Assembly (NCBI GenBank): GCA_964540205.1
Contig: CAZIMJ010000011.1
Coordinates: 1 to 54,679, forward strand
Source: an uncultured Eubacteriales bacterium
Lineage (GTDB): Bacteria > Acidobacteriota > Aminicenantia > Aminicenantales > Aminicenantaceae
Length of the DNA stretch: 54,679 nt
Direction of reading: 5' to 3'
The stretch's first letter is position 1; each line of letters starts with the position of its first letter. Below the pieces are notes generated by a model. The model was not told the DNA's origin, did no database searches, and was given only the letters and a program-made list of their open reading frames with translations. This document shows, in pieces, positions 1-54,679 of this stretch. The position numbers and the translations under genes are program-made.

Positions 1-46
1 TCCAGGTTTAGCTAAAAGCTATAAGTTATCGACTGACACTAAAGGG
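1..46. repeat. 46-bp exact direct repeat, copy 1 (copy 2 at 503-548)
   Basis: TCCAGGTTTAGCTAAAAGCTATAAGTTATCGACTGACACTAAAGGG occurs identically at 1-46 and 503-548; copy 1 may be truncated by the window edge. Confidence 0.95.
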
Positions 47-53
47 GAAAAAA

Positions 54-479
54 ATGGGAGTTTCAATTCCTGGTAAAGACGCCGGCGCTGTTCAATCAGA
101 ACCTAATGTCGTTCCTCTCTGTGATGTTCTTCTTGTTCTTCTCATCATCTTTATGGTTGTGACACCACTCGTTCAAAAAGGAGTTGATGTCCGACTTCCT
201 ACCGCCCTCAACACCATAGACATGCCTGAAAATCCGGAAGTCATCCTGCACATCAGAAAAGACGGTGCCCTCTACTTGAACGAAGAGCAGGTCCAGATGG
301 ACAGTCTCGCGGTTCTATTGGAAGATGCCTTTTTGGCTGCTAGCGATAAAAAACTCTACCTGAGAGCTGATCAAGAGCTTGAGTACGGCAGCGTCGTGGA
401 TATCATCGAGATTATGAAGGACGCAGGCGTAGAGATCGTAGGCATTATCGCGGATAAGAAAACAGAAAGAATCGATTAG
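54..479 (+). CDS. exbD: Biopolymer transporter ExbD/TolR
   Basis: N-terminal NVVPLCDVLLVLLIIFMV transmembrane motif with conserved Asp; C-terminal LYLRADQELEYGSVV motif. Confidence 0.93.
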   Translation: MGVSIPGKDAGAVQSEPNVVPLCDVLLVLLIIFMVVTPLVQKGVDVRLPTALNTIDMPENPEVILHIRKDGALYLNEEQVQMDSLAVLLEDAFLAASDKKLYLRADQELEYGSVVDIIEIMKDAGVEIVGIIADKKTERID

Positions 480-502
480 GGGTACTTCAGCACCTATACA
501 AT

Positions 503-548
503 TCCAGGTTTAGCTAAAAGCTATAAGTTATCGACTGACACTAAAGGG
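503..548. repeat. 46-bp exact direct repeat, copy 2
   Basis: Identical to 1-46; overlaps the 3' end of the SPL-like gene. Confidence 0.95.
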
Positions 549-1634
549 TAAGGAAAGATAATTTTCAACATCTTCCTTACCCTTTGGTTCTTTTTTTAGG
601 ACTTTTTTCCAAACTTCCCCACTCTCCATACAAAAGTACACGGGTATTTCTTTGCCTGTTTTCCTTAGAAATATGACGAAGTTCTTGTAAAGCTGGATAC
701 GGAGAGGCTTAAAATAACGGAATTTCCCGTCTTTCCCGCGGATGAGCTCTTCATATAAAATTCGGCTTTGAGGGAACCTTTTTGAGATGACCTCTTTGAG
801 AGGGGGAGGAAACCTCAGGCTACCCAAGCTGATCCAGGCTATTTTCTGCGCATCAATTTTTGTGAGCATCTGATCCACAACTTGGGCATAACCCTCTTCC
901 CATCCGGGATAGCGAATGATGGGATCAAAGTGAAACGCAACCCTGTACCCTCTCTTCATGACCGAATGAGCGGCCTCCAATCTCTCCGCAACGGATGGAG
1001 CTCCTTTTTCCTCCTCTTGAGCGATCTTTTCGGAGTTGAGAGACCAGGCGATGATAATGTTCTCAGAGGGAGGACTCTCAAGCACATTGGAGATGTTCGT
1101 GGTTTTTGTCTTGAACTCAAAGAGCACATTTTTTTTCTCTTTAAAATAACCGAGCATTTCTTTGGAACGATCCGTAAGGTGGTCCAACACCAAGGAATCC
1201 CCCAATTCTCCCGTACCGATGCGGATGATGTGGTGATGGTGTTTAGACAGGAAGAGATCCATTTGACGCCACAGGTGCTCAGTGTTGACATGGACAGTGA
1301 TCAATGGATTATCCAGATAATTTTGGAGAATGCAGTATGTACAATCCAGGGGGCAGTTGAGATCCGTGTTGATGATGAAATAATTACACCCGACATATCC
1401 CGGCGTGCAGGGGCAGGGTTTCACAAACACACCTCTTTGTTGGGTAATGAGAAGAGTCTTTTTTCCTGAAAGGAGAGGATCTCTCCTGGTACCGAAATCG
1501 GCGATCAGGTCTTGATCATTCTCAATAATCTCAGATGGAATATGGCTTGTCCTTCCCAGGATCTTTTCTGTGAGGGGAAAATTGAGGCTTTTCTTTTGGA
1601 TGAATATCTTTTCCGGGAAATAGGGATCACTCAT
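528..1634 (-). CDS. Spore photoproduct lyase family radical SAM protein
   Basis: CxxxCxxC (CPLDCTYC), DSLVLDHLT, EFKTKT, AWSLN, ERLEAA, HFDPII, GKFRY and YFCME motifs typical of the SplB-like family. Confidence 0.88.
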   Translation of the reverse strand: MSDPYFPEKIFIQKKSLNFPLTEKILGRTSHIPSEIIENDQDLIADFGTRRDPLLSGKKTLLITQQRGVFVKPCPCTPGYVGCNYFIINTDLNCPLDCTYCILQNYLDNPLITVHVNTEHLWRQMDLFLSKHHHHIIRIGTGELGDSLVLDHLTDRSKEMLGYFKEKKNVLFEFKTKTTNISNVLESPPSENIIIAWSLNSEKIAQEEEKGAPSVAERLEAAHSVMKRGYRVAFHFDPIIRYPGWEEGYAQVVDQMLTKIDAQKIAWISLGSLRFPPPLKEVISKRFPQSRILYEELIRGKDGKFRYFKPLRIQLYKNFVIFLRKTGKEIPVYFCMESGEVWKKVLKKEPKGKEDVENYLSLPFSVSR

Positions 1635-2598
1635 CTTTTTTTACCGGCGAAAATTTCAACAGCCGCGAGATCTTCTCATCCGAAGCCATTTGGTTGAGCT
1701 TGGTCAGCTTCTTCCGGTACTCGTCCAAATCTTTAAAAGTGAAATGAACCGTGAACTCTTCTCCCTCAAAAAACGGGGACGGTTCTATTATTATATCATT
1801 CGGCCATTCCAGGTCTTTTTTCTGGGATTTGAACGTGTCTTTCCAAGTCGAAAGTGTAGGATACCTTTTTCTCTGGATCAGGTTTCTGATCTTCTCGGCT
1901 TTTTGGAATAGTGAGAGATTTTGGTCAGAGGCAATTCTTTGAACATCCTCGCCAGTGAGGACATTTTGGACGGAAATACGATCTCTTTTGGCGATCTCCA
2001 AAAGGTTCTGCAGGAGCTCTCTCTGTTTGTTCTGTCCCAAAGGATGGAGGAAAGACAGGAGGAGACACCGTTCCTCTTCGCTGTACTCGGTCAAAAGCTG
2101 TACGACAGGAAATACCATGTTCTTTGAATGGATGGCTGTCTTTGTCTCAGAGTCTAGAGCAGCGATGCGAAGGTAGGTGTCCAAATGATTCAGCGTCTGC
2201 GGAATTTCCAGACGGAACAAGTAGTCTTTAACAACACCATATTCAGGGATACCCAATTGGATCAGCCGACTCAGGATCTGGGCTTTTTCAAGAAGCGTGA
2301 AAGGCCTGAATGCCAAATTTTCTTCCAGGCCCAATCGGAATGCCTCAAGGTCGTCTTGGCTCTCAAAAACAAAACACTGGATGGAGGGCAGGTCAAGGCT
2401 TTGACAGGCCAGAACTCTCTTCCAGCCTGTCACAATGATGGGATCGCCATCTCTATAAGTGATGACAGGTGAGTGGATGAGGCCGATCTTTGAGATTGAA
2501 TGAATGAGCGCAAAGAGATCGAAATAGCACGAAATGCGGAATCTCTCGTCCTGGATATTTATTGTATTCAGCTTGATATTCTCTGATCTCATGGACAA
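1627..2598 (-). CDS. ParB N-terminal (ParB/Srx) domain protein
   Basis: SISKIGLIHSPV...IVTGWKRVLAC (GxxRxxA-like box), EENL, followed by helical region; overlaps the SPL-like gene by 8 bp; TTG start, alternative ATG at 2592. Confidence 0.8.
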   Translation of the reverse strand: MSMRSENIKLNTINIQDERFRISCYFDLFALIHSISKIGLIHSPVITYRDGDPIIVTGWKRVLACQSLDLPSIQCFVFESQDDLEAFRLGLEENLAFRPFTLLEKAQILSRLIQLGIPEYGVVKDYLFRLEIPQTLNHLDTYLRIAALDSETKTAIHSKNMVFPVVQLLTEYSEEERCLLLSFLHPLGQNKQRELLQNLLEIAKRDRISVQNVLTGEDVQRIASDQNLSLFQKAEKIRNLIQRKRYPTLSTWKDTFKSQKKDLEWPNDIIIEPSPFFEGEEFTVHFTFKDLDEYRKKLTKLNQMASDEKISRLLKFSPVKKDE

Positions 2599-2653
2599 TA
2601 TTGTATCTCATTGTATGATATGATTCTATAGGTTTAGAGCTCCGACCAATGAT

Positions 2654-2767
2654 GCAGGGTCCACTCCCCGAGCGAGCCGCAAAAAGGGGACAGGCTGCTT
2701 TTTACAGGGGTAATTAAAAAAGCAGCCTGTCCCCTTTTTTTTGTAGAGTCCGTTTCCCAAACGGACC
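2654..2767 (+). repeat. GTAG-type REP copies (degenerate 2654-2678; 2743-2767) flanking a 59-bp inverted-repeat element
   Basis: GCAGGGTCCACTCCCCGAGCGAGCC and GTAGAGTCCGTTTCCCAAACGGACC resemble the copies at 5.6-5.8 kb and 54.4-54.5 kb. Confidence 0.75.
2681..2739. repeat. ~58-bp inverted-repeat element, copy 1
   Basis: AAAAAGGGGACAGGCTGCTTTTT...AAAAAGCAGCCTGTCCCCTTTTT perfect 23-bp arms; near-identical copy at 7027-7083 in opposite orientation. Confidence 0.9.
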
Positions 2768-2835
2768 AAATAAATAATCAATAATATTCACTATTGTAAT
2801 GAACATCTATTTTTGTTATCTATTCTTCGAAAGTT

Positions 2836-3549
2836 ATGAAAAGCAAAAAAGACGAAGGAATCATCAAGCCTCAACCTATTAAAGGTTTCGACCAAAGGAC
2901 AGTCATGTATATTCCTGTGGATCTGCCTTCCCTTACGATCCAGAAGGTTCTCAAAAAAAGAGCGAAGAAGACAAAGATAACACCATTAGGCCAGTTGTAT
3001 GGTTTTGAAAATAGAGCTGTCCTCTCTCAATGTGTAGGGGCCCCTCTTGCCGTTCTGACACTGGAGAGGTTGATCGCATCGGGCGCACAGGAGATAATCA
3101 TCCTTGGCTTCTGCGGGGCGCTCGATGAGCATACAGACATTGGAGAGGCTGTGAGCGTTACAGAAGCCGCCTCCGAGGAGGGCACTTCCAAACATTATTT
3201 TCCTAGAAAAAGGTTCTTTCGGGCATCTTCACGCCTAAAAGCCAGAGTTGAAAACACCCTCTCAGAGCAAAGGCTTTCTTTTGTGAACGGCTCTGTGGTA
3301 TCTACAGATGCACCCTTTCGAGAAACACAGTCATGGTTAGATCGGAATCGGGCCAGGAGCATCGGTTTTGTGGACATGGAGACATCGGCTGTTTTTGCTT
3401 TAGCGGATTTTTATGGTATCCAGGCCGCAGCGCTGCATCTGGTGAGCGACCAGCTCACCCCTTCTTCCCATCGAAAGGAATTTCACTCGCTAAATCTTAC
3501 ACGTCATATCCAAAAGTATTTTTTCCCATTTATCGATCCGGGAATGTAA
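2836..3549 (+). CDS. Nucleoside phosphorylase (PNP/UDP family 1)
   Basis: GAP..LE.L, LGFCGAL, EEGTSKHY, STDAPFRET, VDMETSA, LVSD motifs. Confidence 0.88.
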   Translation: MKSKKDEGIIKPQPIKGFDQRTVMYIPVDLPSLTIQKVLKKRAKKTKITPLGQLYGFENRAVLSQCVGAPLAVLTLERLIASGAQEIIILGFCGALDEHTDIGEAVSVTEAASEEGTSKHYFPRKRFFRASSRLKARVENTLSEQRLSFVNGSVVSTDAPFRETQSWLDRNRARSIGFVDMETSAVFALADFYGIQAAALHLVSDQLTPSSHRKEFHSLNLTRHIQKYFFPFIDPGM

Positions 3550-3602
3550 GGATGATTCTCTAAATCGATAAAGCTTATATCTATGGGAACGAGGTGAATG
3601 AG

Positions 3603-4562
3603 ATGAAGCCAAAGGTCTTTGTTACGCATAGATTGCTGCCCGAAGCCATCGCATATTTGAAGGAGCATGTTGACCTCGAGATCGGAACGCAGGAGGCTTT
3701 TCTGGCAAAAGAGGAGCTTATAGAAAAAGTGAAAGACAAGGAGGGGATCCTGCCTCTCCTCACGGCTCCCATTGACAAAGACGTCATGGATGCCGCCCCC
3801 ACGTTAAAGATCATCGCCAACTGCGCTGTCGGATACGACAACATCGACATCGAATATGCCAGGAAGAAGGGCATTATGGTGACCAACACACCAGGAGTTT
3901 TGACGGAGACGACGGCTGACCTCTCCTGGGCGCTCATTCTCGCTGTGGCCCGTAAAATTCCGCAGGCCAATGCGTTTGCGAGAGCAAAGAAATACCTGGG
4001 CTGGGAGCTCGACCTGTTCCTAGGTAAAGAGATCACAGGAAAATGTCTGGGAATTATCGGCATGGGCCGTATCGGGAAAGCGATGGCCCAGAGAGCAATG
4101 GGATTCCAGATGATGATCATCTACACAGACCCAAAAGAACTCCCGGAAGAGGACAAGCAGAAATACAACGCATCTTGTGTTCCTCTGGATGAGTTGCTTC
4201 GAACGGCTGATATCGTTACGATCCATACAACACTCAATCCTCAGACGCATCACCTCATATCTCGGGAAAAGCTCCGATGGATGAAAAAAGACGCTATCCT
4301 GGTGAATGTATCTCGGGGCTCTGTGGTCGATGAGTTGGCATTAGCCGAAGCTTTGGAGGAGGGACAAATTTGGGCGGCCGGCCTGGACGTGTACGAAAGA
4401 GAACCGGAGATCGAGGAGAGGCTGCTCTCCCTGGACAATGTTGTGCTATTGCCCCACATAGGGAGCGCCACCTATGAAACACGGCTGAAAATGGCCAAGA
4501 TGGCTGCGAAAAACCTCATCCAGGGATTATCCGGACAAAAGCCGGACAATCTTGTTTCTTAA
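3603..4562 (+). CDS. D-2-hydroxyacid dehydrogenase (glyoxylate reductase/D-glycerate dehydrogenase, GyaR-like)
   Basis: AVGYDNID, NTPGVLTETTAD, GIIGMGRIG Rossmann motif, NVSRG, GLDVYERE, LPHIGSAT; SD GAGGTG favours ATG 3603 over GTG 3594. Confidence 0.92.
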   Translation: MKPKVFVTHRLLPEAIAYLKEHVDLEIGTQEAFLAKEELIEKVKDKEGILPLLTAPIDKDVMDAAPTLKIIANCAVGYDNIDIEYARKKGIMVTNTPGVLTETTADLSWALILAVARKIPQANAFARAKKYLGWELDLFLGKEITGKCLGIIGMGRIGKAMAQRAMGFQMMIIYTDPKELPEEDKQKYNASCVPLDELLRTADIVTIHTTLNPQTHHLISREKLRWMKKDAILVNVSRGSVVDELALAEALEEGQIWAAGLDVYEREPEIEERLLSLDNVVLLPHIGSATYETRLKMAKMAAKNLIQGLSGQKPDNLVS

Positions 4563-4574
4563 ATGTCGGGACTG

Positions 4575-5450
4575 TTAACTTTTGTTTTTTACTTCCTCAG
4601 AGAGAGGCTCGTTCATACTCCCTGTTCTGTATCCCGCCAAATCCAGTGTCACGTATGCATAACCCAGCTTCTTGAGATTCTCAACAATCTTCTCTCTGAG
4701 GCTTGGTTCCAAAAGTCTGTGGACTGCTTCCGAATCAACCTCCACTCTTGCAATCTGGTCGTGATGTCTCACTCTGACCTGAGAAAAACCCAATGACCAT
4801 AAATATTCTTCAGCCTTAGCCACCCGCTCAAGACTTGCCTTGTCGATCTCAGAATTGTACGGGAATCGGGAGGCCAGACAGGCCAGGGATGGCTTATTCC
4901 AGGTGGAAAGATCCATCTGTTTGGACAACGCTCGAATTTCCTCTTTTCCCAATCCCACTTCTTTCAAAGGAGACTTGATACCCAATTCCTCACATGCCAG
5001 CAGACCTGGCCTATAATCACCCATGTCATCAAAATTGGAACCATCAAGGACAAATGAAAGCCCCTTTTTTGCGGCGATCTCCTTCAAGCGGGAAAACAGC
5101 TCTGTTTTGCAATGATAACATCTATCCGGAGGATTGTTCGAAAAATCAGGATTATCCAACTCCCGTGTGCGGATGACCGTATGAGGGATATTCAGTTTTT
5201 TGGCAAGTTCGATGGCCCCCTGCGTTTCTTTCTTCGGATAAGACTCAGAGGAGGCGATGACGGCGAAAATCTGATCCCCCAGGACATCCTGCGCGACTTT
5301 CACCAAAAACGTACTGTCCACTCCGCCGGAAAAGGCCACGAGAGCACTCCCCATCTCTTGCAGAACAGCTTTAAGTTCGTCATATTTACGCTGTGTTTCT
5401 TCAGGGATATTGTTTTTTCGATCGTTTTTTGCGTTGTTCATCTGCATCAT
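4575..5450 (-). CDS. larE: ATP-dependent sulfur transferase LarE (PP-loop)
   Basis: AFSGGVDS PP-loop, RCYHCK, DYRPG, ACLASRFP, VRVRHH, GYRTGSMN. Confidence 0.93.
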   Translation of the reverse strand: MMQMNNAKNDRKNNIPEETQRKYDELKAVLQEMGSALVAFSGGVDSTFLVKVAQDVLGDQIFAVIASSESYPKKETQGAIELAKKLNIPHTVIRTRELDNPDFSNNPPDRCYHCKTELFSRLKEIAAKKGLSFVLDGSNFDDMGDYRPGLLACEELGIKSPLKEVGLGKEEIRALSKQMDLSTWNKPSLACLASRFPYNSEIDKASLERVAKAEEYLWSLGFSQVRVRHHDQIARVEVDSEAVHRLLEPSLREKIVENLKKLGYAYVTLDLAGYRTGSMNEPLSEEVKNKS

Positions 5451-5605
5451 CCTATTATATTTATAGAATATCTAGAATATGAGAAAAAGGCAAGTTCATC
5501 TTATGCAGGTTAGCATTTACAAATCCCTGTTGATATCATTCCGAGTGATCAGATTACATGATATCAAAAACGAACACAGGAAAAGCAGTGCGGCTCTATT
5601 TCGAT

Positions 5606-5795
5606 GTAGGGACCGTTTCCCAAACGGTCCGTTCAGGGAACGGACCCTACAAAGAAAAATACCATGCCCCTCCAGCCCTTCTCACGGTTTTTCCCATCAC
5701 ACAATCTGGTCACTCAATAGCGTCATTGAGTATTCATGACAACACGAATTTGGAAATACATCTATTTATCGGTCAGTTCGGGGAGCTGACCCTAC
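5606..5795. repeat. Cluster of three GTAG-type REP hairpins (5606-5630 +, 5626-5650 -, 5771-5795 -)
   Basis: GTAGGGACCGTTTCCCAAACGGTCC; GGTCCGTTCAGGGAACGGACCCTAC; GGTCAGTTCGGGGAGCTGACCCTAC: each is a GTAG tetranucleotide plus an 8-9 bp hairpin. Confidence 0.85.
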
Positions 5796-5808
5796 ATTCA
5801 TCACCATT

Positions 5809-6903
5809 TTATGTTTTACGTTCTACGTAGCTAAGTACTTCGGTGATGAACTCCGGGACGATCTCATCTTCTTTCAAACGCCGGTGCAACTTCCCCTTTT
5901 TGAAAACCACTCCCACTCCCCTGCCACAAGCCAAACCGATATCAGCCTCCTTGGCTTCTCCGGGACCGTTCACCATACAACCCATCACGGCCACTGTGAT
6001 ATTTGCCTTGACCGAAGAGAGCTCCTTCTCGATCTCACTGGCTATGTTCACAAAGTCAACTTCACATCTTCCACAGATAGGACAGGATATGATGTTCGGC
6101 CCAAAAGATCGGATCCCCAAGCTTGATAGGATGAGATATGCGATCCTGACCTCCTCCTCGGGTGGAGCAGTGAGCGAAACACGAAGAGTATCGACGAGCC
6201 CCTCCCGCAATAACAGTGCCATACCTGCAGAAGATTTTACCGTTCCCGAGACTATACTCCCGGCCTCAGTAATTCCTGCATGAAAAGGATAGTCGACTTT
6301 CTCCGCCATCAACTGGTAAGCTTTTACGGTCCGGAAGATGTCTGACGCTTTGAGAGAGATCTTAATCAGATCAAACCCCAGATCCTCAAGGATCCGCACA
6401 TGCCGCATGGCACTCTCGACCATCGCTTCCGGAGTCGCTTCCCCATATTTCTGGAGAAGAGCTTTTTCAAGGGAACCCGAGTTCACGCCGATTCTTATGG
6501 GGACTGATCTCTCCAGAGCAGAAAGGACCACTTCTTTCACTTTTTTATTGGAGCCGATATTCCCGGGATTGATTCGCAATCCTTCCACCCCGGCGTCCAG
6601 GGCGGCTAATGCCAATGTGTGGTCAAAATGGATATCCGCTATGAGGGGAATAGAAACACGCTTTTTGATCTTGCGGAGTGCATGTGCTGCGTCTTCATCG
6701 GGAACTGCCAGGCGGATGATCTCACAACCGGCCTCCTCCATCCTTCGGATCTGATTGACAGTATCTGCAACATCCTGTGTGTGTGTCTTGGTCATGGACT
6801 GAACAACGATTGGAGCCTCACCCCCGATCGGCACGTCTCCGATCTTGATCTGCCGCGTTTTTCTGCGTTCAAACTGAAAATCTTTGAGTTCGCAATCACT
6901 CAT
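5809..6903 (-). CDS. ispG: (E)-4-hydroxy-3-methylbut-2-enyl-diphosphate synthase
   Basis: VQSMT, ADIHFD, RINPGNIG, RIGVNSGSLE, SCPICGRC, MGCMVNGPGEA. Confidence 0.98.
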   Translation of the reverse strand: MSDCELKDFQFERRKTRQIKIGDVPIGGEAPIVVQSMTKTHTQDVADTVNQIRRMEEAGCEIIRLAVPDEDAAHALRKIKKRVSIPLIADIHFDHTLALAALDAGVEGLRINPGNIGSNKKVKEVVLSALERSVPIRIGVNSGSLEKALLQKYGEATPEAMVESAMRHVRILEDLGFDLIKISLKASDIFRTVKAYQLMAEKVDYPFHAGITEAGSIVSGTVKSSAGMALLLREGLVDTLRVSLTAPPEEEVRIAYLILSSLGIRSFGPNIISCPICGRCEVDFVNIASEIEKELSSVKANITVAVMGCMVNGPGEAKEADIGLACGRGVGVVFKKGKLHRRLKEDEIVPEFITEVLSYVERKT

Positions 6904-7026
6904 TTTATTTCGTCACTAGCACAAAGACCGCACGATAAGAAACAGACGCCACCACGTCTTAAGCATTTCTTTGGATGCATTGTCACTCTATTATATGCGA
7001 GGTGGATATGTCACACAAGGCAAGAG

Positions 7027-7083
7027 AAAAGGGGACAGGCTGCTTTTTTATTTACCCCTATAAAAAGTAGCCTGTCCCCTTTT
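7027..7083. repeat. ~58-bp inverted-repeat element, copy 2 (may also act as a terminator for rseP)
   Basis: AAAAGGGGACAGGCTGCTTTTT...AAAAAGTAGCCTGTCCCCTTTT; loop is the reverse complement of the copy-1 loop with 2 mismatches; lies 12 bp past the rseP stop. Confidence 0.88.
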
Positions 7084-7095
7084 TTATCCCTTTTT

Positions 7096-8427
7096 CTAAA
7101 ACGGGATCAGGCTGTCCCAGCCGTTCGGAAGTCTTTTGGCGACATCGTTCAGGATGACGAACACGATCAAGACTATAAATATAGCAAAACCGATCTGCAT
7201 CACGATCTGCTTGACCTTCGGGCTGAAATCGCGACGGAAAATGCCTTCCAGCGAGATCACAAGAATCTGTCCACCATCCAGCACAGGAATGGGAAACAGG
7301 TTGATGATACCCAGCTGGAGGCTGATGAGCGCGATCCAGCTCATCATGGCTAAGAGCCCCATACGCAGTGCTGTGTAGGATAAACTGGCGATCTCGATCG
7401 GCCCTCCCAGCTGTCGTGCCGTCGCTTCGCCAGTCACCAGGTCTTTGATGAAATTGATGACAAGGAAGGTCAGGCGCACGTTGTCCCTGACGCTCTGCTT
7501 GAAAGCTGTAAAAAAGCCCAGGCTTTCCTCTTTATATTCGATCACCTGGGCTATCCCTATCTCCCCGACATCTCCTTTGAGTCGAGGAGTAACCGGAATG
7601 TTTAGGAGCTCTTCCCCTCTTCTAATACGAAAATTGAGCTCAACATTTGGATTGTTCTGGATCATCTCCAAAAATTGAAAATAATAGGCAGGTTGGCCTT
7701 CTATCTCGAGAATGACATCGCCCGGCTTCAACCCTGCTTTTTCTGCAGGAGCATCAGGAACGAGCATCTTGATCTCAGTTAAAATTTTCCCGAAAAAGCC
7801 AGCATATCCCATCTCGTGGATGGTTTTGCCCTCGGTCAGAAGATCGACATCAATAATCTCCTCTCCCCTCTTCACTTCGAGCTTGATGGTCCTCTTGGGT
7901 TTTGTGCCGACAGCAAGTTCCACATCACTCCATGTCTTTGTCCTTTGGCCGTCGATACTCAGGATCTCATCGTCAATCTGCAGATCGGTCTTTTCAGCCG
8001 GAGAATCCGGCTCGACCCAACCGATGACCGGTGTTTGACTCTGATAGACTGGGATCGGAGCTCCCACCATGTTGATGGCAGCGACCAGACCGATAGCCAG
8101 CAGTATATTCATGACAGGTCCCATAACGATAGTGAGAAGCCTCTGCCATCTTTTGGCCGCCATAAAATCCCCAGGTTCGACCTCACGTTCTTTCTCATAG
8201 ACGTCTTCACCGGGAAATTTGACATACCCGCCCATGGGGATCAGGCTCACTCTGTAATCCGTATCTCCTTTTTTGAATCCAAAAAGACGCTTACCGTATC
8301 CGAAGGAAAACACATCCACACGAATTCCAACAAGTTTAGCCATAAAAAAATGGCCGAATTCATGAACAAAAACAAGGATGCCAAAAACGATGATAAATGC
8401 TAGTATTGTTCCAAGTACTGATCCCAT
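7096..8427 (-). CDS. rseP: RIP metalloprotease RseP (M50, two PDZ domains)
   Basis: HEFGH zinc motif, IPMGGYV, GPVMN, NLFPIPVLDGG; next to dxr. Confidence 0.97.
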   Translation of the reverse strand: MGSVLGTILAFIIVFGILVFVHEFGHFFMAKLVGIRVDVFSFGYGKRLFGFKKGDTDYRVSLIPMGGYVKFPGEDVYEKEREVEPGDFMAAKRWQRLLTIVMGPVMNILLAIGLVAAINMVGAPIPVYQSQTPVIGWVEPDSPAEKTDLQIDDEILSIDGQRTKTWSDVELAVGTKPKRTIKLEVKRGEEIIDVDLLTEGKTIHEMGYAGFFGKILTEIKMLVPDAPAEKAGLKPGDVILEIEGQPAYYFQFLEMIQNNPNVELNFRIRRGEELLNIPVTPRLKGDVGEIGIAQVIEYKEESLGFFTAFKQSVRDNVRLTFLVINFIKDLVTGEATARQLGGPIEIASLSYTALRMGLLAMMSWIALISLQLGIINLFPIPVLDGGQILVISLEGIFRRDFSPKVKQIVMQIGFAIFIVLIVFVILNDVAKRLPNGWDSLIPF

Positions 8428-8431
8428 GACT

Positions 8432-9586
8432 CTACCTTTGCTCTAACAATTTCCGGGTTCGCAACCTGGAATCCCGGTCGATCTCGAATATATCGCTGAC
8501 TGTTTCCACTTCTTTGGCACGATGATCCTCGACGATTTCCGTCACAACAGCGGGAATATCCATAAATTTTATTTCTTCTCTAAGAAAAGCCGCAACCACA
8601 ACTTCATTTGCGGCATTCAGAACTATAGAAAAGCTGTTGTTTTCCATCAAAGCCTGTCGTGCCAGGTTGACAAGAGGAAATTTTTCAAAATCCACATCAT
8701 AAAATTCCAATGCTCCGATCTGACTCAAATCCAGTGAAGGCAAGAGCCCCTTTTCTCTCTCCGGATAAGTTAGTGCATACTGAATCGGAATCTTCATATC
8801 AGTTGGACTAAGCTGAGCGAGAACAGAACCATCCTGCATTTCAACGAGAGAATGGACGATGCTTTGTGGATGGATGAGAACCTCCAGCTTCTCCGGATCC
8901 AACCCGAAAAGCCAGCGGGCCTCGATGAGCTCAAGTCCTTTGTTCATCAGTGTTGCTGAATCGATCGTCACCTTTTCTCCCATACTCCATCTGGGATGAT
9001 TGAGAGCATCCGCCACTGTTGTGTTTTTCATCTCTTCTGCGGGGGTTTCAAAAAAGGGGCCTCCAGACGCAGTGAGGATAACTTTTTTCACTCCGGCCAT
9101 CTCTTCTTTAGCCAAGCACTGGAACACTCCACTGTGTTCGCTGTCGACGGGGATGATCTCTGCACCTGAATCAGCAGCCATTTTCTGTATCAAGCGACCT
9201 GCCACGACCATGGATTCTTTATTGGCAAGGGCAACTCTTTTGCCAGATTCTACAGCGGCGAGCGTAGGCCTCAGACCATTTATCCCGGTAATGGATGAAA
9301 CGATGATATCGTTCTTCGTATAACTTGCGACTTCTTCAGCCCCCTCCTGGCCGAAAACCACACGAACATCGTTAATATCGATTTTGCTTTGGATCGCCGC
9401 TGCATACTCTTCACTCTCGAGAGAAACGATCTCTGGACGGAATTTATCAATCTGCTCCTGGAACAGCTCCAGATTCCGGCCTGCAGCAAGCCCAGTCACA
9501 TTATACCTGTGCCTGAGGTTGTCGATGACCTCCAGGGTGCTCCGGCCAATTGAGCCGGTGGAACCTAAAATAGCTACATTTTTCAT
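8432..9586 (-). CDS. dxr: 1-deoxy-D-xylulose-5-phosphate reductoisomerase
   Basis: LGSTGSIG, LANKES, PVDSEH, LTASGGPF, HPRWSMG.K.TIDSATLMNKGLE. Confidence 0.98.
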   Translation of the reverse strand: MKNVAILGSTGSIGRSTLEVIDNLRHRYNVTGLAAGRNLELFQEQIDKFRPEIVSLESEEYAAAIQSKIDINDVRVVFGQEGAEEVASYTKNDIIVSSITGINGLRPTLAAVESGKRVALANKESMVVAGRLIQKMAADSGAEIIPVDSEHSGVFQCLAKEEMAGVKKVILTASGGPFFETPAEEMKNTTVADALNHPRWSMGEKVTIDSATLMNKGLELIEARWLFGLDPEKLEVLIHPQSIVHSLVEMQDGSVLAQLSPTDMKIPIQYALTYPEREKGLLPSLDLSQIGALEFYDVDFEKFPLVNLARQALMENNSFSIVLNAANEVVVAAFLREEIKFMDIPAVVTEIVEDHRAKEVETVSDIFEIDRDSRLRTRKLLEQR

Positions 9587-9598
9587 AAATAGTCCATA

Positions 9599-10411
9599 TT
9601 AGTTCATTCCAACATATATCAACAAATAATAAAATAGCGGGGCAGCAAGAATAAGGCTATCGATCCTATCCAAAAAACCTCCATGTCCCGGCAGAATGTT
9701 CGAAGAATCTTTCACTCCTGATGCTCTCTTGAAAAGAGATTCAAGAGGATCGCTGATCTGCGCAACGGCATGTATGAGGAAAGCAAAGACTATAGCTTTC
9801 CAGAGTGACATCTCCTTCAAAAGGAAAAAATGAACGACCATACCTCCCAAACACGCGAAAAGAATCCCGATCACACTCCCCTCCCATGTCTTTTTGGGGC
9901 TGGCAAAAGGTGTCATCGGGTGCTTGCCAAAGAGCTTACCGAAAGTGAACGCAGCAGAATCTCCTGTAACAATGGTCAACAGGAGAAAATAGACAAAAAA
10001 CGGCCCATAATCCTCTCTAATCAAGAATATGTGATTGAGGGTGAAACTCACATATATTGCCCCAAAAAATGTCAGAGAGATCATCTTTGGAAAGTGCATC
10101 ATCTTTTCCAATGAATCCATGGAGGCAACAAAATAAAATCCCGTGACCAAAAGCCATGTATAGAGCACTATCTCCAGGGAAATATCTGCAGAATAGAAGG
10201 AGAGGCCGACAGACAATGCCAGGATGCTACCCAGTATCTTGTGGGGAAAAATATTTTTCTTCCGATGCAGATAGTAGAATTCAAGAAGTGCAACTAAGAT
10301 CACTATCTGTAGGGCAATGAAAAATCCCAAGCTGGGAAGATACTGAATACAGACAAAAACTATTGTGAGGATTATTATCGCTGTGGGTAAACGTTTACGG
10401 GTGTTCCACAT
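9599..10411 (-). CDS. cdsA: Phosphatidate cytidylyltransferase
   Basis: SPKKTWEG and ESLFKRASGVKDSSNILPGHGGFLDRIDS signature; start taken at ATG 10411 (MWNT). Confidence 0.95.
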   Translation of the reverse strand: MWNTRKRLPTAIIILTIVFVCIQYLPSLGFFIALQIVILVALLEFYYLHRKKNIFPHKILGSILALSVGLSFYSADISLEIVLYTWLLVTGFYFVASMDSLEKMMHFPKMISLTFFGAIYVSFTLNHIFLIREDYGPFFVYFLLLTIVTGDSAAFTFGKLFGKHPMTPFASPKKTWEGSVIGILFACLGGMVVHFFLLKEMSLWKAIVFAFLIHAVAQISDPLESLFKRASGVKDSSNILPGHGGFLDRIDSLILAAPLFYYLLIYVGMN

Positions 10412-11177
10412 TGGCTCGAATATCTCCGAATCGCCTTTCTCTTTTTTGGAATTCAACAAGGGCAATAAGTAAATGTTTCTTGCGAAAATCTGGCCAGAGC
10501 TCTTCAGTGATCCAGATCTCAGAATATGCTATCTGCCAGAGGAGAAAATTGGACACGCGGAGCTCACCGCTCGTTCTGATGAGAAGGTCTGGATCAGGGA
10601 TATCCGCCGTATACAGATACTTAGAAAACTTCGCTTCATCCAATGAATTTCTGTCTAAACCGGGATCGTCCATGATTCTCTTGACTGCATCAACGATCTC
10701 TGACCTTCCGCCGTAATTGAGCGCCAGGAGAATTGTCAGCCGATCATTATTTTTGGTAAGAGTTTCTACCCTTTCCAGTTCTTTGATAACTGATTGTGGG
10801 ATCAACGTCTTTTGTCCAATCACCTTCAGTCGAAAGTTGTTCTCGACCAGGACTTTGTCCTCCTTTCTGAGGTAGTCTTCCAGGAGTCTCCACAGCGTTG
10901 CGATCTCCTTCTTGGGCCTCTTCCAGTTCTCCTTGGAAAAGGCATAGAGAGAGAGGTACCGAATTCCTATGCGGCCGCATGTCTCCACAATCTCACGGAC
11001 AGACTTGGCCCCTGCACGATGGCCTTCCACACGGGGCATATTCTTCTTTTTTGCCCAGCGGCCGTTACCATCCATGATCACTGCCACATGCTTGGGAAGC
11101 CTGGTGAAATCCAGCTGTTTGACCAGGGATTCTTCTTCACTTCCAGGCTTAATATAACCTTCTAGACTCTCGAGCAT
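10395..11177 (-). CDS. uppS: Undecaprenyl diphosphate synthase (cis-isoprenyl transferase)
   Basis: HVAVIMDGNGRWA, FSKENWKRP, NYGGR.EI, PDLLIRTSGE.RVSNFLLWQIAY; start taken at ATG 11177. Confidence 0.97.
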   Translation of the reverse strand: MLESLEGYIKPGSEEESLVKQLDFTRLPKHVAVIMDGNGRWAKKKNMPRVEGHRAGAKSVREIVETCGRIGIRYLSLYAFSKENWKRPKKEIATLWRLLEDYLRKEDKVLVENNFRLKVIGQKTLIPQSVIKELERVETLTKNNDRLTILLALNYGGRSEIVDAVKRIMDDPGLDRNSLDEAKFSKYLYTADIPDPDLLIRTSGELRVSNFLLWQIAYSEIWITEELWPDFRKKHLLIALVEFQKRERRFGDIRANVEHP

Positions 11178-11352
11178 GCAGGTATTATAGGGACTCCCCT
11201 GCAAATTGTCAAAAATCTAGACCTGCGCCACAAAATCTGCTAAGCTACTACTTTTGTGCAGTTTGATACAAGAAACGTTAAAGACTTAGTAAAACGCTAA
11301 GAGTAAGGTCTTGGCTGATAAATCAAGCGGAAAAATTAAAGGATAGGTAAAG

Positions 11353-11580
11353 ATGTGTTTAGGAATTCCGGCAAAAGTTATTGAAGTAGGTGAATCCGGT
11401 CAAGGAAAAGTGGATTACCTTGGCACCAAAGTTAAGGCCAATTTCATACTCCTCGAGGATGTCAAGATCGGCAATTGGGTGATCCTTCATGCGGGCTTTG
11501 CCATATCTCAGATGAACGAAGAAGAAGCCCAGGAAACACTCCAAATTCTCCGCGAATACGCAAGCCATTTAAAAGGCTAG
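11353..11580 (+). CDS. hypC: Hydrogenase maturation chaperone HypC
   Basis: N-terminal MCLGIP; WVILHAGFAI. Confidence 0.96.
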   Translation: MCLGIPAKVIEVGESGQGKVDYLGTKVKANFILLEDVKIGNWVILHAGFAISQMNEEEAQETLQILREYASHLKG

Positions 11581-11667
11581 AGAAGAGATAAGCAGTAAAT
11601 TGGCGAAAATACTTATCTCACCTTTTTGATATTTCTTGCGGTCTCCGCGATTCTGAAGAAAACCAAG

Positions 11668-12765
11668 ATGAAAGAATTCAGAGATAAAAAAGTCATCCAG
11701 GGATTACTCGCAGAAATCGAAAAAAAAGCGGCTCCACTAAAAAGACCGATAAAGATCATGGAGGTCTGTGGCACACACACAATGACCATCCATAGGTATG
11801 GCTTAAAAAAATTACTCCAGGATGCAGGTGTGGAGATGCTTTCCGGCCCGGGATGCCCGGTATGCATCACGCCAAACGAGATCCACGAGGCCGCTATAGA
11901 CATGGTCACAACAAAGCCAAATTTCATATTGACAACCTTCGGGGATATGACACGAGTTCCCACCAAGAAAGGCTCTATCCAAACGATCGTGCCGGCACAA
12001 GATTCACGTGTTCAGATTGTCTACTCTCCCGAAGAATCGCTGGACATGGCGCGTAAGAATCCCGAAAAGGACGTTGTCTTTTTTGGAGTCGGCTTTGAAA
12101 CGACCATTCCTGCCATAACCATCTCAGTCAAAGACGCCTATGAAGAAGGATTGACAAACTATGCAGTCTTGACAGCCCTGTGGATCATCCCTCCGCCTTT
12201 AAGAGCCATAGTCCAGGCCGAAGATATCGCTATCCAGGGCTTTCTCTATCCCGGACATGTGAGCGCCATCATCGGGCAAAAACCATACCGGTTCATCGCA
12301 GATGAATTCGGAATACCAGGTGCTATTGCAGGCTTTGAGCCCGGTGACATCCTGCTGGCTATCCTGTCGATCCTGGAACAGATCAAAGAAGGTAAGGCAA
12401 CCGTCGCCAATGAATATGCACGCGTTGTCAAGGCTGAGGGAAACCTCCAGGCGCAGGCGGTCATGGACGAGATGTTGGAAACCAAAGACGCCTATTGGCG
12501 AGGCCTTGGCTTGATCCCGAAGAGCGGCCTCAAACTGAAGAAAAAATACGCCGTATACGACGCTGAAGCTAAATACAATCTTCGCATCAAAGCAGGAAGC
12601 GATGATCTCCCAGGATGTCGCTGCGGCGAAGTCCTACAGGGCAAAGCATCCCCCCCTGAATGCGCCCTCTTTGCTCAACAATGCAACCCGGACTCGCCTT
12701 ATGGGCCGTGTATGGTGTCATTTGAAGGCGCTTGTCTTGCTTATTATAAATACACCCGGAGATAG
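11668..12765 (+). CDS. hypD: Hydrogenase maturation protein HypD
   Basis: MEVCGTH, GPGCPVC, GFETT, PGHV, C-terminal Fe-S cysteines with GPCMVSFEGAC; start taken at ATG 11668. Confidence 0.97.
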   Translation: MKEFRDKKVIQGLLAEIEKKAAPLKRPIKIMEVCGTHTMTIHRYGLKKLLQDAGVEMLSGPGCPVCITPNEIHEAAIDMVTTKPNFILTTFGDMTRVPTKKGSIQTIVPAQDSRVQIVYSPEESLDMARKNPEKDVVFFGVGFETTIPAITISVKDAYEEGLTNYAVLTALWIIPPPLRAIVQAEDIAIQGFLYPGHVSAIIGQKPYRFIADEFGIPGAIAGFEPGDILLAILSILEQIKEGKATVANEYARVVKAEGNLQAQAVMDEMLETKDAYWRGLGLIPKSGLKLKKKYAVYDAEAKYNLRIKAGSDDLPGCRCGEVLQGKASPPECALFAQQCNPDSPYGPCMVSFEGACLAYYKYTRR

Positions 12766-12767
12766 TC

Positions 12768-13754
12768 ATGGATAAAGTGAGCTTAGAACTGGGCAGCGGT
12801 GGCAAGTTGATGAGAGATTTCATCGACGAACACATCGTCAAGAATTTTGCGAACCCATTCCTGGACGAGCTTTTGGATTCAGCACACCTGCCGCAAAAGA
12901 TCGCTTTCACAACGGACAGTTATGTTGTCGATCCCATTTTCTTTCCTGGCGGAGACATCGGGACACTCTGTGTCAACGGCACAGTGAACGACCTGGTGGT
13001 TTCAGGAGCAGAGCCACGCTACCTCTCTCTTTCACTTATCATAGAAGAAGGCTTATCCTTTGAGGACTTGGGAAAAATCCTTAAATCCATTAAAAAATCC
13101 GCAAAAAAGGCGGGAGTTGTTATAACCACTGGAGACACAAAAGTCGTCCGCCGCGGCCAGGGCGATAAAATATACATCAACACGTCAGGAGTTGGGCCAC
13201 TCATAGCCCGTCCATCCATACAAACCATTAAACCTGGCGATAAGATCATCCTGACAGGCACATTGGGCGAGCACAGTCTTGCTGTGATGCTGGCCCGGGG
13301 AGAGTTTGGCCTTGAAGCCAGAGTCAAAACCGATTGCGCCCCTCTCAATTTTCTCCTGCCATTCTGGAGGAAAGGCACCAAGTGGATGAGGGATATCACA
13401 CGAGGAGGGTTGGCTACAGTGCTTTCCGAACTGGCCGAACGACTTCCCTACTCCATCATCGTCGATGAAGAAAAAATCCCTCTGTCGCGTGCCATAAGAG
13501 GTGCAACCGAACTCTTGGGAATCGATCCCCTCTATCTCGCCTGCGAAGGACGCGCCGTACTCATTGTTCCCGGGAAAAAGAGCAAAGGCCTCCTCGCAGA
13601 GATCAGGAAAGATTCCCTGGGCAATAAAGCGGAGATCATCGGCGAAGTGGAAAATAAGATCGGAAAACCGGGAGAACTCCTCCTCTCGACACTCTCTGGA
13701 GGATTGAGGCTTTTGGAACCATTAACTTCAGAGCTTCTCCCTCGAATTTGTTGA
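12768..13754 (+). CDS. hypE: Hydrogenase maturation carbamoyl dehydratase HypE
   Basis: FTTDSYVV.PIFFPGGDIG, GDTKVV, MRD.TRGG, C-terminal PRIC. Confidence 0.97.
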   Translation: MDKVSLELGSGGKLMRDFIDEHIVKNFANPFLDELLDSAHLPQKIAFTTDSYVVDPIFFPGGDIGTLCVNGTVNDLVVSGAEPRYLSLSLIIEEGLSFEDLGKILKSIKKSAKKAGVVITTGDTKVVRRGQGDKIYINTSGVGPLIARPSIQTIKPGDKIILTGTLGEHSLAVMLARGEFGLEARVKTDCAPLNFLLPFWRKGTKWMRDITRGGLATVLSELAERLPYSIIVDEEKIPLSRAIRGATELLGIDPLYLACEGRAVLIVPGKKSKGLLAEIRKDSLGNKAEIIGEVENKIGKPGELLLSTLSGGLRLLEPLTSELLPRIC

Positions 13755-13765
13755 GTATTCAACAC

Positions 13766-16261
13766 TTATTCAAACTGGAGTATTTCTAAATCTCCAACAA
13801 ATAGATTCCGATCTTCTCTTGGACTTTCTGTGTAATAATCATTAATAAATTCAACACTGATTCTGTATTCGCCGCGCTTTATTTGTTTTTGAAAGCGATA
13901 AAATTCCCAAGCATCAGAAGTGACCCATTCGCCCCCGATCATTTTGTCATTCAGCCACACAATCATGTATGGCCATTCACCTTTGGCCCTCTCCCCTTTT
14001 GCGGATACCTTGAATACAAGTTCTCCATCGGGAAGAGATGTCTCTATCCAGCATTGACCCTTCACGTAAAGATTTCCTCCCTGCGATCCTTTCCAATCCG
14101 ATTGAGAGCGTCGTAAGACAAGGCTTTCGCTCCCAGCCTCCTTTTCAGGCGCTGAAAAGGGATCATCACAAAACATCAAGGTCCCTACCCCGATTCCCAA
14201 TTCGCGCGAATCAGAAGTGCCCAGCATTTCCGATGGACTCCATGTTCTGTTGACTTCAAACAATAAAAGGATATTCTCCCTGATCGCATGAGACAGGTCA
14301 TGCCGGTATTCATGCCATGAGCTATCTTTCAGTACAATGTCATCCAACAGTCTTTTCCCCTTAAATAGGCTTCCTAAAATAAATATCTTCACCTCTACAG
14401 GGTTTCTTTGAATGTCCGGATGAGAAGCGATTAAGGGTATAACCAAGTGGGGTTTTTTCACTTTGACTGAAAAACCGGCTTTTCCTTCTGTCCATTTGAA
14501 CTCTTGTTCACCCATTTTCTCGACTTGATAAAAACCAAACTCTTGAACGAGCTCGAACTTCTCGGTTCTACTCTGGAGTGATAGTTCGTGGAAAGAATTC
14601 CAGGTAAACATGCCGGCGAATATCAATATGAATAGACATGCAGTGATTATCTGGAACTTCTTTATATTTCCGGATGTATCCCTTGCAGGAGAGAATGAAA
14701 ACAACATGCCCACAAATAGCCAGAAAGTTAACAGAATCTCAAAACTCAACGTATGCGCGCCAAAAAGGAAAATAACGAACATTGCCATTATTCCAGAGGA
14801 AATGCCGGCATTCAAATAGAAAAATCCTGATTCCCGTTTTTGTTTAAAATTAGATCTATATATCTGTTTGAGAATACCATAAAATATCCAGAAGAAAAAA
14901 AACAATCCGATCAATCCCAACTCTGATGCAACCTGTAAATAAAAATTACCCGAGGAGTCAACAATCACATCATGAGAAGATGTGTTTTGATAAAAGGAGA
15001 TAGGTGCAATTCGAACCGTGTTATATTTCTTATAGAAATTCGGTAATTCACACGTGAACGATCCAACTCCCACACCACTCAAAGGAAAGTCTTTTATCAT
15101 GTGAAGCGCAGAAGGCCACAGCAGCTGCCGGCTGGGCAAGATTTCATCTTTCCAATTTGATTGGAATATAACTCCAATATTTTTTGTGAGCCTTTTGTAC
15201 AGGGTCCCCCTTTTAGACACATTGATCCAATAGGCAAAGAATACCAATATAACGACCGAAAATAAGACAAACACCAAACGCTTTTTCACTATCGGGAGTT
15301 TATCTTTTTGTAAATCAGTGACCGGAATCAAAGCGAAGAGAATAAAAAAACCTGTAGCTAATATCAATCCAAAAAATCCACTCCTGGAACCCACATGCGG
15401 CATCAAAAAAACACCACTCAAAGTGGCAAGGACCATTACCCACATCAAGCTCCTTTTAATGGAAAATATTAAGCCAAAGAACACAGGGATTGTCATCACA
15501 ATGTAGACACCGAGAGCATTCGGGTCTGCAAAGAGTGCGTTAGCTCTATCGAGATTTATAAAAAAACTCGTGTTTCCCAGTTCTATGTCTTTAAATACTT
15601 GATAAAATCCAAACATAAAAGAGAGAACAGTCGAAATAGCAAGACAGAACACTGCTTTTTGAATTGTGTTCTTTGTTTTTAAGACGCTGACGAGTATTAT
15701 AAACCAGATAAATCCAGCTAAATAATTTAAAGAATCGAACAGCACCCTCCGGATAGCTTCTCCCGAACTCACATTCAAGACATTCACGGCAAACTCTTGA
15801 ATGGAAGTCATGAATATAGGGAAAAAGTTTGTGTATCGCCACAGAGTGATCAGAGCTGAGAGCATAATGACAATTGAGGCCCCAAGAATGGGAAAGAAAA
15901 GTGGATTGACTATCTTCAAATGACCAGGACGTCTGACCTGATGGATCAAAAATCCCAATACATAGGCATAAAATACAAAGAAAAGAGGGTTAAATCCCCC
16001 AAGCCCGAAAAAATAAGGCAGACTGCTACTCACAGGAATTAAAAATAGAACCAAAAACGTGCCTGCCCTGAGAGAAAGAGTGGTGCACACCACAATAATA
16101 AGAACGACAGGGACAAGCACGAATTGAAAAGCAAAAATCCGGGGGACATACTTATAATAAAGAAGGAAATAAGCCAGCACATAAACCACAGTCCCGAACA
16201 TCAATGTGATTCGTTTTCTAAGGAACGATCTTTTTGATGGAATAGGCTTGAGTTTGGACAT
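13766..16261 (-). CDS. O-antigen ligase/oligosaccharyltransferase family membrane protein with two C-terminal extracytoplasmic beta-domains (the last CBM60-like)
   Basis: Many TM segments, R...F.DPNALG, GSRSG, R..LW..A..M..DFPL.GVGVGSF, N.YLQ..SELG; C-terminal VEFINDY...DRNLFV; start uncertain (16261-16318). Confidence 0.8.
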   Translation of the reverse strand: MSKLKPIPSKRSFLRKRITLMFGTVVYVLAYFLLYYKYVPRIFAFQFVLVPVVLIIVVCTTLSLRAGTFLVLFLIPVSSSLPYFFGLGGFNPLFFVFYAYVLGFLIHQVRRPGHLKIVNPLFFPILGASIVIMLSALITLWRYTNFFPIFMTSIQEFAVNVLNVSSGEAIRRVLFDSLNYLAGFIWFIILVSVLKTKNTIQKAVFCLAISTVLSFMFGFYQVFKDIELGNTSFFINLDRANALFADPNALGVYIVMTIPVFFGLIFSIKRSLMWVMVLATLSGVFLMPHVGSRSGFFGLILATGFFILFALIPVTDLQKDKLPIVKKRLVFVLFSVVILVFFAYWINVSKRGTLYKRLTKNIGVIFQSNWKDEILPSRQLLWPSALHMIKDFPLSGVGVGSFTCELPNFYKKYNTVRIAPISFYQNTSSHDVIVDSSGNFYLQVASELGLIGLFFFFWIFYGILKQIYRSNFKQKRESGFFYLNAGISSGIMAMFVIFLFGAHTLSFEILLTFWLFVGMLFSFSPARDTSGNIKKFQIITACLFILIFAGMFTWNSFHELSLQSRTEKFELVQEFGFYQVEKMGEQEFKWTEGKAGFSVKVKKPHLVIPLIASHPDIQRNPVEVKIFILGSLFKGKRLLDDIVLKDSSWHEYRHDLSHAIRENILLLFEVNRTWSPSEMLGTSDSRELGIGVGTLMFCDDPFSAPEKEAGSESLVLRRSQSDWKGSQGGNLYVKGQCWIETSLPDGELVFKVSAKGERAKGEWPYMIVWLNDKMIGGEWVTSDAWEFYRFQKQIKRGEYRISVEFINDYYTESPREDRNLFVGDLEILQFE

Positions 16262-16565
16262 CACACATAAAATATCTTGGCTTTTCCTCTCTGTCAATCC
16301 GATCAATAAAATTAACATATCCCCGATTATATCTATTTATAGTGCAAGATTTAAAATTATGGATGGAAGCGTTGAAATGGATTCGATATAATAAGTCATC
16401 AAAGTCAATGAGGACCAGTGATCATCAGTGATTTGATGTACAGATTCTTGTCTTTAACTGTTTCGGATTGAAGGATTTTTAATACTTTTTATCAGGAAAA
16501 AATAGGATAAAACCGCAAATAAAAAGGCAAAGAAAACGCTCTTATTTTTTTTCTCAACTGCGATG

Positions 16566-17696
16566 TCAGTGACTCAAGCTATCATGAAATACATTCTCTA
16601 AGATCGCTAAAGTTTTTTTTGCAGTCTCCCTTCTAGAAAACAATTTCGCCTGTTCGAGACTTCGCTGGACGAGATCTTTACGCAAATCATCTTTATTATT
16701 CAATCTTAGAATGGCCTGCTCCAATTCCTCTGTTTTGATTGGATCGATCAAGATCCCGGCATTTCCCACTAACTCGGGCAGGGCCGAAGTATTGGATGCA
16801 ATGACCGGACATCCACAAGACATTGCTTCGAGCACTGGCAGGCCAAATCCCTCATAATAAGAAGGGTAAACAAACATGTGTGCTGCATTATAGAGAGAGG
16901 GCAGATCCTCATCCGGGACATAACCTAGAAGAATAACGTCCTCTTCCAGTTTCAGCTCTTCAATTTTCTCGAAAATGCTCTTATAGTACCAACCTTTGGG
17001 TCCACATAAAACCAATTTTTTATCGATCTGGATTTTCTTTTTCAAAGCACTAAATACAGCAATGAGTGTTGTGATGTTTTTTCTCGGCTCCAAAGTCCCT
17101 ACATTTAGTATAAAAGGATCAAAAAGACCATACTTCTCTCTGACTCTTCGAATCTGATTCTTATCATCTATGACCTGATATCTATCATCACAGGCTAAAC
17201 GGACAACATGAACCTTTTCCTCCGGAACCTTTAAAAGCTCGACAATTTCCTCTTTTGAAAATTCAGATATGGTAAGAATGGCATTCGCCTTTTTCTTGAT
17301 CAAAGGGAGTAAAGTTCTCATATAAAATAGAAACAGCTTATCTACATTTTCAGGATATCTGATAAAACTCATATCCAAAAAAGTCACAACATTCGGACAT
17401 CTAGAGAGTATGGGTGTTAGAAAGGATGGCGAAAACAAAATATCAATTCTGTTTCTCTTGAGCTGTAGGGGTAGAATGACCTGCATCCAGAAGACCTCTT
17501 TCATCCCGTTTATAATGCGGAATAAGACATTCCTCTTCTCGTGAAGGTCTAATACACTCGGCCTTTCACTGGAAAAAAGACATAAAAGGTATTCATTCCC
17601 TAAATCCTCTTCCCAAGTATTGACAATATTCCTCAGATAGACACCGGTTCCAGCGATATTTTTGTAATAAGCTGATGCGTCTATCCCTATTCGCAT
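16566..17696 (-). CDS. Glycosyltransferase family 4 (mannosyltransferase-like)
   Basis: MRIGIDA, VGTLEPRKN, PSYYEGFGLPVLEAM (Ex7E). Confidence 0.93.
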   Translation of the reverse strand: MRIGIDASAYYKNIAGTGVYLRNIVNTWEEDLGNEYLLCLFSSERPSVLDLHEKRNVLFRIINGMKEVFWMQVILPLQLKRNRIDILFSPSFLTPILSRCPNVVTFLDMSFIRYPENVDKLFLFYMRTLLPLIKKKANAILTISEFSKEEIVELLKVPEEKVHVVRLACDDRYQVIDDKNQIRRVREKYGLFDPFILNVGTLEPRKNITTLIAVFSALKKKIQIDKKLVLCGPKGWYYKSIFEKIEELKLEEDVILLGYVPDEDLPSLYNAAHMFVYPSYYEGFGLPVLEAMSCGCPVIASNTSALPELVGNAGILIDPIKTEELEQAILRLNNKDDLRKDLVQRSLEQAKLFSRRETAKKTLAILENVFHDSLSH

Positions 17697-17714
17697 ATTC
17701 TTACCGTTAAATCA

Positions 17715-18872
17715 TCAAAAGTTATAAACACGCTCATAAACTTGAAGAGTTTTTTCCGCAGTTTTTTCCCAGGAGAAGACCTTGGCTCTCTCGATTCCCC
17801 AAAGAGAAAAAACTTTTCTTGAAGATCGATCTTCGAGCATCCACCTCATCTTTTCTCTCATGTCGCCTATATTCTTTGGATCAAACAACAATTCCTCCCG
17901 GTCGATAATCTCAGGAATTGAAGAGCTGCCAGATGCTACAACCGGAGTTCCGCAGGACAAGGCTTCTAAAACAGGCAAACCAAAGCCTTCATAAAGTGAT
18001 GGAAAGACAAAAAGCCCAGCTAGTGAATACACAGCAGGAAGATCGTTTTCATCAATAAACCCAGGCATTAAGACATCTTCCGATATCTCTAATTCTCTGA
18101 TCAATCTGAGCACGTCAGTTACTGCGCCTCTTTTTATCAATTTTCTATTGACAGGAATGTTTCCACCGAGCACCAGCTTGTTCTGGATTTTGTCTTCTTC
18201 TTTTAGTGAAGCGAAGGCCCGAAGAAGATTTTCAACATTTTTTCTTATATCAAATCCCCCGATATAGAGAATAAACCTTCTAGGCAAATTGTATTTTCTC
18301 CTGCAAGATTCCAATAGGTCATTATTTTCTATCGGCTGAAATGATTCATCAACCGCCAGGGGTATCACTCCAATCTTTTCCCGGGGAATGTCAGCAAATT
18401 TTACAATCTCATCTTGTGAATTTTGGGAATCCGTGATGAAAAAATCTGCCTTTTTTACAGTGTGAGCAGTATACGCATGGTACATCCGTCGAAAAAAACT
18501 ACCTTTATAAACAGGTAACTGATACGGGGCCATATCATGAATAGTCACAATATTTTTGGTCCTTGGTGAAAAACCAGCTCCATAATACGGAATATGACAG
18601 ACATCGATCTTACACTTTTTTAACCTTAGAGGTAGTCTTTGTTCCCTGAAAATCTCTTTAAAAAGTTCGTTAGGAAGGGGGAAAACAGAGCCATGGCTGG
18701 TCAACATATTAGCCGGCAAAAAGCTTAAAGCGGATTCATCTTTGTCGGACAAAAACAGGATATACTCGTTTTTTTTATCTATTCGGGCGAGTGACCTTAT
18801 GAGCTGAGCCGTATAGACGCCTATTCCCACAGGAATATGTTTCAGGAAAAAACAGTTTATCCCAATTCTCAT
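17715..18872 (-). CDS. Glycosyltransferase family 4 (mannosyltransferase-like)
   Basis: TIHDM, GGFDIRKN, PSLYEGFGLPVLEAL. Confidence 0.93.
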   Translation of the reverse strand: MRIGINCFFLKHIPVGIGVYTAQLIRSLARIDKKNEYILFLSDKDESALSFLPANMLTSHGSVFPLPNELFKEIFREQRLPLRLKKCKIDVCHIPYYGAGFSPRTKNIVTIHDMAPYQLPVYKGSFFRRMYHAYTAHTVKKADFFITDSQNSQDEIVKFADIPREKIGVIPLAVDESFQPIENNDLLESCRRKYNLPRRFILYIGGFDIRKNVENLLRAFASLKEEDKIQNKLVLGGNIPVNRKLIKRGAVTDVLRLIRELEISEDVLMPGFIDENDLPAVYSLAGLFVFPSLYEGFGLPVLEALSCGTPVVASGSSSIPEIIDREELLFDPKNIGDMREKMRWMLEDRSSRKVFSLWGIERAKVFSWEKTAEKTLQVYERVYNF

Positions 18873-19552
18873 TGTGATTTGTTTTTCTCCCTTCGAGCTT
18901 TTACCAAAATTGACTGCCCCTTCTGAGAATGGATTCCTAAAAATTTACATATCCGCCAAAATCTGACTCCCAGTCTCAATTTCTTGCCAAGCAGACAGAA
19001 ATAGATTTGCGGCATCAAGGTTAATGCTCTCGTAACAACAAAACCATTGTCGTTTAATAATTTTTTTAACTCACCTAAAGAAAATATGTGTTTATGATCC
19101 GGATCACAAAATATATCGAGATCCGGGTAATCATAATTCGGAGTTGCTAAGACCAAAAAACCATCTTCCTTTAAAACTCGTCTCCACGCTTGTAAGGCAG
19201 AGGCAACATCATCGAGATGCTCGATAAGATGTTCGCAGACGATTTTATTGAAACTGAACTCACGAAAGCCGAGTTTATCTGCAATTCCCTGTATCACTTG
19301 GCTTCCCACAACATTTTTCTTTGCTATCTTCACTACTTCCGGCGAGCAGTCTATCCCAATAGGTGTACACCCATATTTTTCCAACAGTCTCAACATAAAT
19401 CCTGCACCACAGCCGATCTCAAGAATTCTGTCGCTTTTTTGCGGTTTTAATAAGTTGATAATCTCTCCTCTTTCGACTTTCAATTCCAAGCACTTCTCTC
19501 TATTTCGGAAATAATCTTCATTATACATTGAAAATAATGGATCCTTTATCAA
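18869..19552 (-). CDS. Class I SAM-dependent methyltransferase
   Basis: ILEIGCGAG motif I, HLIEHL, RVLK..G.L.L.TPN. Confidence 0.9.
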   Translation of the reverse strand: MIKDPLFSMYNEDYFRNREKCLELKVERGEIINLLKPQKSDRILEIGCGAGFMLRLLEKYGCTPIGIDCSPEVVKIAKKNVVGSQVIQGIADKLGFREFSFNKIVCEHLIEHLDDVASALQAWRRVLKEDGFLVLATPNYDYPDLDIFCDPDHKHIFSLGELKKLLNDNGFVVTRALTLMPQIYFCLLGKKLRLGVRFWRICKFLGIHSQKGQSILVKARREKNKSQ

Positions 19553-19562
19553 ATGAATCAGT

Positions 19563-21017
19563 TCAAATTTCGGCTTTCCCTCTGATAATTTTTTTAAATA
19601 GATTCAAGTCTTCCTTTGGGAAAGCTCCAAGCAGTTGCAGTATTACAAAATACAAAACAGTCGCTAAAGTTACGAGTACAAAGAGGTTTGTGTTTTTGAA
19701 GAAATAGAGGAACATTCCCATCAACACCCCTGAGATGACTGGCCGCCATAGGTATCTTGGCAATGGGACTTTTTGAAAGTGCTTCGCTATAAACAAAAAA
19801 TATATGGTAAATCCAATGGATTCTGTGGCCAATGTCGCTATAGCCGCACCGATGTAACTGTATCCCGGGATCAAAATGAGATTAAGTACAATGTTCACCA
19901 CAGCATTTATTCCGGAGACTTTAGCGATGACCGCTTGTTTATCGATCGAACCCATAACATTCCCGAATAAATACGTTATAAACATCAGAGCTGCAACCCA
20001 GATGAGAATCCTGAGCGTGATAATGGATGGCATAAATCCCTCTCCGTAAATGAGTAAAATGATCTTTTCCGCGAGGATTGTTACTCCGACCGCTATAAGA
20101 AATCCAATTATTATCAGATACTTGAGTGCCTTTTCAAAGGCCCTCTGTAAAGCATCTTTAGATGATACATAATACCTGGAAATGATGGGAAAAAGCGCAT
20201 TGACAAAAGCCACTGGGAATATCTGTAACGCAAAAATCAGTTTGTATGCCGCATTATACCACCCCACAGGGGCATCTCCCTTCATGACAGACAGCATGAC
20301 CGTATCCACCTGGAAATAAATGATGACAAAAATATAGACCAATCCAAAAGGGAATGCCGCTTTTATAAGCTTTGTGCAAAATTTCCAATCCGTCTCAATG
20401 GCCGGTTTGACAATTCTTTTGACTGTCAGGAAAAAACTTGTCAGCACATTTATGATGCTGCCTGCCAAAAGAGCCAAAACTACTTCCCGCAACCCGTATC
20501 CTAGAATCAACGCCAGAATTCCAAATCCACACGCGACAATCCTTTCGAGAATAATAGTAGCTGATTCAAACTCCATCTTCTCATAGGCATTAAAAAGAGA
20601 ATTGATCAATCTGGCAAAGGAGTTCAGAACAACCGATAAACTGATGACATACACAGCAAAGGTGGTTTCTTCGGGATAGTCCATCCCATTGATCACGATA
20701 AAAATCAATCCGACTACGCCGAGAGATAGAAAAAATTTAATCAGGATGACATTGCTCAAATATTTTTTCGCTTTCTCTTTGTGTCTTGCGATTTCCCTGA
20801 TCATCAATTCTCGCAAGCCCAACTCCGAAAAAACAACGAACAATCCACAGAATGAAAGTGCAAAGGAATATCTTCCAAGTCCCACATCTCCCAGATAATT
20901 TGCAATAAAGACAATGAGGACAAATGACAACAATCTGCTGATCAGCTGTCCTGCCATAATGACCAATGTGTTCTTCGAAAAGGTTCTCAGTGGAGTTGAG
21001 GGGCTATCTTTTCCCAT
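19563..21017 (-). CDS. wzx: Wzx/PST-family polysaccharide flippase
   Basis: KNT....GQ start, LG...LG.YS, D..ML......VGWYNAA, LIP.YS.IGAAIAT; about 14 TM; start taken at ATG 21017. Confidence 0.9.
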   Translation of the reverse strand: MGKDSPSTPLRTFSKNTLVIMAGQLISRLLSFVLIVFIANYLGDVGLGRYSFALSFCGLFVVFSELGLRELMIREIARHKEKAKKYLSNVILIKFFLSLGVVGLIFIVINGMDYPEETTFAVYVISLSVVLNSFARLINSLFNAYEKMEFESATIILERIVACGFGILALILGYGLREVVLALLAGSIINVLTSFFLTVKRIVKPAIETDWKFCTKLIKAAFPFGLVYIFVIIYFQVDTVMLSVMKGDAPVGWYNAAYKLIFALQIFPVAFVNALFPIISRYYVSSKDALQRAFEKALKYLIIIGFLIAVGVTILAEKIILLIYGEGFMPSIITLRILIWVAALMFITYLFGNVMGSIDKQAVIAKVSGINAVVNIVLNLILIPGYSYIGAAIATLATESIGFTIYFLFIAKHFQKVPLPRYLWRPVISGVLMGMFLYFFKNTNLFVLVTLATVLYFVILQLLGAFPKEDLNLFKKIIRGKAEI

Positions 21018-21170
21018 GATTTTTTCTTTACTAAGATATAACATTTTTTTTAAAGTATTTTAAGCGGCAAAATTAGCGGTATTTAAAAGCGTAAAAATGG
21101 AAGGTCTGATTATAATAAGAAAGTTTAATGTTAATATTGAATATGATATGTTAGCTGGGGATAAATTAAC

Positions 21171-22115
21171 ATGATAATCTGCCCGATATGTCAAAAAAGT
21201 TCTGATGTGAAATTACAAAAAAAACATAATGAATACGATATATTATTTTGTTCAGAATGTATTATTCAATTTTCTCATCCAATGGAAAATCCCGGAAAGT
21301 TATATTACGAAAAGTGCAATATTTATGAAGGTCGTTCAACATATAGCCAGCTAGCATCCCCAGACCACGATTGGAGATTCCAGACTTTTTTTCAACTTTT
21401 ACATTTTAGTCAACCCTGTTCTATCTTGGATATCGGCTGTGGTGATGGCGGTTTTTTGTCTCTTGCTAATGAGAAAGGATTCGATGCATTTGGCTTGGAG
21501 ATGGACTCTCGCGCTGTCCAGATCGCAAAAAATATCCGCAAACTTGAAAATATTGAGTGTGGTGATTGGGAAAATCTTAAGAACACTGGATGGAAGGATT
21601 TTGATGTGATCACATTGTTTGATGTATTGGAACACATTGCATCACCGTATAATCTTATGAAGATTGTTTATAATTTGCTTAAGCCGGGTGGAATTGTGTG
21701 TATTACTGTTCCACGCATTGATCGGCTCCCAAGGATTTTTGATCCCGTCGCTGATTTTCCTCCACATCATTTTACTCTCTGGTCGTTAAATGCGCTTCAG
21801 GTCTTGTTGAAAAATACAGATTTTAAGGTGATTGATCTAAAAGAAAAGAATCTGGGCATAGATGATTGTTTGATCCATTTAAAATGGAGACTAAAACGCC
21901 TAAGAAAGAGCTCAGGTGAATATATTTCTAGTAAACAGCCTTCCAAATCATCACATTCGATAAATGATTCGGCTGATATAAAGATTAGAAAGAAAAGCCA
22001 TTTCACCAAACGATCAATTTTTTTTATCATGATGGGATTAAACAGAATACTCCGGCCCCTTCACATTGGAAAGGGACAGACAATTCTCGCAATAGCAAAA
22101 AAGGATAGTTTCTGA
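21171..22115 (+). CDS. Class I SAM-dependent methyltransferase with N-terminal zinc ribbon
   Basis: CPIC...CSEC, ILDIGCGDG, FDVLEHI, LLKPGG, PPHH. Confidence 0.9.
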   Translation: MIICPICQKSSDVKLQKKHNEYDILFCSECIIQFSHPMENPGKLYYEKCNIYEGRSTYSQLASPDHDWRFQTFFQLLHFSQPCSILDIGCGDGGFLSLANEKGFDAFGLEMDSRAVQIAKNIRKLENIECGDWENLKNTGWKDFDVITLFDVLEHIASPYNLMKIVYNLLKPGGIVCITVPRIDRLPRIFDPVADFPPHHFTLWSLNALQVLLKNTDFKVIDLKEKNLGIDDCLIHLKWRLKRLRKSSGEYISSKQPSKSSHSINDSADIKIRKKSHFTKRSIFFIMMGLNRILRPLHIGKGQTILAIAKKDSF

Positions 22116-22328
22116 AGAGATGCCATAGCAATAATGAACTCGATAAAAAATATTTACAAATATTAAAATGATTTTCATTGACATTAAAGGAAAGTTTATG
22201 AAAATAAGGTCAGGATGGGTGACATATCTTTTCAAACAAAAGTACGTTACTCTTTATTGTCGTTATCAATTGAATCTGATTTTCTAGGAAATTGGAGACT
22301 TTTGGTATTTTTCTAAGAGGGAGACAAA

Positions 22329-23321
22329 ATGGAAGCAAAGAATTTCGAACTCATCGATTACCTCAAAGTGATATGGGAAAGAAGATGGCTCATTATATCC
22401 GGAACATTTCTTGTGGTTGTTATCACGGGAATTACAAGTTTTCTCATGAAACCCGTTTACGAAATCGATACCATTCTCCAGCCCGGGATGTCTTTCTTCC
22501 AGTCTAGTGATGGTGATTTTAAAAAATTCTCTATGGAACCGCCTATCCAAATTGCAGATATCGTGAGGCACGGGTCTTATAATGTTTTGCTCGCAGCAGA
22601 TCTCGAAACCGAAGAAATCGAAATCCCGAATATTGAAGCGATGAATATCAGAGGAACTTATTTGATCCGAATCTGGCTCGAAGAAAGTGATGTCGATTTC
22701 GGAAAGAAGATCTTAGACAAGTTGACCATGTATCTAAAGGAAGACATGGATGCAAAAATCGATGTCGAGATCAACAATTTCGATACTTTGATCAAAACCA
22801 ATGAAATTGAGAAAGAAGGATCCAGCAAAGAAATCGACATATTAAAAACAAAGCTAAAAATTTTCGCACAGCGAGAAAAAAATATTCAGATGGAAATGGA
22901 ATCTGTCAAGAACAAGATCCAGGAGCTGGAAAAAGAACAACTGATAATTCTCAAAAAAGAGAACAGGAGTGAAACGGAGAGCTTGGGGATGTTACTTTTC
23001 TCCAATGAAATTCAGCAGAGTTTGTATTACTACGACATACTAAACGAAAAGCTTAGCAAAGAGAGAAGGAGTGAAGCAGATATTCAATCGAGTATCCAGA
23101 AAGAATTATCCAACATCGCAAAGAAAGACACGATAATCGCCAATTTGAAAGAAAGAAAGGGTAATATTGAATATACAAAAGTAATCAAAGGGCCGACACC
23201 CTCAACCTATCCCAAGTCCCCTAAAAAAAAGCTAAATATTATCTTGGCTTTTTTTCTTGGAATGATGATTTTCACCATGGTCGCATTCTTCATAGATTAT
23301 CTCGAAAAAAGCAAAAAATGA
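22329..23321 (+). CDS. wzz: Wzz-like chain-length determinant (polysaccharide co-polymerase)
   Basis: ELIDYLKVIW plus TM, long coiled coil, P..P..PKSPKKKL plus C-terminal TM; SD GAGGGAG. Confidence 0.85.
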   Translation: MEAKNFELIDYLKVIWERRWLIISGTFLVVVITGITSFLMKPVYEIDTILQPGMSFFQSSDGDFKKFSMEPPIQIADIVRHGSYNVLLAADLETEEIEIPNIEAMNIRGTYLIRIWLEESDVDFGKKILDKLTMYLKEDMDAKIDVEINNFDTLIKTNEIEKEGSSKEIDILKTKLKIFAQREKNIQMEMESVKNKIQELEKEQLIILKKENRSETESLGMLLFSNEIQQSLYYYDILNEKLSKERRSEADIQSSIQKELSNIAKKDTIIANLKERKGNIEYTKVIKGPTPSTYPKSPKKKLNIILAFFLGMMIFTMVAFFIDYLEKSKK

Positions 23322-23341
23322 TCTAGAGTCTATTTCTGCAC

Positions 23342-24451
23342 CTAAGCTTGTTCATAGATTTCACGCGTTTTATTTGCGGTTTTTTCCCACTTGAAACCTT
23401 TTGCCCTTTGTAATCCCTTCTCTTTCAGTTCTTCCTGCAACGAAGCATTCATGATAACCTGAAGTATCGCCCGGCCGATTGCTTCTTCGTCATCGGGATT
23501 CACCAGTATGGCAGACTCTCCGACAACTTCGGGAAGAGATGTCACATTTGAAGTTATAACCGGACAACCACACGCCATCGCCTCCAGTGGTGGGAATCCA
23601 AATCCCTCAAACACAGATGGATACACAAAGACCTCAGCTGCGCTATAGAGATAAGGCAGTTCCTCTTCAGGGACGTATCCCGTGAAAATAATATCTTTTC
23701 CATACTTGGAATTGTTGATATCTCTGATGACATTTTCCGCCAAAAAATCTTTGTGGCCCCCAAGAACCAGATTGAGTATCAAGGAATGGCTTTCTCTCAA
23801 TTTTTCGAATATTTTAATGATTTTGGAGAGATTTTTCCTGATGTTAATCCGGCTGAGAGAAAGAATGTATTTGTGTGTGATGTTATACTTCTTCAAGATC
23901 CTCTCGGTTTTTTCCGAGCGCTCACTGGGCTGGAAAAGAGAAGAAACGGCATAGGGCGTCACAACGATTTTTTCAGGATCGATCCCACAGAGCCTTTCAA
24001 TGTCGCTCCTCGAATAGTCAGAGCCTGTGATGATCTTATTTGCTTTCTTTGCATTCAGTGGAATTAAGATCTTGGACCGGTATCTCTCAAATACGCTAAA
24101 ACTTCGAGGGATATGAAAAAATGCCAAGTCATGGATTGTCACGACCAATTTGCCTTTGTGTGCAAAGGGCGCGATGTACTGCACATGGAGTAGATCCAAA
24201 GAGTCATTGAAAGTCTGCTTTGCCAAAGAATAAGGAATGCGGATCAAAGGATTCTTGGGTTTCATGATTCTCAGGTAAAAATTGTCAACATCCTTCAAGA
24301 ATTCATAGAATGGATGCCCTGGGTCCGTTATGTAAAGGATATATTCATTGTGTTGGTCGACTTCGGTCAATCCGTGAATCAAACCTCTAATATAAGTGCA
24401 ATTGCCCGTTCCGTCCCGTTCAGCCGAATGAGCGTCGATTCCGATTCTCAT
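23342..24451 (-). CDS. Glycosyltransferase family 4 (mannosyltransferase-like)
   Basis: [31 protein letters not shown]. Confidence 0.93.
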
Positions 24452-24488
24452 CTTTTATTCCTTTTGAGATTGTATCGATTGACCATCT

Positions 24489-25925
24489 TTATGAGTGTTC
24501 CTGAGCGACTTTTATTCCGGCCAAATTTAGAGCGAGAAAGACCCATGTAAAAGGTATCCATAATCCATTTGTGGCCAAGTATGAGATAAAAAGAGCTAAA
24601 ACTCCCCCGAACAGAGCAAAATTTATGATCTGGAAATCAGAATCTAATGTTGGAATATTTCTTATGTTAAACCTCACATATTTAACAAAGAGAAGTACAA
24701 ATAAAAGCAGCCCAACCACACCTGTATCAGTGAGAAGGCTCACCGGAAGGCTGTACGTGTATTCAAGATTTACGAGAGAGGAAAGTCCCTCATCAACCAT
24801 TTCATCATACTCTTCGGTGCCCTCTTCGACTATCGGACTTCCGGGTCCATTCCCGAAAATCGGATTTTTCAAAAAAGATTTAATCGCATATTTTGAGGTT
24901 ATAAAGCGCGTTGGAAATATTGAAGTTGAAGGGCTTGCCTCCACAGCCAATCGCTGTCTGATGATGGAATTTACAGAAGGAGAGAAGGAAAAAACCAATA
25001 AAATCATTAAGAGAGAGAGAAATGAGAGTTTATACAAAATGTCGAACTTTACGTTTTTTAGCTTCATGATATTCCTGACAATCACCAAAATGACTAACGC
25101 ACACACGAATCCCACCCAACTTGCTCGCACAAAACTGAAAAAAAGTCCGGTTAAAGACAGAATCATTCCTCCGAGATAGAGCTTCCTCTTTTTAGAGGGA
25201 TCGAAGGAATAGAGAATGAGACACAGAATCGCGAAGAACATGGCAATGGCCCCGTACCAGTCCGGCTCGAAAAGAGTTCCATATGGTCGTCCCCAAGGAG
25301 AATTTAAATATTCCTGCTGCATTATCCCGGAATGGCCGATGGAAAATCCCGTACCCAGATAAGTATTGCTCATTCCAGCTACAACCTGGTACAAGCCGTA
25401 AGCTATTTCTGCCAATCCGACAAACACCATCAGTTTGAAGACCTTGAGAAATAACTCTTTTGTGGTCACAAAATTGATTACAACATAATACAACAGAGCC
25501 AAGCTCAAGAGTAGAATGCTGATTTTCAAGCTCCTGTTCAGTGAAGTGGAATTCTTAAGAGCCAAAAAATTAATCCCAATATACATCCAGAGATAAATAT
25601 CTAAAGGCGTTTTGTTCAACTGGATCTTCCGGGAACCAAATAAAATAAGTAAAACCATCAGAGCCACAGATGCAATAATTTGACTGGATCTAATTCGGGC
25701 TCCGTACAATTCGAACGAGAAAACATCGGCTTCGAAAAAAAGAGTGAGAATGATCAAATATATGGCGAGTTCCTTCTTTAAAAGAAAAACTGTCAGGCCT
25801 CCGAAAAATGCGACACCACCCGCAACCAGGAGGGGTTTGAAGGAAAGCATGATTCCTAAAAATAAAGCAACTCCGACAACAGCAAGGAAGACAAATTTTT
25901 TTTTGACAGGAATTTTATTACTCAT
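24489..25925 (-). CDS. O-antigen ligase/Wzy polymerase family membrane protein
   Basis: About 12 TM, RPYGTLFEPD, SFVRASW, NPIFGNGPG, TG.VG. Confidence 0.8.
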   Translation of the reverse strand: MSNKIPVKKKFVFLAVVGVALFLGIMLSFKPLLVAGGVAFFGGLTVFLLKKELAIYLIILTLFFEADVFSFELYGARIRSSQIIASVALMVLLILFGSRKIQLNKTPLDIYLWMYIGINFLALKNSTSLNRSLKISILLLSLALLYYVVINFVTTKELFLKVFKLMVFVGLAEIAYGLYQVVAGMSNTYLGTGFSIGHSGIMQQEYLNSPWGRPYGTLFEPDWYGAIAMFFAILCLILYSFDPSKKRKLYLGGMILSLTGLFFSFVRASWVGFVCALVILVIVRNIMKLKNVKFDILYKLSFLSLLMILLVFSFSPSVNSIIRQRLAVEASPSTSIFPTRFITSKYAIKSFLKNPIFGNGPGSPIVEEGTEEYDEMVDEGLSSLVNLEYTYSLPVSLLTDTGVVGLLLFVLLFVKYVRFNIRNIPTLDSDFQIINFALFGGVLALFISYLATNGLWIPFTWVFLALNLAGIKVAQEHS

Positions 25926-26173
25926 CGATACTGGGTAACAGAAGATAATTAAAACTTAACTGTCAATAAAATTCAATGATTTTGCGACAAAAAAAATATA
26001 TCCAATTATGGGCCCTCGGACTTGATATGATATGACAAGAAAGATTAGAATGATAACTTGAAATTATTGGACAAACAAATTGTTGCAATTCTACAAAACA
26101 TATGATGACTGATGCTCTTGGATTTATTTTATAAAATCGAAAAAAAACCAATTATCAGAATGGGAACATCTGA

Positions 26174-27280
26174 ATGAAAATATCTATTGTTGGATCACGC
26201 GGATATCCATACGTTTACAGCGGCTTTGAGACATTTGTGAAGGAGTTGTCCGAGAGGCTTGCGAAAAAAGGACATGACATCACTGTATACTGCCATCGTA
26301 ACCTGTTCAAAACACGTCCCAAAATTGTCAATAATATTCACTTGGTCTATATACCCACTATAGAGAAAAAAATATTGAGTCAGTTTGTGCATTCTTCCCA
26401 GGCCATGATTCACGCATGCTTGCAAAAAAATGACATCATTCTGGTTGTTAATCCAGCCAACGGACCATTCGGTATTTTCGCTAAAATATTCCGTAAAAGA
26501 ACTGCGATTAATGTGGATGGTGTGGAATGGATGAGGCCCAAATGGAAAGGATTTGGACAAAAGTACTTTTACTGGGCCTGCAAAATGGCTACTCGATTTT
26601 ATGATGAGATCATCACTGATTCTGTGGAAATGCAGAAAATTTATGAAAAGGAATTCAATCGTCATTCAACTTATATTGCCTATGGAGCCAACATTGAGGA
26701 GCCAATAAATCATGGCTGCATCAAGAAATGGGATCTGCGTGAATTCGAGTACTACCTTATTGTCGGCAGGCTCATACCGGATAATAATGTCGATGTGATC
26801 ATTCGAGAATTCGCCAAGACTGACACACAGAGAAAGTTAGTTATCGTGGGGGGGGTACCGTATAAAGATTCTTTCGCACAAAGCGCAAAAGCATCCGATG
26901 ATTCAAGAATAATTTTTACTGGATATATCCGTGATCAGAATGAACTGGGAGATTTATACAATAATTGCTATGCATACTTCCATGGCCACGAATTTGGCGG
27001 CACTAATCCGTCATTGCTCAAAGCTCTTGCCCATAGCTGTGCTGTGTGTTCCCTCGACACCGTATTCAACAGGGAAGTTTTACAAAATGGGGAATACGGA
27101 ATCTTCTTCTCAAAAATCCCCGATGATCTGGGAAATGTCATCCAACAAATGGAAAATCATCCGGAGCGTCTCAAGAAATTGAGGGAAAAATCAAAGCAAA
27201 GGATACGTGAAAATTATACGTGGGGAAAGATCATCGAACAGTATACAGAATTGTTCAGGAAAATGATCGAGGATAGCTAA
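26174..27280 (+). CDS. Glycosyltransferase family 4 (DUF1972/rhamnosyltransferase-like)
   Basis: IVGSRG.P..YSGFETF, NVDG.EW.R.KW, VGRL.P.NN, HGHE.GGTNPSLL. Confidence 0.9.
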   Translation: MKISIVGSRGYPYVYSGFETFVKELSERLAKKGHDITVYCHRNLFKTRPKIVNNIHLVYIPTIEKKILSQFVHSSQAMIHACLQKNDIILVVNPANGPFGIFAKIFRKRTAINVDGVEWMRPKWKGFGQKYFYWACKMATRFYDEIITDSVEMQKIYEKEFNRHSTYIAYGANIEEPINHGCIKKWDLREFEYYLIVGRLIPDNNVDVIIREFAKTDTQRKLVIVGGVPYKDSFAQSAKASDDSRIIFTGYIRDQNELGDLYNNCYAYFHGHEFGGTNPSLLKALAHSCAVCSLDTVFNREVLQNGEYGIFFSKIPDDLGNVIQQMENHPERLKKLREKSKQRIRENYTWGKIIEQYTELFRKMIEDS

Positions 27281-28695
27281 TGCAAGCTCTCCGCAAAACA
27301 TATTTATACTTGAAGATCTCCATCGACCTGCTTCTGCTGGCCATCTCTTATTCCATCTCTTCCTTCTTAGTGAACTATCGCATAGATTCGGATACAAAAT
27401 TCCTCGATATTGAGACAGAGGAAATTTTACTTTTTGTAGTCTTTTATTTAATCTGGTATTTTTCCGCCAAAGCTTCCGGGCTGTACGATGAATTCCGATC
27501 GCGCACAACGAGTTTTGAGCTTATCGCGGTCTTTAAGTGCAGTTCCATCCAACTCATATCGGCAGTCTTCATTCTTTATATGACCAATATTCTTGTGATA
27601 TCCAGGTTTTTTGTTGTGACTTACTTCCTTCTTCAATTAATACTGATAAGTCTATGGAAAATCGGATTACGCATGGTATTGATAAGGATACGGAAAAAAG
27701 GCCGCAACTTGCGGAGCATGCTGATTGTGGGAGCTGGAGAGGTTGGGAATGCATTCTATAAAACCATCATTTCATATCCCCAGATGGGCTACTTTGTAAT
27801 CGGCTTTCTGGATGACCAGGATAAATCCGGTCTTGGAAAAGATTATTTGGGGACTATTGACAATCTCGAAAACGTTCTTCAAAACGAAGTCGTGGATGAG
27901 GTGGTCATCACCTTGCCCAACGATGCATTAGACCGGATCGATCAAGTTATCTCTTGCTGTGAAAAATTTCCGACCAATGTGAGAATCATTCCTGATTATT
28001 TCCGGTTCTTCGCTCCCCGATTCAATGTCTCCATTGTTGGAAACTTCCCGATTATCTCAATAAGGGCCAATCCTCTGGAGGAAATGCACTTGCGTCTCCT
28101 CAAAAGAGCTTTTGATTTCGTGATCAGCACACTCTGTTTTGTTCTGATATTTTTTTGGCTATGGCCGATTCTCGCAATCAGTGTGAAGCTTTCATCTCCA
28201 GGCCCTGTTTTTTTTAAACAGGAAAGATGGGGGAGGAAGAATAAAAAAATTATTTGCTACAAGTTCCGTTCTATGGTCAAAGACAGCAAGGATGTGGATG
28301 AAAACGGGAAATACATGCAAGCGTCAAAGGATGACTCGCGGGTAACACCTATCGGTAGATTTTTGCGGAAAACGAATCTAGATGAGCTCCCCCAATTCCT
28401 GAATGTTCTGAAAGGGGAGATGTCGGTCGTAGGCCCCCGTCCTCATCCGACTCCACTCAACCTTGAATCAAAAAATAACATCCACCATTACATGCTGCGG
28501 CATCTTGTTAAACCCGGAATTACTGGCTGGGCACAGGTCAATGGCTATCGCGGAGAAACGTCTGGGCCACATTCGATGCAAAAACGCGTGGAGCATGATA
28601 TCTGGTATATTGAAAACTGGTCGATCTGGCTAGATATTCAAATTATTCTTATGACTATCTGGAAAATGTTCGCAGGGAATCCTGAAGCCTATTAG
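27280..28695 (+). CDS. Undecaprenyl-phosphate glucose-1-phosphate transferase (WcaJ-like priming phosphoglycosyltransferase)
   Basis: TM N-terminus, IVGAG CoA-binding-like domain, KRAFD, YKFRSM, LDELPQ, GPRPH, KPGITGWAQVNG.RG. Confidence 0.92.
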   Translation: MQALRKTYLYLKISIDLLLLAISYSISSFLVNYRIDSDTKFLDIETEEILLFVVFYLIWYFSAKASGLYDEFRSRTTSFELIAVFKCSSIQLISAVFILYMTNILVISRFFVVTYFLLQLILISLWKIGLRMVLIRIRKKGRNLRSMLIVGAGEVGNAFYKTIISYPQMGYFVIGFLDDQDKSGLGKDYLGTIDNLENVLQNEVVDEVVITLPNDALDRIDQVISCCEKFPTNVRIIPDYFRFFAPRFNVSIVGNFPIISIRANPLEEMHLRLLKRAFDFVISTLCFVLIFFWLWPILAISVKLSSPGPVFFKQERWGRKNKKIICYKFRSMVKDSKDVDENGKYMQASKDDSRVTPIGRFLRKTNLDELPQFLNVLKGEMSVVGPRPHPTPLNLESKNNIHHYMLRHLVKPGITGWAQVNGYRGETSGPHSMQKRVEHDIWYIENWSIWLDIQIILMTIWKMFAGNPEAY

Positions 28696-28795
28696 GAAGA
28701 TATTACGACTGGTATAGCCTAAATGAATGCGATATAATCCAGATGAACTGAAATCTTTTATATATTGTTTGTTTTCACATTTCTAAAAACAACAG

Positions 28796-30256
28796 ATGCC
28801 TCCCAAAAAAGAAACCCTGCAGTTAACCACCCAAAAGAAAGTTCTATCTCTACTCATTCTGATACTATCAGATTTTATGGTCGTAATTCTCAGCCTTTTG
28901 CTTGCTTATCTTGTCCGTAGTTCACTCCTGCCTGGAATTTTAAGAGCATATAAACAGATTTGGCTCGCGCCTTTTAGTTATTATCTCCAATTTTTCTACT
29001 TTGCGGGGATATGGATCGTGATATTTGCCAACGAAAAGCTATACACAAAAAGGTTTCCGCTCTGGGAGGAAGTTAAAATCCTTTTAAAGAGCACAACCAT
29101 ATCATCCTCTTTAATCATGATCATGATTTTTGTAGCTAGAATGCAGTTAGAATTCTCGAGAACTATAGTTATCACGGTCTGGATCCTGAGCCTATTTTTA
29201 TTTCCCCTTTTCCGGTTCTTAACAAAAACTCTATTGGTGAAATTCAATCTCTGGAAAAAGAACCTCCTCATAATAGGAGTTATGCAGACGGCCTTGCTCG
29301 TCCTCAAATGCATTCAAAAAAATAAAACCATGGGATATGAGGTCTTAGGTTTTCTAGATGATGATCCCGCGAAAATCGGAAAGACATATGGGGGCGTAAA
29401 AGTCCTTGGCCCTATCTCTGAGCAGGAAAATATTGCCAAGACCTATGGATCTAAAGACATTATGGTTTCAACTCCAACTTTACCAAGAGAAAAGCTAAAA
29501 GAACTGCTTGTAAAATGCGAGATTATCAGTGAATCACTGTGGCTCATTCCGCGCACTGGAGATTTTATTACAGAAGGTGTAGAAATAAACCCTTTGGGAG
29601 AAGTCTTTGTACTTCGTATTAAGAGAAATCTTACCAAACCCTGGAATATTCTTTTAAAAAATCTATTCGATATAACATTAACAATTATTCTCATAATTTT
29701 TACTCTGCCTCTCATGTTTGTAATTTCTTTAGCCATAAAATTAAACTCGAAAGGTCCTGTGTTATTTATTCAAGAAAGATTAGGACAGAGAGAGAAGCCT
29801 TTTAATTTGTTTAAATTCCGGTCCATGTACATAAATAGTAACCAACTTCTATCCGAATATCTGGAGGAAAATCCTGAATCAAAAGAAGAATGGAGAAAAT
29901 ACAAGAAACTTAAGAATTATGACCCACGCATCACCAAGGTTGGCAGATTCCTCAGGAAATACAGCCTGGATGAATTCCCCCAACTTTTTAATATCATTCA
30001 AGGAAAAATGAGCCTTGTTGGTCCTCGACCATATTTATTGGAGGAATTGGAGGGGAAAGAGTCATTCAAACATACAGTATCCAGGGTAAAACCAGGAATT
30101 ACTGGATTCTGGCAAACAAGTGGAAGATCAGAGCTTCATTTTGATAAGAGGATCGCACTTGATGAATTCTACATTCGTAATTGGTCCTCATGGCTAGACA
30201 TGACAATTTTGATGAAGAGCATAAAGATCTGGTTATCAGGGAAAGGCGCTTATTGA
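28796..30256 (+). CDS. wbaP: Undecaprenyl-phosphate galactose-1-phosphate transferase (WbaP-like priming phosphoglycosyltransferase)
   Basis: KFRSM....LSEYLEENPE..EEW...KKLKN.DPRIT (WbaP-type insert), LDEFPQ, GPRPY, KPGITGFWQ.SGR, ends GKGAY. Confidence 0.88.
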   Translation: MPPKKETLQLTTQKKVLSLLILILSDFMVVILSLLLAYLVRSSLLPGILRAYKQIWLAPFSYYLQFFYFAGIWIVIFANEKLYTKRFPLWEEVKILLKSTTISSSLIMIMIFVARMQLEFSRTIVITVWILSLFLFPLFRFLTKTLLVKFNLWKKNLLIIGVMQTALLVLKCIQKNKTMGYEVLGFLDDDPAKIGKTYGGVKVLGPISEQENIAKTYGSKDIMVSTPTLPREKLKELLVKCEIISESLWLIPRTGDFITEGVEINPLGEVFVLRIKRNLTKPWNILLKNLFDITLTIILIIFTLPLMFVISLAIKLNSKGPVLFIQERLGQREKPFNLFKFRSMYINSNQLLSEYLEENPESKEEWRKYKKLKNYDPRITKVGRFLRKYSLDEFPQLFNIIQGKMSLVGPRPYLLEELEGKESFKHTVSRVKPGITGFWQTSGRSELHFDKRIALDEFYIRNWSSWLDMTILMKSIKIWLSGKGAY

Positions 30257-30265
30257 TCGAAAAAC

Positions 30266-30793
30266 CTATCTCTGGTTCTTGTGCTTGAGTAATTGACAAC
30301 AAATTTCTTCAATATCTTCGGCAAATTTATTGATTCTATTCTCAAGGCCAAGGCTCTCGTCACTTGAACTGCCTAGGTCTTCGACTATTTCATCATAATT
30401 TTCAATTCTATTTTTGATCTCTTCGCTATTGAATGCAACAATGACTGTCCCTTTATCTTCAAGCTTTTTACAAAAATTCATCTGATGATTATCAACATGT
30501 TCACCATGTTCTTTTTGACGTGGCACAACAACCGGTGTCTTCCCTTTATAAAGGGCGAGCATAATGCTACTCGGCCCAGCGTGAGTTATGACCACTCTTG
30601 CATTCTCAATTTTATCCACCATTTCATTGAATTTTAAAAATTTTGCATGTTCACAGAATTTAGGTTCATAGAGTGAATATCCTGTCTGAATAAAAACTTG
30701 TTCAGTTACTATATTTTCTTCCACAAGCCTATCAATTTCTTTGACAAGCCTATCAAAAGGCTGTTCGTGAGTACCAACCGTAACAAAAATCAT
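30266..30793 (-). CDS. pssE: PssE/Cps14G-like glycosyltransferase (GT28 C-terminal half)
   Basis: MIFVTVGTHEQPFDRL, ITHAGP, VPR....GEHVDNHQ; ATGA overlap with pssD. Confidence 0.9.
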   Translation of the reverse strand: MIFVTVGTHEQPFDRLVKEIDRLVEENIVTEQVFIQTGYSLYEPKFCEHAKFLKFNEMVDKIENARVVITHAGPSSIMLALYKGKTPVVVPRQKEHGEHVDNHQMNFCKKLEDKGTVIVAFNSEEIKNRIENYDEIVEDLGSSSDESLGLENRINKFAEDIEEICCQLLKHKNQR

Positions 30794-31239
30794 AGCAATT
30801 GTCCCAAGACTCTCCCTTTCGGATAAAATTTCTTTTGTTCCTGCCACTGGAGCAAAAAAGCATCTGTTATCGGATATACTAATTTCCCCGTCATTGTTGG
30901 TGAATCAATTCTATCGTACACTTCGATATAGACAAGCTTGGCTCCTAGGAGTTTTCCGATATAAAAAAACGGGACGGCCACACCCGCACCGGTCGATACT
31001 ATGATGTCGGGTTTTTCTTTGCGAAGAATTTTCAAGGCAAGAAACGTATTGTGGATTAAGTTTTTAATATTTCTGTTTGTCGGAAAATAGGACCAATAGA
31101 CTTTCTCTTTCGCTAATAGAGATAGAGAATCCTCCTTCTTAAAAGTTACCCAAAATCTTTCAGGCTTCTCCCACCACTTTTTCAAAATAAACAATTGAAA
31201 AAGATGTCCTCCGCTTGATGAAACAAGACACAGTTTCAT
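30790..31239 (-). CDS. pssD: PssD/Cps14F-like (Alg14-type) glycosyltransferase subunit
   Basis: SSSGGHL, FWVTF, PTNRN, STGAGVAVPF, YIEV.DR. Confidence 0.92.
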   Translation of the reverse strand: MKLCLVSSSGGHLFQLFILKKWWEKPERFWVTFKKEDSLSLLAKEKVYWSYFPTNRNIKNLIHNTFLALKILRKEKPDIIVSTGAGVAVPFFYIGKLLGAKLVYIEVYDRIDSPTMTGKLVYPITDAFLLQWQEQKKFYPKGRVLGQLL

Positions 31240-31302
31240 TTCTTTGCCTCTGAATCTTCAGTGCGCATCCATATTAACATGCTTAACCTCTCCCCTAACA
31301 TA

Positions 31303-33486
31303 TTATTTCACATAGCCGAGAGCCCTCAGTTTTTTTTCCAAATCTGGCGGAATATCAATTTTTCTTCGCTCCAAGCCTAATTCACTCTGACCATTTCGAT
31401 GGGAGAAAAGTTGCTGTAATCTCAGATAGTCTGCAAAACCACTGAATTCAAGATTGACTTGTTCTCGTACATCTTTTATATCATATAGCTCTAAAACTGG
31501 GACATATTTTTTGGGTGGTTTTCTGTGAAAATTTTTATTATAGATCAATTTTTTATTCCTATCCAATATCGCATTTATATCATTACCATCTAATGCCTCT
31601 TCAAAATACAAAGTTCTCTGTGGATCTGAATTGTGCAGAAGAGAGATCCCATCAAGTTTATATGGTTCGCGGATCCTTAGTATGTCCAGGATTGTCGGAT
31701 AAATATCAATATGCTGTGCCCGCTCAAAGTGTATTCCGTTTTTAATTTGTCTTGTTTTTATGCTGAGCGGAATCTTAACCTGCTCATTATATAATGTCAT
31801 TCCATGGACAATGCCTTCATGGTCGAAAAATTCTTCACCATGATCTCCAGTAAAAATAATGACAGCGTCATCATATATATCAATTTCCTTCATTTTATCA
31901 ATTAATCTCCCAAAGGAGAGATCATTAAAATATATTTCTTGATCATAACGTGTTTTTATGTATTCAATTTGAGATGCTGTTGGCTGAATTTTTTTTCTTT
32001 CAATATTGGATAATAATTCAATATCATAGGTATCGATCGGTTCATATTGATGGATATTAAACATATCCTTCACACTTTCTTTAGGGTTATAGGGATCGTG
32101 GGGGTCCATATTCCAAATTATCATAAACAAAGGCTTTCGTTCTTTTTGTCCCAGATACGTTTTTAAGAATTCGAATACGTTTGTGTTAATCTCATCCGAT
32201 CGAACAGTTCGGGCGGGGTACTTACCTAACAACTCTATGAACTCATCAAATCCTTGAGCAAACCCGAATACATGACTAAGATTTCCATTACTTATCCACG
32301 CAACATTATAATATCCGTTATCTTTAAGTGTTTCTGCAAGTGAAACGATCTCATCTGGTAGTCTATCTTCCCGTTTCATTGTTTTGTGATTTTTCGGGAA
32401 TAATCCAGTTAGGATCGACGCGCAGCTGGGTTTTGTCCACGAATCATTTGCATACGCATTGATGAAAAGGGAATTTTCCTTAGCAAACTTGTCAATATTC
32501 GGCGATGTGCTCCTTCCGTAACCATAACAGCTCAGATGATCTGCTCTGAGCGCATCAATCACATACAACAGAATGTCTGGTTTTGTTAATTCCTGATTAA
32601 CCTGATGTCTTGGTTGAATCACATCATTTTCTTTATACATGTTTAGTGATATCTGCGACCAGGTTGTAAAACTGTCAGAACATCCATTTGTTACAAATCG
32701 AAGTTTATAGAGCCCTTCTTCCTTAACATGAAGTGTTTTTTTTAATTTCTTGCCTTTTGGTGAAAGCTTAATGATGCGTCTTTTTTTCTTCTGGTTGGTT
32801 AATTCTATTAATGATGTGGCGCTTTTAGCGTTTTCATATTGAATATCAAGTTCAAATCTCTCTGGTAGCTCATAAAAGTAACTAAACGCTGAATTCGCAT
32901 GCTGGATCAACCCTTTATCATCAAAATACTTAAGATTATTTCTAAAACGTATTTTCCGAAAAGCAACGGATAAATTTCTTCTGTCCGTAGAATTTTCATG
33001 GATATCCCTGGCTTCTAAACAATATGAAAACTGAAATTGTAATATATTTTGCCCCAATTTTAATAACGAAGCAGGTAATGTGAAGTTGAATGTTTGAAAT
33101 CTTTGCGGTTCAACAATGAATGAGTCGATTTTTTTCTCATTCAAATGGATAAATACGTTTTGGTTGCTTTTGTTTTTGGAGGGGATTGCACGGCATGTGA
33201 TTTCAACATCTATATCATTCATTTCATTGTATTTGTAAAACAAGATACTGCTTTTTTCTGCGGAAGCCCATGTATATTCTTTTTCAGGATAACTCCACCC
33301 TTGCAATAGAAACCTATTAGGATTTGCTTCTTTTCGAAAATCAATAGCTTCGGTATCTTCCTGGATTTGTGCACGGATATTCTGCAAGATATCATGGCTG
33401 AAATTAAAAGCTTCTTTTTTTTCCAAGGTGCATGCGAATAATGTTAGTAGAATTAGAATGGTTATTAAATGGAACCGCATTCTCAT
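31303..33486 (-). CDS. Sulfatase-like (alkaline phosphatase superfamily) lipoprotein
   Basis: Lipobox LFAC (Cys19); IDALRADHL, SWTKPS, DPHDPY, GDHGEEF; C-terminal LRALGY. Confidence 0.85.
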   Translation of the reverse strand: MRMRFHLITILILLTLFACTLEKKEAFNFSHDILQNIRAQIQEDTEAIDFRKEANPNRFLLQGWSYPEKEYTWASAEKSSILFYKYNEMNDIDVEITCRAIPSKNKSNQNVFIHLNEKKIDSFIVEPQRFQTFNFTLPASLLKLGQNILQFQFSYCLEARDIHENSTDRRNLSVAFRKIRFRNNLKYFDDKGLIQHANSAFSYFYELPERFELDIQYENAKSATSLIELTNQKKKRRIIKLSPKGKKLKKTLHVKEEGLYKLRFVTNGCSDSFTTWSQISLNMYKENDVIQPRHQVNQELTKPDILLYVIDALRADHLSCYGYGRSTSPNIDKFAKENSLFINAYANDSWTKPSCASILTGLFPKNHKTMKREDRLPDEIVSLAETLKDNGYYNVAWISNGNLSHVFGFAQGFDEFIELLGKYPARTVRSDEINTNVFEFLKTYLGQKERKPLFMIIWNMDPHDPYNPKESVKDMFNIHQYEPIDTYDIELLSNIERKKIQPTASQIEYIKTRYDQEIYFNDLSFGRLIDKMKEIDIYDDAVIIFTGDHGEEFFDHEGIVHGMTLYNEQVKIPLSIKTRQIKNGIHFERAQHIDIYPTILDILRIREPYKLDGISLLHNSDPQRTLYFEEALDGNDINAILDRNKKLIYNKNFHRKPPKKYVPVLELYDIKDVREQVNLEFSGFADYLRLQQLFSHRNGQSELGLERRKIDIPPDLEKKLRALGYVK

Positions 33487-33775
33487 CGTTTTATTTCTTA
33501 TTCCAGTTCATCCTCATTCAAATTCTCGATCAGGTATATTCTAATAAAGCACCTGTAAAGATACAACAATTTTAAGTGCTTTGAATTCTCCCAGTTGAAC
33601 GGTTATGATAATCACTATGATTTGTTTCTCTAACTCCTAAGCAAAATAATTGAATTTTTTATTGACATAACGCATAAATTTTGATGAAGTGTATAGAGCC
33701 CAGAATGAGGATGGCTGTTTACATCGCAAGATTTAACTCTTGCGTCATAAATGAATACTTTTTTTTAAATAAATG

Positions 33776-33782
33776 AAGGAGG
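33776..33782 (+). promoter_or_regulatory. Consensus Shine-Dalgarno AAGGAGG for the secreted protein gene
   Basis: AAGGAGG, 5 nt, then ATG at 33788; a small hairpin CGCAAGA-N6-TCTTGCG lies upstream at 33725-33744. Confidence 0.7.
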
Positions 33783-33787
33783 AAAAA

Positions 33788-34579
33788 ATGAGAAAAGCCA
33801 AAACATTGTTTGTTGTGGTGTTATTTATGTGCTTAACATCATTATCTCTGTTCGCCCAGTATGATAACTCTCCCGCTACCTTTAAGGTTATACCTTCGGT
33901 CATCTGGGCACCTGCGTCGGGAGGCGGCACCTGGTATACAGAACTTCAGATATGGTCAAGAACATCAGGTACTTCAGTCAATGTTTATTTCATGTATGGA
34001 GGAGGAGTATGGAGGTATCACCCAGGCTTCTGGACAAGTGTTGGGGCAGATGATTGTTACAAAAGCACAAATATTTTAGGTTCCCTTTATGGTCTTGATT
34101 CAGGCTTCACTTATTATGGAAAATCTGGCACACTGTTGATATACTCCTACGGGGGTTCGGTTCAAGCCACGGCGAGAACACGCCACACTGGGAACTATGC
34201 AAAAACAATAAACGGGTTGAGTAATACGGATTCAAATACGGCTGCATCAGGAAGATATCTGATGATGATGAATGTGCTGCAATCCTCTAGCTACAGAACT
34301 TCTCTTACCTTATATAATCATGGTTCGGCTTGTGATGTTTATATTCAAGTAGTACATAATGGCTACGTTGCCGGTTCAACAATCACTAAATCTATGGTAC
34401 CGTATGATTATCAGGCGTTTGATGTCTTTGCTGCTGCTGGCCTATCAGGTACGTACACCAATACCTTCATAATAGTATGGGCCTCGACCACGGGGGGGCG
34501 GATTTTCTGTGGTGCCGCTTCAGCGCATAACACTACTAATGATCCTGCTTATCACGTTGCTCAGGGATGGACCTATTAG
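33788..34579 (+). CDS. Secreted protein consisting of a single ~245-aa unnamed beta-rich domain
   Basis: Sec signal peptide (MRKAK, hydrophobic core, SLFA/Q); mature part aligns end to end with the two C-terminal repeats of the neighbouring C25 protease. Confidence 0.85.
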   Translation: MRKAKTLFVVVLFMCLTSLSLFAQYDNSPATFKVIPSVIWAPASGGGTWYTELQIWSRTSGTSVNVYFMYGGGVWRYHPGFWTSVGADDCYKSTNILGSLYGLDSGFTYYGKSGTLLIYSYGGSVQATARTRHTGNYAKTINGLSNTDSNTAASGRYLMMMNVLQSSSYRTSLTLYNHGSACDVYIQVVHNGYVAGSTITKSMVPYDYQAFDVFAAAGLSGTYTNTFIIVWASTTGGRIFCGAASAHNTTNDPAYHVAQGWTY

Positions 34580-34678
34580 CAGAACTCAAGAGAATATCTT
34601 TAGGATAATCCTTTCCTACTACTGATTTCGAGAGGGTAATTACCGATACAGAAGGAAGAAGTTTTTTCACTTATTCCA

Positions 34679-37600
34679 TTATTCCGGTTTCACAGCTTGA
34701 TGTGCAGCAGGGTCATTGGTGTTATTATTAGCGGTCGCTCCGGAACACACAAGTCTTCCAGAGCCAAAAAGTGGACGGACTCGCAGATAAACATTATCGT
34801 ATGAATTAGCCGGATACGGAACTCCAGCCTCATCAAATGGATTAAAGGATTGATAATCGAATCCTATAAATATTTGTGTGAAGGGGGAACCGAGCACACT
34901 AGCGGATCCGTTATACAGAGCAAACTCAACTGTCACTTCATTAGATGTCGGATTAAAAAAACCTGACCCTGTCCTGTAAGTACTGTTGTTAGCGATATTT
35001 TGGATGTACATATTACTTTCTGTACCTGCCATGTTGGATTCTACATAGGCATTCACTGCTTGCACAGTCTTCGAATAGTTGCCGTTCATGGTCCGGGCGG
35101 CCACATGGATCTTATGAGTTGCATCCTGTGTTATAAAGTCGAGTGTTCCGGCTTTCCCATAGTAAGTAAAGGATCCACTGTCAAGGCTATCTATAGCTGA
35201 GAGAATGTTGGGAAATTTTATGCTCCGGTTGACTCCAGGGCTGGTCCATAAAATAAATGGCCCTCGTCGATTCCCGCTCCCATAATTAAAATAGACGGAA
35301 ACTTGTGAACCTCCTGATAAATCTACGATCTGAACTTCCGTCACCCAAGTCCCTCCCCCTGAAGCCGGCGCCCATAAGGCTCCAGGCAGGATCTGATAAT
35401 CGCAAGGAGAATTTTCATACGCGTCCGCTACGCTAACTGCCAGATGCGCAGCCGGATCATTGGTGTTGTTATTGGCGGTCGCTCCATAACACATGAGTCT
35501 TCCAGAGCCTGAAAGTGGATGGACTCGCAGAAAGACATTATCGTATGAGGAAGTCGGATATGGAACTCCCGCCTCATTAAATGGATTAAAAGTTTGATAA
35601 TCGTACCCTAAAAATGCTTTTGTGAATGCGGAGCCGAGCGTACTTCCGGTACTCTCGACCAATCGCAACTCTACTGTCACACCATCGGATGTAGGATTAA
35701 AAAATCCGGCCGCCGGCCGGTAGACGCTGTTGCTAGTGAGATCCTGGATCAGCATTTCACGCGTAACATCCGCCGTATTGGACTCCACATCATTCAATCC
35801 GGAATAAGTCTTGGAGTAGTTCCCGTTAAAAGTCCTAGCGGCGACAAGGATCTTATGGCCTGTATCCTGGGTAATGAACTCGAGCGCCCCTACACGCCCA
35901 TAATAATCGAATGATCCACTGTCCAGATTGTCTATGGACTCGAGAATGTTATCGAACTTGATACTCCGGTTAATCCCAGGGCTGGTCCACAGGACAATGG
36001 GTCCCCTCCGGTTGCCTCCACCGTAGTTAAAATAGACAGAGACCTGTGAACCTCCTGTGGCATCCGTGATTTGTACGTTCGTGATCCAGGTCCCCCCGCC
36101 AGTCGCCGGCGCCCATATAACCCCAGGGAGTACCTGATAATTATTGGACGAATAATACCCTTGAGTTGATTGGGTTACAAACTGCCAGTCTGGTCCTGAT
36201 GTATCCCCACAGGCATTTTTTGCTATGATCTTCCAACAATAGGTGGTGTCATAGTTGAGTTGAGGAAGATCATACTCACTCTCTGTGACGTTGTCATAAT
36301 ATGCAGGAGGATAGCTTGTTCCGAAATACACATCATAAGAAGCAGCCCCGCTACTGTCGGCCCAATCCAGGTTCCTATTGATGGGAACGCTTATGGCTCC
36401 ATTCATGGGAGAGGAATCGGAAGGGATTGAAGGAGCGACACAGGTGGAAATGGTTACAGTCAATCCGTCAGACCAACCAGACGTGACAGCGGGAGTTACA
36501 GCACATCTGGCCTGGGCTTTCACACTGTAAGTTCCCAGAGAAGACCAGGAGTGCAAGGCCGAAGTGGAACTCGACCACACAGAGAAGTTGCCGTCGTCCC
36601 AATCAAAACGATATTCAATCCCATGTCCTTGCGAACACGAAGATCCCCCAGTCGTATAAATATAAGAAACACTGACCTCGCCCTGAGTGATCCCTGAAGG
36701 TATGCCGGGCACAGAGACAGTGTGGGCACTCAAATGCTCAGACAATGACATGGCCGGATCACCATAGAGGTTAAAATCAAACAAGTTCATCCAATGGGCG
36801 CCGCCCCACCAAGTGTATTGGTTTGTTCCCATGTCATTTTTCACATCATAAAGGGCTACGGCCGCTTTTTTATCGTTACTCACCAATTCATTTCCATAAT
36901 AATAGCCGATGCTGGCGTTATCGCAGTAATATTTAAGTCCCGGAAACCATAAAGTCACAGCATACCAGCTCACTCGGCTCGCACTGACCGTGGTAATAGC
37001 ACCGTTATACAGCAAAGCGGTTCCTAGATTGTTGGAAACTTCCGGATAACCGTTTAAGCATGAGCATTGATAGACAAAAGACGGGTAACTGTCATTCAAT
37101 GAACTCGAACCTGATGAATTCATGATGGTGCCCCACCCGCAACCGGAATAACCCAGATAGGCCCCTGTTTCGCTGCCATGTCCCCACCACCAAACCATCC
37201 CGTATGGATTGCTCATCCACCTCGAGAGCGTGGCTCCATCGACTAACTCTTGATTGGAAGAAAATGAGGAATTCGCTGCTGAACAGAGACTGCCCTGCTG
37301 GTAAAGGGTCCAAGGAGAATATCCCTGGGAAATCAGATAGCCGGATTTCATGTATTCTGCCAAATAGGCTCCATCGGTCGTAGGATCTGAAAAACTCATC
37401 GGAAGTAGAGCATTCTCTCTCCATGTTATCCCACTGCTATCGGCATTCCCGTAGCCTATAGTCTTTGTTAAGACTGAATCAAGGCTTGTTACTCCGGAAT
37501 AGACCGGAATTCTACCGACATAGACCTCATTAGCGAAATCAACCCCGCCTACCCCTCCGTCGTCCGGATACTCGCCGAAGTATGCGTCTCCGTCCTTATT

Positions 37601-38605
37601 CCAGTTACCGGTAAGGTCCGCGTAAAAATAATCTGTAGGCGATTCTCGATAACTGGATTCACTTCGCCGCGGCCAACACATCTTCATCGGGATGTTGCCA
37701 GAAGGATTGGGATTTCCCATCAGCAGCACAAACTGGATGGAATAGCCGATATAGTTATTGATCAGCCATTGTCTTATTTTTTCTGCAGTTCCGTTTGGTG
37801 CTTGTCCTGTAAGCGAACCATAATCATTTTCCGTAATGACTAAGGGCGAAAAACCTTTGCCAGTAAGATAATTCTGAAAATCGGTGAGTTTCGTGCTGGA
37901 GGCGACTATCGAATTGGTCGTGATAATCACATAATCATACACTTGTGAAGGACCATATTCCAGGTCAGTTGGGTTATACCATTTTTCCGACTCGGAATAA
38001 TTCATCAGTATCTTTTTCGCTCTTTCATCCATAACTTGGTCGGATAATACTAGATCAGGAAGGCCGGGGATGCTGGGTTGGCTGTATTGTATTTGAATTG
38101 TAACTTCGGAGAAATATCTTAGATCGCCTGTTATCGGATTATATTGAAAGGGTGTGTATTTGATGGCAACGATCTTCCACTTCCTCATCTGTGATACACC
38201 GATAAACTCCAAGTTATTTTCCGGAAGATAAGCGTTCTCATTGTAGACATTAACTCTCTTTTCAATTGTCTGCTCTCCGTCTGCCCAGGTAGCCAGAGGA
38301 GGAAGCGCCTCGATCTGATAACGACCAAGGGAGGCCGTCTTGCCGTCTATCATTTTGACCTGGATGGTGTTGAGGTTCACCCCAGGAGGTACAGCAATGC
38401 GATAGACTTTTGCTGGAAGATCTGGAAAACCGGGCACTCCGTAGGAAAAAAAACCATCAATCGAAATCTTGTGAAATCCGGTTGCTTTTTCCTTAATCTG
38501 ATATTTTGGTGTTATTAACTTGTAGGTCTGTTCCCCAAACAAAAAGGATCCACCAAAAAAAAAGACCGCCATCAATATGCCTGAGAATATCTTTTTAGTA
38601 TTCAT
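34679..38605 (-). CDS. Secreted peptidase C25 (gingipain-like) with propeptide, PKD-like and FN3-like domains and two C-terminal ~246-aa repeats
   Basis: Signal peptide; G.PDLP propeptide; YVIIT, TDYFYADL, VGRIPV, catalytic GHG and SCLNG, NLYGDP; start taken at ATG 38605. Confidence 0.88.
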   Translation of the reverse strand: MNTKKIFSGILMAVFFFGGSFLFGEQTYKLITPKYQIKEKATGFHKISIDGFFSYGVPGFPDLPAKVYRIAVPPGVNLNTIQVKMIDGKTASLGRYQIEALPPLATWADGEQTIEKRVNVYNENAYLPENNLEFIGVSQMRKWKIVAIKYTPFQYNPITGDLRYFSEVTIQIQYSQPSIPGLPDLVLSDQVMDERAKKILMNYSESEKWYNPTDLEYGPSQVYDYVIITTNSIVASSTKLTDFQNYLTGKGFSPLVITENDYGSLTGQAPNGTAEKIRQWLINNYIGYSIQFVLLMGNPNPSGNIPMKMCWPRRSESSYRESPTDYFYADLTGNWNKDGDAYFGEYPDDGGVGGVDFANEVYVGRIPVYSGVTSLDSVLTKTIGYGNADSSGITWRENALLPMSFSDPTTDGAYLAEYMKSGYLISQGYSPWTLYQQGSLCSAANSSFSSNQELVDGATLSRWMSNPYGMVWWWGHGSETGAYLGYSGCGWGTIMNSSGSSSLNDSYPSFVYQCSCLNGYPEVSNNLGTALLYNGAITTVSASRVSWYAVTLWFPGLKYYCDNASIGYYYGNELVSNDKKAAVALYDVKNDMGTNQYTWWGGAHWMNLFDFNLYGDPAMSLSEHLSAHTVSVPGIPSGITQGEVSVSYIYTTGGSSCSQGHGIEYRFDWDDGNFSVWSSSTSALHSWSSLGTYSVKAQARCAVTPAVTSGWSDGLTVTISTCVAPSIPSDSSPMNGAISVPINRNLDWADSSGAASYDVYFGTSYPPAYYDNVTESEYDLPQLNYDTTYCWKIIAKNACGDTSGPDWQFVTQSTQGYYSSNNYQVLPGVIWAPATGGGTWITNVQITDATGGSQVSVYFNYGGGNRRGPIVLWTSPGINRSIKFDNILESIDNLDSGSFDYYGRVGALEFITQDTGHKILVAARTFNGNYSKTYSGLNDVESNTADVTREMLIQDLTSNSVYRPAAGFFNPTSDGVTVELRLVESTGSTLGSAFTKAFLGYDYQTFNPFNEAGVPYPTSSYDNVFLRVHPLSGSGRLMCYGATANNNTNDPAAHLAVSVADAYENSPCDYQILPGALWAPASGGGTWVTEVQIVDLSGGSQVSVYFNYGSGNRRGPFILWTSPGVNRSIKFPNILSAIDSLDSGSFTYYGKAGTLDFITQDATHKIHVAARTMNGNYSKTVQAVNAYVESNMAGTESNMYIQNIANNSTYRTGSGFFNPTSNEVTVEFALYNGSASVLGSPFTQIFIGFDYQSFNPFDEAGVPYPANSYDNVYLRVRPLFGSGRLVCSGATANNNTNDPAAHQAVKPE
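34682..36157 (-). repeat. Diverged intragenic tandem repeat, 2 x 738 bp (about 35420-36157 and 34682-35419)
   Basis: Both units run from YQ.LPG..WAPA.GGGTW.T.VQI to ATANNNTNDPAAH, spaced 246 codons apart. Confidence 0.9.
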
Positions 38606-38821
38606 TTTTTCTCGCAAAGTGTTAGAAATAAAATTCACAATATCGCATTTTTTTCTTGTGAGACATCCCCACTCTAAGATTCCTAGGCTTAATTATAATA
38701 GAAGAAACGCGGATGTAAATAACCTTAAGGGGTGATTCCTGGGGTGAATTTGGTGTCTATAAAAAATAATCTGGGCGGAATCTCCGACCAAAATTTTAAA
38801 ATCTTTCCGGAAGTTAGACTT

Positions 38822-39808
38822 TCATTGTTGTTTAAACTTCCGGAAAAACAACGACTTGAGAGGGCACAAAGTACACAACCACCCAACAAGCGGAAGCCAT
38901 TTCCAGAATATCGGTCCGATCCTCAGGGCTTTTTTGAAATATGTTCTGGCTTCCTTCCATAATCCTCGCGATAAGCACATCCTGGCCTCGAATAGGTAAG
39001 AATAAGTGATACGTATGCGCTCTTTTCTTCGAATTCTCTCACTTGAAAAGTGATAGGTCTCCTTCAGATGGGCAGGGACGGTCTGAACAAATTGCTTGGC
39101 TGCATCTGAGGCTGCACGGGCAAAATTCTCATGAAGTTCCGCAGTGCTCTGAGCCTCATGCCGCCGCCAATATCCCACAAGACTATCGACATAACAAAAC
39201 TCTCCCTCAAGAGCCATTCGCAAAAACGTGGGATAATCAACATAATAACGGGACGAACTGAATCCGCCAATTGAAGCCAAGTTTTCCCTTCTCATAAGAA
39301 CCGACACTGCAGGAATAACATTCCGATAGAATAACCGAGTAAGAATCCGGCCCGGTGGACGGTTGAAAGCTACGTCGACTCGAGGCTTTTTTCTTGGCCT
39401 AAAACCAAGAATATTGCCTTCTTCGTCGGTAAAGGCTGTTTTTCCCCAACTCAAAACGTTGTTTTTATTTTCAAAACAAGTAACCTGTTTTTCTAGTTTA
39501 TCATTAGGCCAGAAATCGTCCCCCTCTAGTATTGCAATAACCTCACCCTTGGCATGCTCTAATGCCTGATTATATGAATCCGCTAAGGCCTGCAATCCCC
39601 AGGTTTTTTCATGGAAGATGATCCTCAACCGGCTCTCTAATCGAGCGAAATGGTGAAGGATCTGAACTGTTTGATCTTGCGATCCGTCATCAATGATGAT
39701 CTGTTCCCACTGTGGGTAGGATTGTTTCAGTACGGATTCAAGACAATATCGGATATATTTATCTTGATTATACGTCAGCGTTATGATTGATACGAGAGGT
39801 TTATTCAT
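38822..39808 (-). CDS. Glycosyltransferase family 2
   Basis: PLVSII..TYN, IIDDGS.D, LEGDDFW..DKL..Q. Confidence 0.93.
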   Translation of the reverse strand: MNKPLVSIITLTYNQDKYIRYCLESVLKQSYPQWEQIIIDDGSQDQTVQILHHFARLESRLRIIFHEKTWGLQALADSYNQALEHAKGEVIAILEGDDFWPNDKLEKQVTCFENKNNVLSWGKTAFTDEEGNILGFRPRKKPRVDVAFNRPPGRILTRLFYRNVIPAVSVLMRRENLASIGGFSSSRYYVDYPTFLRMALEGEFCYVDSLVGYWRRHEAQSTAELHENFARAASDAAKQFVQTVPAHLKETYHFSSERIRRKERIRITYSYLFEARMCLSRGLWKEARTYFKKALRIGPIFWKWLPLVGWLCTLCPLKSLFFRKFKQQ

Positions 39809-39809
39809 C

Positions 39810-41030
39810 TCAGGATGCCTGCCGATCCAATGGTTCGCTTGTGACTTTCTCTATTGTTCGACTCAAATTATTCCAAAAGGCCTTCAATATTTCCATCCCT
39901 ATTTCATTCGAATATCTATTTTCAATCAGAATTCTTCCTGCTGAAGCAATCTGGTCTCTGTAGTCTCGGTTTTGTAAAAATCTGGAAATCTTTTCCTTGA
40001 AATCGCAAGGATTATTCGCAATGACTATATTCTTCCCATCTTCCACCTCAAGCCCCTCACAGCCTATGGAGGAAGAAACTACAGGGACTCCGGTTGCCAT
40101 GGCTGCGAGTATTTTTATGCGTGTCCCGCTTCCCATTCTCAGGGGAACGACACACACAGCTGCTTGAGAAAGATACGGCCGAATGTCTTCCACATAGCCT
40201 GTCAATGTGACGTCATTTTTTTTTGCATAGAACTCCACTTCTTCTTTAGGCTGGTCACCTACAATTGTTAGATTAACATCAGGAAAATCAGCCTTTAAAA
40301 GCGGCATGACTTCTTGATAAAAATATCGCACAGCATCTCGGTTAGGCTCATACCACATGGTACCGAGATAAACCAGTTTATAGGATTCAGGATCGCATTG
40401 TGAGAAGCGAAAAAAATGCCTATCCACCGTATTGGGGATGACAACCACTTCCTGGCCAGGAATAGACTTCTTCACAATATTCTCATCCTCAGGAGAACAG
40501 ACAAAACAGCAATCGAATTCATTGATCACACGCAATTCATATCTTTTCAGGCGCCAGTAACCCAAAAAATTGTAAGGCTTTTTTAACCAGCCTTTCGAGA
40601 CCTTAACTCTGCGTTCCGAGCGAATAAATTCGAGGTTATGTTCATCGAGTATTTTGAAGACGGGCTCTTTTCTCCTTGCATATTCAGCCATTAAAAGAGT
40701 TTCCGCCACAATGACATCAATCGCTTTTTCTGTGATCAGTTCCTGAACCTTATCCTCAAAACCCTTATGGGACAGTCTTTTGGAAAGCAGTGGTCTAAGG
40801 GAAAAGTGATTCATCCATTTCGACAATGATGACAGCTGAGGCCGATTATAGACATGGATCTCAGTACAGAGGTCCTTCAAATCGCTTCCCCCGACGTTTC
40901 TATCTGCCTCATCGAATGCGATTAAATAGACTTCATGATCATTCAAGGAACGCAGGAGGTTGGCTGTTCTTATCCTGGACCCACTATCTTCCTTGAATGG
41001 CAAGGAATCAGCAACGAGAAGAACTTTCAT
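39810..41030 (-). CDS. Glycosyltransferase family 4
   Basis: DEHN.E, IPN.VD, Y.PN.DA, VPLRMGSGTRIKIL.AMA.G.PVV. Confidence 0.9.
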   Translation of the reverse strand: MKVLLVADSLPFKEDSGSRIRTANLLRSLNDHEVYLIAFDEADRNVGGSDLKDLCTEIHVYNRPQLSSLSKWMNHFSLRPLLSKRLSHKGFEDKVQELITEKAIDVIVAETLLMAEYARRKEPVFKILDEHNLEFIRSERRVKVSKGWLKKPYNFLGYWRLKRYELRVINEFDCCFVCSPEDENIVKKSIPGQEVVVIPNTVDRHFFRFSQCDPESYKLVYLGTMWYEPNRDAVRYFYQEVMPLLKADFPDVNLTIVGDQPKEEVEFYAKKNDVTLTGYVEDIRPYLSQAAVCVVPLRMGSGTRIKILAAMATGVPVVSSSIGCEGLEVEDGKNIVIANNPCDFKEKISRFLQNRDYRDQIASAGRILIENRYSNEIGMEILKAFWNNLSRTIEKVTSEPLDRQAS

Positions 41031-42193
41031 CTTGGTCGATCGAGTAATTCCCTGTAAATCTTTGTGATTTCTTCGACATGTCTGTCAATACCGAAATTAT
41101 CTTCCACATTTTTTTTGGCGTTGGCAGCAAGATTCCGAGCTTTTTTTCTGTCCGCTAACAGCAAAAGCACGGCATCTGCCAACGCTTTTGGATCAGAAGG
41201 CGGGATCAGAATAGCCGATTTCCCCTCCTCCAATAACTCTGGAATTCCTCCTACTCTGGTTGCTACAATAGCCCTCTCTAGCGCGGAAGCCTCCAGCAGG
41301 ATTCTCGGGAATGGTTCAGGATAGATTGCAGGATGCACCAATATGTCCAATCCCATCATGACATCATAAACATCATCTCTGAATCCAGTAAAAATAATCG
41401 TGTCAGCAAGATTTAATTTTTTAGCCAGGATTTCCAATTTCTCCCTGTAGTGTTTTTGATTCTCTACTAAGGTATCTCCTACAATCAGCACCTTCAGAGA
41501 GGGTAGCGATTCCTTTATCAAAGCAGAGCCCTTTATCAAGATCTCCTGTCCCTTGACTGGATCTATAATACCGATGCAGCCGATGACCGGAGCATCTCTC
41601 TCTAAATCAAACTCCCTTCTGATGTCTCTTGAGGTGCTGCGTTTCAGACTCTTTCCGTCTACACCGTTGTACACGACCCGAACCTTGTCCTTCAGAGCCG
41701 GCGATTTCGCTATAATCGAATCCCGGGTAGCGGAGGAAACCGTTATAATCAAGTCTGAAAGGAAATTCAACAACCGGGCCTTCAGCGGATGCGAAAACGG
41801 GCTAAGATAGATATCCCTCACATGAACCACCGATAGAATGCCAGCCATCCTGGCCGCAGTGCCTCCTATGAAGGCCGCTCTAGGCGCATTGGAATGCAGA
41901 ATGCAGGCTTTTTTGGCTTTAATAATACTCCTTAATTTGAAAATTGCTGAGGCTATCTTTGGCAGTTTGTGGAACCGATGTCCCTCACCATATTTTATGA
42001 GCGAGGGCAAGATTAGAGTTTCGATGTTCATCTGTCTGGCTTTATCAGTAAACGGTCCTGATTCAGGAAGAATAAGCACGGGATCAAATCCAACTTTGTC
42101 GATGCCTTCAATCAGGCTGCAGAGGCTGAATTCGGCGCCACTCATTTTAGCAGTCGGGTTTAAATAAAGAACAGTAACATTTTTTGAGGTCAT
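41027..42193 (-). CDS. Glycosyltransferase family 4
   Basis: SGAE, VYNGVD, KGQ, FTGFR.D, EPFPRILLEA. Confidence 0.92.
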   Translation of the reverse strand: MTSKNVTVLYLNPTAKMSGAEFSLCSLIEGIDKVGFDPVLILPESGPFTDKARQMNIETLILPSLIKYGEGHRFHKLPKIASAIFKLRSIIKAKKACILHSNAPRAAFIGGTAARMAGILSVVHVRDIYLSPFSHPLKARLLNFLSDLIITVSSATRDSIIAKSPALKDKVRVVYNGVDGKSLKRSTSRDIRREFDLERDAPVIGCIGIIDPVKGQEILIKGSALIKESLPSLKVLIVGDTLVENQKHYREKLEILAKKLNLADTIIFTGFRDDVYDVMMGLDILVHPAIYPEPFPRILLEASALERAIVATRVGGIPELLEEGKSAILIPPSDPKALADAVLLLLADRKKARNLAANAKKNVEDNFGIDRHVEEITKIYRELLDRPR

Positions 42194-43368
42194 TATGTTT
42201 TGTTCCTTAAAAAAATCTCCTCGTATCTATTAGAGATCGAATCCCAGTTGAACTCTTTGACAACCTTTTCCCTTGAATTCACTCCATATCTTTCCATTTG
42301 CTTGGAGTTCTTCAGTAAAGAAAGCACGGCGTCGGCGAATTTTTCTGGTTTGAGTGGCTCAACCAGAAGTCCATTTTTACCAGAATCGATGACCTCAGGA
42401 ATGGCGGTGGAATTTACGCTCACCACTGCTTTTCCTGAAGCCATGGCCTGAAGCAACACCAGTCCCAAGGTTTCAAAGGTGGAGTGAAACACAAATAGAT
42501 CTGCCATTGCATAATAGAAAGGAAGCTCTCTCTCAGGTATATAACCGGTAAAAATTACGCGAGAAGAAACCCCCAGTTCTCGGGAAAGCTGCATGAGTCG
42601 ATCCTTCTCTGTGCCCTTTCCTCCTATCACCAGATACGCATCTACATGCTTTAACACAGATTGAAAAGCCCTGATTATGATATCCACCCTTTTCCATCTA
42701 TCCAGCCTCTGCATGGCAAAGAGAACTTTTGCATTCCGGGGAATACCCATTTTTTCTCTAGTAAGGCTACCGTCATTCTCGGGTGTATACCTTGCCAAGT
42801 CCACACCAAAGGGCACGACGTCTCCTGTATTCAGGTCTGAATCGCCAAACGCTTGACGGCAATACTCTGAAATGAAGATTTTTTTACCCACCCTCCCGCA
42901 GATCATCCTTGCGTACTTCCTCCAAAAGAGAGGAATTTCAGGTCCAGGAATATCTCTGCCGATGATCGAAAGAACAACAGGCCGCTTTTTAATTCTCTCG
43001 ACGAAAATAGCCGCCAACCCGGTGGGAAGAGCATAAAAGAAATTCACGAGTTCAGGATCGAACTCCCGAATCATGCGCGAGGTCGCTCTGACTGCGCTCA
43101 GAGAAAAGGGAGGAATTATGCCTCTTAATTTCCACTGACCAGGCCAGTTCATGGGATTTACACGATCCTTGAACCTAACTATCTCGAGAGGGGTAAGGTC
43201 AAGATCCGGTTCATCCATTCCATATTCTCTTATCAAACTCTTATCAGGATGTGGAGTCAAGATTTGAATGCGATGACGGTCGGCCAACCTGTGGAATATC
43301 TCATAAATCCCGATCTCGGCACCTCCCATGATGGGGAGAAAAGTGGGTGTAACCACTAAGATTTTCAT
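42193..43368 (-). CDS. Glycosyltransferase family 4
   Basis: GGAE, FGVD, RL..WKR, FTGYI, FETLGLVLLQAM. Confidence 0.92.
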   Translation of the reverse strand: MKILVVTPTFLPIMGGAEIGIYEIFHRLADRHRIQILTPHPDKSLIREYGMDEPDLDLTPLEIVRFKDRVNPMNWPGQWKLRGIIPPFSLSAVRATSRMIREFDPELVNFFYALPTGLAAIFVERIKKRPVVLSIIGRDIPGPEIPLFWRKYARMICGRVGKKIFISEYCRQAFGDSDLNTGDVVPFGVDLARYTPENDGSLTREKMGIPRNAKVLFAMQRLDRWKRVDIIIRAFQSVLKHVDAYLVIGGKGTEKDRLMQLSRELGVSSRVIFTGYIPERELPFYYAMADLFVFHSTFETLGLVLLQAMASGKAVVSVNSTAIPEVIDSGKNGLLVEPLKPEKFADAVLSLLKNSKQMERYGVNSREKVVKEFNWDSISNRYEEIFLRNKT

Positions 43369-44036
43369 GAATGGCGTTTAGAGGCGACAGCGATCAGAGT
43401 CATGAAATATTTTTTTCTGAACGGAAGGGCCCATAAGATTCTTTTTAGAACTTTTGAAACCACAGAAGGAATTCGTAAGTTCTCGCACAGCATGACTTCT
43501 GGACAGACAGGATTTATCCGCCCTAAAAACTGTGTTTCGAATCCATGTTCATGGAGTATCCTGCGGAGGTCTTTTTCGGAAAAAAAATGCTGGTGGGTCC
43601 GATCCACCCAGTGATGAAAAGTCAGACCGGAATCCTTAAAAATGGGATAAAGTTCAGCATCAGGAACGGAAAGTATGACATTTTGTCTTGTTATACGTTT
43701 AAGCTCGGATAGAACCTTTCCGACATCATCCACATGTTCCAGAACTTCAAAACTGATTACCGTATCGAATTCTTCGTCTTTAAAGTGTGTTTTTTGCAGA
43801 TCGCCGGTAGAAAAACGATCCATTGCTTCAGATTCCCAACTCTCCGATTGCAAAAGATCATACCCATATGCGTCATACCCTTGAGATAACATCCACCGGA
43901 CATATTCTCCCGTCGAACAACCTGCATCGAGAGTCTTGGGAAAGGCGTAATTGCGAATGACGTCAAGCCTTGCCGGATTGAGTTGGCCCCATGTACCGAT
44001 CCGGTTCCTTTCTTCAATTAATTTTTCAGTTGTCAA
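43365..44036 (-). CDS. Class I SAM-dependent methyltransferase
   Basis: LDAGCSTG, FEVLEHV; 4-bp overlaps with both neighbours. Confidence 0.88.
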   Translation of the reverse strand: MTTEKLIEERNRIGTWGQLNPARLDVIRNYAFPKTLDAGCSTGEYVRWMLSQGYDAYGYDLLQSESWESEAMDRFSTGDLQKTHFKDEEFDTVISFEVLEHVDDVGKVLSELKRITRQNVILSVPDAELYPIFKDSGLTFHHWVDRTHQHFFSEKDLRRILHEHGFETQFLGRINPVCPEVMLCENLRIPSVVSKVLKRILWALPFRKKYFMTLIAVASKRHS

Positions 44037-44737
44037 GTTTTCTTCCCCAAGAAATACAGTCCCGAAGCGATTCTATGCGCTCCAGGTCGCTTAGCAAATA
44101 GAATATCCAGGTATTTTATCGGGAACGTCATCCAACCTGCTATAAAAATCGCAACAGCATGAGCACGTTTATTTTGTGAAAAGCCGGTAAGGACGCCGGA
44201 AAAATATTCTCTTAGAATCCAACTCAATGCCGAGCTTGGCCCAACGCTGACACCGGACTCTATCCGTGAAAACTTAGAAAGAAGCTTTTCTAAACCCTCT
44301 AGGGAGAACCTGTAAAAATCTTTGGGGCTTGGATGATATCCTTGGATAAACGGAATTTCCACGTATACAATACCTCCTTTCCTCAATGTCCTATGGATTC
44401 CCTCCACGACAGCAACCGGGTCTTCAACATGCTCCAGAACTGCCTGACAGATTATTCCATGAAAACAACCGCTTTTAAAAGGAAGGCATAAAGCATCCCC
44501 CATGACATCGACACTCGAGAAACTATCGATATCAAATTTAACGATTGTTTTTATCTTCTGCGGATCAAGGCTTCTATACCCTAAAAACCTATCTCCACAA
44601 CCCAGATTCAGCAGTATAGGATCCTTAATATCTTTCAGGAGATCATTCAATCTTCCTACCGTTTCTTTAGCTTTAATGTTCAGCGAAACTCCCGGAACAA
44701 AATACAGTTTTTGAAAGAGCCTTTTCATTCGTTTCAT
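44033..44737 (-). CDS. Class I SAM-dependent methyltransferase
   Basis: LNLGCG, GDA..LPF, AVLEHV, PF...YH..P.DF.RF; ATGA overlap supports start at 44737. Confidence 0.88.
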   Translation of the reverse strand: MKRMKRLFQKLYFVPGVSLNIKAKETVGRLNDLLKDIKDPILLNLGCGDRFLGYRSLDPQKIKTIVKFDIDSFSSVDVMGDALCLPFKSGCFHGIICQAVLEHVEDPVAVVEGIHRTLRKGGIVYVEIPFIQGYHPSPKDFYRFSLEGLEKLLSKFSRIESGVSVGPSSALSWILREYFSGVLTGFSQNKRAHAVAIFIAGWMTFPIKYLDILFAKRPGAHRIASGLYFLGKKT

Positions 44738-45435
44738 AACTTGGAGCAAAGATACAGAAAACAATAAGAAAGGTTCAACGGGATAAACGGTCGTAGCACT
44801 CTGTACTTTACAGGGGCCTTGGCGGATTTGTAGTTATATTTTAATACTTTCTCAATTTTAAAACCATTATTCTCTAACAACGACTTCCATTCTTCCTTCG
44901 TTGCCCATCGATCGATTTCTTGAGCTGTAATTCTCCCAGTGGTCCCGGTTTTGAGGACATTCCAGACTGTCAATATGAAATAGCTGTTGGGAAGCAAAAA
45001 AGCAGCCCGTCCCCTTTTCTTCAAAATCCGATGCATTTCATGAAGGCCTTTTACAGGGTCAATAAAATGTTCAAGGCTTCCTAGGTTTGTTGTAACATCG
45101 AAAGATTCACCTTGAAAAGGCAGTGCTTCAGCATCTCCGCAAATCACTTTAGTCTTAAAGGAATCACGCTTTACAAGACCGAGAGCTTCAAGGGAGATAT
45201 CAATGCCCACACTATCTATCCCATGCTTTTCAGCTTCTTTTAGTAAATACCCCCCTCCACATGCAACATCCAAAATCCGTTCGTCTTTTGCTGTTTTCAA
45301 CTCATTAAACACCCATCGGTAATGCTCTTCCGATTCCTGTATAGGACTCTTCTTGTAGATCCGGTCATAGACTTCTCTGATCTTTTTTTGGTTATATCTG
45401 TTTTTTGATGCTAAAATGTCCATGTACGACGGCAT
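44734..45435 (-). CDS. Class I SAM-dependent methyltransferase
   Basis: ILDVACGGG, GDAE.LPF, GSLEHF. Confidence 0.9.
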   Translation of the reverse strand: MPSYMDILASKNRYNQKKIREVYDRIYKKSPIQESEEHYRWVFNELKTAKDERILDVACGGGYLLKEAEKHGIDSVGIDISLEALGLVKRDSFKTKVICGDAEALPFQGESFDVTTNLGSLEHFIDPVKGLHEMHRILKKRGRAAFLLPNSYFILTVWNVLKTGTTGRITAQEIDRWATKEEWKSLLENNGFKIEKVLKYNYKSAKAPVKYRVLRPFIPLNLSYCFLYLCSKL

Positions 45436-45484
45436 CTCTAGTAGATACTGTTATACACAAAATTTTTCAAAAAATCTAAGCCTT

Positions 45485-45781
45485 TTAACAACTTACATTA
45501 CAGTCGTACTGATCTTTCTTGCCCCCTGGTAAATATTTTCGATCAAACAAAGGATTGTATAGTTCCACACCAAAAAGTTCGCTCGGGAAGGGCAACCGGA
45601 AAATCTGTTTTGTTTTCTCTAATGTCTTGTCATAAAAAGAATGACAACGATCAGAATTCACATAGAATTTAATGACAGGAGGCTCTATATTCCGATGCAA
45701 TACCAAGACCTCTTTATCTTGTGGATCTTTTTCTTTGCGCAATTGGCTGAATGCGGAGTTGGAGAGGAGGTATCGGGTACG
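45485..45781 (-). pseudogene. In-frame C-terminal continuation of the GT-C gene beyond its TGA (partial duplicate of its periplasmic domain)
   Basis: Frame stays open for 98 codons after TGA 45782-45784; VLHRNIEPP...SFYD and YNPLFDRKY match SINHYIEPP...SFYD and LNKFFDQKY upstream. Confidence 0.65.
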
Positions 45782-47662
45782 TCAATATCTTTTGTAAAAG
45801 TCTTCCGGTAGAAATCTGAAAAACAATACATTTTTACGACGTTCGACAAGAGGATCATAACGTTTTCTGATATATGCCTGATTCTGGTTAAAAATCTCAG
45901 AAAATTTGAATGAATATTTCTGATCAAAAAACTTGTTCAACTCTTTACGTTTCTCCTGATCAATCAATACTGTAGGGATCTCCTCAGACGACTTCAGATA
46001 GTCTTTATATTTTTTATCAATAGCCTTTAATTGAGGGCTTCCTATTGAAATTGGCAGATTGATGTTAGATTTGAAGTAGAGAAGCATCAGTTCATCAAGA
46101 TAACTTTTTCTTTCTTGAGAATACACTGTGCCGCAAATGATTATTCTTTTGCCAAAAGTGTCATCTGCTTCAATAATCCTAGCTTGCCATTTATTCGCTA
46201 TAACAACATCAATTTCCTCTTTCAGATCGTAGAATTCCTTCATGGCCAAGTCATCCGGCTCACCTAGATAAGGATAGTCATAGAAGCTGTAATCAACTTT
46301 TCTAAAATAATAAAAAAGATTGGGGGGTTCTATATAGTGATTAATGGAGAGAATTTCCCATGAAGGGTGCTCATACTCATGTATTAAATATGCAGCTGCT
46401 TTTGTCCCCGGGTCCTCGATCATTCCCCTCTCCCCAATTATTTTCACATCCATTCGAGGTTGAATGTCGAATAGAACTGTCACTGTTCCATAGAGTGTCA
46501 TAATGAAAACCAGCAATAGTAAAGAGAAAGCAGGCTTCCAACGCCATTTATTGATGACAACAATCAAAAACAATACAATAAAATAACAGCTCATTGTCAT
46601 ATACCCTCTTACCACAGTGACTTTATGAGGGGTCCCAAAGAGTAAAGGGGCGAGGTAAATAAATGCACAAAAAAGGAGTAACTTGCTTTCTCTGGTTCTT
46701 GTGTTTTGCAAAACAAGAAATAATATCAGGGAAAGGATAAAAATTATGAAGATAGGCAACCCTAGATTTGCAATAAATCCTTTAAGATGATCAAAAAGGT
46801 AAAATCCCAATCTGGTAGGCTTGGACCGGGTTCTAGCGAGGGCAAATATGTAGAGAGGAAAAAATAAAACCGGGAAAAGCCAAACAAGTCGCACTACAGT
46901 TACTTTTAATCCTTCAAAGAGTATATTTAAAAAATTCAGGGTTTTCACACCGAATTTATTTCCAGGCTTGCCTTTAGGACTCTCTGATTGAGGTCTTGAA
47001 TATAGGAAAATCACCATAAAAAAGACAAAGATAAAAGGCACAATATAGATATGTGAAATAAGATACAAACCTAGAAATAGCGACGCTATCAGAGCTTTTT
47101 TTGTACTAGGCTGTTTAAAGAAATCGATGAGTTTCCATATTGCTACACTTATGAATAAAGCGCCAAGTATCTCATATCCATATAAAAATCTCGATTGAAA
47201 CACATGAATGGGCAAAACACTTATTAACGCTGCACCTAGAAGAGCCTTTCTTCGATTACATTTCATTTTTGTTAAAAACAAGTAAACGATTGGTATTTGA
47301 AAGGTTCCTATTAACGCAATCGGTAATTTCCACCAGAATTCGGTCATGCTCTCTCGAAAAAGAGAAAGAACGTGCACGAATAGCTCTTCAATAACATTAA
47401 TTAGAATCCCAAAATTCTCTAAAAGCATCCATGTCCACCCGGGAAAAACGATAATCTTCACAGTCAGTTGCGCGTTATCTGATGACTGGAAGGTGTTTCC
47501 TAGATAGAGGATTCTGATTGCTGCACCTATGGTGGTGATTAAAATCAATGGAATTAGTGATTTCCAAAGCTTAACACCGGAATTCGACAATGATTTTCTG
47601 TATAACACTTCTCTACCCTGAGATATATTAACAAAAAAGATGGGATTAACAAAAACTTTCAT
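45782..47662 (-). CDS. GT-C-fold (PMT/ArnT-like) membrane glycosyltransferase
   Basis: GAAIR..YL plus an acidic residue in the first loop (SSDN), P.AL.G, P.H...SR...YE motifs, about 11 TM then a soluble domain; start uncertain. Confidence 0.7.
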   Translation of the reverse strand: MKVFVNPIFFVNISQGREVLYRKSLSNSGVKLWKSLIPLILITTIGAAIRILYLGNTFQSSDNAQLTVKIIVFPGWTWMLLENFGILINVIEELFVHVLSLFRESMTEFWWKLPIALIGTFQIPIVYLFLTKMKCNRRKALLGAALISVLPIHVFQSRFLYGYEILGALFISVAIWKLIDFFKQPSTKKALIASLFLGLYLISHIYIVPFIFVFFMVIFLYSRPQSESPKGKPGNKFGVKTLNFLNILFEGLKVTVVRLVWLFPVLFFPLYIFALARTRSKPTRLGFYLFDHLKGFIANLGLPIFIIFILSLILFLVLQNTRTRESKLLLFCAFIYLAPLLFGTPHKVTVVRGYMTMSCYFIVLFLIVVINKWRWKPAFSLLLLVFIMTLYGTVTVLFDIQPRMDVKIIGERGMIEDPGTKAAAYLIHEYEHPSWEILSINHYIEPPNLFYYFRKVDYSFYDYPYLGEPDDLAMKEFYDLKEEIDVVIANKWQARIIEADDTFGKRIIICGTVYSQERKSYLDELMLLYFKSNINLPISIGSPQLKAIDKKYKDYLKSSEEIPTVLIDQEKRKELNKFFDQKYSFKFSEIFNQNQAYIRKRYDPLVERRKNVLFFRFLPEDFYKRY

Positions 47663-47763
47663 AACAACGCTGGAGGAGGGAAATGTGATGGCGACCTGTT
47701 ACTTTGCCAAAGTTATCGTGGGGAATATTTGGTGCCAATTTTTAAAATTTAGGGGAAAGAAAT

Positions 47764-47792
47764 TTGACCATGTTTTTTCCCTGTGATATAAG
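47764..47792 (+). promoter_or_regulatory. Putative sigma70 promoter for the murJ-like gene
   Basis: TTGACC, 17 bp, TATAAG with extended -10 TG. Confidence 0.5.
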
Positions 47793-47911
47793 CTAAAAGA
47801 ATTTATCACGTAAAGCATTAAGGAGAATGTGATTTTCAGCCTAAACTAAAAGTCTGCTTCACTTGACTATTAAGGAGCATACTTCTTTAACTCAAAAGTC
47901 GCCCAATAAGT

Positions 47912-49420
47912 ATGAAATCAACAGAGGGAAAAACACTAAAATCCAGCATAATCATCAGCCTTTTTACTTTGTTGACCAGCGTATTTAATTATCTTGCTCT
48001 TTTCCTTTTAGCGGCTACCTTTGGGACAAGAATGGAAATGGATGCCTATTTTGCAGCCATAACTATCCCTCAAATCATCACACTTATTCTGCTTGCAACA
48101 TTATCCACAACGTTTATTCCAGTTTTTATTGAAGTAAGGTCGACAGATGAACCTCGGGCATGGAAGTTGGCAAGCATATCTGTAAATTTAGTTTTTTTCC
48201 TACTGCTTATACTAGCCCTCATAGGCTACATTTTATCAAAAAATGTGATCACGCAAGTGAATCCAGGCTTTCCAGAAGAGACTTCAAGTCTTGCGAGTTC
48301 TCTTTTTAGAATATTCCTCATTTCTGTTGTATTTTCAGGCACATCTATCATACTAAGCAGCTTATATTATGCGCACCAGCGATTTGTTAAAGCTCCACTT
48401 ACACAGTGGCTGAGTAGTTTTGTGACTTTTCTTTTCGTCGTCTCTTTGCGTTCGAGTTTAGGGATAAAAAGTATTGCTGTGGGGATGTTGGCAGGTTCTC
48501 TTATTCAGTTCTTCTCCCTTCTTTCCATTTTATTGAGACGATACAGTCCTTCATTTAATTTTAAAGACAAAGAGATTGTGAAGTTGGCTAGGTTAATCAT
48601 TCCACTCCTTATTGGATCAATTTTTTATAGGTCAAATACACTTGTGGAACGGTTCATTGCTTCCAAATTAGGTGAAGGCAGTATTTCCTATCTCGGATAT
48701 GCGTACAAGATAATCATCGCATTCGTCCTGTTAATAAATCAGGGAATTTCCACAGTTCTTTTTCCGAGGATGTCTGAGTATTCAGCTGTCGGAGATTTTG
48801 AGGGACTAAAAGAGATACTTTCTAAGGGAATTAGAGCTTTAATTGTGATTACAGTGCCTATTGTATTTATGATAATTTTTGCTAGACTTGAATTGGTTCA
48901 AATAATTTTTGAAAGAGGCAATTTTAGCCATCAAGATACCATAGCTGTGAGTAAGGCACTCATCGCTTACCTGGGATTTTTCATAGTTAGCGCAATCGTA
49001 CTCCCGCTTGTTAACACTTTGTATTCTCTCCAAGAAACATTTAAAGTAGCTGTAGTAGGTGTATTCGGATTCACACTTTATGTTTTTTTGGCCTTTTTGC
49101 TATCTGATTACCTTTCCTATACGGGGATAGCACTGGCAGTCTCGATACAATATCTCATCAGCCTCATTGTTTTTATATTTATTGTTCGGATGGAATTGGG
49201 CAAATTTGAATTAAGAACTATTATTCGATGCATTTTTAAAGCAGTTATCTCTTCAGGATTGGCTTCCCTTGCTATTTTTTCAATACGTAAACTACTGATC
49301 TTTCCGATTGAACACCCCTTCGATTTAATGATATTTGGGGTGTTAGGTTTTGCTTTTTATTTTTTAATCTTGAAAATCTTAAAGGCTGAAGAATTGAAAT
49401 TTTTATCAATCAAAACATGA
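47912..49420 (+). CDS. MurJ/MviN-family (MOP) flippase, probably for a surface glycan rather than lipid II
   Basis: FG....DAYF.A..IP, FIPVF, PGF, AS.L.EG.ISYL.YA, FERG.F...DT. Confidence 0.85.
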   Translation: MKSTEGKTLKSSIIISLFTLLTSVFNYLALFLLAATFGTRMEMDAYFAAITIPQIITLILLATLSTTFIPVFIEVRSTDEPRAWKLASISVNLVFFLLLILALIGYILSKNVITQVNPGFPEETSSLASSLFRIFLISVVFSGTSIILSSLYYAHQRFVKAPLTQWLSSFVTFLFVVSLRSSLGIKSIAVGMLAGSLIQFFSLLSILLRRYSPSFNFKDKEIVKLARLIIPLLIGSIFYRSNTLVERFIASKLGEGSISYLGYAYKIIIAFVLLINQGISTVLFPRMSEYSAVGDFEGLKEILSKGIRALIVITVPIVFMIIFARLELVQIIFERGNFSHQDTIAVSKALIAYLGFFIVSAIVLPLVNTLYSLQETFKVAVVGVFGFTLYVFLAFLLSDYLSYTGIALAVSIQYLISLIVFIFIVRMELGKFELRTIIRCIFKAVISSGLASLAIFSIRKLLIFPIEHPFDLMIFGVLGFAFYFLILKILKAEELKFLSIKT

Positions 49421-49452
49421 CGTATTTGCACAAGTTTCCAGGCCTATGAAAA

Positions 49453-50757
49453 TTATTTCCGGCCGACCGAAGAATACTCAAAACCAAGGCCTCGCGCTTC
49501 ATCGGGATCGAAGAGGTTCCGGCCATCGATAAGGATGGGATTGGCCATCAGGTCTTTGACCTTGTTGAGATCCAGAGACTTGAACTCATCCCATTCTGTG
49601 ACGAGGAGTAAGGCATTCGCTTCTTTGACTGCATCATAGGGACTATCCACGTAAACGATCCTGGGTGAATCCTCTGGAAAGATGCTCTTCATGTTGTCCA
49701 TGGCCTTTGGATCATAGAGCCGAAGCAACGCCTCCTGGCTTTGAAGCTCATGGATGAGGCTGATACTGGGGGCATTTCGCGTATCATCCGTTTCGGGCTT
49801 GAATGCGAGACCCAAAACGGCAATTTTCTTATCCTTAACGATCCAGAGGGCTTTTTTAATCTTTCCTAAAAAACTCTGAATCCTATCAGTGTTGATCCTG
49901 TCTACTTCCTTTAAGAGTGCAAAGTCGGCACCCAAATCCTCGCCGATCTTGATGAGAGCGCGCACATCTTTGGGAAAACAAGACCCTCCATATCCTAATC
50001 CCGCCCGCAAAAATCTCTCGCCTATCCGAGGGTCCAATCCCATCCCCTTGGCCACGAGCTCCACATCCGCATCCGTCTTCTCACAGAGATCTGACATGAG
50101 GTTGATGTATGAGATTTTAAGAGCCAAGAATGAATTGGAGGCATGTTTGATGAGTTCGGCGGTGTCGATGTTTGTAACCAGGATCTTATCCTTGAATTTT
50201 TCATATATTTTTACTAGAACGTCTTCAGCCTTTTTTGTCTCAACACCGATGATCACACGATCGGGATGCATAAAATCCGACACAGCTGTGCCTTCGCGCA
50301 AGAATTCAGGATTGGAAGCCACGTCAAATTCGCCATTTCCCTTCTTATAAAGGCTGATGGTTCTCTTGATCCACATGGATGTTTGAACAGGAACCGTGCT
50401 CTTTTCGACGACAACTTTGTACTTATTGATGTTTTCCGCAATGTTCCGCGATGTGCTCTCCACATAACACATGTCCGCACTCCCATCTTCCCGCTGTGGC
50501 GTGTTGACACAGACAAAAAGCACATCCGAATCTCGAATTGTTTCTTCGAGGTCATGACTGAAGGAGAGGTGTCCCTTCTTGAGGTTCTTCTGCAGGAGAT
50601 CTTCCAAGCCCGGCTCATAGATATGACAAATTCCCTGAGAAGCCTTTTCGATCTTATCCTTGTCGATATCCGTCCCCGCAACATCATGGCCGAGATCTGC
50701 CAGACACACAGCTGTCACCATCCCGACATATCCAGTGCCGATCACTCCGATCTTCAT
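49453..50757 (-). CDS. ugd: UDP-glucose 6-dehydrogenase
   Basis: GTGYVG, KSTVP, NPEFLREG.A, GYGGSCFPKD, GLAFKP.TDD.R. Confidence 0.95.
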   Translation of the reverse strand: MKIGVIGTGYVGMVTAVCLADLGHDVAGTDIDKDKIEKASQGICHIYEPGLEDLLQKNLKKGHLSFSHDLEETIRDSDVLFVCVNTPQREDGSADMCYVESTSRNIAENINKYKVVVEKSTVPVQTSMWIKRTISLYKKGNGEFDVASNPEFLREGTAVSDFMHPDRVIIGVETKKAEDVLVKIYEKFKDKILVTNIDTAELIKHASNSFLALKISYINLMSDLCEKTDADVELVAKGMGLDPRIGERFLRAGLGYGGSCFPKDVRALIKIGEDLGADFALLKEVDRINTDRIQSFLGKIKKALWIVKDKKIAVLGLAFKPETDDTRNAPSISLIHELQSQEALLRLYDPKAMDNMKSIFPEDSPRIVYVDSPYDAVKEANALLLVTEWDEFKSLDLNKVKDLMANPILIDGRNLFDPDEARGLGFEYSSVGRK

Positions 50758-50891
50758 TCACTCCTCCTTCTCTGCGCTCTATGAAAATTGCTAGTAAATA
50801 TAAATTGTTTAATATTCAATGTATTTAACATTGATTCTTTTTCTAATAATCCAGATTATGTTTTGACAACATTCATTATGAATAAGCCAAG

Positions 50892-52196
50892 TTAGGCTTT
50901 AACGACATTTTTCCGCTTACTCTTGATAGCATTGCGCGTGTCGATAACCAGGTGAGCGTGCTTCACGATCCAGTCATAGTCATAGGCTGTGTGGTCGGTG
51001 GTTATGATCACAGCGGCATATTTTTTCAGTGTAGTCTCATCCAGTTTTATTGATTTCATATTCAACTCGGGATAATCCCTGTGCCCTGCAGAACGCAGCA
51101 CATGCGGGTCATTGTAGTCGACCTTGGCTCCCCTCTGCTTTAAAAGAGTGATGATTTTTAGAGACGGCGATTCCCGCTGATCATCGACATCTTTTTTGTA
51201 GGCGATACCCAGGATAAGCACCCTGGCCCCTTTGATCACGCGGCCCCTCTCGTTCAGTTCCTCGATCGTCCTATCAACCACAAAGTACGGCATGAGCGTG
51301 TTGATCTCCCCGGCAAGCTCTATGAACCGCGTTGGATAATCGACCTCTTTGGCTTTCCATGTCAGATAAAACGGGTCTACCGGAATACAGTGACCCCCAT
51401 ATCCTGGCCCGGGTGAAAAAGGCATAAATCCAAAGGGCTTCGTGGATGAGGCCTTGATCACTTCCCAAACATCGATTCCCATCCGGTCGAAAATCATCTT
51501 CATCTCATTGACCAGAGCGATGTTCACCGAACGGAATATATTCTCGAGTAGTTTTGTGGCTTCAGCGACCCTTGTCGAGCTCACCGGCACTGTTTGAATG
51601 ACGATCTGATCGTACAGAGTTTTAGCCACCTTTAAACATTCCCTCGTGACTCCCCCAACAACCTTTGGAATATTGGCAGTTGTGTAAACCTCATCTCCAG
51701 GGTTCTCCCTCTCAGGTGAATAGGCCAGATAAAAATCTCTGCCCACTTTGTATCCTTTGGATTCCAGGATGGGAAGCATCTCTTCCTCGGTCGTGCCTGG
51801 ATATGTGGTGCTCTCAAGGACCACGAGTTGTCCCTTCTTCCTGTTATCAGCAATGAGCTTTGTCGTGTTCAGGACAAAAGAGAGGTCGGGATTTTTGTGG
51901 GCATCCAAAGGAGTCGGCACACAGATCAGTATCGCATCGGCCTTAGCCAGCATTTTGGGGTCTGTCGTAGCCTTGAATTTGTTCTTTTCCAGGTAAGGTA
52001 TCAGATCTTTCCCGGTGACATGTTTGATGTAACTTCTCCCCTTATTGAGAAGGTTTACTTTTGTCTTGTCTATGTCAAAACCGACCACATGGAAGCCCGT
52101 GTTCAAAAATGTTTTGATCAGAGGGAGACCCACATACCCTAACCCAATCACACAAACCAGTGATTTCCTGTCTTTGATCTTGTTTACCAGACTCAT
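50892..52196 (-). CDS. UDP-N-acetylhexosamine 6-dehydrogenase (WbpA/WecC family)
   Basis: GLGYVGLP, ESTTYPGTT, SPER, GPGYGGHCIPVDPFYL, YKKDVDD.RESP. Confidence 0.93.
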   Translation of the reverse strand: MSLVNKIKDRKSLVCVIGLGYVGLPLIKTFLNTGFHVVGFDIDKTKVNLLNKGRSYIKHVTGKDLIPYLEKNKFKATTDPKMLAKADAILICVPTPLDAHKNPDLSFVLNTTKLIADNRKKGQLVVLESTTYPGTTEEEMLPILESKGYKVGRDFYLAYSPERENPGDEVYTTANIPKVVGGVTRECLKVAKTLYDQIVIQTVPVSSTRVAEATKLLENIFRSVNIALVNEMKMIFDRMGIDVWEVIKASSTKPFGFMPFSPGPGYGGHCIPVDPFYLTWKAKEVDYPTRFIELAGEINTLMPYFVVDRTIEELNERGRVIKGARVLILGIAYKKDVDDQRESPSLKIITLLKQRGAKVDYNDPHVLRSAGHRDYPELNMKSIKLDETTLKKYAAVIITTDHTAYDYDWIVKHAHLVIDTRNAIKSKRKNVVKA

Positions 52197-52206
52197 TGCC
52201 CCACCT

Positions 52207-53142
52207 CTATTGCTGATCTCTAAACCATTCGATAGTCCTCAAAAGGCCATCCTTGAGAGAAACACGGGGTTTATAATTCAAAAGAGCCTCTGCTTTCGAG
52301 ATGTCGGCAAAGGAGTGCTTCACATCTCCAGGACGTTCTTCTTCATGCACAGGCTCGATGTCTTTCTTTGTCAATTCTGTGAGTGTTTTGGCTAGACCAT
52401 TCACTGAAGTTTGTACCCCATTTCCCAGGTTAAAAACCTGGCCTGAAACATCGGGCACAAGCGCAACCTGAAGATTGGCCTCCACAATATTGGCGACATG
52501 GGTGAAATCCCTGGATTGCTCCCCATCCCCATGAATGATCGGGGCCTTGTCTGAGAGAAGGCGCGTGATAAAATTGGGGATCACAGCCGTATACTGAGAA
52601 AAAGGGTCCTGGCGCGGACCGAAAACATTGAAGTATCTGAGGCACACTGTCGCAAGACCATAGATCTCGCTGAAGACCTGACAGTATTTTTCCCCTGTAA
52701 GCTTAGTAATAGCATAAGGAGACAAGGGATTGCCCTCCAGGCCTTCTTTCTTGGGGAGATGTTCGTCATCACCGTATACGGATGAGGAAGAAGCGAAGAC
52801 GACTTTTTTAACAGATGCGTCCCTTGAAGCCAACAGAATATTCAACGTTCCTTCGATGTTGATGGCGTTTGTCAGGAGGGGGTCTTCAATCGAGCGGGGG
52901 ACAGAAGGAAGCGCCGCTTGATGGAGGACATAATCCACATCTTTGACAGCTTCTCGGCAGAGTTCAAGGTTCCGGATATCTCCCCGGATGAGCTCAATCC
53001 CATCGAGGAACGAAGCGATGTTCTCTTCCTTTCCCGTGAGAAAATTATCGACCACTCGGACAAAAAAATCCTTTGTCACCAACTCTTCTGCGATGTGCGA
53101 GCCGATAAATCCCGCTCCCCCAGTTACCAAATATCTATCCAT
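52207..53142 (-). CDS. NAD-dependent UDP-HexNAc 4-epimerase (WbpP/TviC-like SDR)
   Basis: TGGAGFIG, HQAAL.SVPRS..DP, SSSSVYG, YAITK (YxxxK), LRYFNVFGPRQDP. Confidence 0.92.
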   Translation of the reverse strand: MDRYLVTGGAGFIGSHIAEELVTKDFFVRVVDNFLTGKEENIASFLDGIELIRGDIRNLELCREAVKDVDYVLHQAALPSVPRSIEDPLLTNAINIEGTLNILLASRDASVKKVVFASSSSVYGDDEHLPKKEGLEGNPLSPYAITKLTGEKYCQVFSEIYGLATVCLRYFNVFGPRQDPFSQYTAVIPNFITRLLSDKAPIIHGDGEQSRDFTHVANIVEANLQVALVPDVSGQVFNLGNGVQTSVNGLAKTLTELTKKDIEPVHEEERPGDVKHSFADISKAEALLNYKPRVSLKDGLLRTIEWFRDQQ

Positions 53143-53165
53143 CTCGCCTATTCCAATTGGATGAA

Positions 53166-53381
53166 TCAGTCCATATAGCCCAAGGCCTTCAACCGCTCTT
53201 TGACCTTATCTTCCTCTTCTTTGCTCAATCCTTCCTCTTCCTTTTCGCCTTTGGGAAGGCTGTCTTTAAGGACCTTGATCACATAATCCTGTACAGACGC
53301 AACATCTGTGTTTTTTATCTTTGCCTCTATCTTCCTGTACAGCTCGGCTGGTATAGTAATATCAGTAGCTTCATTTTCCAT
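53166..53381 (-). CDS. Small ribbon-helix-helix (CopG-like) protein with acidic linker and LKALGY tail
   Basis: ITIPAELYRKI...SVQDYVIKVL RHH pattern; EEEDKVKERLKALGYMD end; SD CAGGAGG before ATG 53381. Confidence 0.8.
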   Translation of the reverse strand: MENEATDITIPAELYRKIEAKIKNTDVASVQDYVIKVLKDSLPKGEKEEEGLSKEEEDKVKERLKALGYMD

Positions 53382-53535
53382 TTTATCCTCCTGACCTGAA
53401 TTATTCATAAAAAATGTCTAGACTTATCATAACAGACGTAATATCAAAATGTTACATAGTTTTTTCGGAATACTCATTTACGTACTGCATATCCTATTTG
53501 ATTTTTATCATAGTCGACATTTTTTACCCTACGGG

Positions 53536-53634
53536 CGAGCTGATCTCACTACAAAACCTTCGTTGTAGCCCACTCGCGGTAGTTCACTACAGCTTCGTGG
53601 ACCACTACCTCGCCTTTGCAGCAACCTCAACTCG
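53536..53634 (-). ncRNA. Candidate structured non-coding element (nested hairpin)
   Basis: On the minus strand four nested stems close using only Watson-Crick or G-U pairs; no family assigned. Confidence 0.4.
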
Positions 53635-53661
53635 TGAATAATTCATCTTTCACCTGGATTA

Positions 53662-54237
53662 TTATCGGCGTTTGCGGTAGAGGGATTTGTCAACTGCGGC
53701 GATCATCCTCTCCAGGTCAAACTCAGTTGAAGCCAGGAAATCATAGATCTTTGTCACATTTTCTGTAGGATTGGCTACGATCTCATTGTAGTTCACAAAC
53801 AGCACATCGATATCCTCTCGTTCCTTGATCTGACTGATGATCATATCGTTGAGCTTCGTGAATACGATGCGTGTGTCTTCCCGGTCTTCATCCTGAATTT
53901 TCGCCATTTTCTCCATCGAGTCCAAAATTTCCTCGATATTCCTCTGCGAGTAGATGATCTTATATTCCCCCTTGGGCAGGAATTTGAGGCCGTATGAGGT
54001 TATTTTGATAAATTTGCCTTTGTAGGGATCAAACGAGAATTCTTTATTCATGAGTTTATTGATGATCTTTCCGCCTTCAAGCTCGAAGTAGCCTCGTGGA
54101 TTGTCGTCATCCGGAGGCCTCGAATCCTGATCAAAATCCGAAGGAAACCCACCGGCATCCAGGATCTGCATGAGCATCGATGTGCCGGAGCGTTCTAATC
54201 CGGATACGATATAGTTGACGTTTTTATCCAATGTCAT
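53662..54237 (-). CDS. Small P-loop sulfotransferase family protein
   Basis: VSGLERSGTS 5'-PSB loop, NPRGYFE, R...E...S 3'-PB motif, V.Y..IV..P. Confidence 0.85.
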   Translation of the reverse strand: MTLDKNVNYIVSGLERSGTSMLMQILDAGGFPSDFDQDSRPPDDDNPRGYFELEGGKIINKLMNKEFSFDPYKGKFIKITSYGLKFLPKGEYKIIYSQRNIEEILDSMEKMAKIQDEDREDTRIVFTKLNDMIISQIKEREDIDVLFVNYNEIVANPTENVTKIYDFLASTEFDLERMIAAVDKSLYRKRR

Positions 54238-54375
54238 TGTTTCACCTTTTCTCTATCTTTCCTGTGAATACCTCTATTGTTCCAAAAAACAGCGAATTGC
54301 ATTCAAGAAAGATTTTATATCTCAAAATCCGGTCTAATGCAATGTTTTTGTATCAGTTGCCCAGTGTTTCGTATC

Positions 54376-54514
54376 GGTCCATTCGGGGAACAGACCCTAC
54401 ATCATAGGGACGAAACGGTAGAATGTAGGGGCCGTTTCCCAAACGGTCCGTTTAAAAAATGTGACGATCCCTTTTTTGTTACCTTTTTTGGTCAGCTCGG
54501 GGAGCTGACCCTAC
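54376..54514. repeat. Cluster of three GTAG-type REP hairpins (54376-54400 -, 54425-54449 +, 54490-54514 -)
   Basis: GGTCCATTCGGGGAACAGACCCTAC; GTAGGGGCCGTTTCCCAAACGGTCC; GGTCAGCTCGGGGAGCTGACCCTAC. Confidence 0.85.
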
Positions 54515-54553
54515 ATGGATAGGGGGTGAGGAGTTAAAACGCTTGGAGTAGAA

Positions 54554-54679
54554 TTAGATAATCTTGAAGTGGATACGCTCCCCTGCTTTTTGTTCTTCTG
54601 GAGAATCCATCCATTTCAATTCAAGATCAAACTCTCCTCTTGGAATTCTGCTGAAATCTAAACTGTAGACACAATTCCA
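54554..54679 (-). CDS. 3' end of a gene running off the window (unknown protein)
   Basis: Open frame WNCVYSLDFSRIPRGEFDLELKWMDSPEEQKAGERIHFKII then TAA at 54554-54556; resembles a beta-sandwich C-terminus. Confidence 0.55.
   Translation of the reverse strand, partial: WNCVYSLDFSRIPRGEFDLELKWMDSPEEQKAGERIHFKII

Follow-up and report, generated by a model that had tools for sequence, protein, structure and literature searches.

A domain of about 240 amino acids, present three times in two neighbouring genes of the window (the whole stretch of DNA that was analysed, 54,679 nt), may be a non-covalent glycan-binding anchor, a reading to which we give roughly an even chance. One copy follows a signal peptide and makes up a secreted protein of its own, and the other two close a protease of the C25 family. 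The domain unit itself is best explained as two beta-sandwich lobes of the ASRAH type joined in a dyad, an assignment that, judging by the predicted structure, we would put about level for and against.

Two convergent genes share one domain

An earlier note on this DNA had described three copies of one domain that align end to end, one of them following a signal peptide in a Ser/Thr/Gly/Tyr-rich protein with an AAGGAGG Shine-Dalgarno sequence, and the other two ending a convergently transcribed C25 protease. All of this was borne out. The stand-alone protein matches copy 1 of the C25 protein with an E-value of 3.7e-47 (43% identity, residues 33-263) and copy 2 with an E-value of 2.5e-46 (41% identity), and copies 1 and 2 are identical to each other at 165 of 248 positions. 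The motifs quoted in that note are present, and the likeness of the three copies is far beyond chance. The coordinates of the two genes, which lie 99 bp apart, and of the neighbours discussed below are given in Table 1.

Table 1. Features of the two domain-bearing genes and of selected neighbours in the window
Feature	Position	Strand	Basis
Wzy_C (O-antigen ligase/polymerase-like) membrane protein with C-terminal CBM60	13766..16318	-	Pfam
Sulfatase-family lipoprotein-like gene adjoining the stand-alone gene	31303..33486	-	Pfam Sulfatase, E 3.3e-38
Shine-Dalgarno AAGGAGG of the stand-alone gene	33776..33782	+	Sequence read; 5 nt upstream of ATG 33788
Stand-alone gene, including signal peptide and domain	33788-34579	+	ORF confirmed
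Signal peptide of the stand-alone protein, MRKAKTLFVVVLFMCLTSLSLFA then Q	33788..33862	+	Hydrophobic N-terminus
Stand-alone copy of the two-lobed (ASRAH dyad-like) domain, 238 aa + stop	33863..34579	+	
C25 protease gene with two C-terminal domain copies	34679-38605	-	ORF confirmed
Second (C-terminal) domain copy on the C25 protein	34682..35434	-	E 1.2e-141 to profile A1; stop codon 34679-34681
First domain copy on the C25 protein	35435..36160	-	E 8.3e-142, profile search
Spacer of ~190 aa between protease and domain pair	36161..36721	-	No Pfam match at E<=1
Peptidase_C25 (gingipain-family) catalytic region	36743..37933	-	Pfam E 4.9e-29, residues 236-632 of the 1319-aa reading
Propeptide_C25	37988..38500	-	Pfam E 4.7e-12, 45.9 bits vs cut-off 22, residues 47-217
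C25 protein N-terminus and signal peptide, MNTKKIFSGILMAVFFFGG...	38501..38605	-	P0013 (1308 aa) begins at equivalent Met
GT-C/PMT_2-like membrane protein, 626 aa	45782-47662	-	BLAST clustering with PMT_2/GT-C
MurJ-type flippase	47912-49420	+	Recurrent neighbour of the family

The stand-alone gene starts at ATG 33788: the AAGGAGG falls within a longer ORF called from 33773, and the homologue P0001 begins at the Met equivalent to that ATG. The N-terminus is conserved among close homologues, and the mature protein contains 10.9% S, 11.3% T, 11.8% G and 8.8% Y. The most likely start of the C25 gene is the ATG at 38605, which gives a protein of 1308 aa, as in the orthologue P0013. With these two starts, the interval 33788-38605 is therefore exact. 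The N-terminal part of the C25 protein belongs to the C25 family by its Peptidase_C25 score (102.2 bits vs a cut-off of 23), and this region contains G-H-G at 486-488 and Q-C-S-C at 524-527, which probably correspond to the gingipain catalytic dyad. Where the C25 protein has its spacer, relatives have PKD, BACON or Fn3 domains. Judged by eye, the spacer resembles two small beta modules.

By codon adaptation, the stand-alone gene lies at the 6th percentile of 2964 ORFs and the C25 gene at the 25th, in what is a weak test for both, with low bias (median 0.808) and a noisy reference set, namely the ORFs of the ribosomal-protein contig, spurious ones included. A scan of 33400-38900 gives 12 promoter-like sites (10.4 expected) and 1 terminator-like site (4.7 expected), none of them informative.

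A large family of paired and stand-alone domains

Profile searches find many relatives. The family comprises 1365 representative clusters at 50% identity, and a related genome, G021, has 20 domain copies and 7 pair-bearing proteins; the source genome (G000; 4.6 Mb, 91% complete) has the three copies only, at E<=1. The earlier expectation of a module common to a stand-alone protein and to many secreted C-termini agrees with the make-up of 159 family proteins: 55 are of the stand-alone form, and in 43 a pair closes the chain, no more than 15 aa from its C-terminal end. Two full copies occur in 47 proteins, these 43 among them; in the other 4 the pair is N-terminal or internal.

The stand-alone form, secreted and of ~270 aa, is an old lineage of its own, with 45 of 52 copies in one clade and 5 label changes in the tree, where shuffled labels need 44.7 on average. 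By a crude heuristic, each of the 49 stand-alone relatives that are complete has a signal-peptide-like N-terminus. The passengers of the fused proteins include C25, C1, S8 and M23 proteases, SBBP/DUF7948, FG-GAP, Kelch, BNR/sortilin and LRR. The enzymes among them are mostly extracellular proteases, many others are non-catalytic binding repeats, and a glycoside-hydrolase catalytic family is found in none of 57 fused proteins. The earlier idea that the C25 protease matures the stand-alone protein is rejected as a conserved relation: elsewhere, C25 occurs in 0 of 8 fused neighbours of stand-alone genes, and such neighbours carry C1, S8, SBBP or unclassified passengers instead.

As a single case, P0059 has 1.5 copies of the domain within an extracytoplasmic loop of a Wzy_C protein, and its orthologue lacks the insert. 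The fused architecture does not recur in 21 matches, which leaves P0059 a singleton, and past the shared Pfam family P0059 has no significant similarity to the two Wzy_C proteins of the window.

How the pair and the stand-alone domain are predicted to pack

The tandem pair of the C25 protein is predicted to fold as one rigid unit (pTM 0.92, mean pLDDT 94.6), and all five models have a mean pLDDT of 93.8 or more. For the stand-alone domain, a homodimer is predicted with a score of 0.64, while the best of 3 controls scores 0.00. In a benchmark, 20 of 30 proteins whose structures are pairs of one chain score 0.64 or more, as does 1 of 23 whose structures are single chains; these counts are only rough, because the homodimer run used an alignment of our own. 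The homodimer runs share at least 92% of contacts, with partner pLDDT of at least 88. As modelled, the homodimer is a closed two-fold assembly that corresponds to the pair formed within one chain. A third full copy occurs in 0 of 174 proteins and in 0 of 128 ORFs from the loci, and 4 of the 5 stand-alone genes in G021 occur as adjacent pairs.

Across 166 copies, 24 positions are conserved at 80% or more, and 2 of them lie in the predicted dimer interface. The conserved positions outside the interface include W15, G20-22, W24, N70, D79, Y84, R145, N152 and N223. In the model, this leaves room for a ligand site.

Relation to the ASRAH superfamily

No named family in Pfam or NCBIfam covers the domain, either in the window's proteins or in the 64 members scanned, and the PDB, searched by sequence profile, gave 0 matches at E<=10. 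Foldseek returned a Pleurotus lectin, RbmA and double-jelly-roll capsids for the whole domain at a TM of about 0.23, and hits at 0.14 or less for the domain pair, and we take none of these as meaningful. In the predicted structure, the N-lobe is an eight-stranded beta-sandwich with TM1070/ASRT topology, and the secondary-structure elements run in the same order in both lobes. When the two lobes are compared by profile for internal duplication, the P-value is 0.018 only.

DUF5719 (PF18986) exceeds its 26.2-bit cut-off in 3 of 6 relatives tested (P0170, 35.3 bits; P0164, 28.4; P0043, 26.9), each time on the C-lobe and at profile positions 40-143 of 319; it matches neither of the window's two proteins at E<=1 and none of 64 members scanned. 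In a protein atlas, the nearest named cluster to the domain is DUF5719 (0.92-0.95), the C-lobe adjoins DUF5719 clusters (0.95; 9 of 30 named matches), and some such clusters also carry ASRT. ASRT itself (PF07100, formerly DUF1362) has no match in the window's two proteins at E<=1, nor in any of 64 members.

What is known of this fold? In the parts of their paper used here, De Souza, Iyer and Aravind (2009; PMC2739507) describe a cleft walled by the dimer interface, and they give as the ASRAH signature a Trp that starts strand 1 and an Asn that ends strand 2. Sugar binding is itself an inference in that paper. Extracellular ASRAH versions, always dyads or tetrads there, are proposed as binders of cell-surface polysaccharide. 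Each domain of our family has two lobes, and a protein has either one full domain or two. W15 (87%) and W24 (98%) flank the loop between strands 1 and 2, and a conserved Asn after strand 2 is not evident. The ASRAH link rests on the predicted structure together with borderline DUF5719 matches in a few relatives. DUF5719 may correspond to the ASRAH lipoproteins of actinobacteria that were described in 2009.

A search of the literature on ASRAH, DUF5719, DUF1362 and Aminicenantes surface proteins found, in the library used, no paper describing the domain family. The family would be an unnamed branch of the known superfamily. The earlier description of the system as undescribed applies to the family, which has no model of its own (0 of 64), and does not extend to the fold, placed within ASRAH, nor to the C-lobe, touched by DUF5719 in some relatives. 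The glycan-binding anchor proposed in the same note fits the predicted fold.

Host and glycan locus

The host is an LPS-bearing diderm, whose genome has LpxC and five Omp85-family matches. The 24 listed samples with the sequence, of DNA or of unknown kind, are salt-marsh or sediment metagenomes. Sulfatase-family genes number 20 in the source genome and up to 35 in relatives. Por_Secre_tail and SprA_N searches of G000 and G021 gave no match and are uninformative because the controls were likewise silent. Neither of the two genomes, 91% and 89% complete, gave a match to Exosortase_EpsH. The window's proteins have no match to Por_Secre_tail or to an NCBIfam sorting domain at E<=1, and neither of the two has a match to SLH or CWB2. 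Elsewhere in the source genome (contig C310) there is one unrelated SLH protein.

Pfam and BLAST annotation confirms the setting described earlier, among ligase-like, GT-C, flippase and GT genes. The window contains two Wzy_C proteins, one of them with CBM60, Wzx-type and MurJ-type flippases, Wzz, two Bac_transf, several GT4s, a GT2, methyltransferases, an Alg13/Alg14-like pair and a sulfatase-family protein. The 626-aa GT-C-like ORF has no Pfam match at 1e-5. Much of this recurs next to family genes in other loci: a methyltransferase in 12, MurJ in 8, GT4s in 7 and 5, PMT_2 in 6, the sulfatase-family homologues in 6 others, GT2 in 4, and Wzy_C+CBM60, Bac_transf, WecG and Wzz in 3 each, the Wzy_C+CBM60 loci being additional to the window.

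A glycan-assembly neighbour lies within 4 ORFs of 17 of 24 stand-alone genes and of 20 of 45 fused genes, against a baseline of 275 of 3453 genes (8.0%) in the source genome. The P-values of this enrichment are overstated, because the loci used to define the neighbour clusters are also those in which they were scored, a single genome supplies the baseline, and the loci are related, several of them from one genome. The enriched neighbours are genes of glycan synthesis and export, not of degradation. The linkage to glycan loci that the earlier note had claimed thus holds in these counts and breaks down in G021, in which the five stand-alone genes lie outside glycan loci, among housekeeping genes and M14, M24 and M1 peptidase genes, with one of the five within about 8 kb of sugar-transferase genes.

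No single gene of the locus tracks the domain family in 41 relatives. Wzy_C+CBM60 is present in 21 of the 41 and the GT-C gene in the source genome only. Strong full-length sulfatase-family matches (E<=1e-144) were found in the source genome, in G021 (3 copies) and in G013, which is without the domain family.

Proposed role and alternatives

In the anchor reading, the working form would be an assembly of four lobes, made within one chain by the two tandem copies of a fused protein, and as a head-to-tail homodimer by the stand-alone protein. We infer that this unit binds sugar, and the ligand would be a self-made surface polysaccharide, the product of Wzx/Wzy loci of the surrounding type, held non-covalently. 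Once across the outer membrane, the C-terminal pair would tether secreted proteases, beta-propeller and LRR proteins to that glycan at the cell surface, and the stand-alone dimer, having two binding sites or more, would coat or cross-link the same glycan or compete for binding to it. A further step, which we put forward tentatively and well short of even chances, is a glycan-matched display system, in which the ASRAH tetrad would tether changeable exoenzymes and binding proteins to one locus-encoded and possibly methylated polysaccharide, the stand-alone dimer would be an abundant coat or cross-linker, and the whole would move between genomes with its glycan island.

The earlier note had raised a self-assembling surface lattice, with the stand-alone protein as an S-layer-like or matrix subunit, the fused proteins co-assembling with it, and the locus glycosylating it. 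We consider this unlikely, even though the conserved stand-alone lineage, the strong Shine-Dalgarno sequence, the low-charge composition rich in hydroxy residues and Gly, and the predicted self-association (with its rough benchmark counts) would all suit a lattice. So would the proximity of stand-alone genes to other family genes (14 of 36 within 2 ORFs), a sub-threshold match to the Slr4 S-layer family in one relative (19.2 bits vs a cut-off of 25), and the Wzy_C and PMT_2-type enzymes of the loci, families that include protein glycosyltransferases. But the modelling, which covered dimers, predicts a closed two-fold dimer and nothing that suggests an open-ended lattice; the mature protein is of ~26 kDa; codon adaptation is low, by a weak test; two or three stand-alone paralogues stand in tandem on contigs L044, L127 and L129; the stand-alone genes of G021 are outside glycan loci; and the fold family points toward small-ligand binding.

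Binding need not be to the cell's own glycan. The pair could bring enzymes to a polysaccharide or glycoprotein of the environment, such as sulfated glycans from algae or detritus in the sediment, with the stand-alone protein as a soluble capture lectin, and the sediment and salt-marsh hosts rich in sulfatase-family genes, the mostly proteolytic enzymatic passengers and the peptidase genes beside the stand-alone genes of G021 point that way. CBMs usually ride on carbohydrate-active enzymes, and the absence of glycoside hydrolases from the fused proteins, the many non-catalytic passengers, neighbours that make and export glycans, and a domain inserted in a glycan polymerase/ligase-type protein (P0059) make this improbable. 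We regard as more doubtful still that the pair is a tag, either read by an outer-membrane export or attachment machine, or joined covalently to glycan or lipid by a Wzy_C or GT-C enzyme encoded in the locus. A diderm host calls for some step at the outer membrane; the pair is nearly always C-terminal; ligase-like enzymes recur near family genes; and T9SS and other C-terminal sorting domains carry cargo of the same types. Yet at about 490 aa the pair is far above known sorting tags, it is N-terminal or internal in some proteins, a mere tag would hardly be expected to have a secreted stand-alone form that is conserved as a lineage of its own, the window's proteins match no sorting domain, and the recurrent neighbours include no conserved non-glycan machine.

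The module is compact, confidently predicted and dimeric in the models, so binding and structure experiments should be straightforward. If the anchor reading is right, it would explain how proteases and binding proteins are retained at the surface of a large group of uncultivated sediment bacteria without T9SS tails, PEP-CTERM or LPXTG; it would give the ASRAH superfamily, a computational prediction since 2009, its first concrete and testable extracellular role; and ending in the pair would become a metagenome marker for a surface proteome and its cognate glycan locus. If environmental glycans are bound instead, the domain would be a new family of carbohydrate-binding modules found mostly on proteases, which is itself unusual.

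Comparison with known systems

SLH domains with the secondary cell-wall polymer, and CWB2 with PSII in Clostridioides difficile, are non-covalent anchors to Gram-positive wall glycans. As with these, a repeated module is common to a stand-alone surface protein and to many surface enzymes, and the genes lie near glycan-making genes; unlike them, the module here has an unrelated fold and sequence, two copies and not three, an LPS-bearing diderm host, and a binding that is putative. The display system, if true, would be the functional counterpart of SLH-SCWP and CWB2-PSII in uncultivated Acidobacteriota-type bacteria. The gingipains of the T9SS/A-LPS system, as far as the sources used here describe them, offer another likeness, a C25 protease and similar cargo that end in a C-terminal beta-sandwich and are attached to surface glycan, as we propose here. 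The T9SS domain in those sources is, however, a short and cleaved export signal that leads to covalent attachment, whereas the module here runs to about 490 aa and has a stand-alone counterpart.

The DUF5719 model has 319 positions, of which only about 100 align to relatives of the domain, and its commonest phylum in the atlas is Actinomycetota. With the ASRAH domains of the 2009 paper (PMC2739507), in the parts used here, the family has in common the extracellular dyads and tetrads, here as two lobes per domain and four per predicted working unit, and a linkage to glycosyltransferase genes, as in the actinobacterial ASRAH family; it differs in having no ASRT profile match and no recognisable counterpart of the H/C cleft residues that the ASRT-like family has. 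Three ASRAH families are described there: solo proteins inside the cell, tetrads fused to amidases, and lipoproteins of actinobacteria. None of them combines a C-terminal tetrad on diverse proteases and propellers with a secreted stand-alone paralogue in Acidobacteriota-type diderms.

Two genes and three copies of one domain

The window carries a small gene and a large gene that run towards each other, and between them they encode three copies of a two-lobed domain of about 240 residues. The earlier note had read this arrangement from the sequence alone, with a perfect Shine-Dalgarno sequence on the small gene and two copies ending a convergent C25 protease, and all of it holds up. The small protein matches the two copies of the large one with E-values of 3.7e-47 and 2.5e-46 (43% and 41% identity), every motif quoted in that note is found, and Pfam recognizes both the propeptide and the peptidase ahead of the tandem pair. 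The two copies in the large protein are identical at 165 of 248 positions. A profile search of the genome (G000; 4.6 Mb, 91% complete) gives no further copy at E ≤ 1.

The functional start of the small gene is the ATG at 33788: the Shine-Dalgarno sequence lies 5 nt upstream of it, an alternative longer ORF beginning at 33773 would include that AAGGAGG inside the coding sequence, and close homologues begin at the same Met. The product has 263 residues, a signal peptide of 25 followed by a domain of 238. In the alignment of the close stand-alone subfamily (signal peptide plus one domain), a conserved …SLFA closes the signal peptide and Q-Y-D-N-S-P comes next (junction at 33860-33865 in the window), and the mature N-terminus would be Gln. 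N-terminal pyroglutamate occurs in some secreted proteins of other phyla, and it is conceivable on the mature stand-alone protein. The large gene probably starts at the ATG listed in the table, for a product of 1308 residues that matches its orthologue P0013.

Features of the two family genes and of the neighboring glycan locus (residue numbers of the large protein follow a 1319-aa reading)
Feature	Position	Strand	Remark
Small stand-alone gene	start ATG 33788	+	convergent with large gene
Shine-Dalgarno AAGGAGG	33776-33782	+	5 nt upstream of ATG 33788
Large gene	probable start ATG 38605	-	convergent, 99 bp from small gene
Propeptide_C25	residues 47-217 of large protein		Pfam
Peptidase_C25	residues 236-632 of large protein		Pfam
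Spacer, ~190 aa	between protease and pair		no family assigned
Two tandem domain copies	end of large protein		reach the last residues
Wzy_C (O-antigen ligase/polymerase-like) membrane protein	13766-16318	-	C-terminal CBM60
Glyco_tran_28_C/Alg13-like	30266-30847	-	half of split glycosyltransferase
Alg14-like	30790-31239	-	other half; small genes overlap
Sulfatase-family protein	31303-33486	-	lipoprotein-like N-terminus …LLTLFAC

Family size, architectures and hosts

A word-indexed search finds no more than 12 relatives of stand-alone size. An exhaustive HMM search of 1.84 billion representatives reports 1365 matches at E ≤ 0.001, of which 574 reach E ≤ 1e-10 and 122 reach E ≤ 1e-30. Among 159 family proteins, 55 are stand-alone (≤330 aa, one full copy), 43 carry two full copies ending at most 15 aa from the C-terminus, and 16 are long proteins whose one full copy is terminal (several with a fragmented second copy). 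Four have the pair elsewhere, two are long with one copy and a tail, and 39 are fragments. Secreted proteins ending in the domain, which the earlier note had proposed to look for, are plentiful in the family; in G000 the profile search gives the three copies only. There are rare exceptions to the C-terminal rule: P0157 has the pair first, followed by Fn3 and an FGE-sulfatase domain, and in P0039 about 400 aa of FG-GAP-like repeats follow the pair.

The passengers are diverse. In the 57 proteins scanned we find proteases (C25, C1 with Lectin_like, S8, some with PA, and M23), DUF7948 with SBBP propellers, FG-GAP, Kelch, PQQ with beta-helix, BNR/sortilin, LRR and DUF11, with PKD, BACON, Fn3 and CARDB as spacers; 15 of the first 42 scanned have no family match whatever. 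By a crude signal-peptide test, all 49 complete stand-alone relatives pass, as do 20 of 38 fused proteins, whose gene-start calls are uncertain.

In a maximum-likelihood tree built from 166 copies, 45 of the 52 stand-alone ones fall in a single clade, and the stand-alone label changes 5 times, compared with a mean of 44.7 when shuffled. The stand-alone form is thus an old paralogue in its own right and not a fused gene that broke. On the tree, first and second copies are mixed and are often sisters inside one protein; the pair has gone through many rounds of re-duplication or homogenisation.

Of 41 genomes related at the level of genus, family or order, the domain is found in two: G000, and G021, which is from a different genus within the family. 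Twenty copies are present in G021: seven pair-bearing proteins (passengers: DUF7948 with SBBP, an Fn3-rich region, a C25-like region of 1313 aa, and unknowns), a further single copy and five stand-alone genes. When the phylum is sampled evenly, matches at E ≤ 1e-5 occur in 21 of 401 genomes, G000 included; the matches outside G000 are distant (best 4.7e-21), mostly to the C-lobe only, and in very large proteins. The named records with the family are labelled as MAGs of Aminicenantes, Acidobacteriota or 'uncultured Eubacteriales', apart from one Promethearchaeota bin, and Acidobacteriota is the commonest phylum in the protein atlas. The archaeal label belongs to a 16-kb contig (L040), and could be due to mis-binning or gene transfer.

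The DNA sources carrying this stretch are salt-marsh and sediment metagenomes, and no RNA data set is listed among its carriers. Judging from its LpxC and five Omp85-family matches, the G000 host is an LPS-bearing diderm. G000 and the other genomes of the comparison set (G001-G040) are rich in sulfatase-family genes, with 20 matches in G000 and a maximum of 35, in G001, which suggests a way of life centred on glycans that carry sulfate or phosphate.

Fold and superfamily

Neither Pfam nor NCBIfam has a family matching the domain, and no PDB sequence matches its profile. An AlphaFold model from a 13-sequence alignment (pLDDT 91.8, pTM 0.87) shows two beta-sandwich lobes, residues 1-120 and 121-238, each built, in the same order, from four long strands, one short strand, a short helix and three further strands. 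Foldseek finds nothing meaningful with the whole domain or with the pair. A Foldseek-independent scan of 48,161 chains gives the predicted N-lobe a clear match to the fold of Thermotoga TM1070 and of ASRT (the sensory rhodopsin transducer of Anabaena), the two proteins that, in the passages of De Souza, Iyer and Aravind (2009, PMC2739507) on this fold, define the ASRAH superfamily.

For the C-lobe the case is an indirect one: DUF5719 (PF18986) scores above cut-off in three of six relatives tested, on the C-lobe every time, and in the protein atlas the C-lobe adjoins DUF5719 clusters, part of which carry ASRT too. The profiles of the two lobes align in register, at a P of only 0.018. None of 64 members matches ASRT or DUF5719 at E ≤ 1, which speaks against membership at the level of sequence. 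We read each domain as a probable ASRAH dyad, with more confidence in the N-lobe than in the C-lobe.

A C-lobe (residues 369-466 of family protein P0169) has a sub-threshold Pfam match to Slr4, an S-layer protein of marine Gammaproteobacteria (19.2 bits vs. a cut-off of 25, E 7.8e-4). This could be a chance hit or mark a very remote relation of folds.

A predicted four-lobe unit

The tandem pair (493 residues, 17-row alignment) is predicted as one rigid body, with pTM 0.92, mean pLDDT 94.6, and all five models at 93.8 pLDDT or above. Two copies of the stand-alone domain score 0.64 in a controlled complex prediction, compared with 0.00 for the best of three controls; this score is a model confidence and not a measurement. 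The same mark is reached by 20 of 30 proteins solved as one-chain pairs and by 1 of 23 solved as single chains, counts that hold only roughly because our own alignment was used. The runs share at least 92% of contacts, and partner pLDDT is at least 88. In the predicted interface the two chains meet symmetrically, head to tail, each N-lobe resting against the partner's C-lobe.

The number of copies per protein agrees with this model. Of 174 family proteins, 58 have two full copies, 77 have one and none has more, and there are likewise none with more among 128 ORFs of the fetched loci. Four of the five stand-alone genes of G021 form adjacent pairs, and some contigs have two or three in a row. 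We read the working unit as probably four lobes.

Twenty-four positions are conserved at 80% or more across 166 copies, and only R105 and D227 lie within the predicted 42-residue interface. Those outside include W15, G20-22, W24, N70, D79, Y84, R145, N152 and N223. Dimerisation is thus not what constrains these positions, a further hint in favor of the anchor reading given below.

Linkage to glycan loci

The surroundings in the window form a large Wzx/Wzy-type glycan locus. The comparison covers 101 fetched loci (27 genomic, 74 metagenomic). A family ORF is found on 98 and more than one on 25; a second family gene lies within two ORFs of 14 of the 36 stand-alone genes having any called neighbor. 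BLAST clustering of the 345 non-family neighbors shows that nearly every recurrent cluster is one of glycan-assembly genes: a methyltransferase (12 loci), a MurJ-type flippase (8), two GT4 clusters (7 and 5), a sulfatase family (6), PMT_2/GT-C (6), GT2 (4), and epimerase, Wzy_C with CBM60, Bac_transf, WecG, NTP_transferase and Wzz (3 each). The window has all of these types except WecG and NTP_transferase.

To count enrichment, we took genes with at least three non-family neighbors, which leaves out, on short contigs, 21 of 45 stand-alone and 30 of 75 fused genes. Within four ORFs, 17 of the 24 stand-alone genes (in 16 of 22 loci) and 20 of the 45 fused ones (in 17 of 41) have a glycan-cluster neighbor, against a baseline under the same BLAST criteria of 275 of 3453 ORFs in G000 (8.0%; 237 of 3404 without the window's contig). 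Here the clusters were defined on the very loci later counted, the baseline is a single genome, and the loci are related, with several of them sharing a genome. For these reasons the binomial P-values, 1e-9 to 1e-14, are overstated; the effect size is still large, and the linkage of the stand-alone copy to glycan genes extends beyond the window.

Some observations go against linkage. The five stand-alone genes of G021 sit amid peptidase and housekeeping genes, and no more than one of them is near sugar genes, ~8 kb from those for UDP-glucose dehydrogenase and Bac_transf. Across the 41 relatives, the Wzy_C-CBM60 gene is found in 21, several of its matches having one in-frame stop (TGA, TAA or TAG), and the GT-C gene in G000 only. 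Strong full-length matches to the sulfatase-family gene (E ≤ 1e-144) occur in G000, G021 (three copies) and G013, which lacks the family, and weaker near-full-length ones (27-30% identity) in G020, G013 and G021.

The sulfatase-family protein itself has T-K-P-S-C…TG where the sulfatase signature has C-x-P-x-R. Phosphotransferases and phosphodiesterases of this superfamily use a Thr nucleophile, and this protein probably does so too, rather than formylglycine. The Wzy_C-CBM60 protein has a 70%-identical paralogue in G000 (contig C209:3423-5807). In another Wzy_C protein, P0059 (850 aa), 1.5 copies of the domain are inserted in frame in a low-complexity extracytoplasmic loop; its orthologue P0160 (486 aa) lacks the insert and aligns to either side of it at 62-66% identity. 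Among 21 matches P0059 alone has this form, as one sequence on one 99-kb contig. The glycan locus is a mosaic: 13.7-33.5 kb and 45.8-49.4 kb have 35-40% GC (genome 45.8%) and low codon adaptation, and the block at 33.8-45.4 kb with both family genes has 41-46% GC. This may reflect island-like acquisition or a composition typical of glycan loci.

What the module may do, and what is new

Homology, architectures, the fold match, the predicted packing and the context enrichment are our observations. From them, we give roughly even chances to the four-lobe unit being a lectin-like anchor for the cell's own surface polysaccharide. After passage through the outer membrane, the C-terminal pair would hold secreted enzymes and binding proteins at the surface by binding that glycan as its ligand, and the stand-alone dimer would coat, cross-link or compete for the same glycan.

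The earlier note favored a surface-layer/display system in which the C25 protease may mature the small protein. We consider a self-assembling lattice or glycoprotein unlikely; codon adaptation of the small gene is low (6th percentile, a weak test), and maturation by C25 does not appear as a conserved relation, as none of the eight fused genes adjoining stand-alone genes encodes C25, their passengers being C1, S8, SBBP or unknown. Equally improbable to us is a carbohydrate-binding module that targets enzymes to their substrate: the 57 scanned proteins include no glycoside-hydrolase catalytic family. A tag for sorting or covalent attachment seems to us less probable still. The glycan anchor stays our preferred reading, for a sizeable, well-defined and experimentally tractable module whose function we infer.

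Pfam, NCBIfam and the literature searched hold no description of this specific family. The fold superfamily and its predicted role, on the other hand, are already published, and DUF5719 grazes the family. In the passages of PMC2739507 on ASRAH, sugar binding is inferred from architectures and operons, the dimer interface forms the wall of the cleft, versions outside the cell "always occur either as dyads ... or as tetrads," and an actinobacterial cell-surface version is proposed to bind the polysaccharide made by a linked glycosyltransferase. What appears to be new here is that the putative ASRAH dyad ends diverse, presumably surface-held proteins as a fixed pair, that secreted stand-alone proteins, predicted to dimerise, form a lineage apart, and that both apparently occur in LPS-bearing, Acidobacteriota-type hosts with enrichment in glycan loci.
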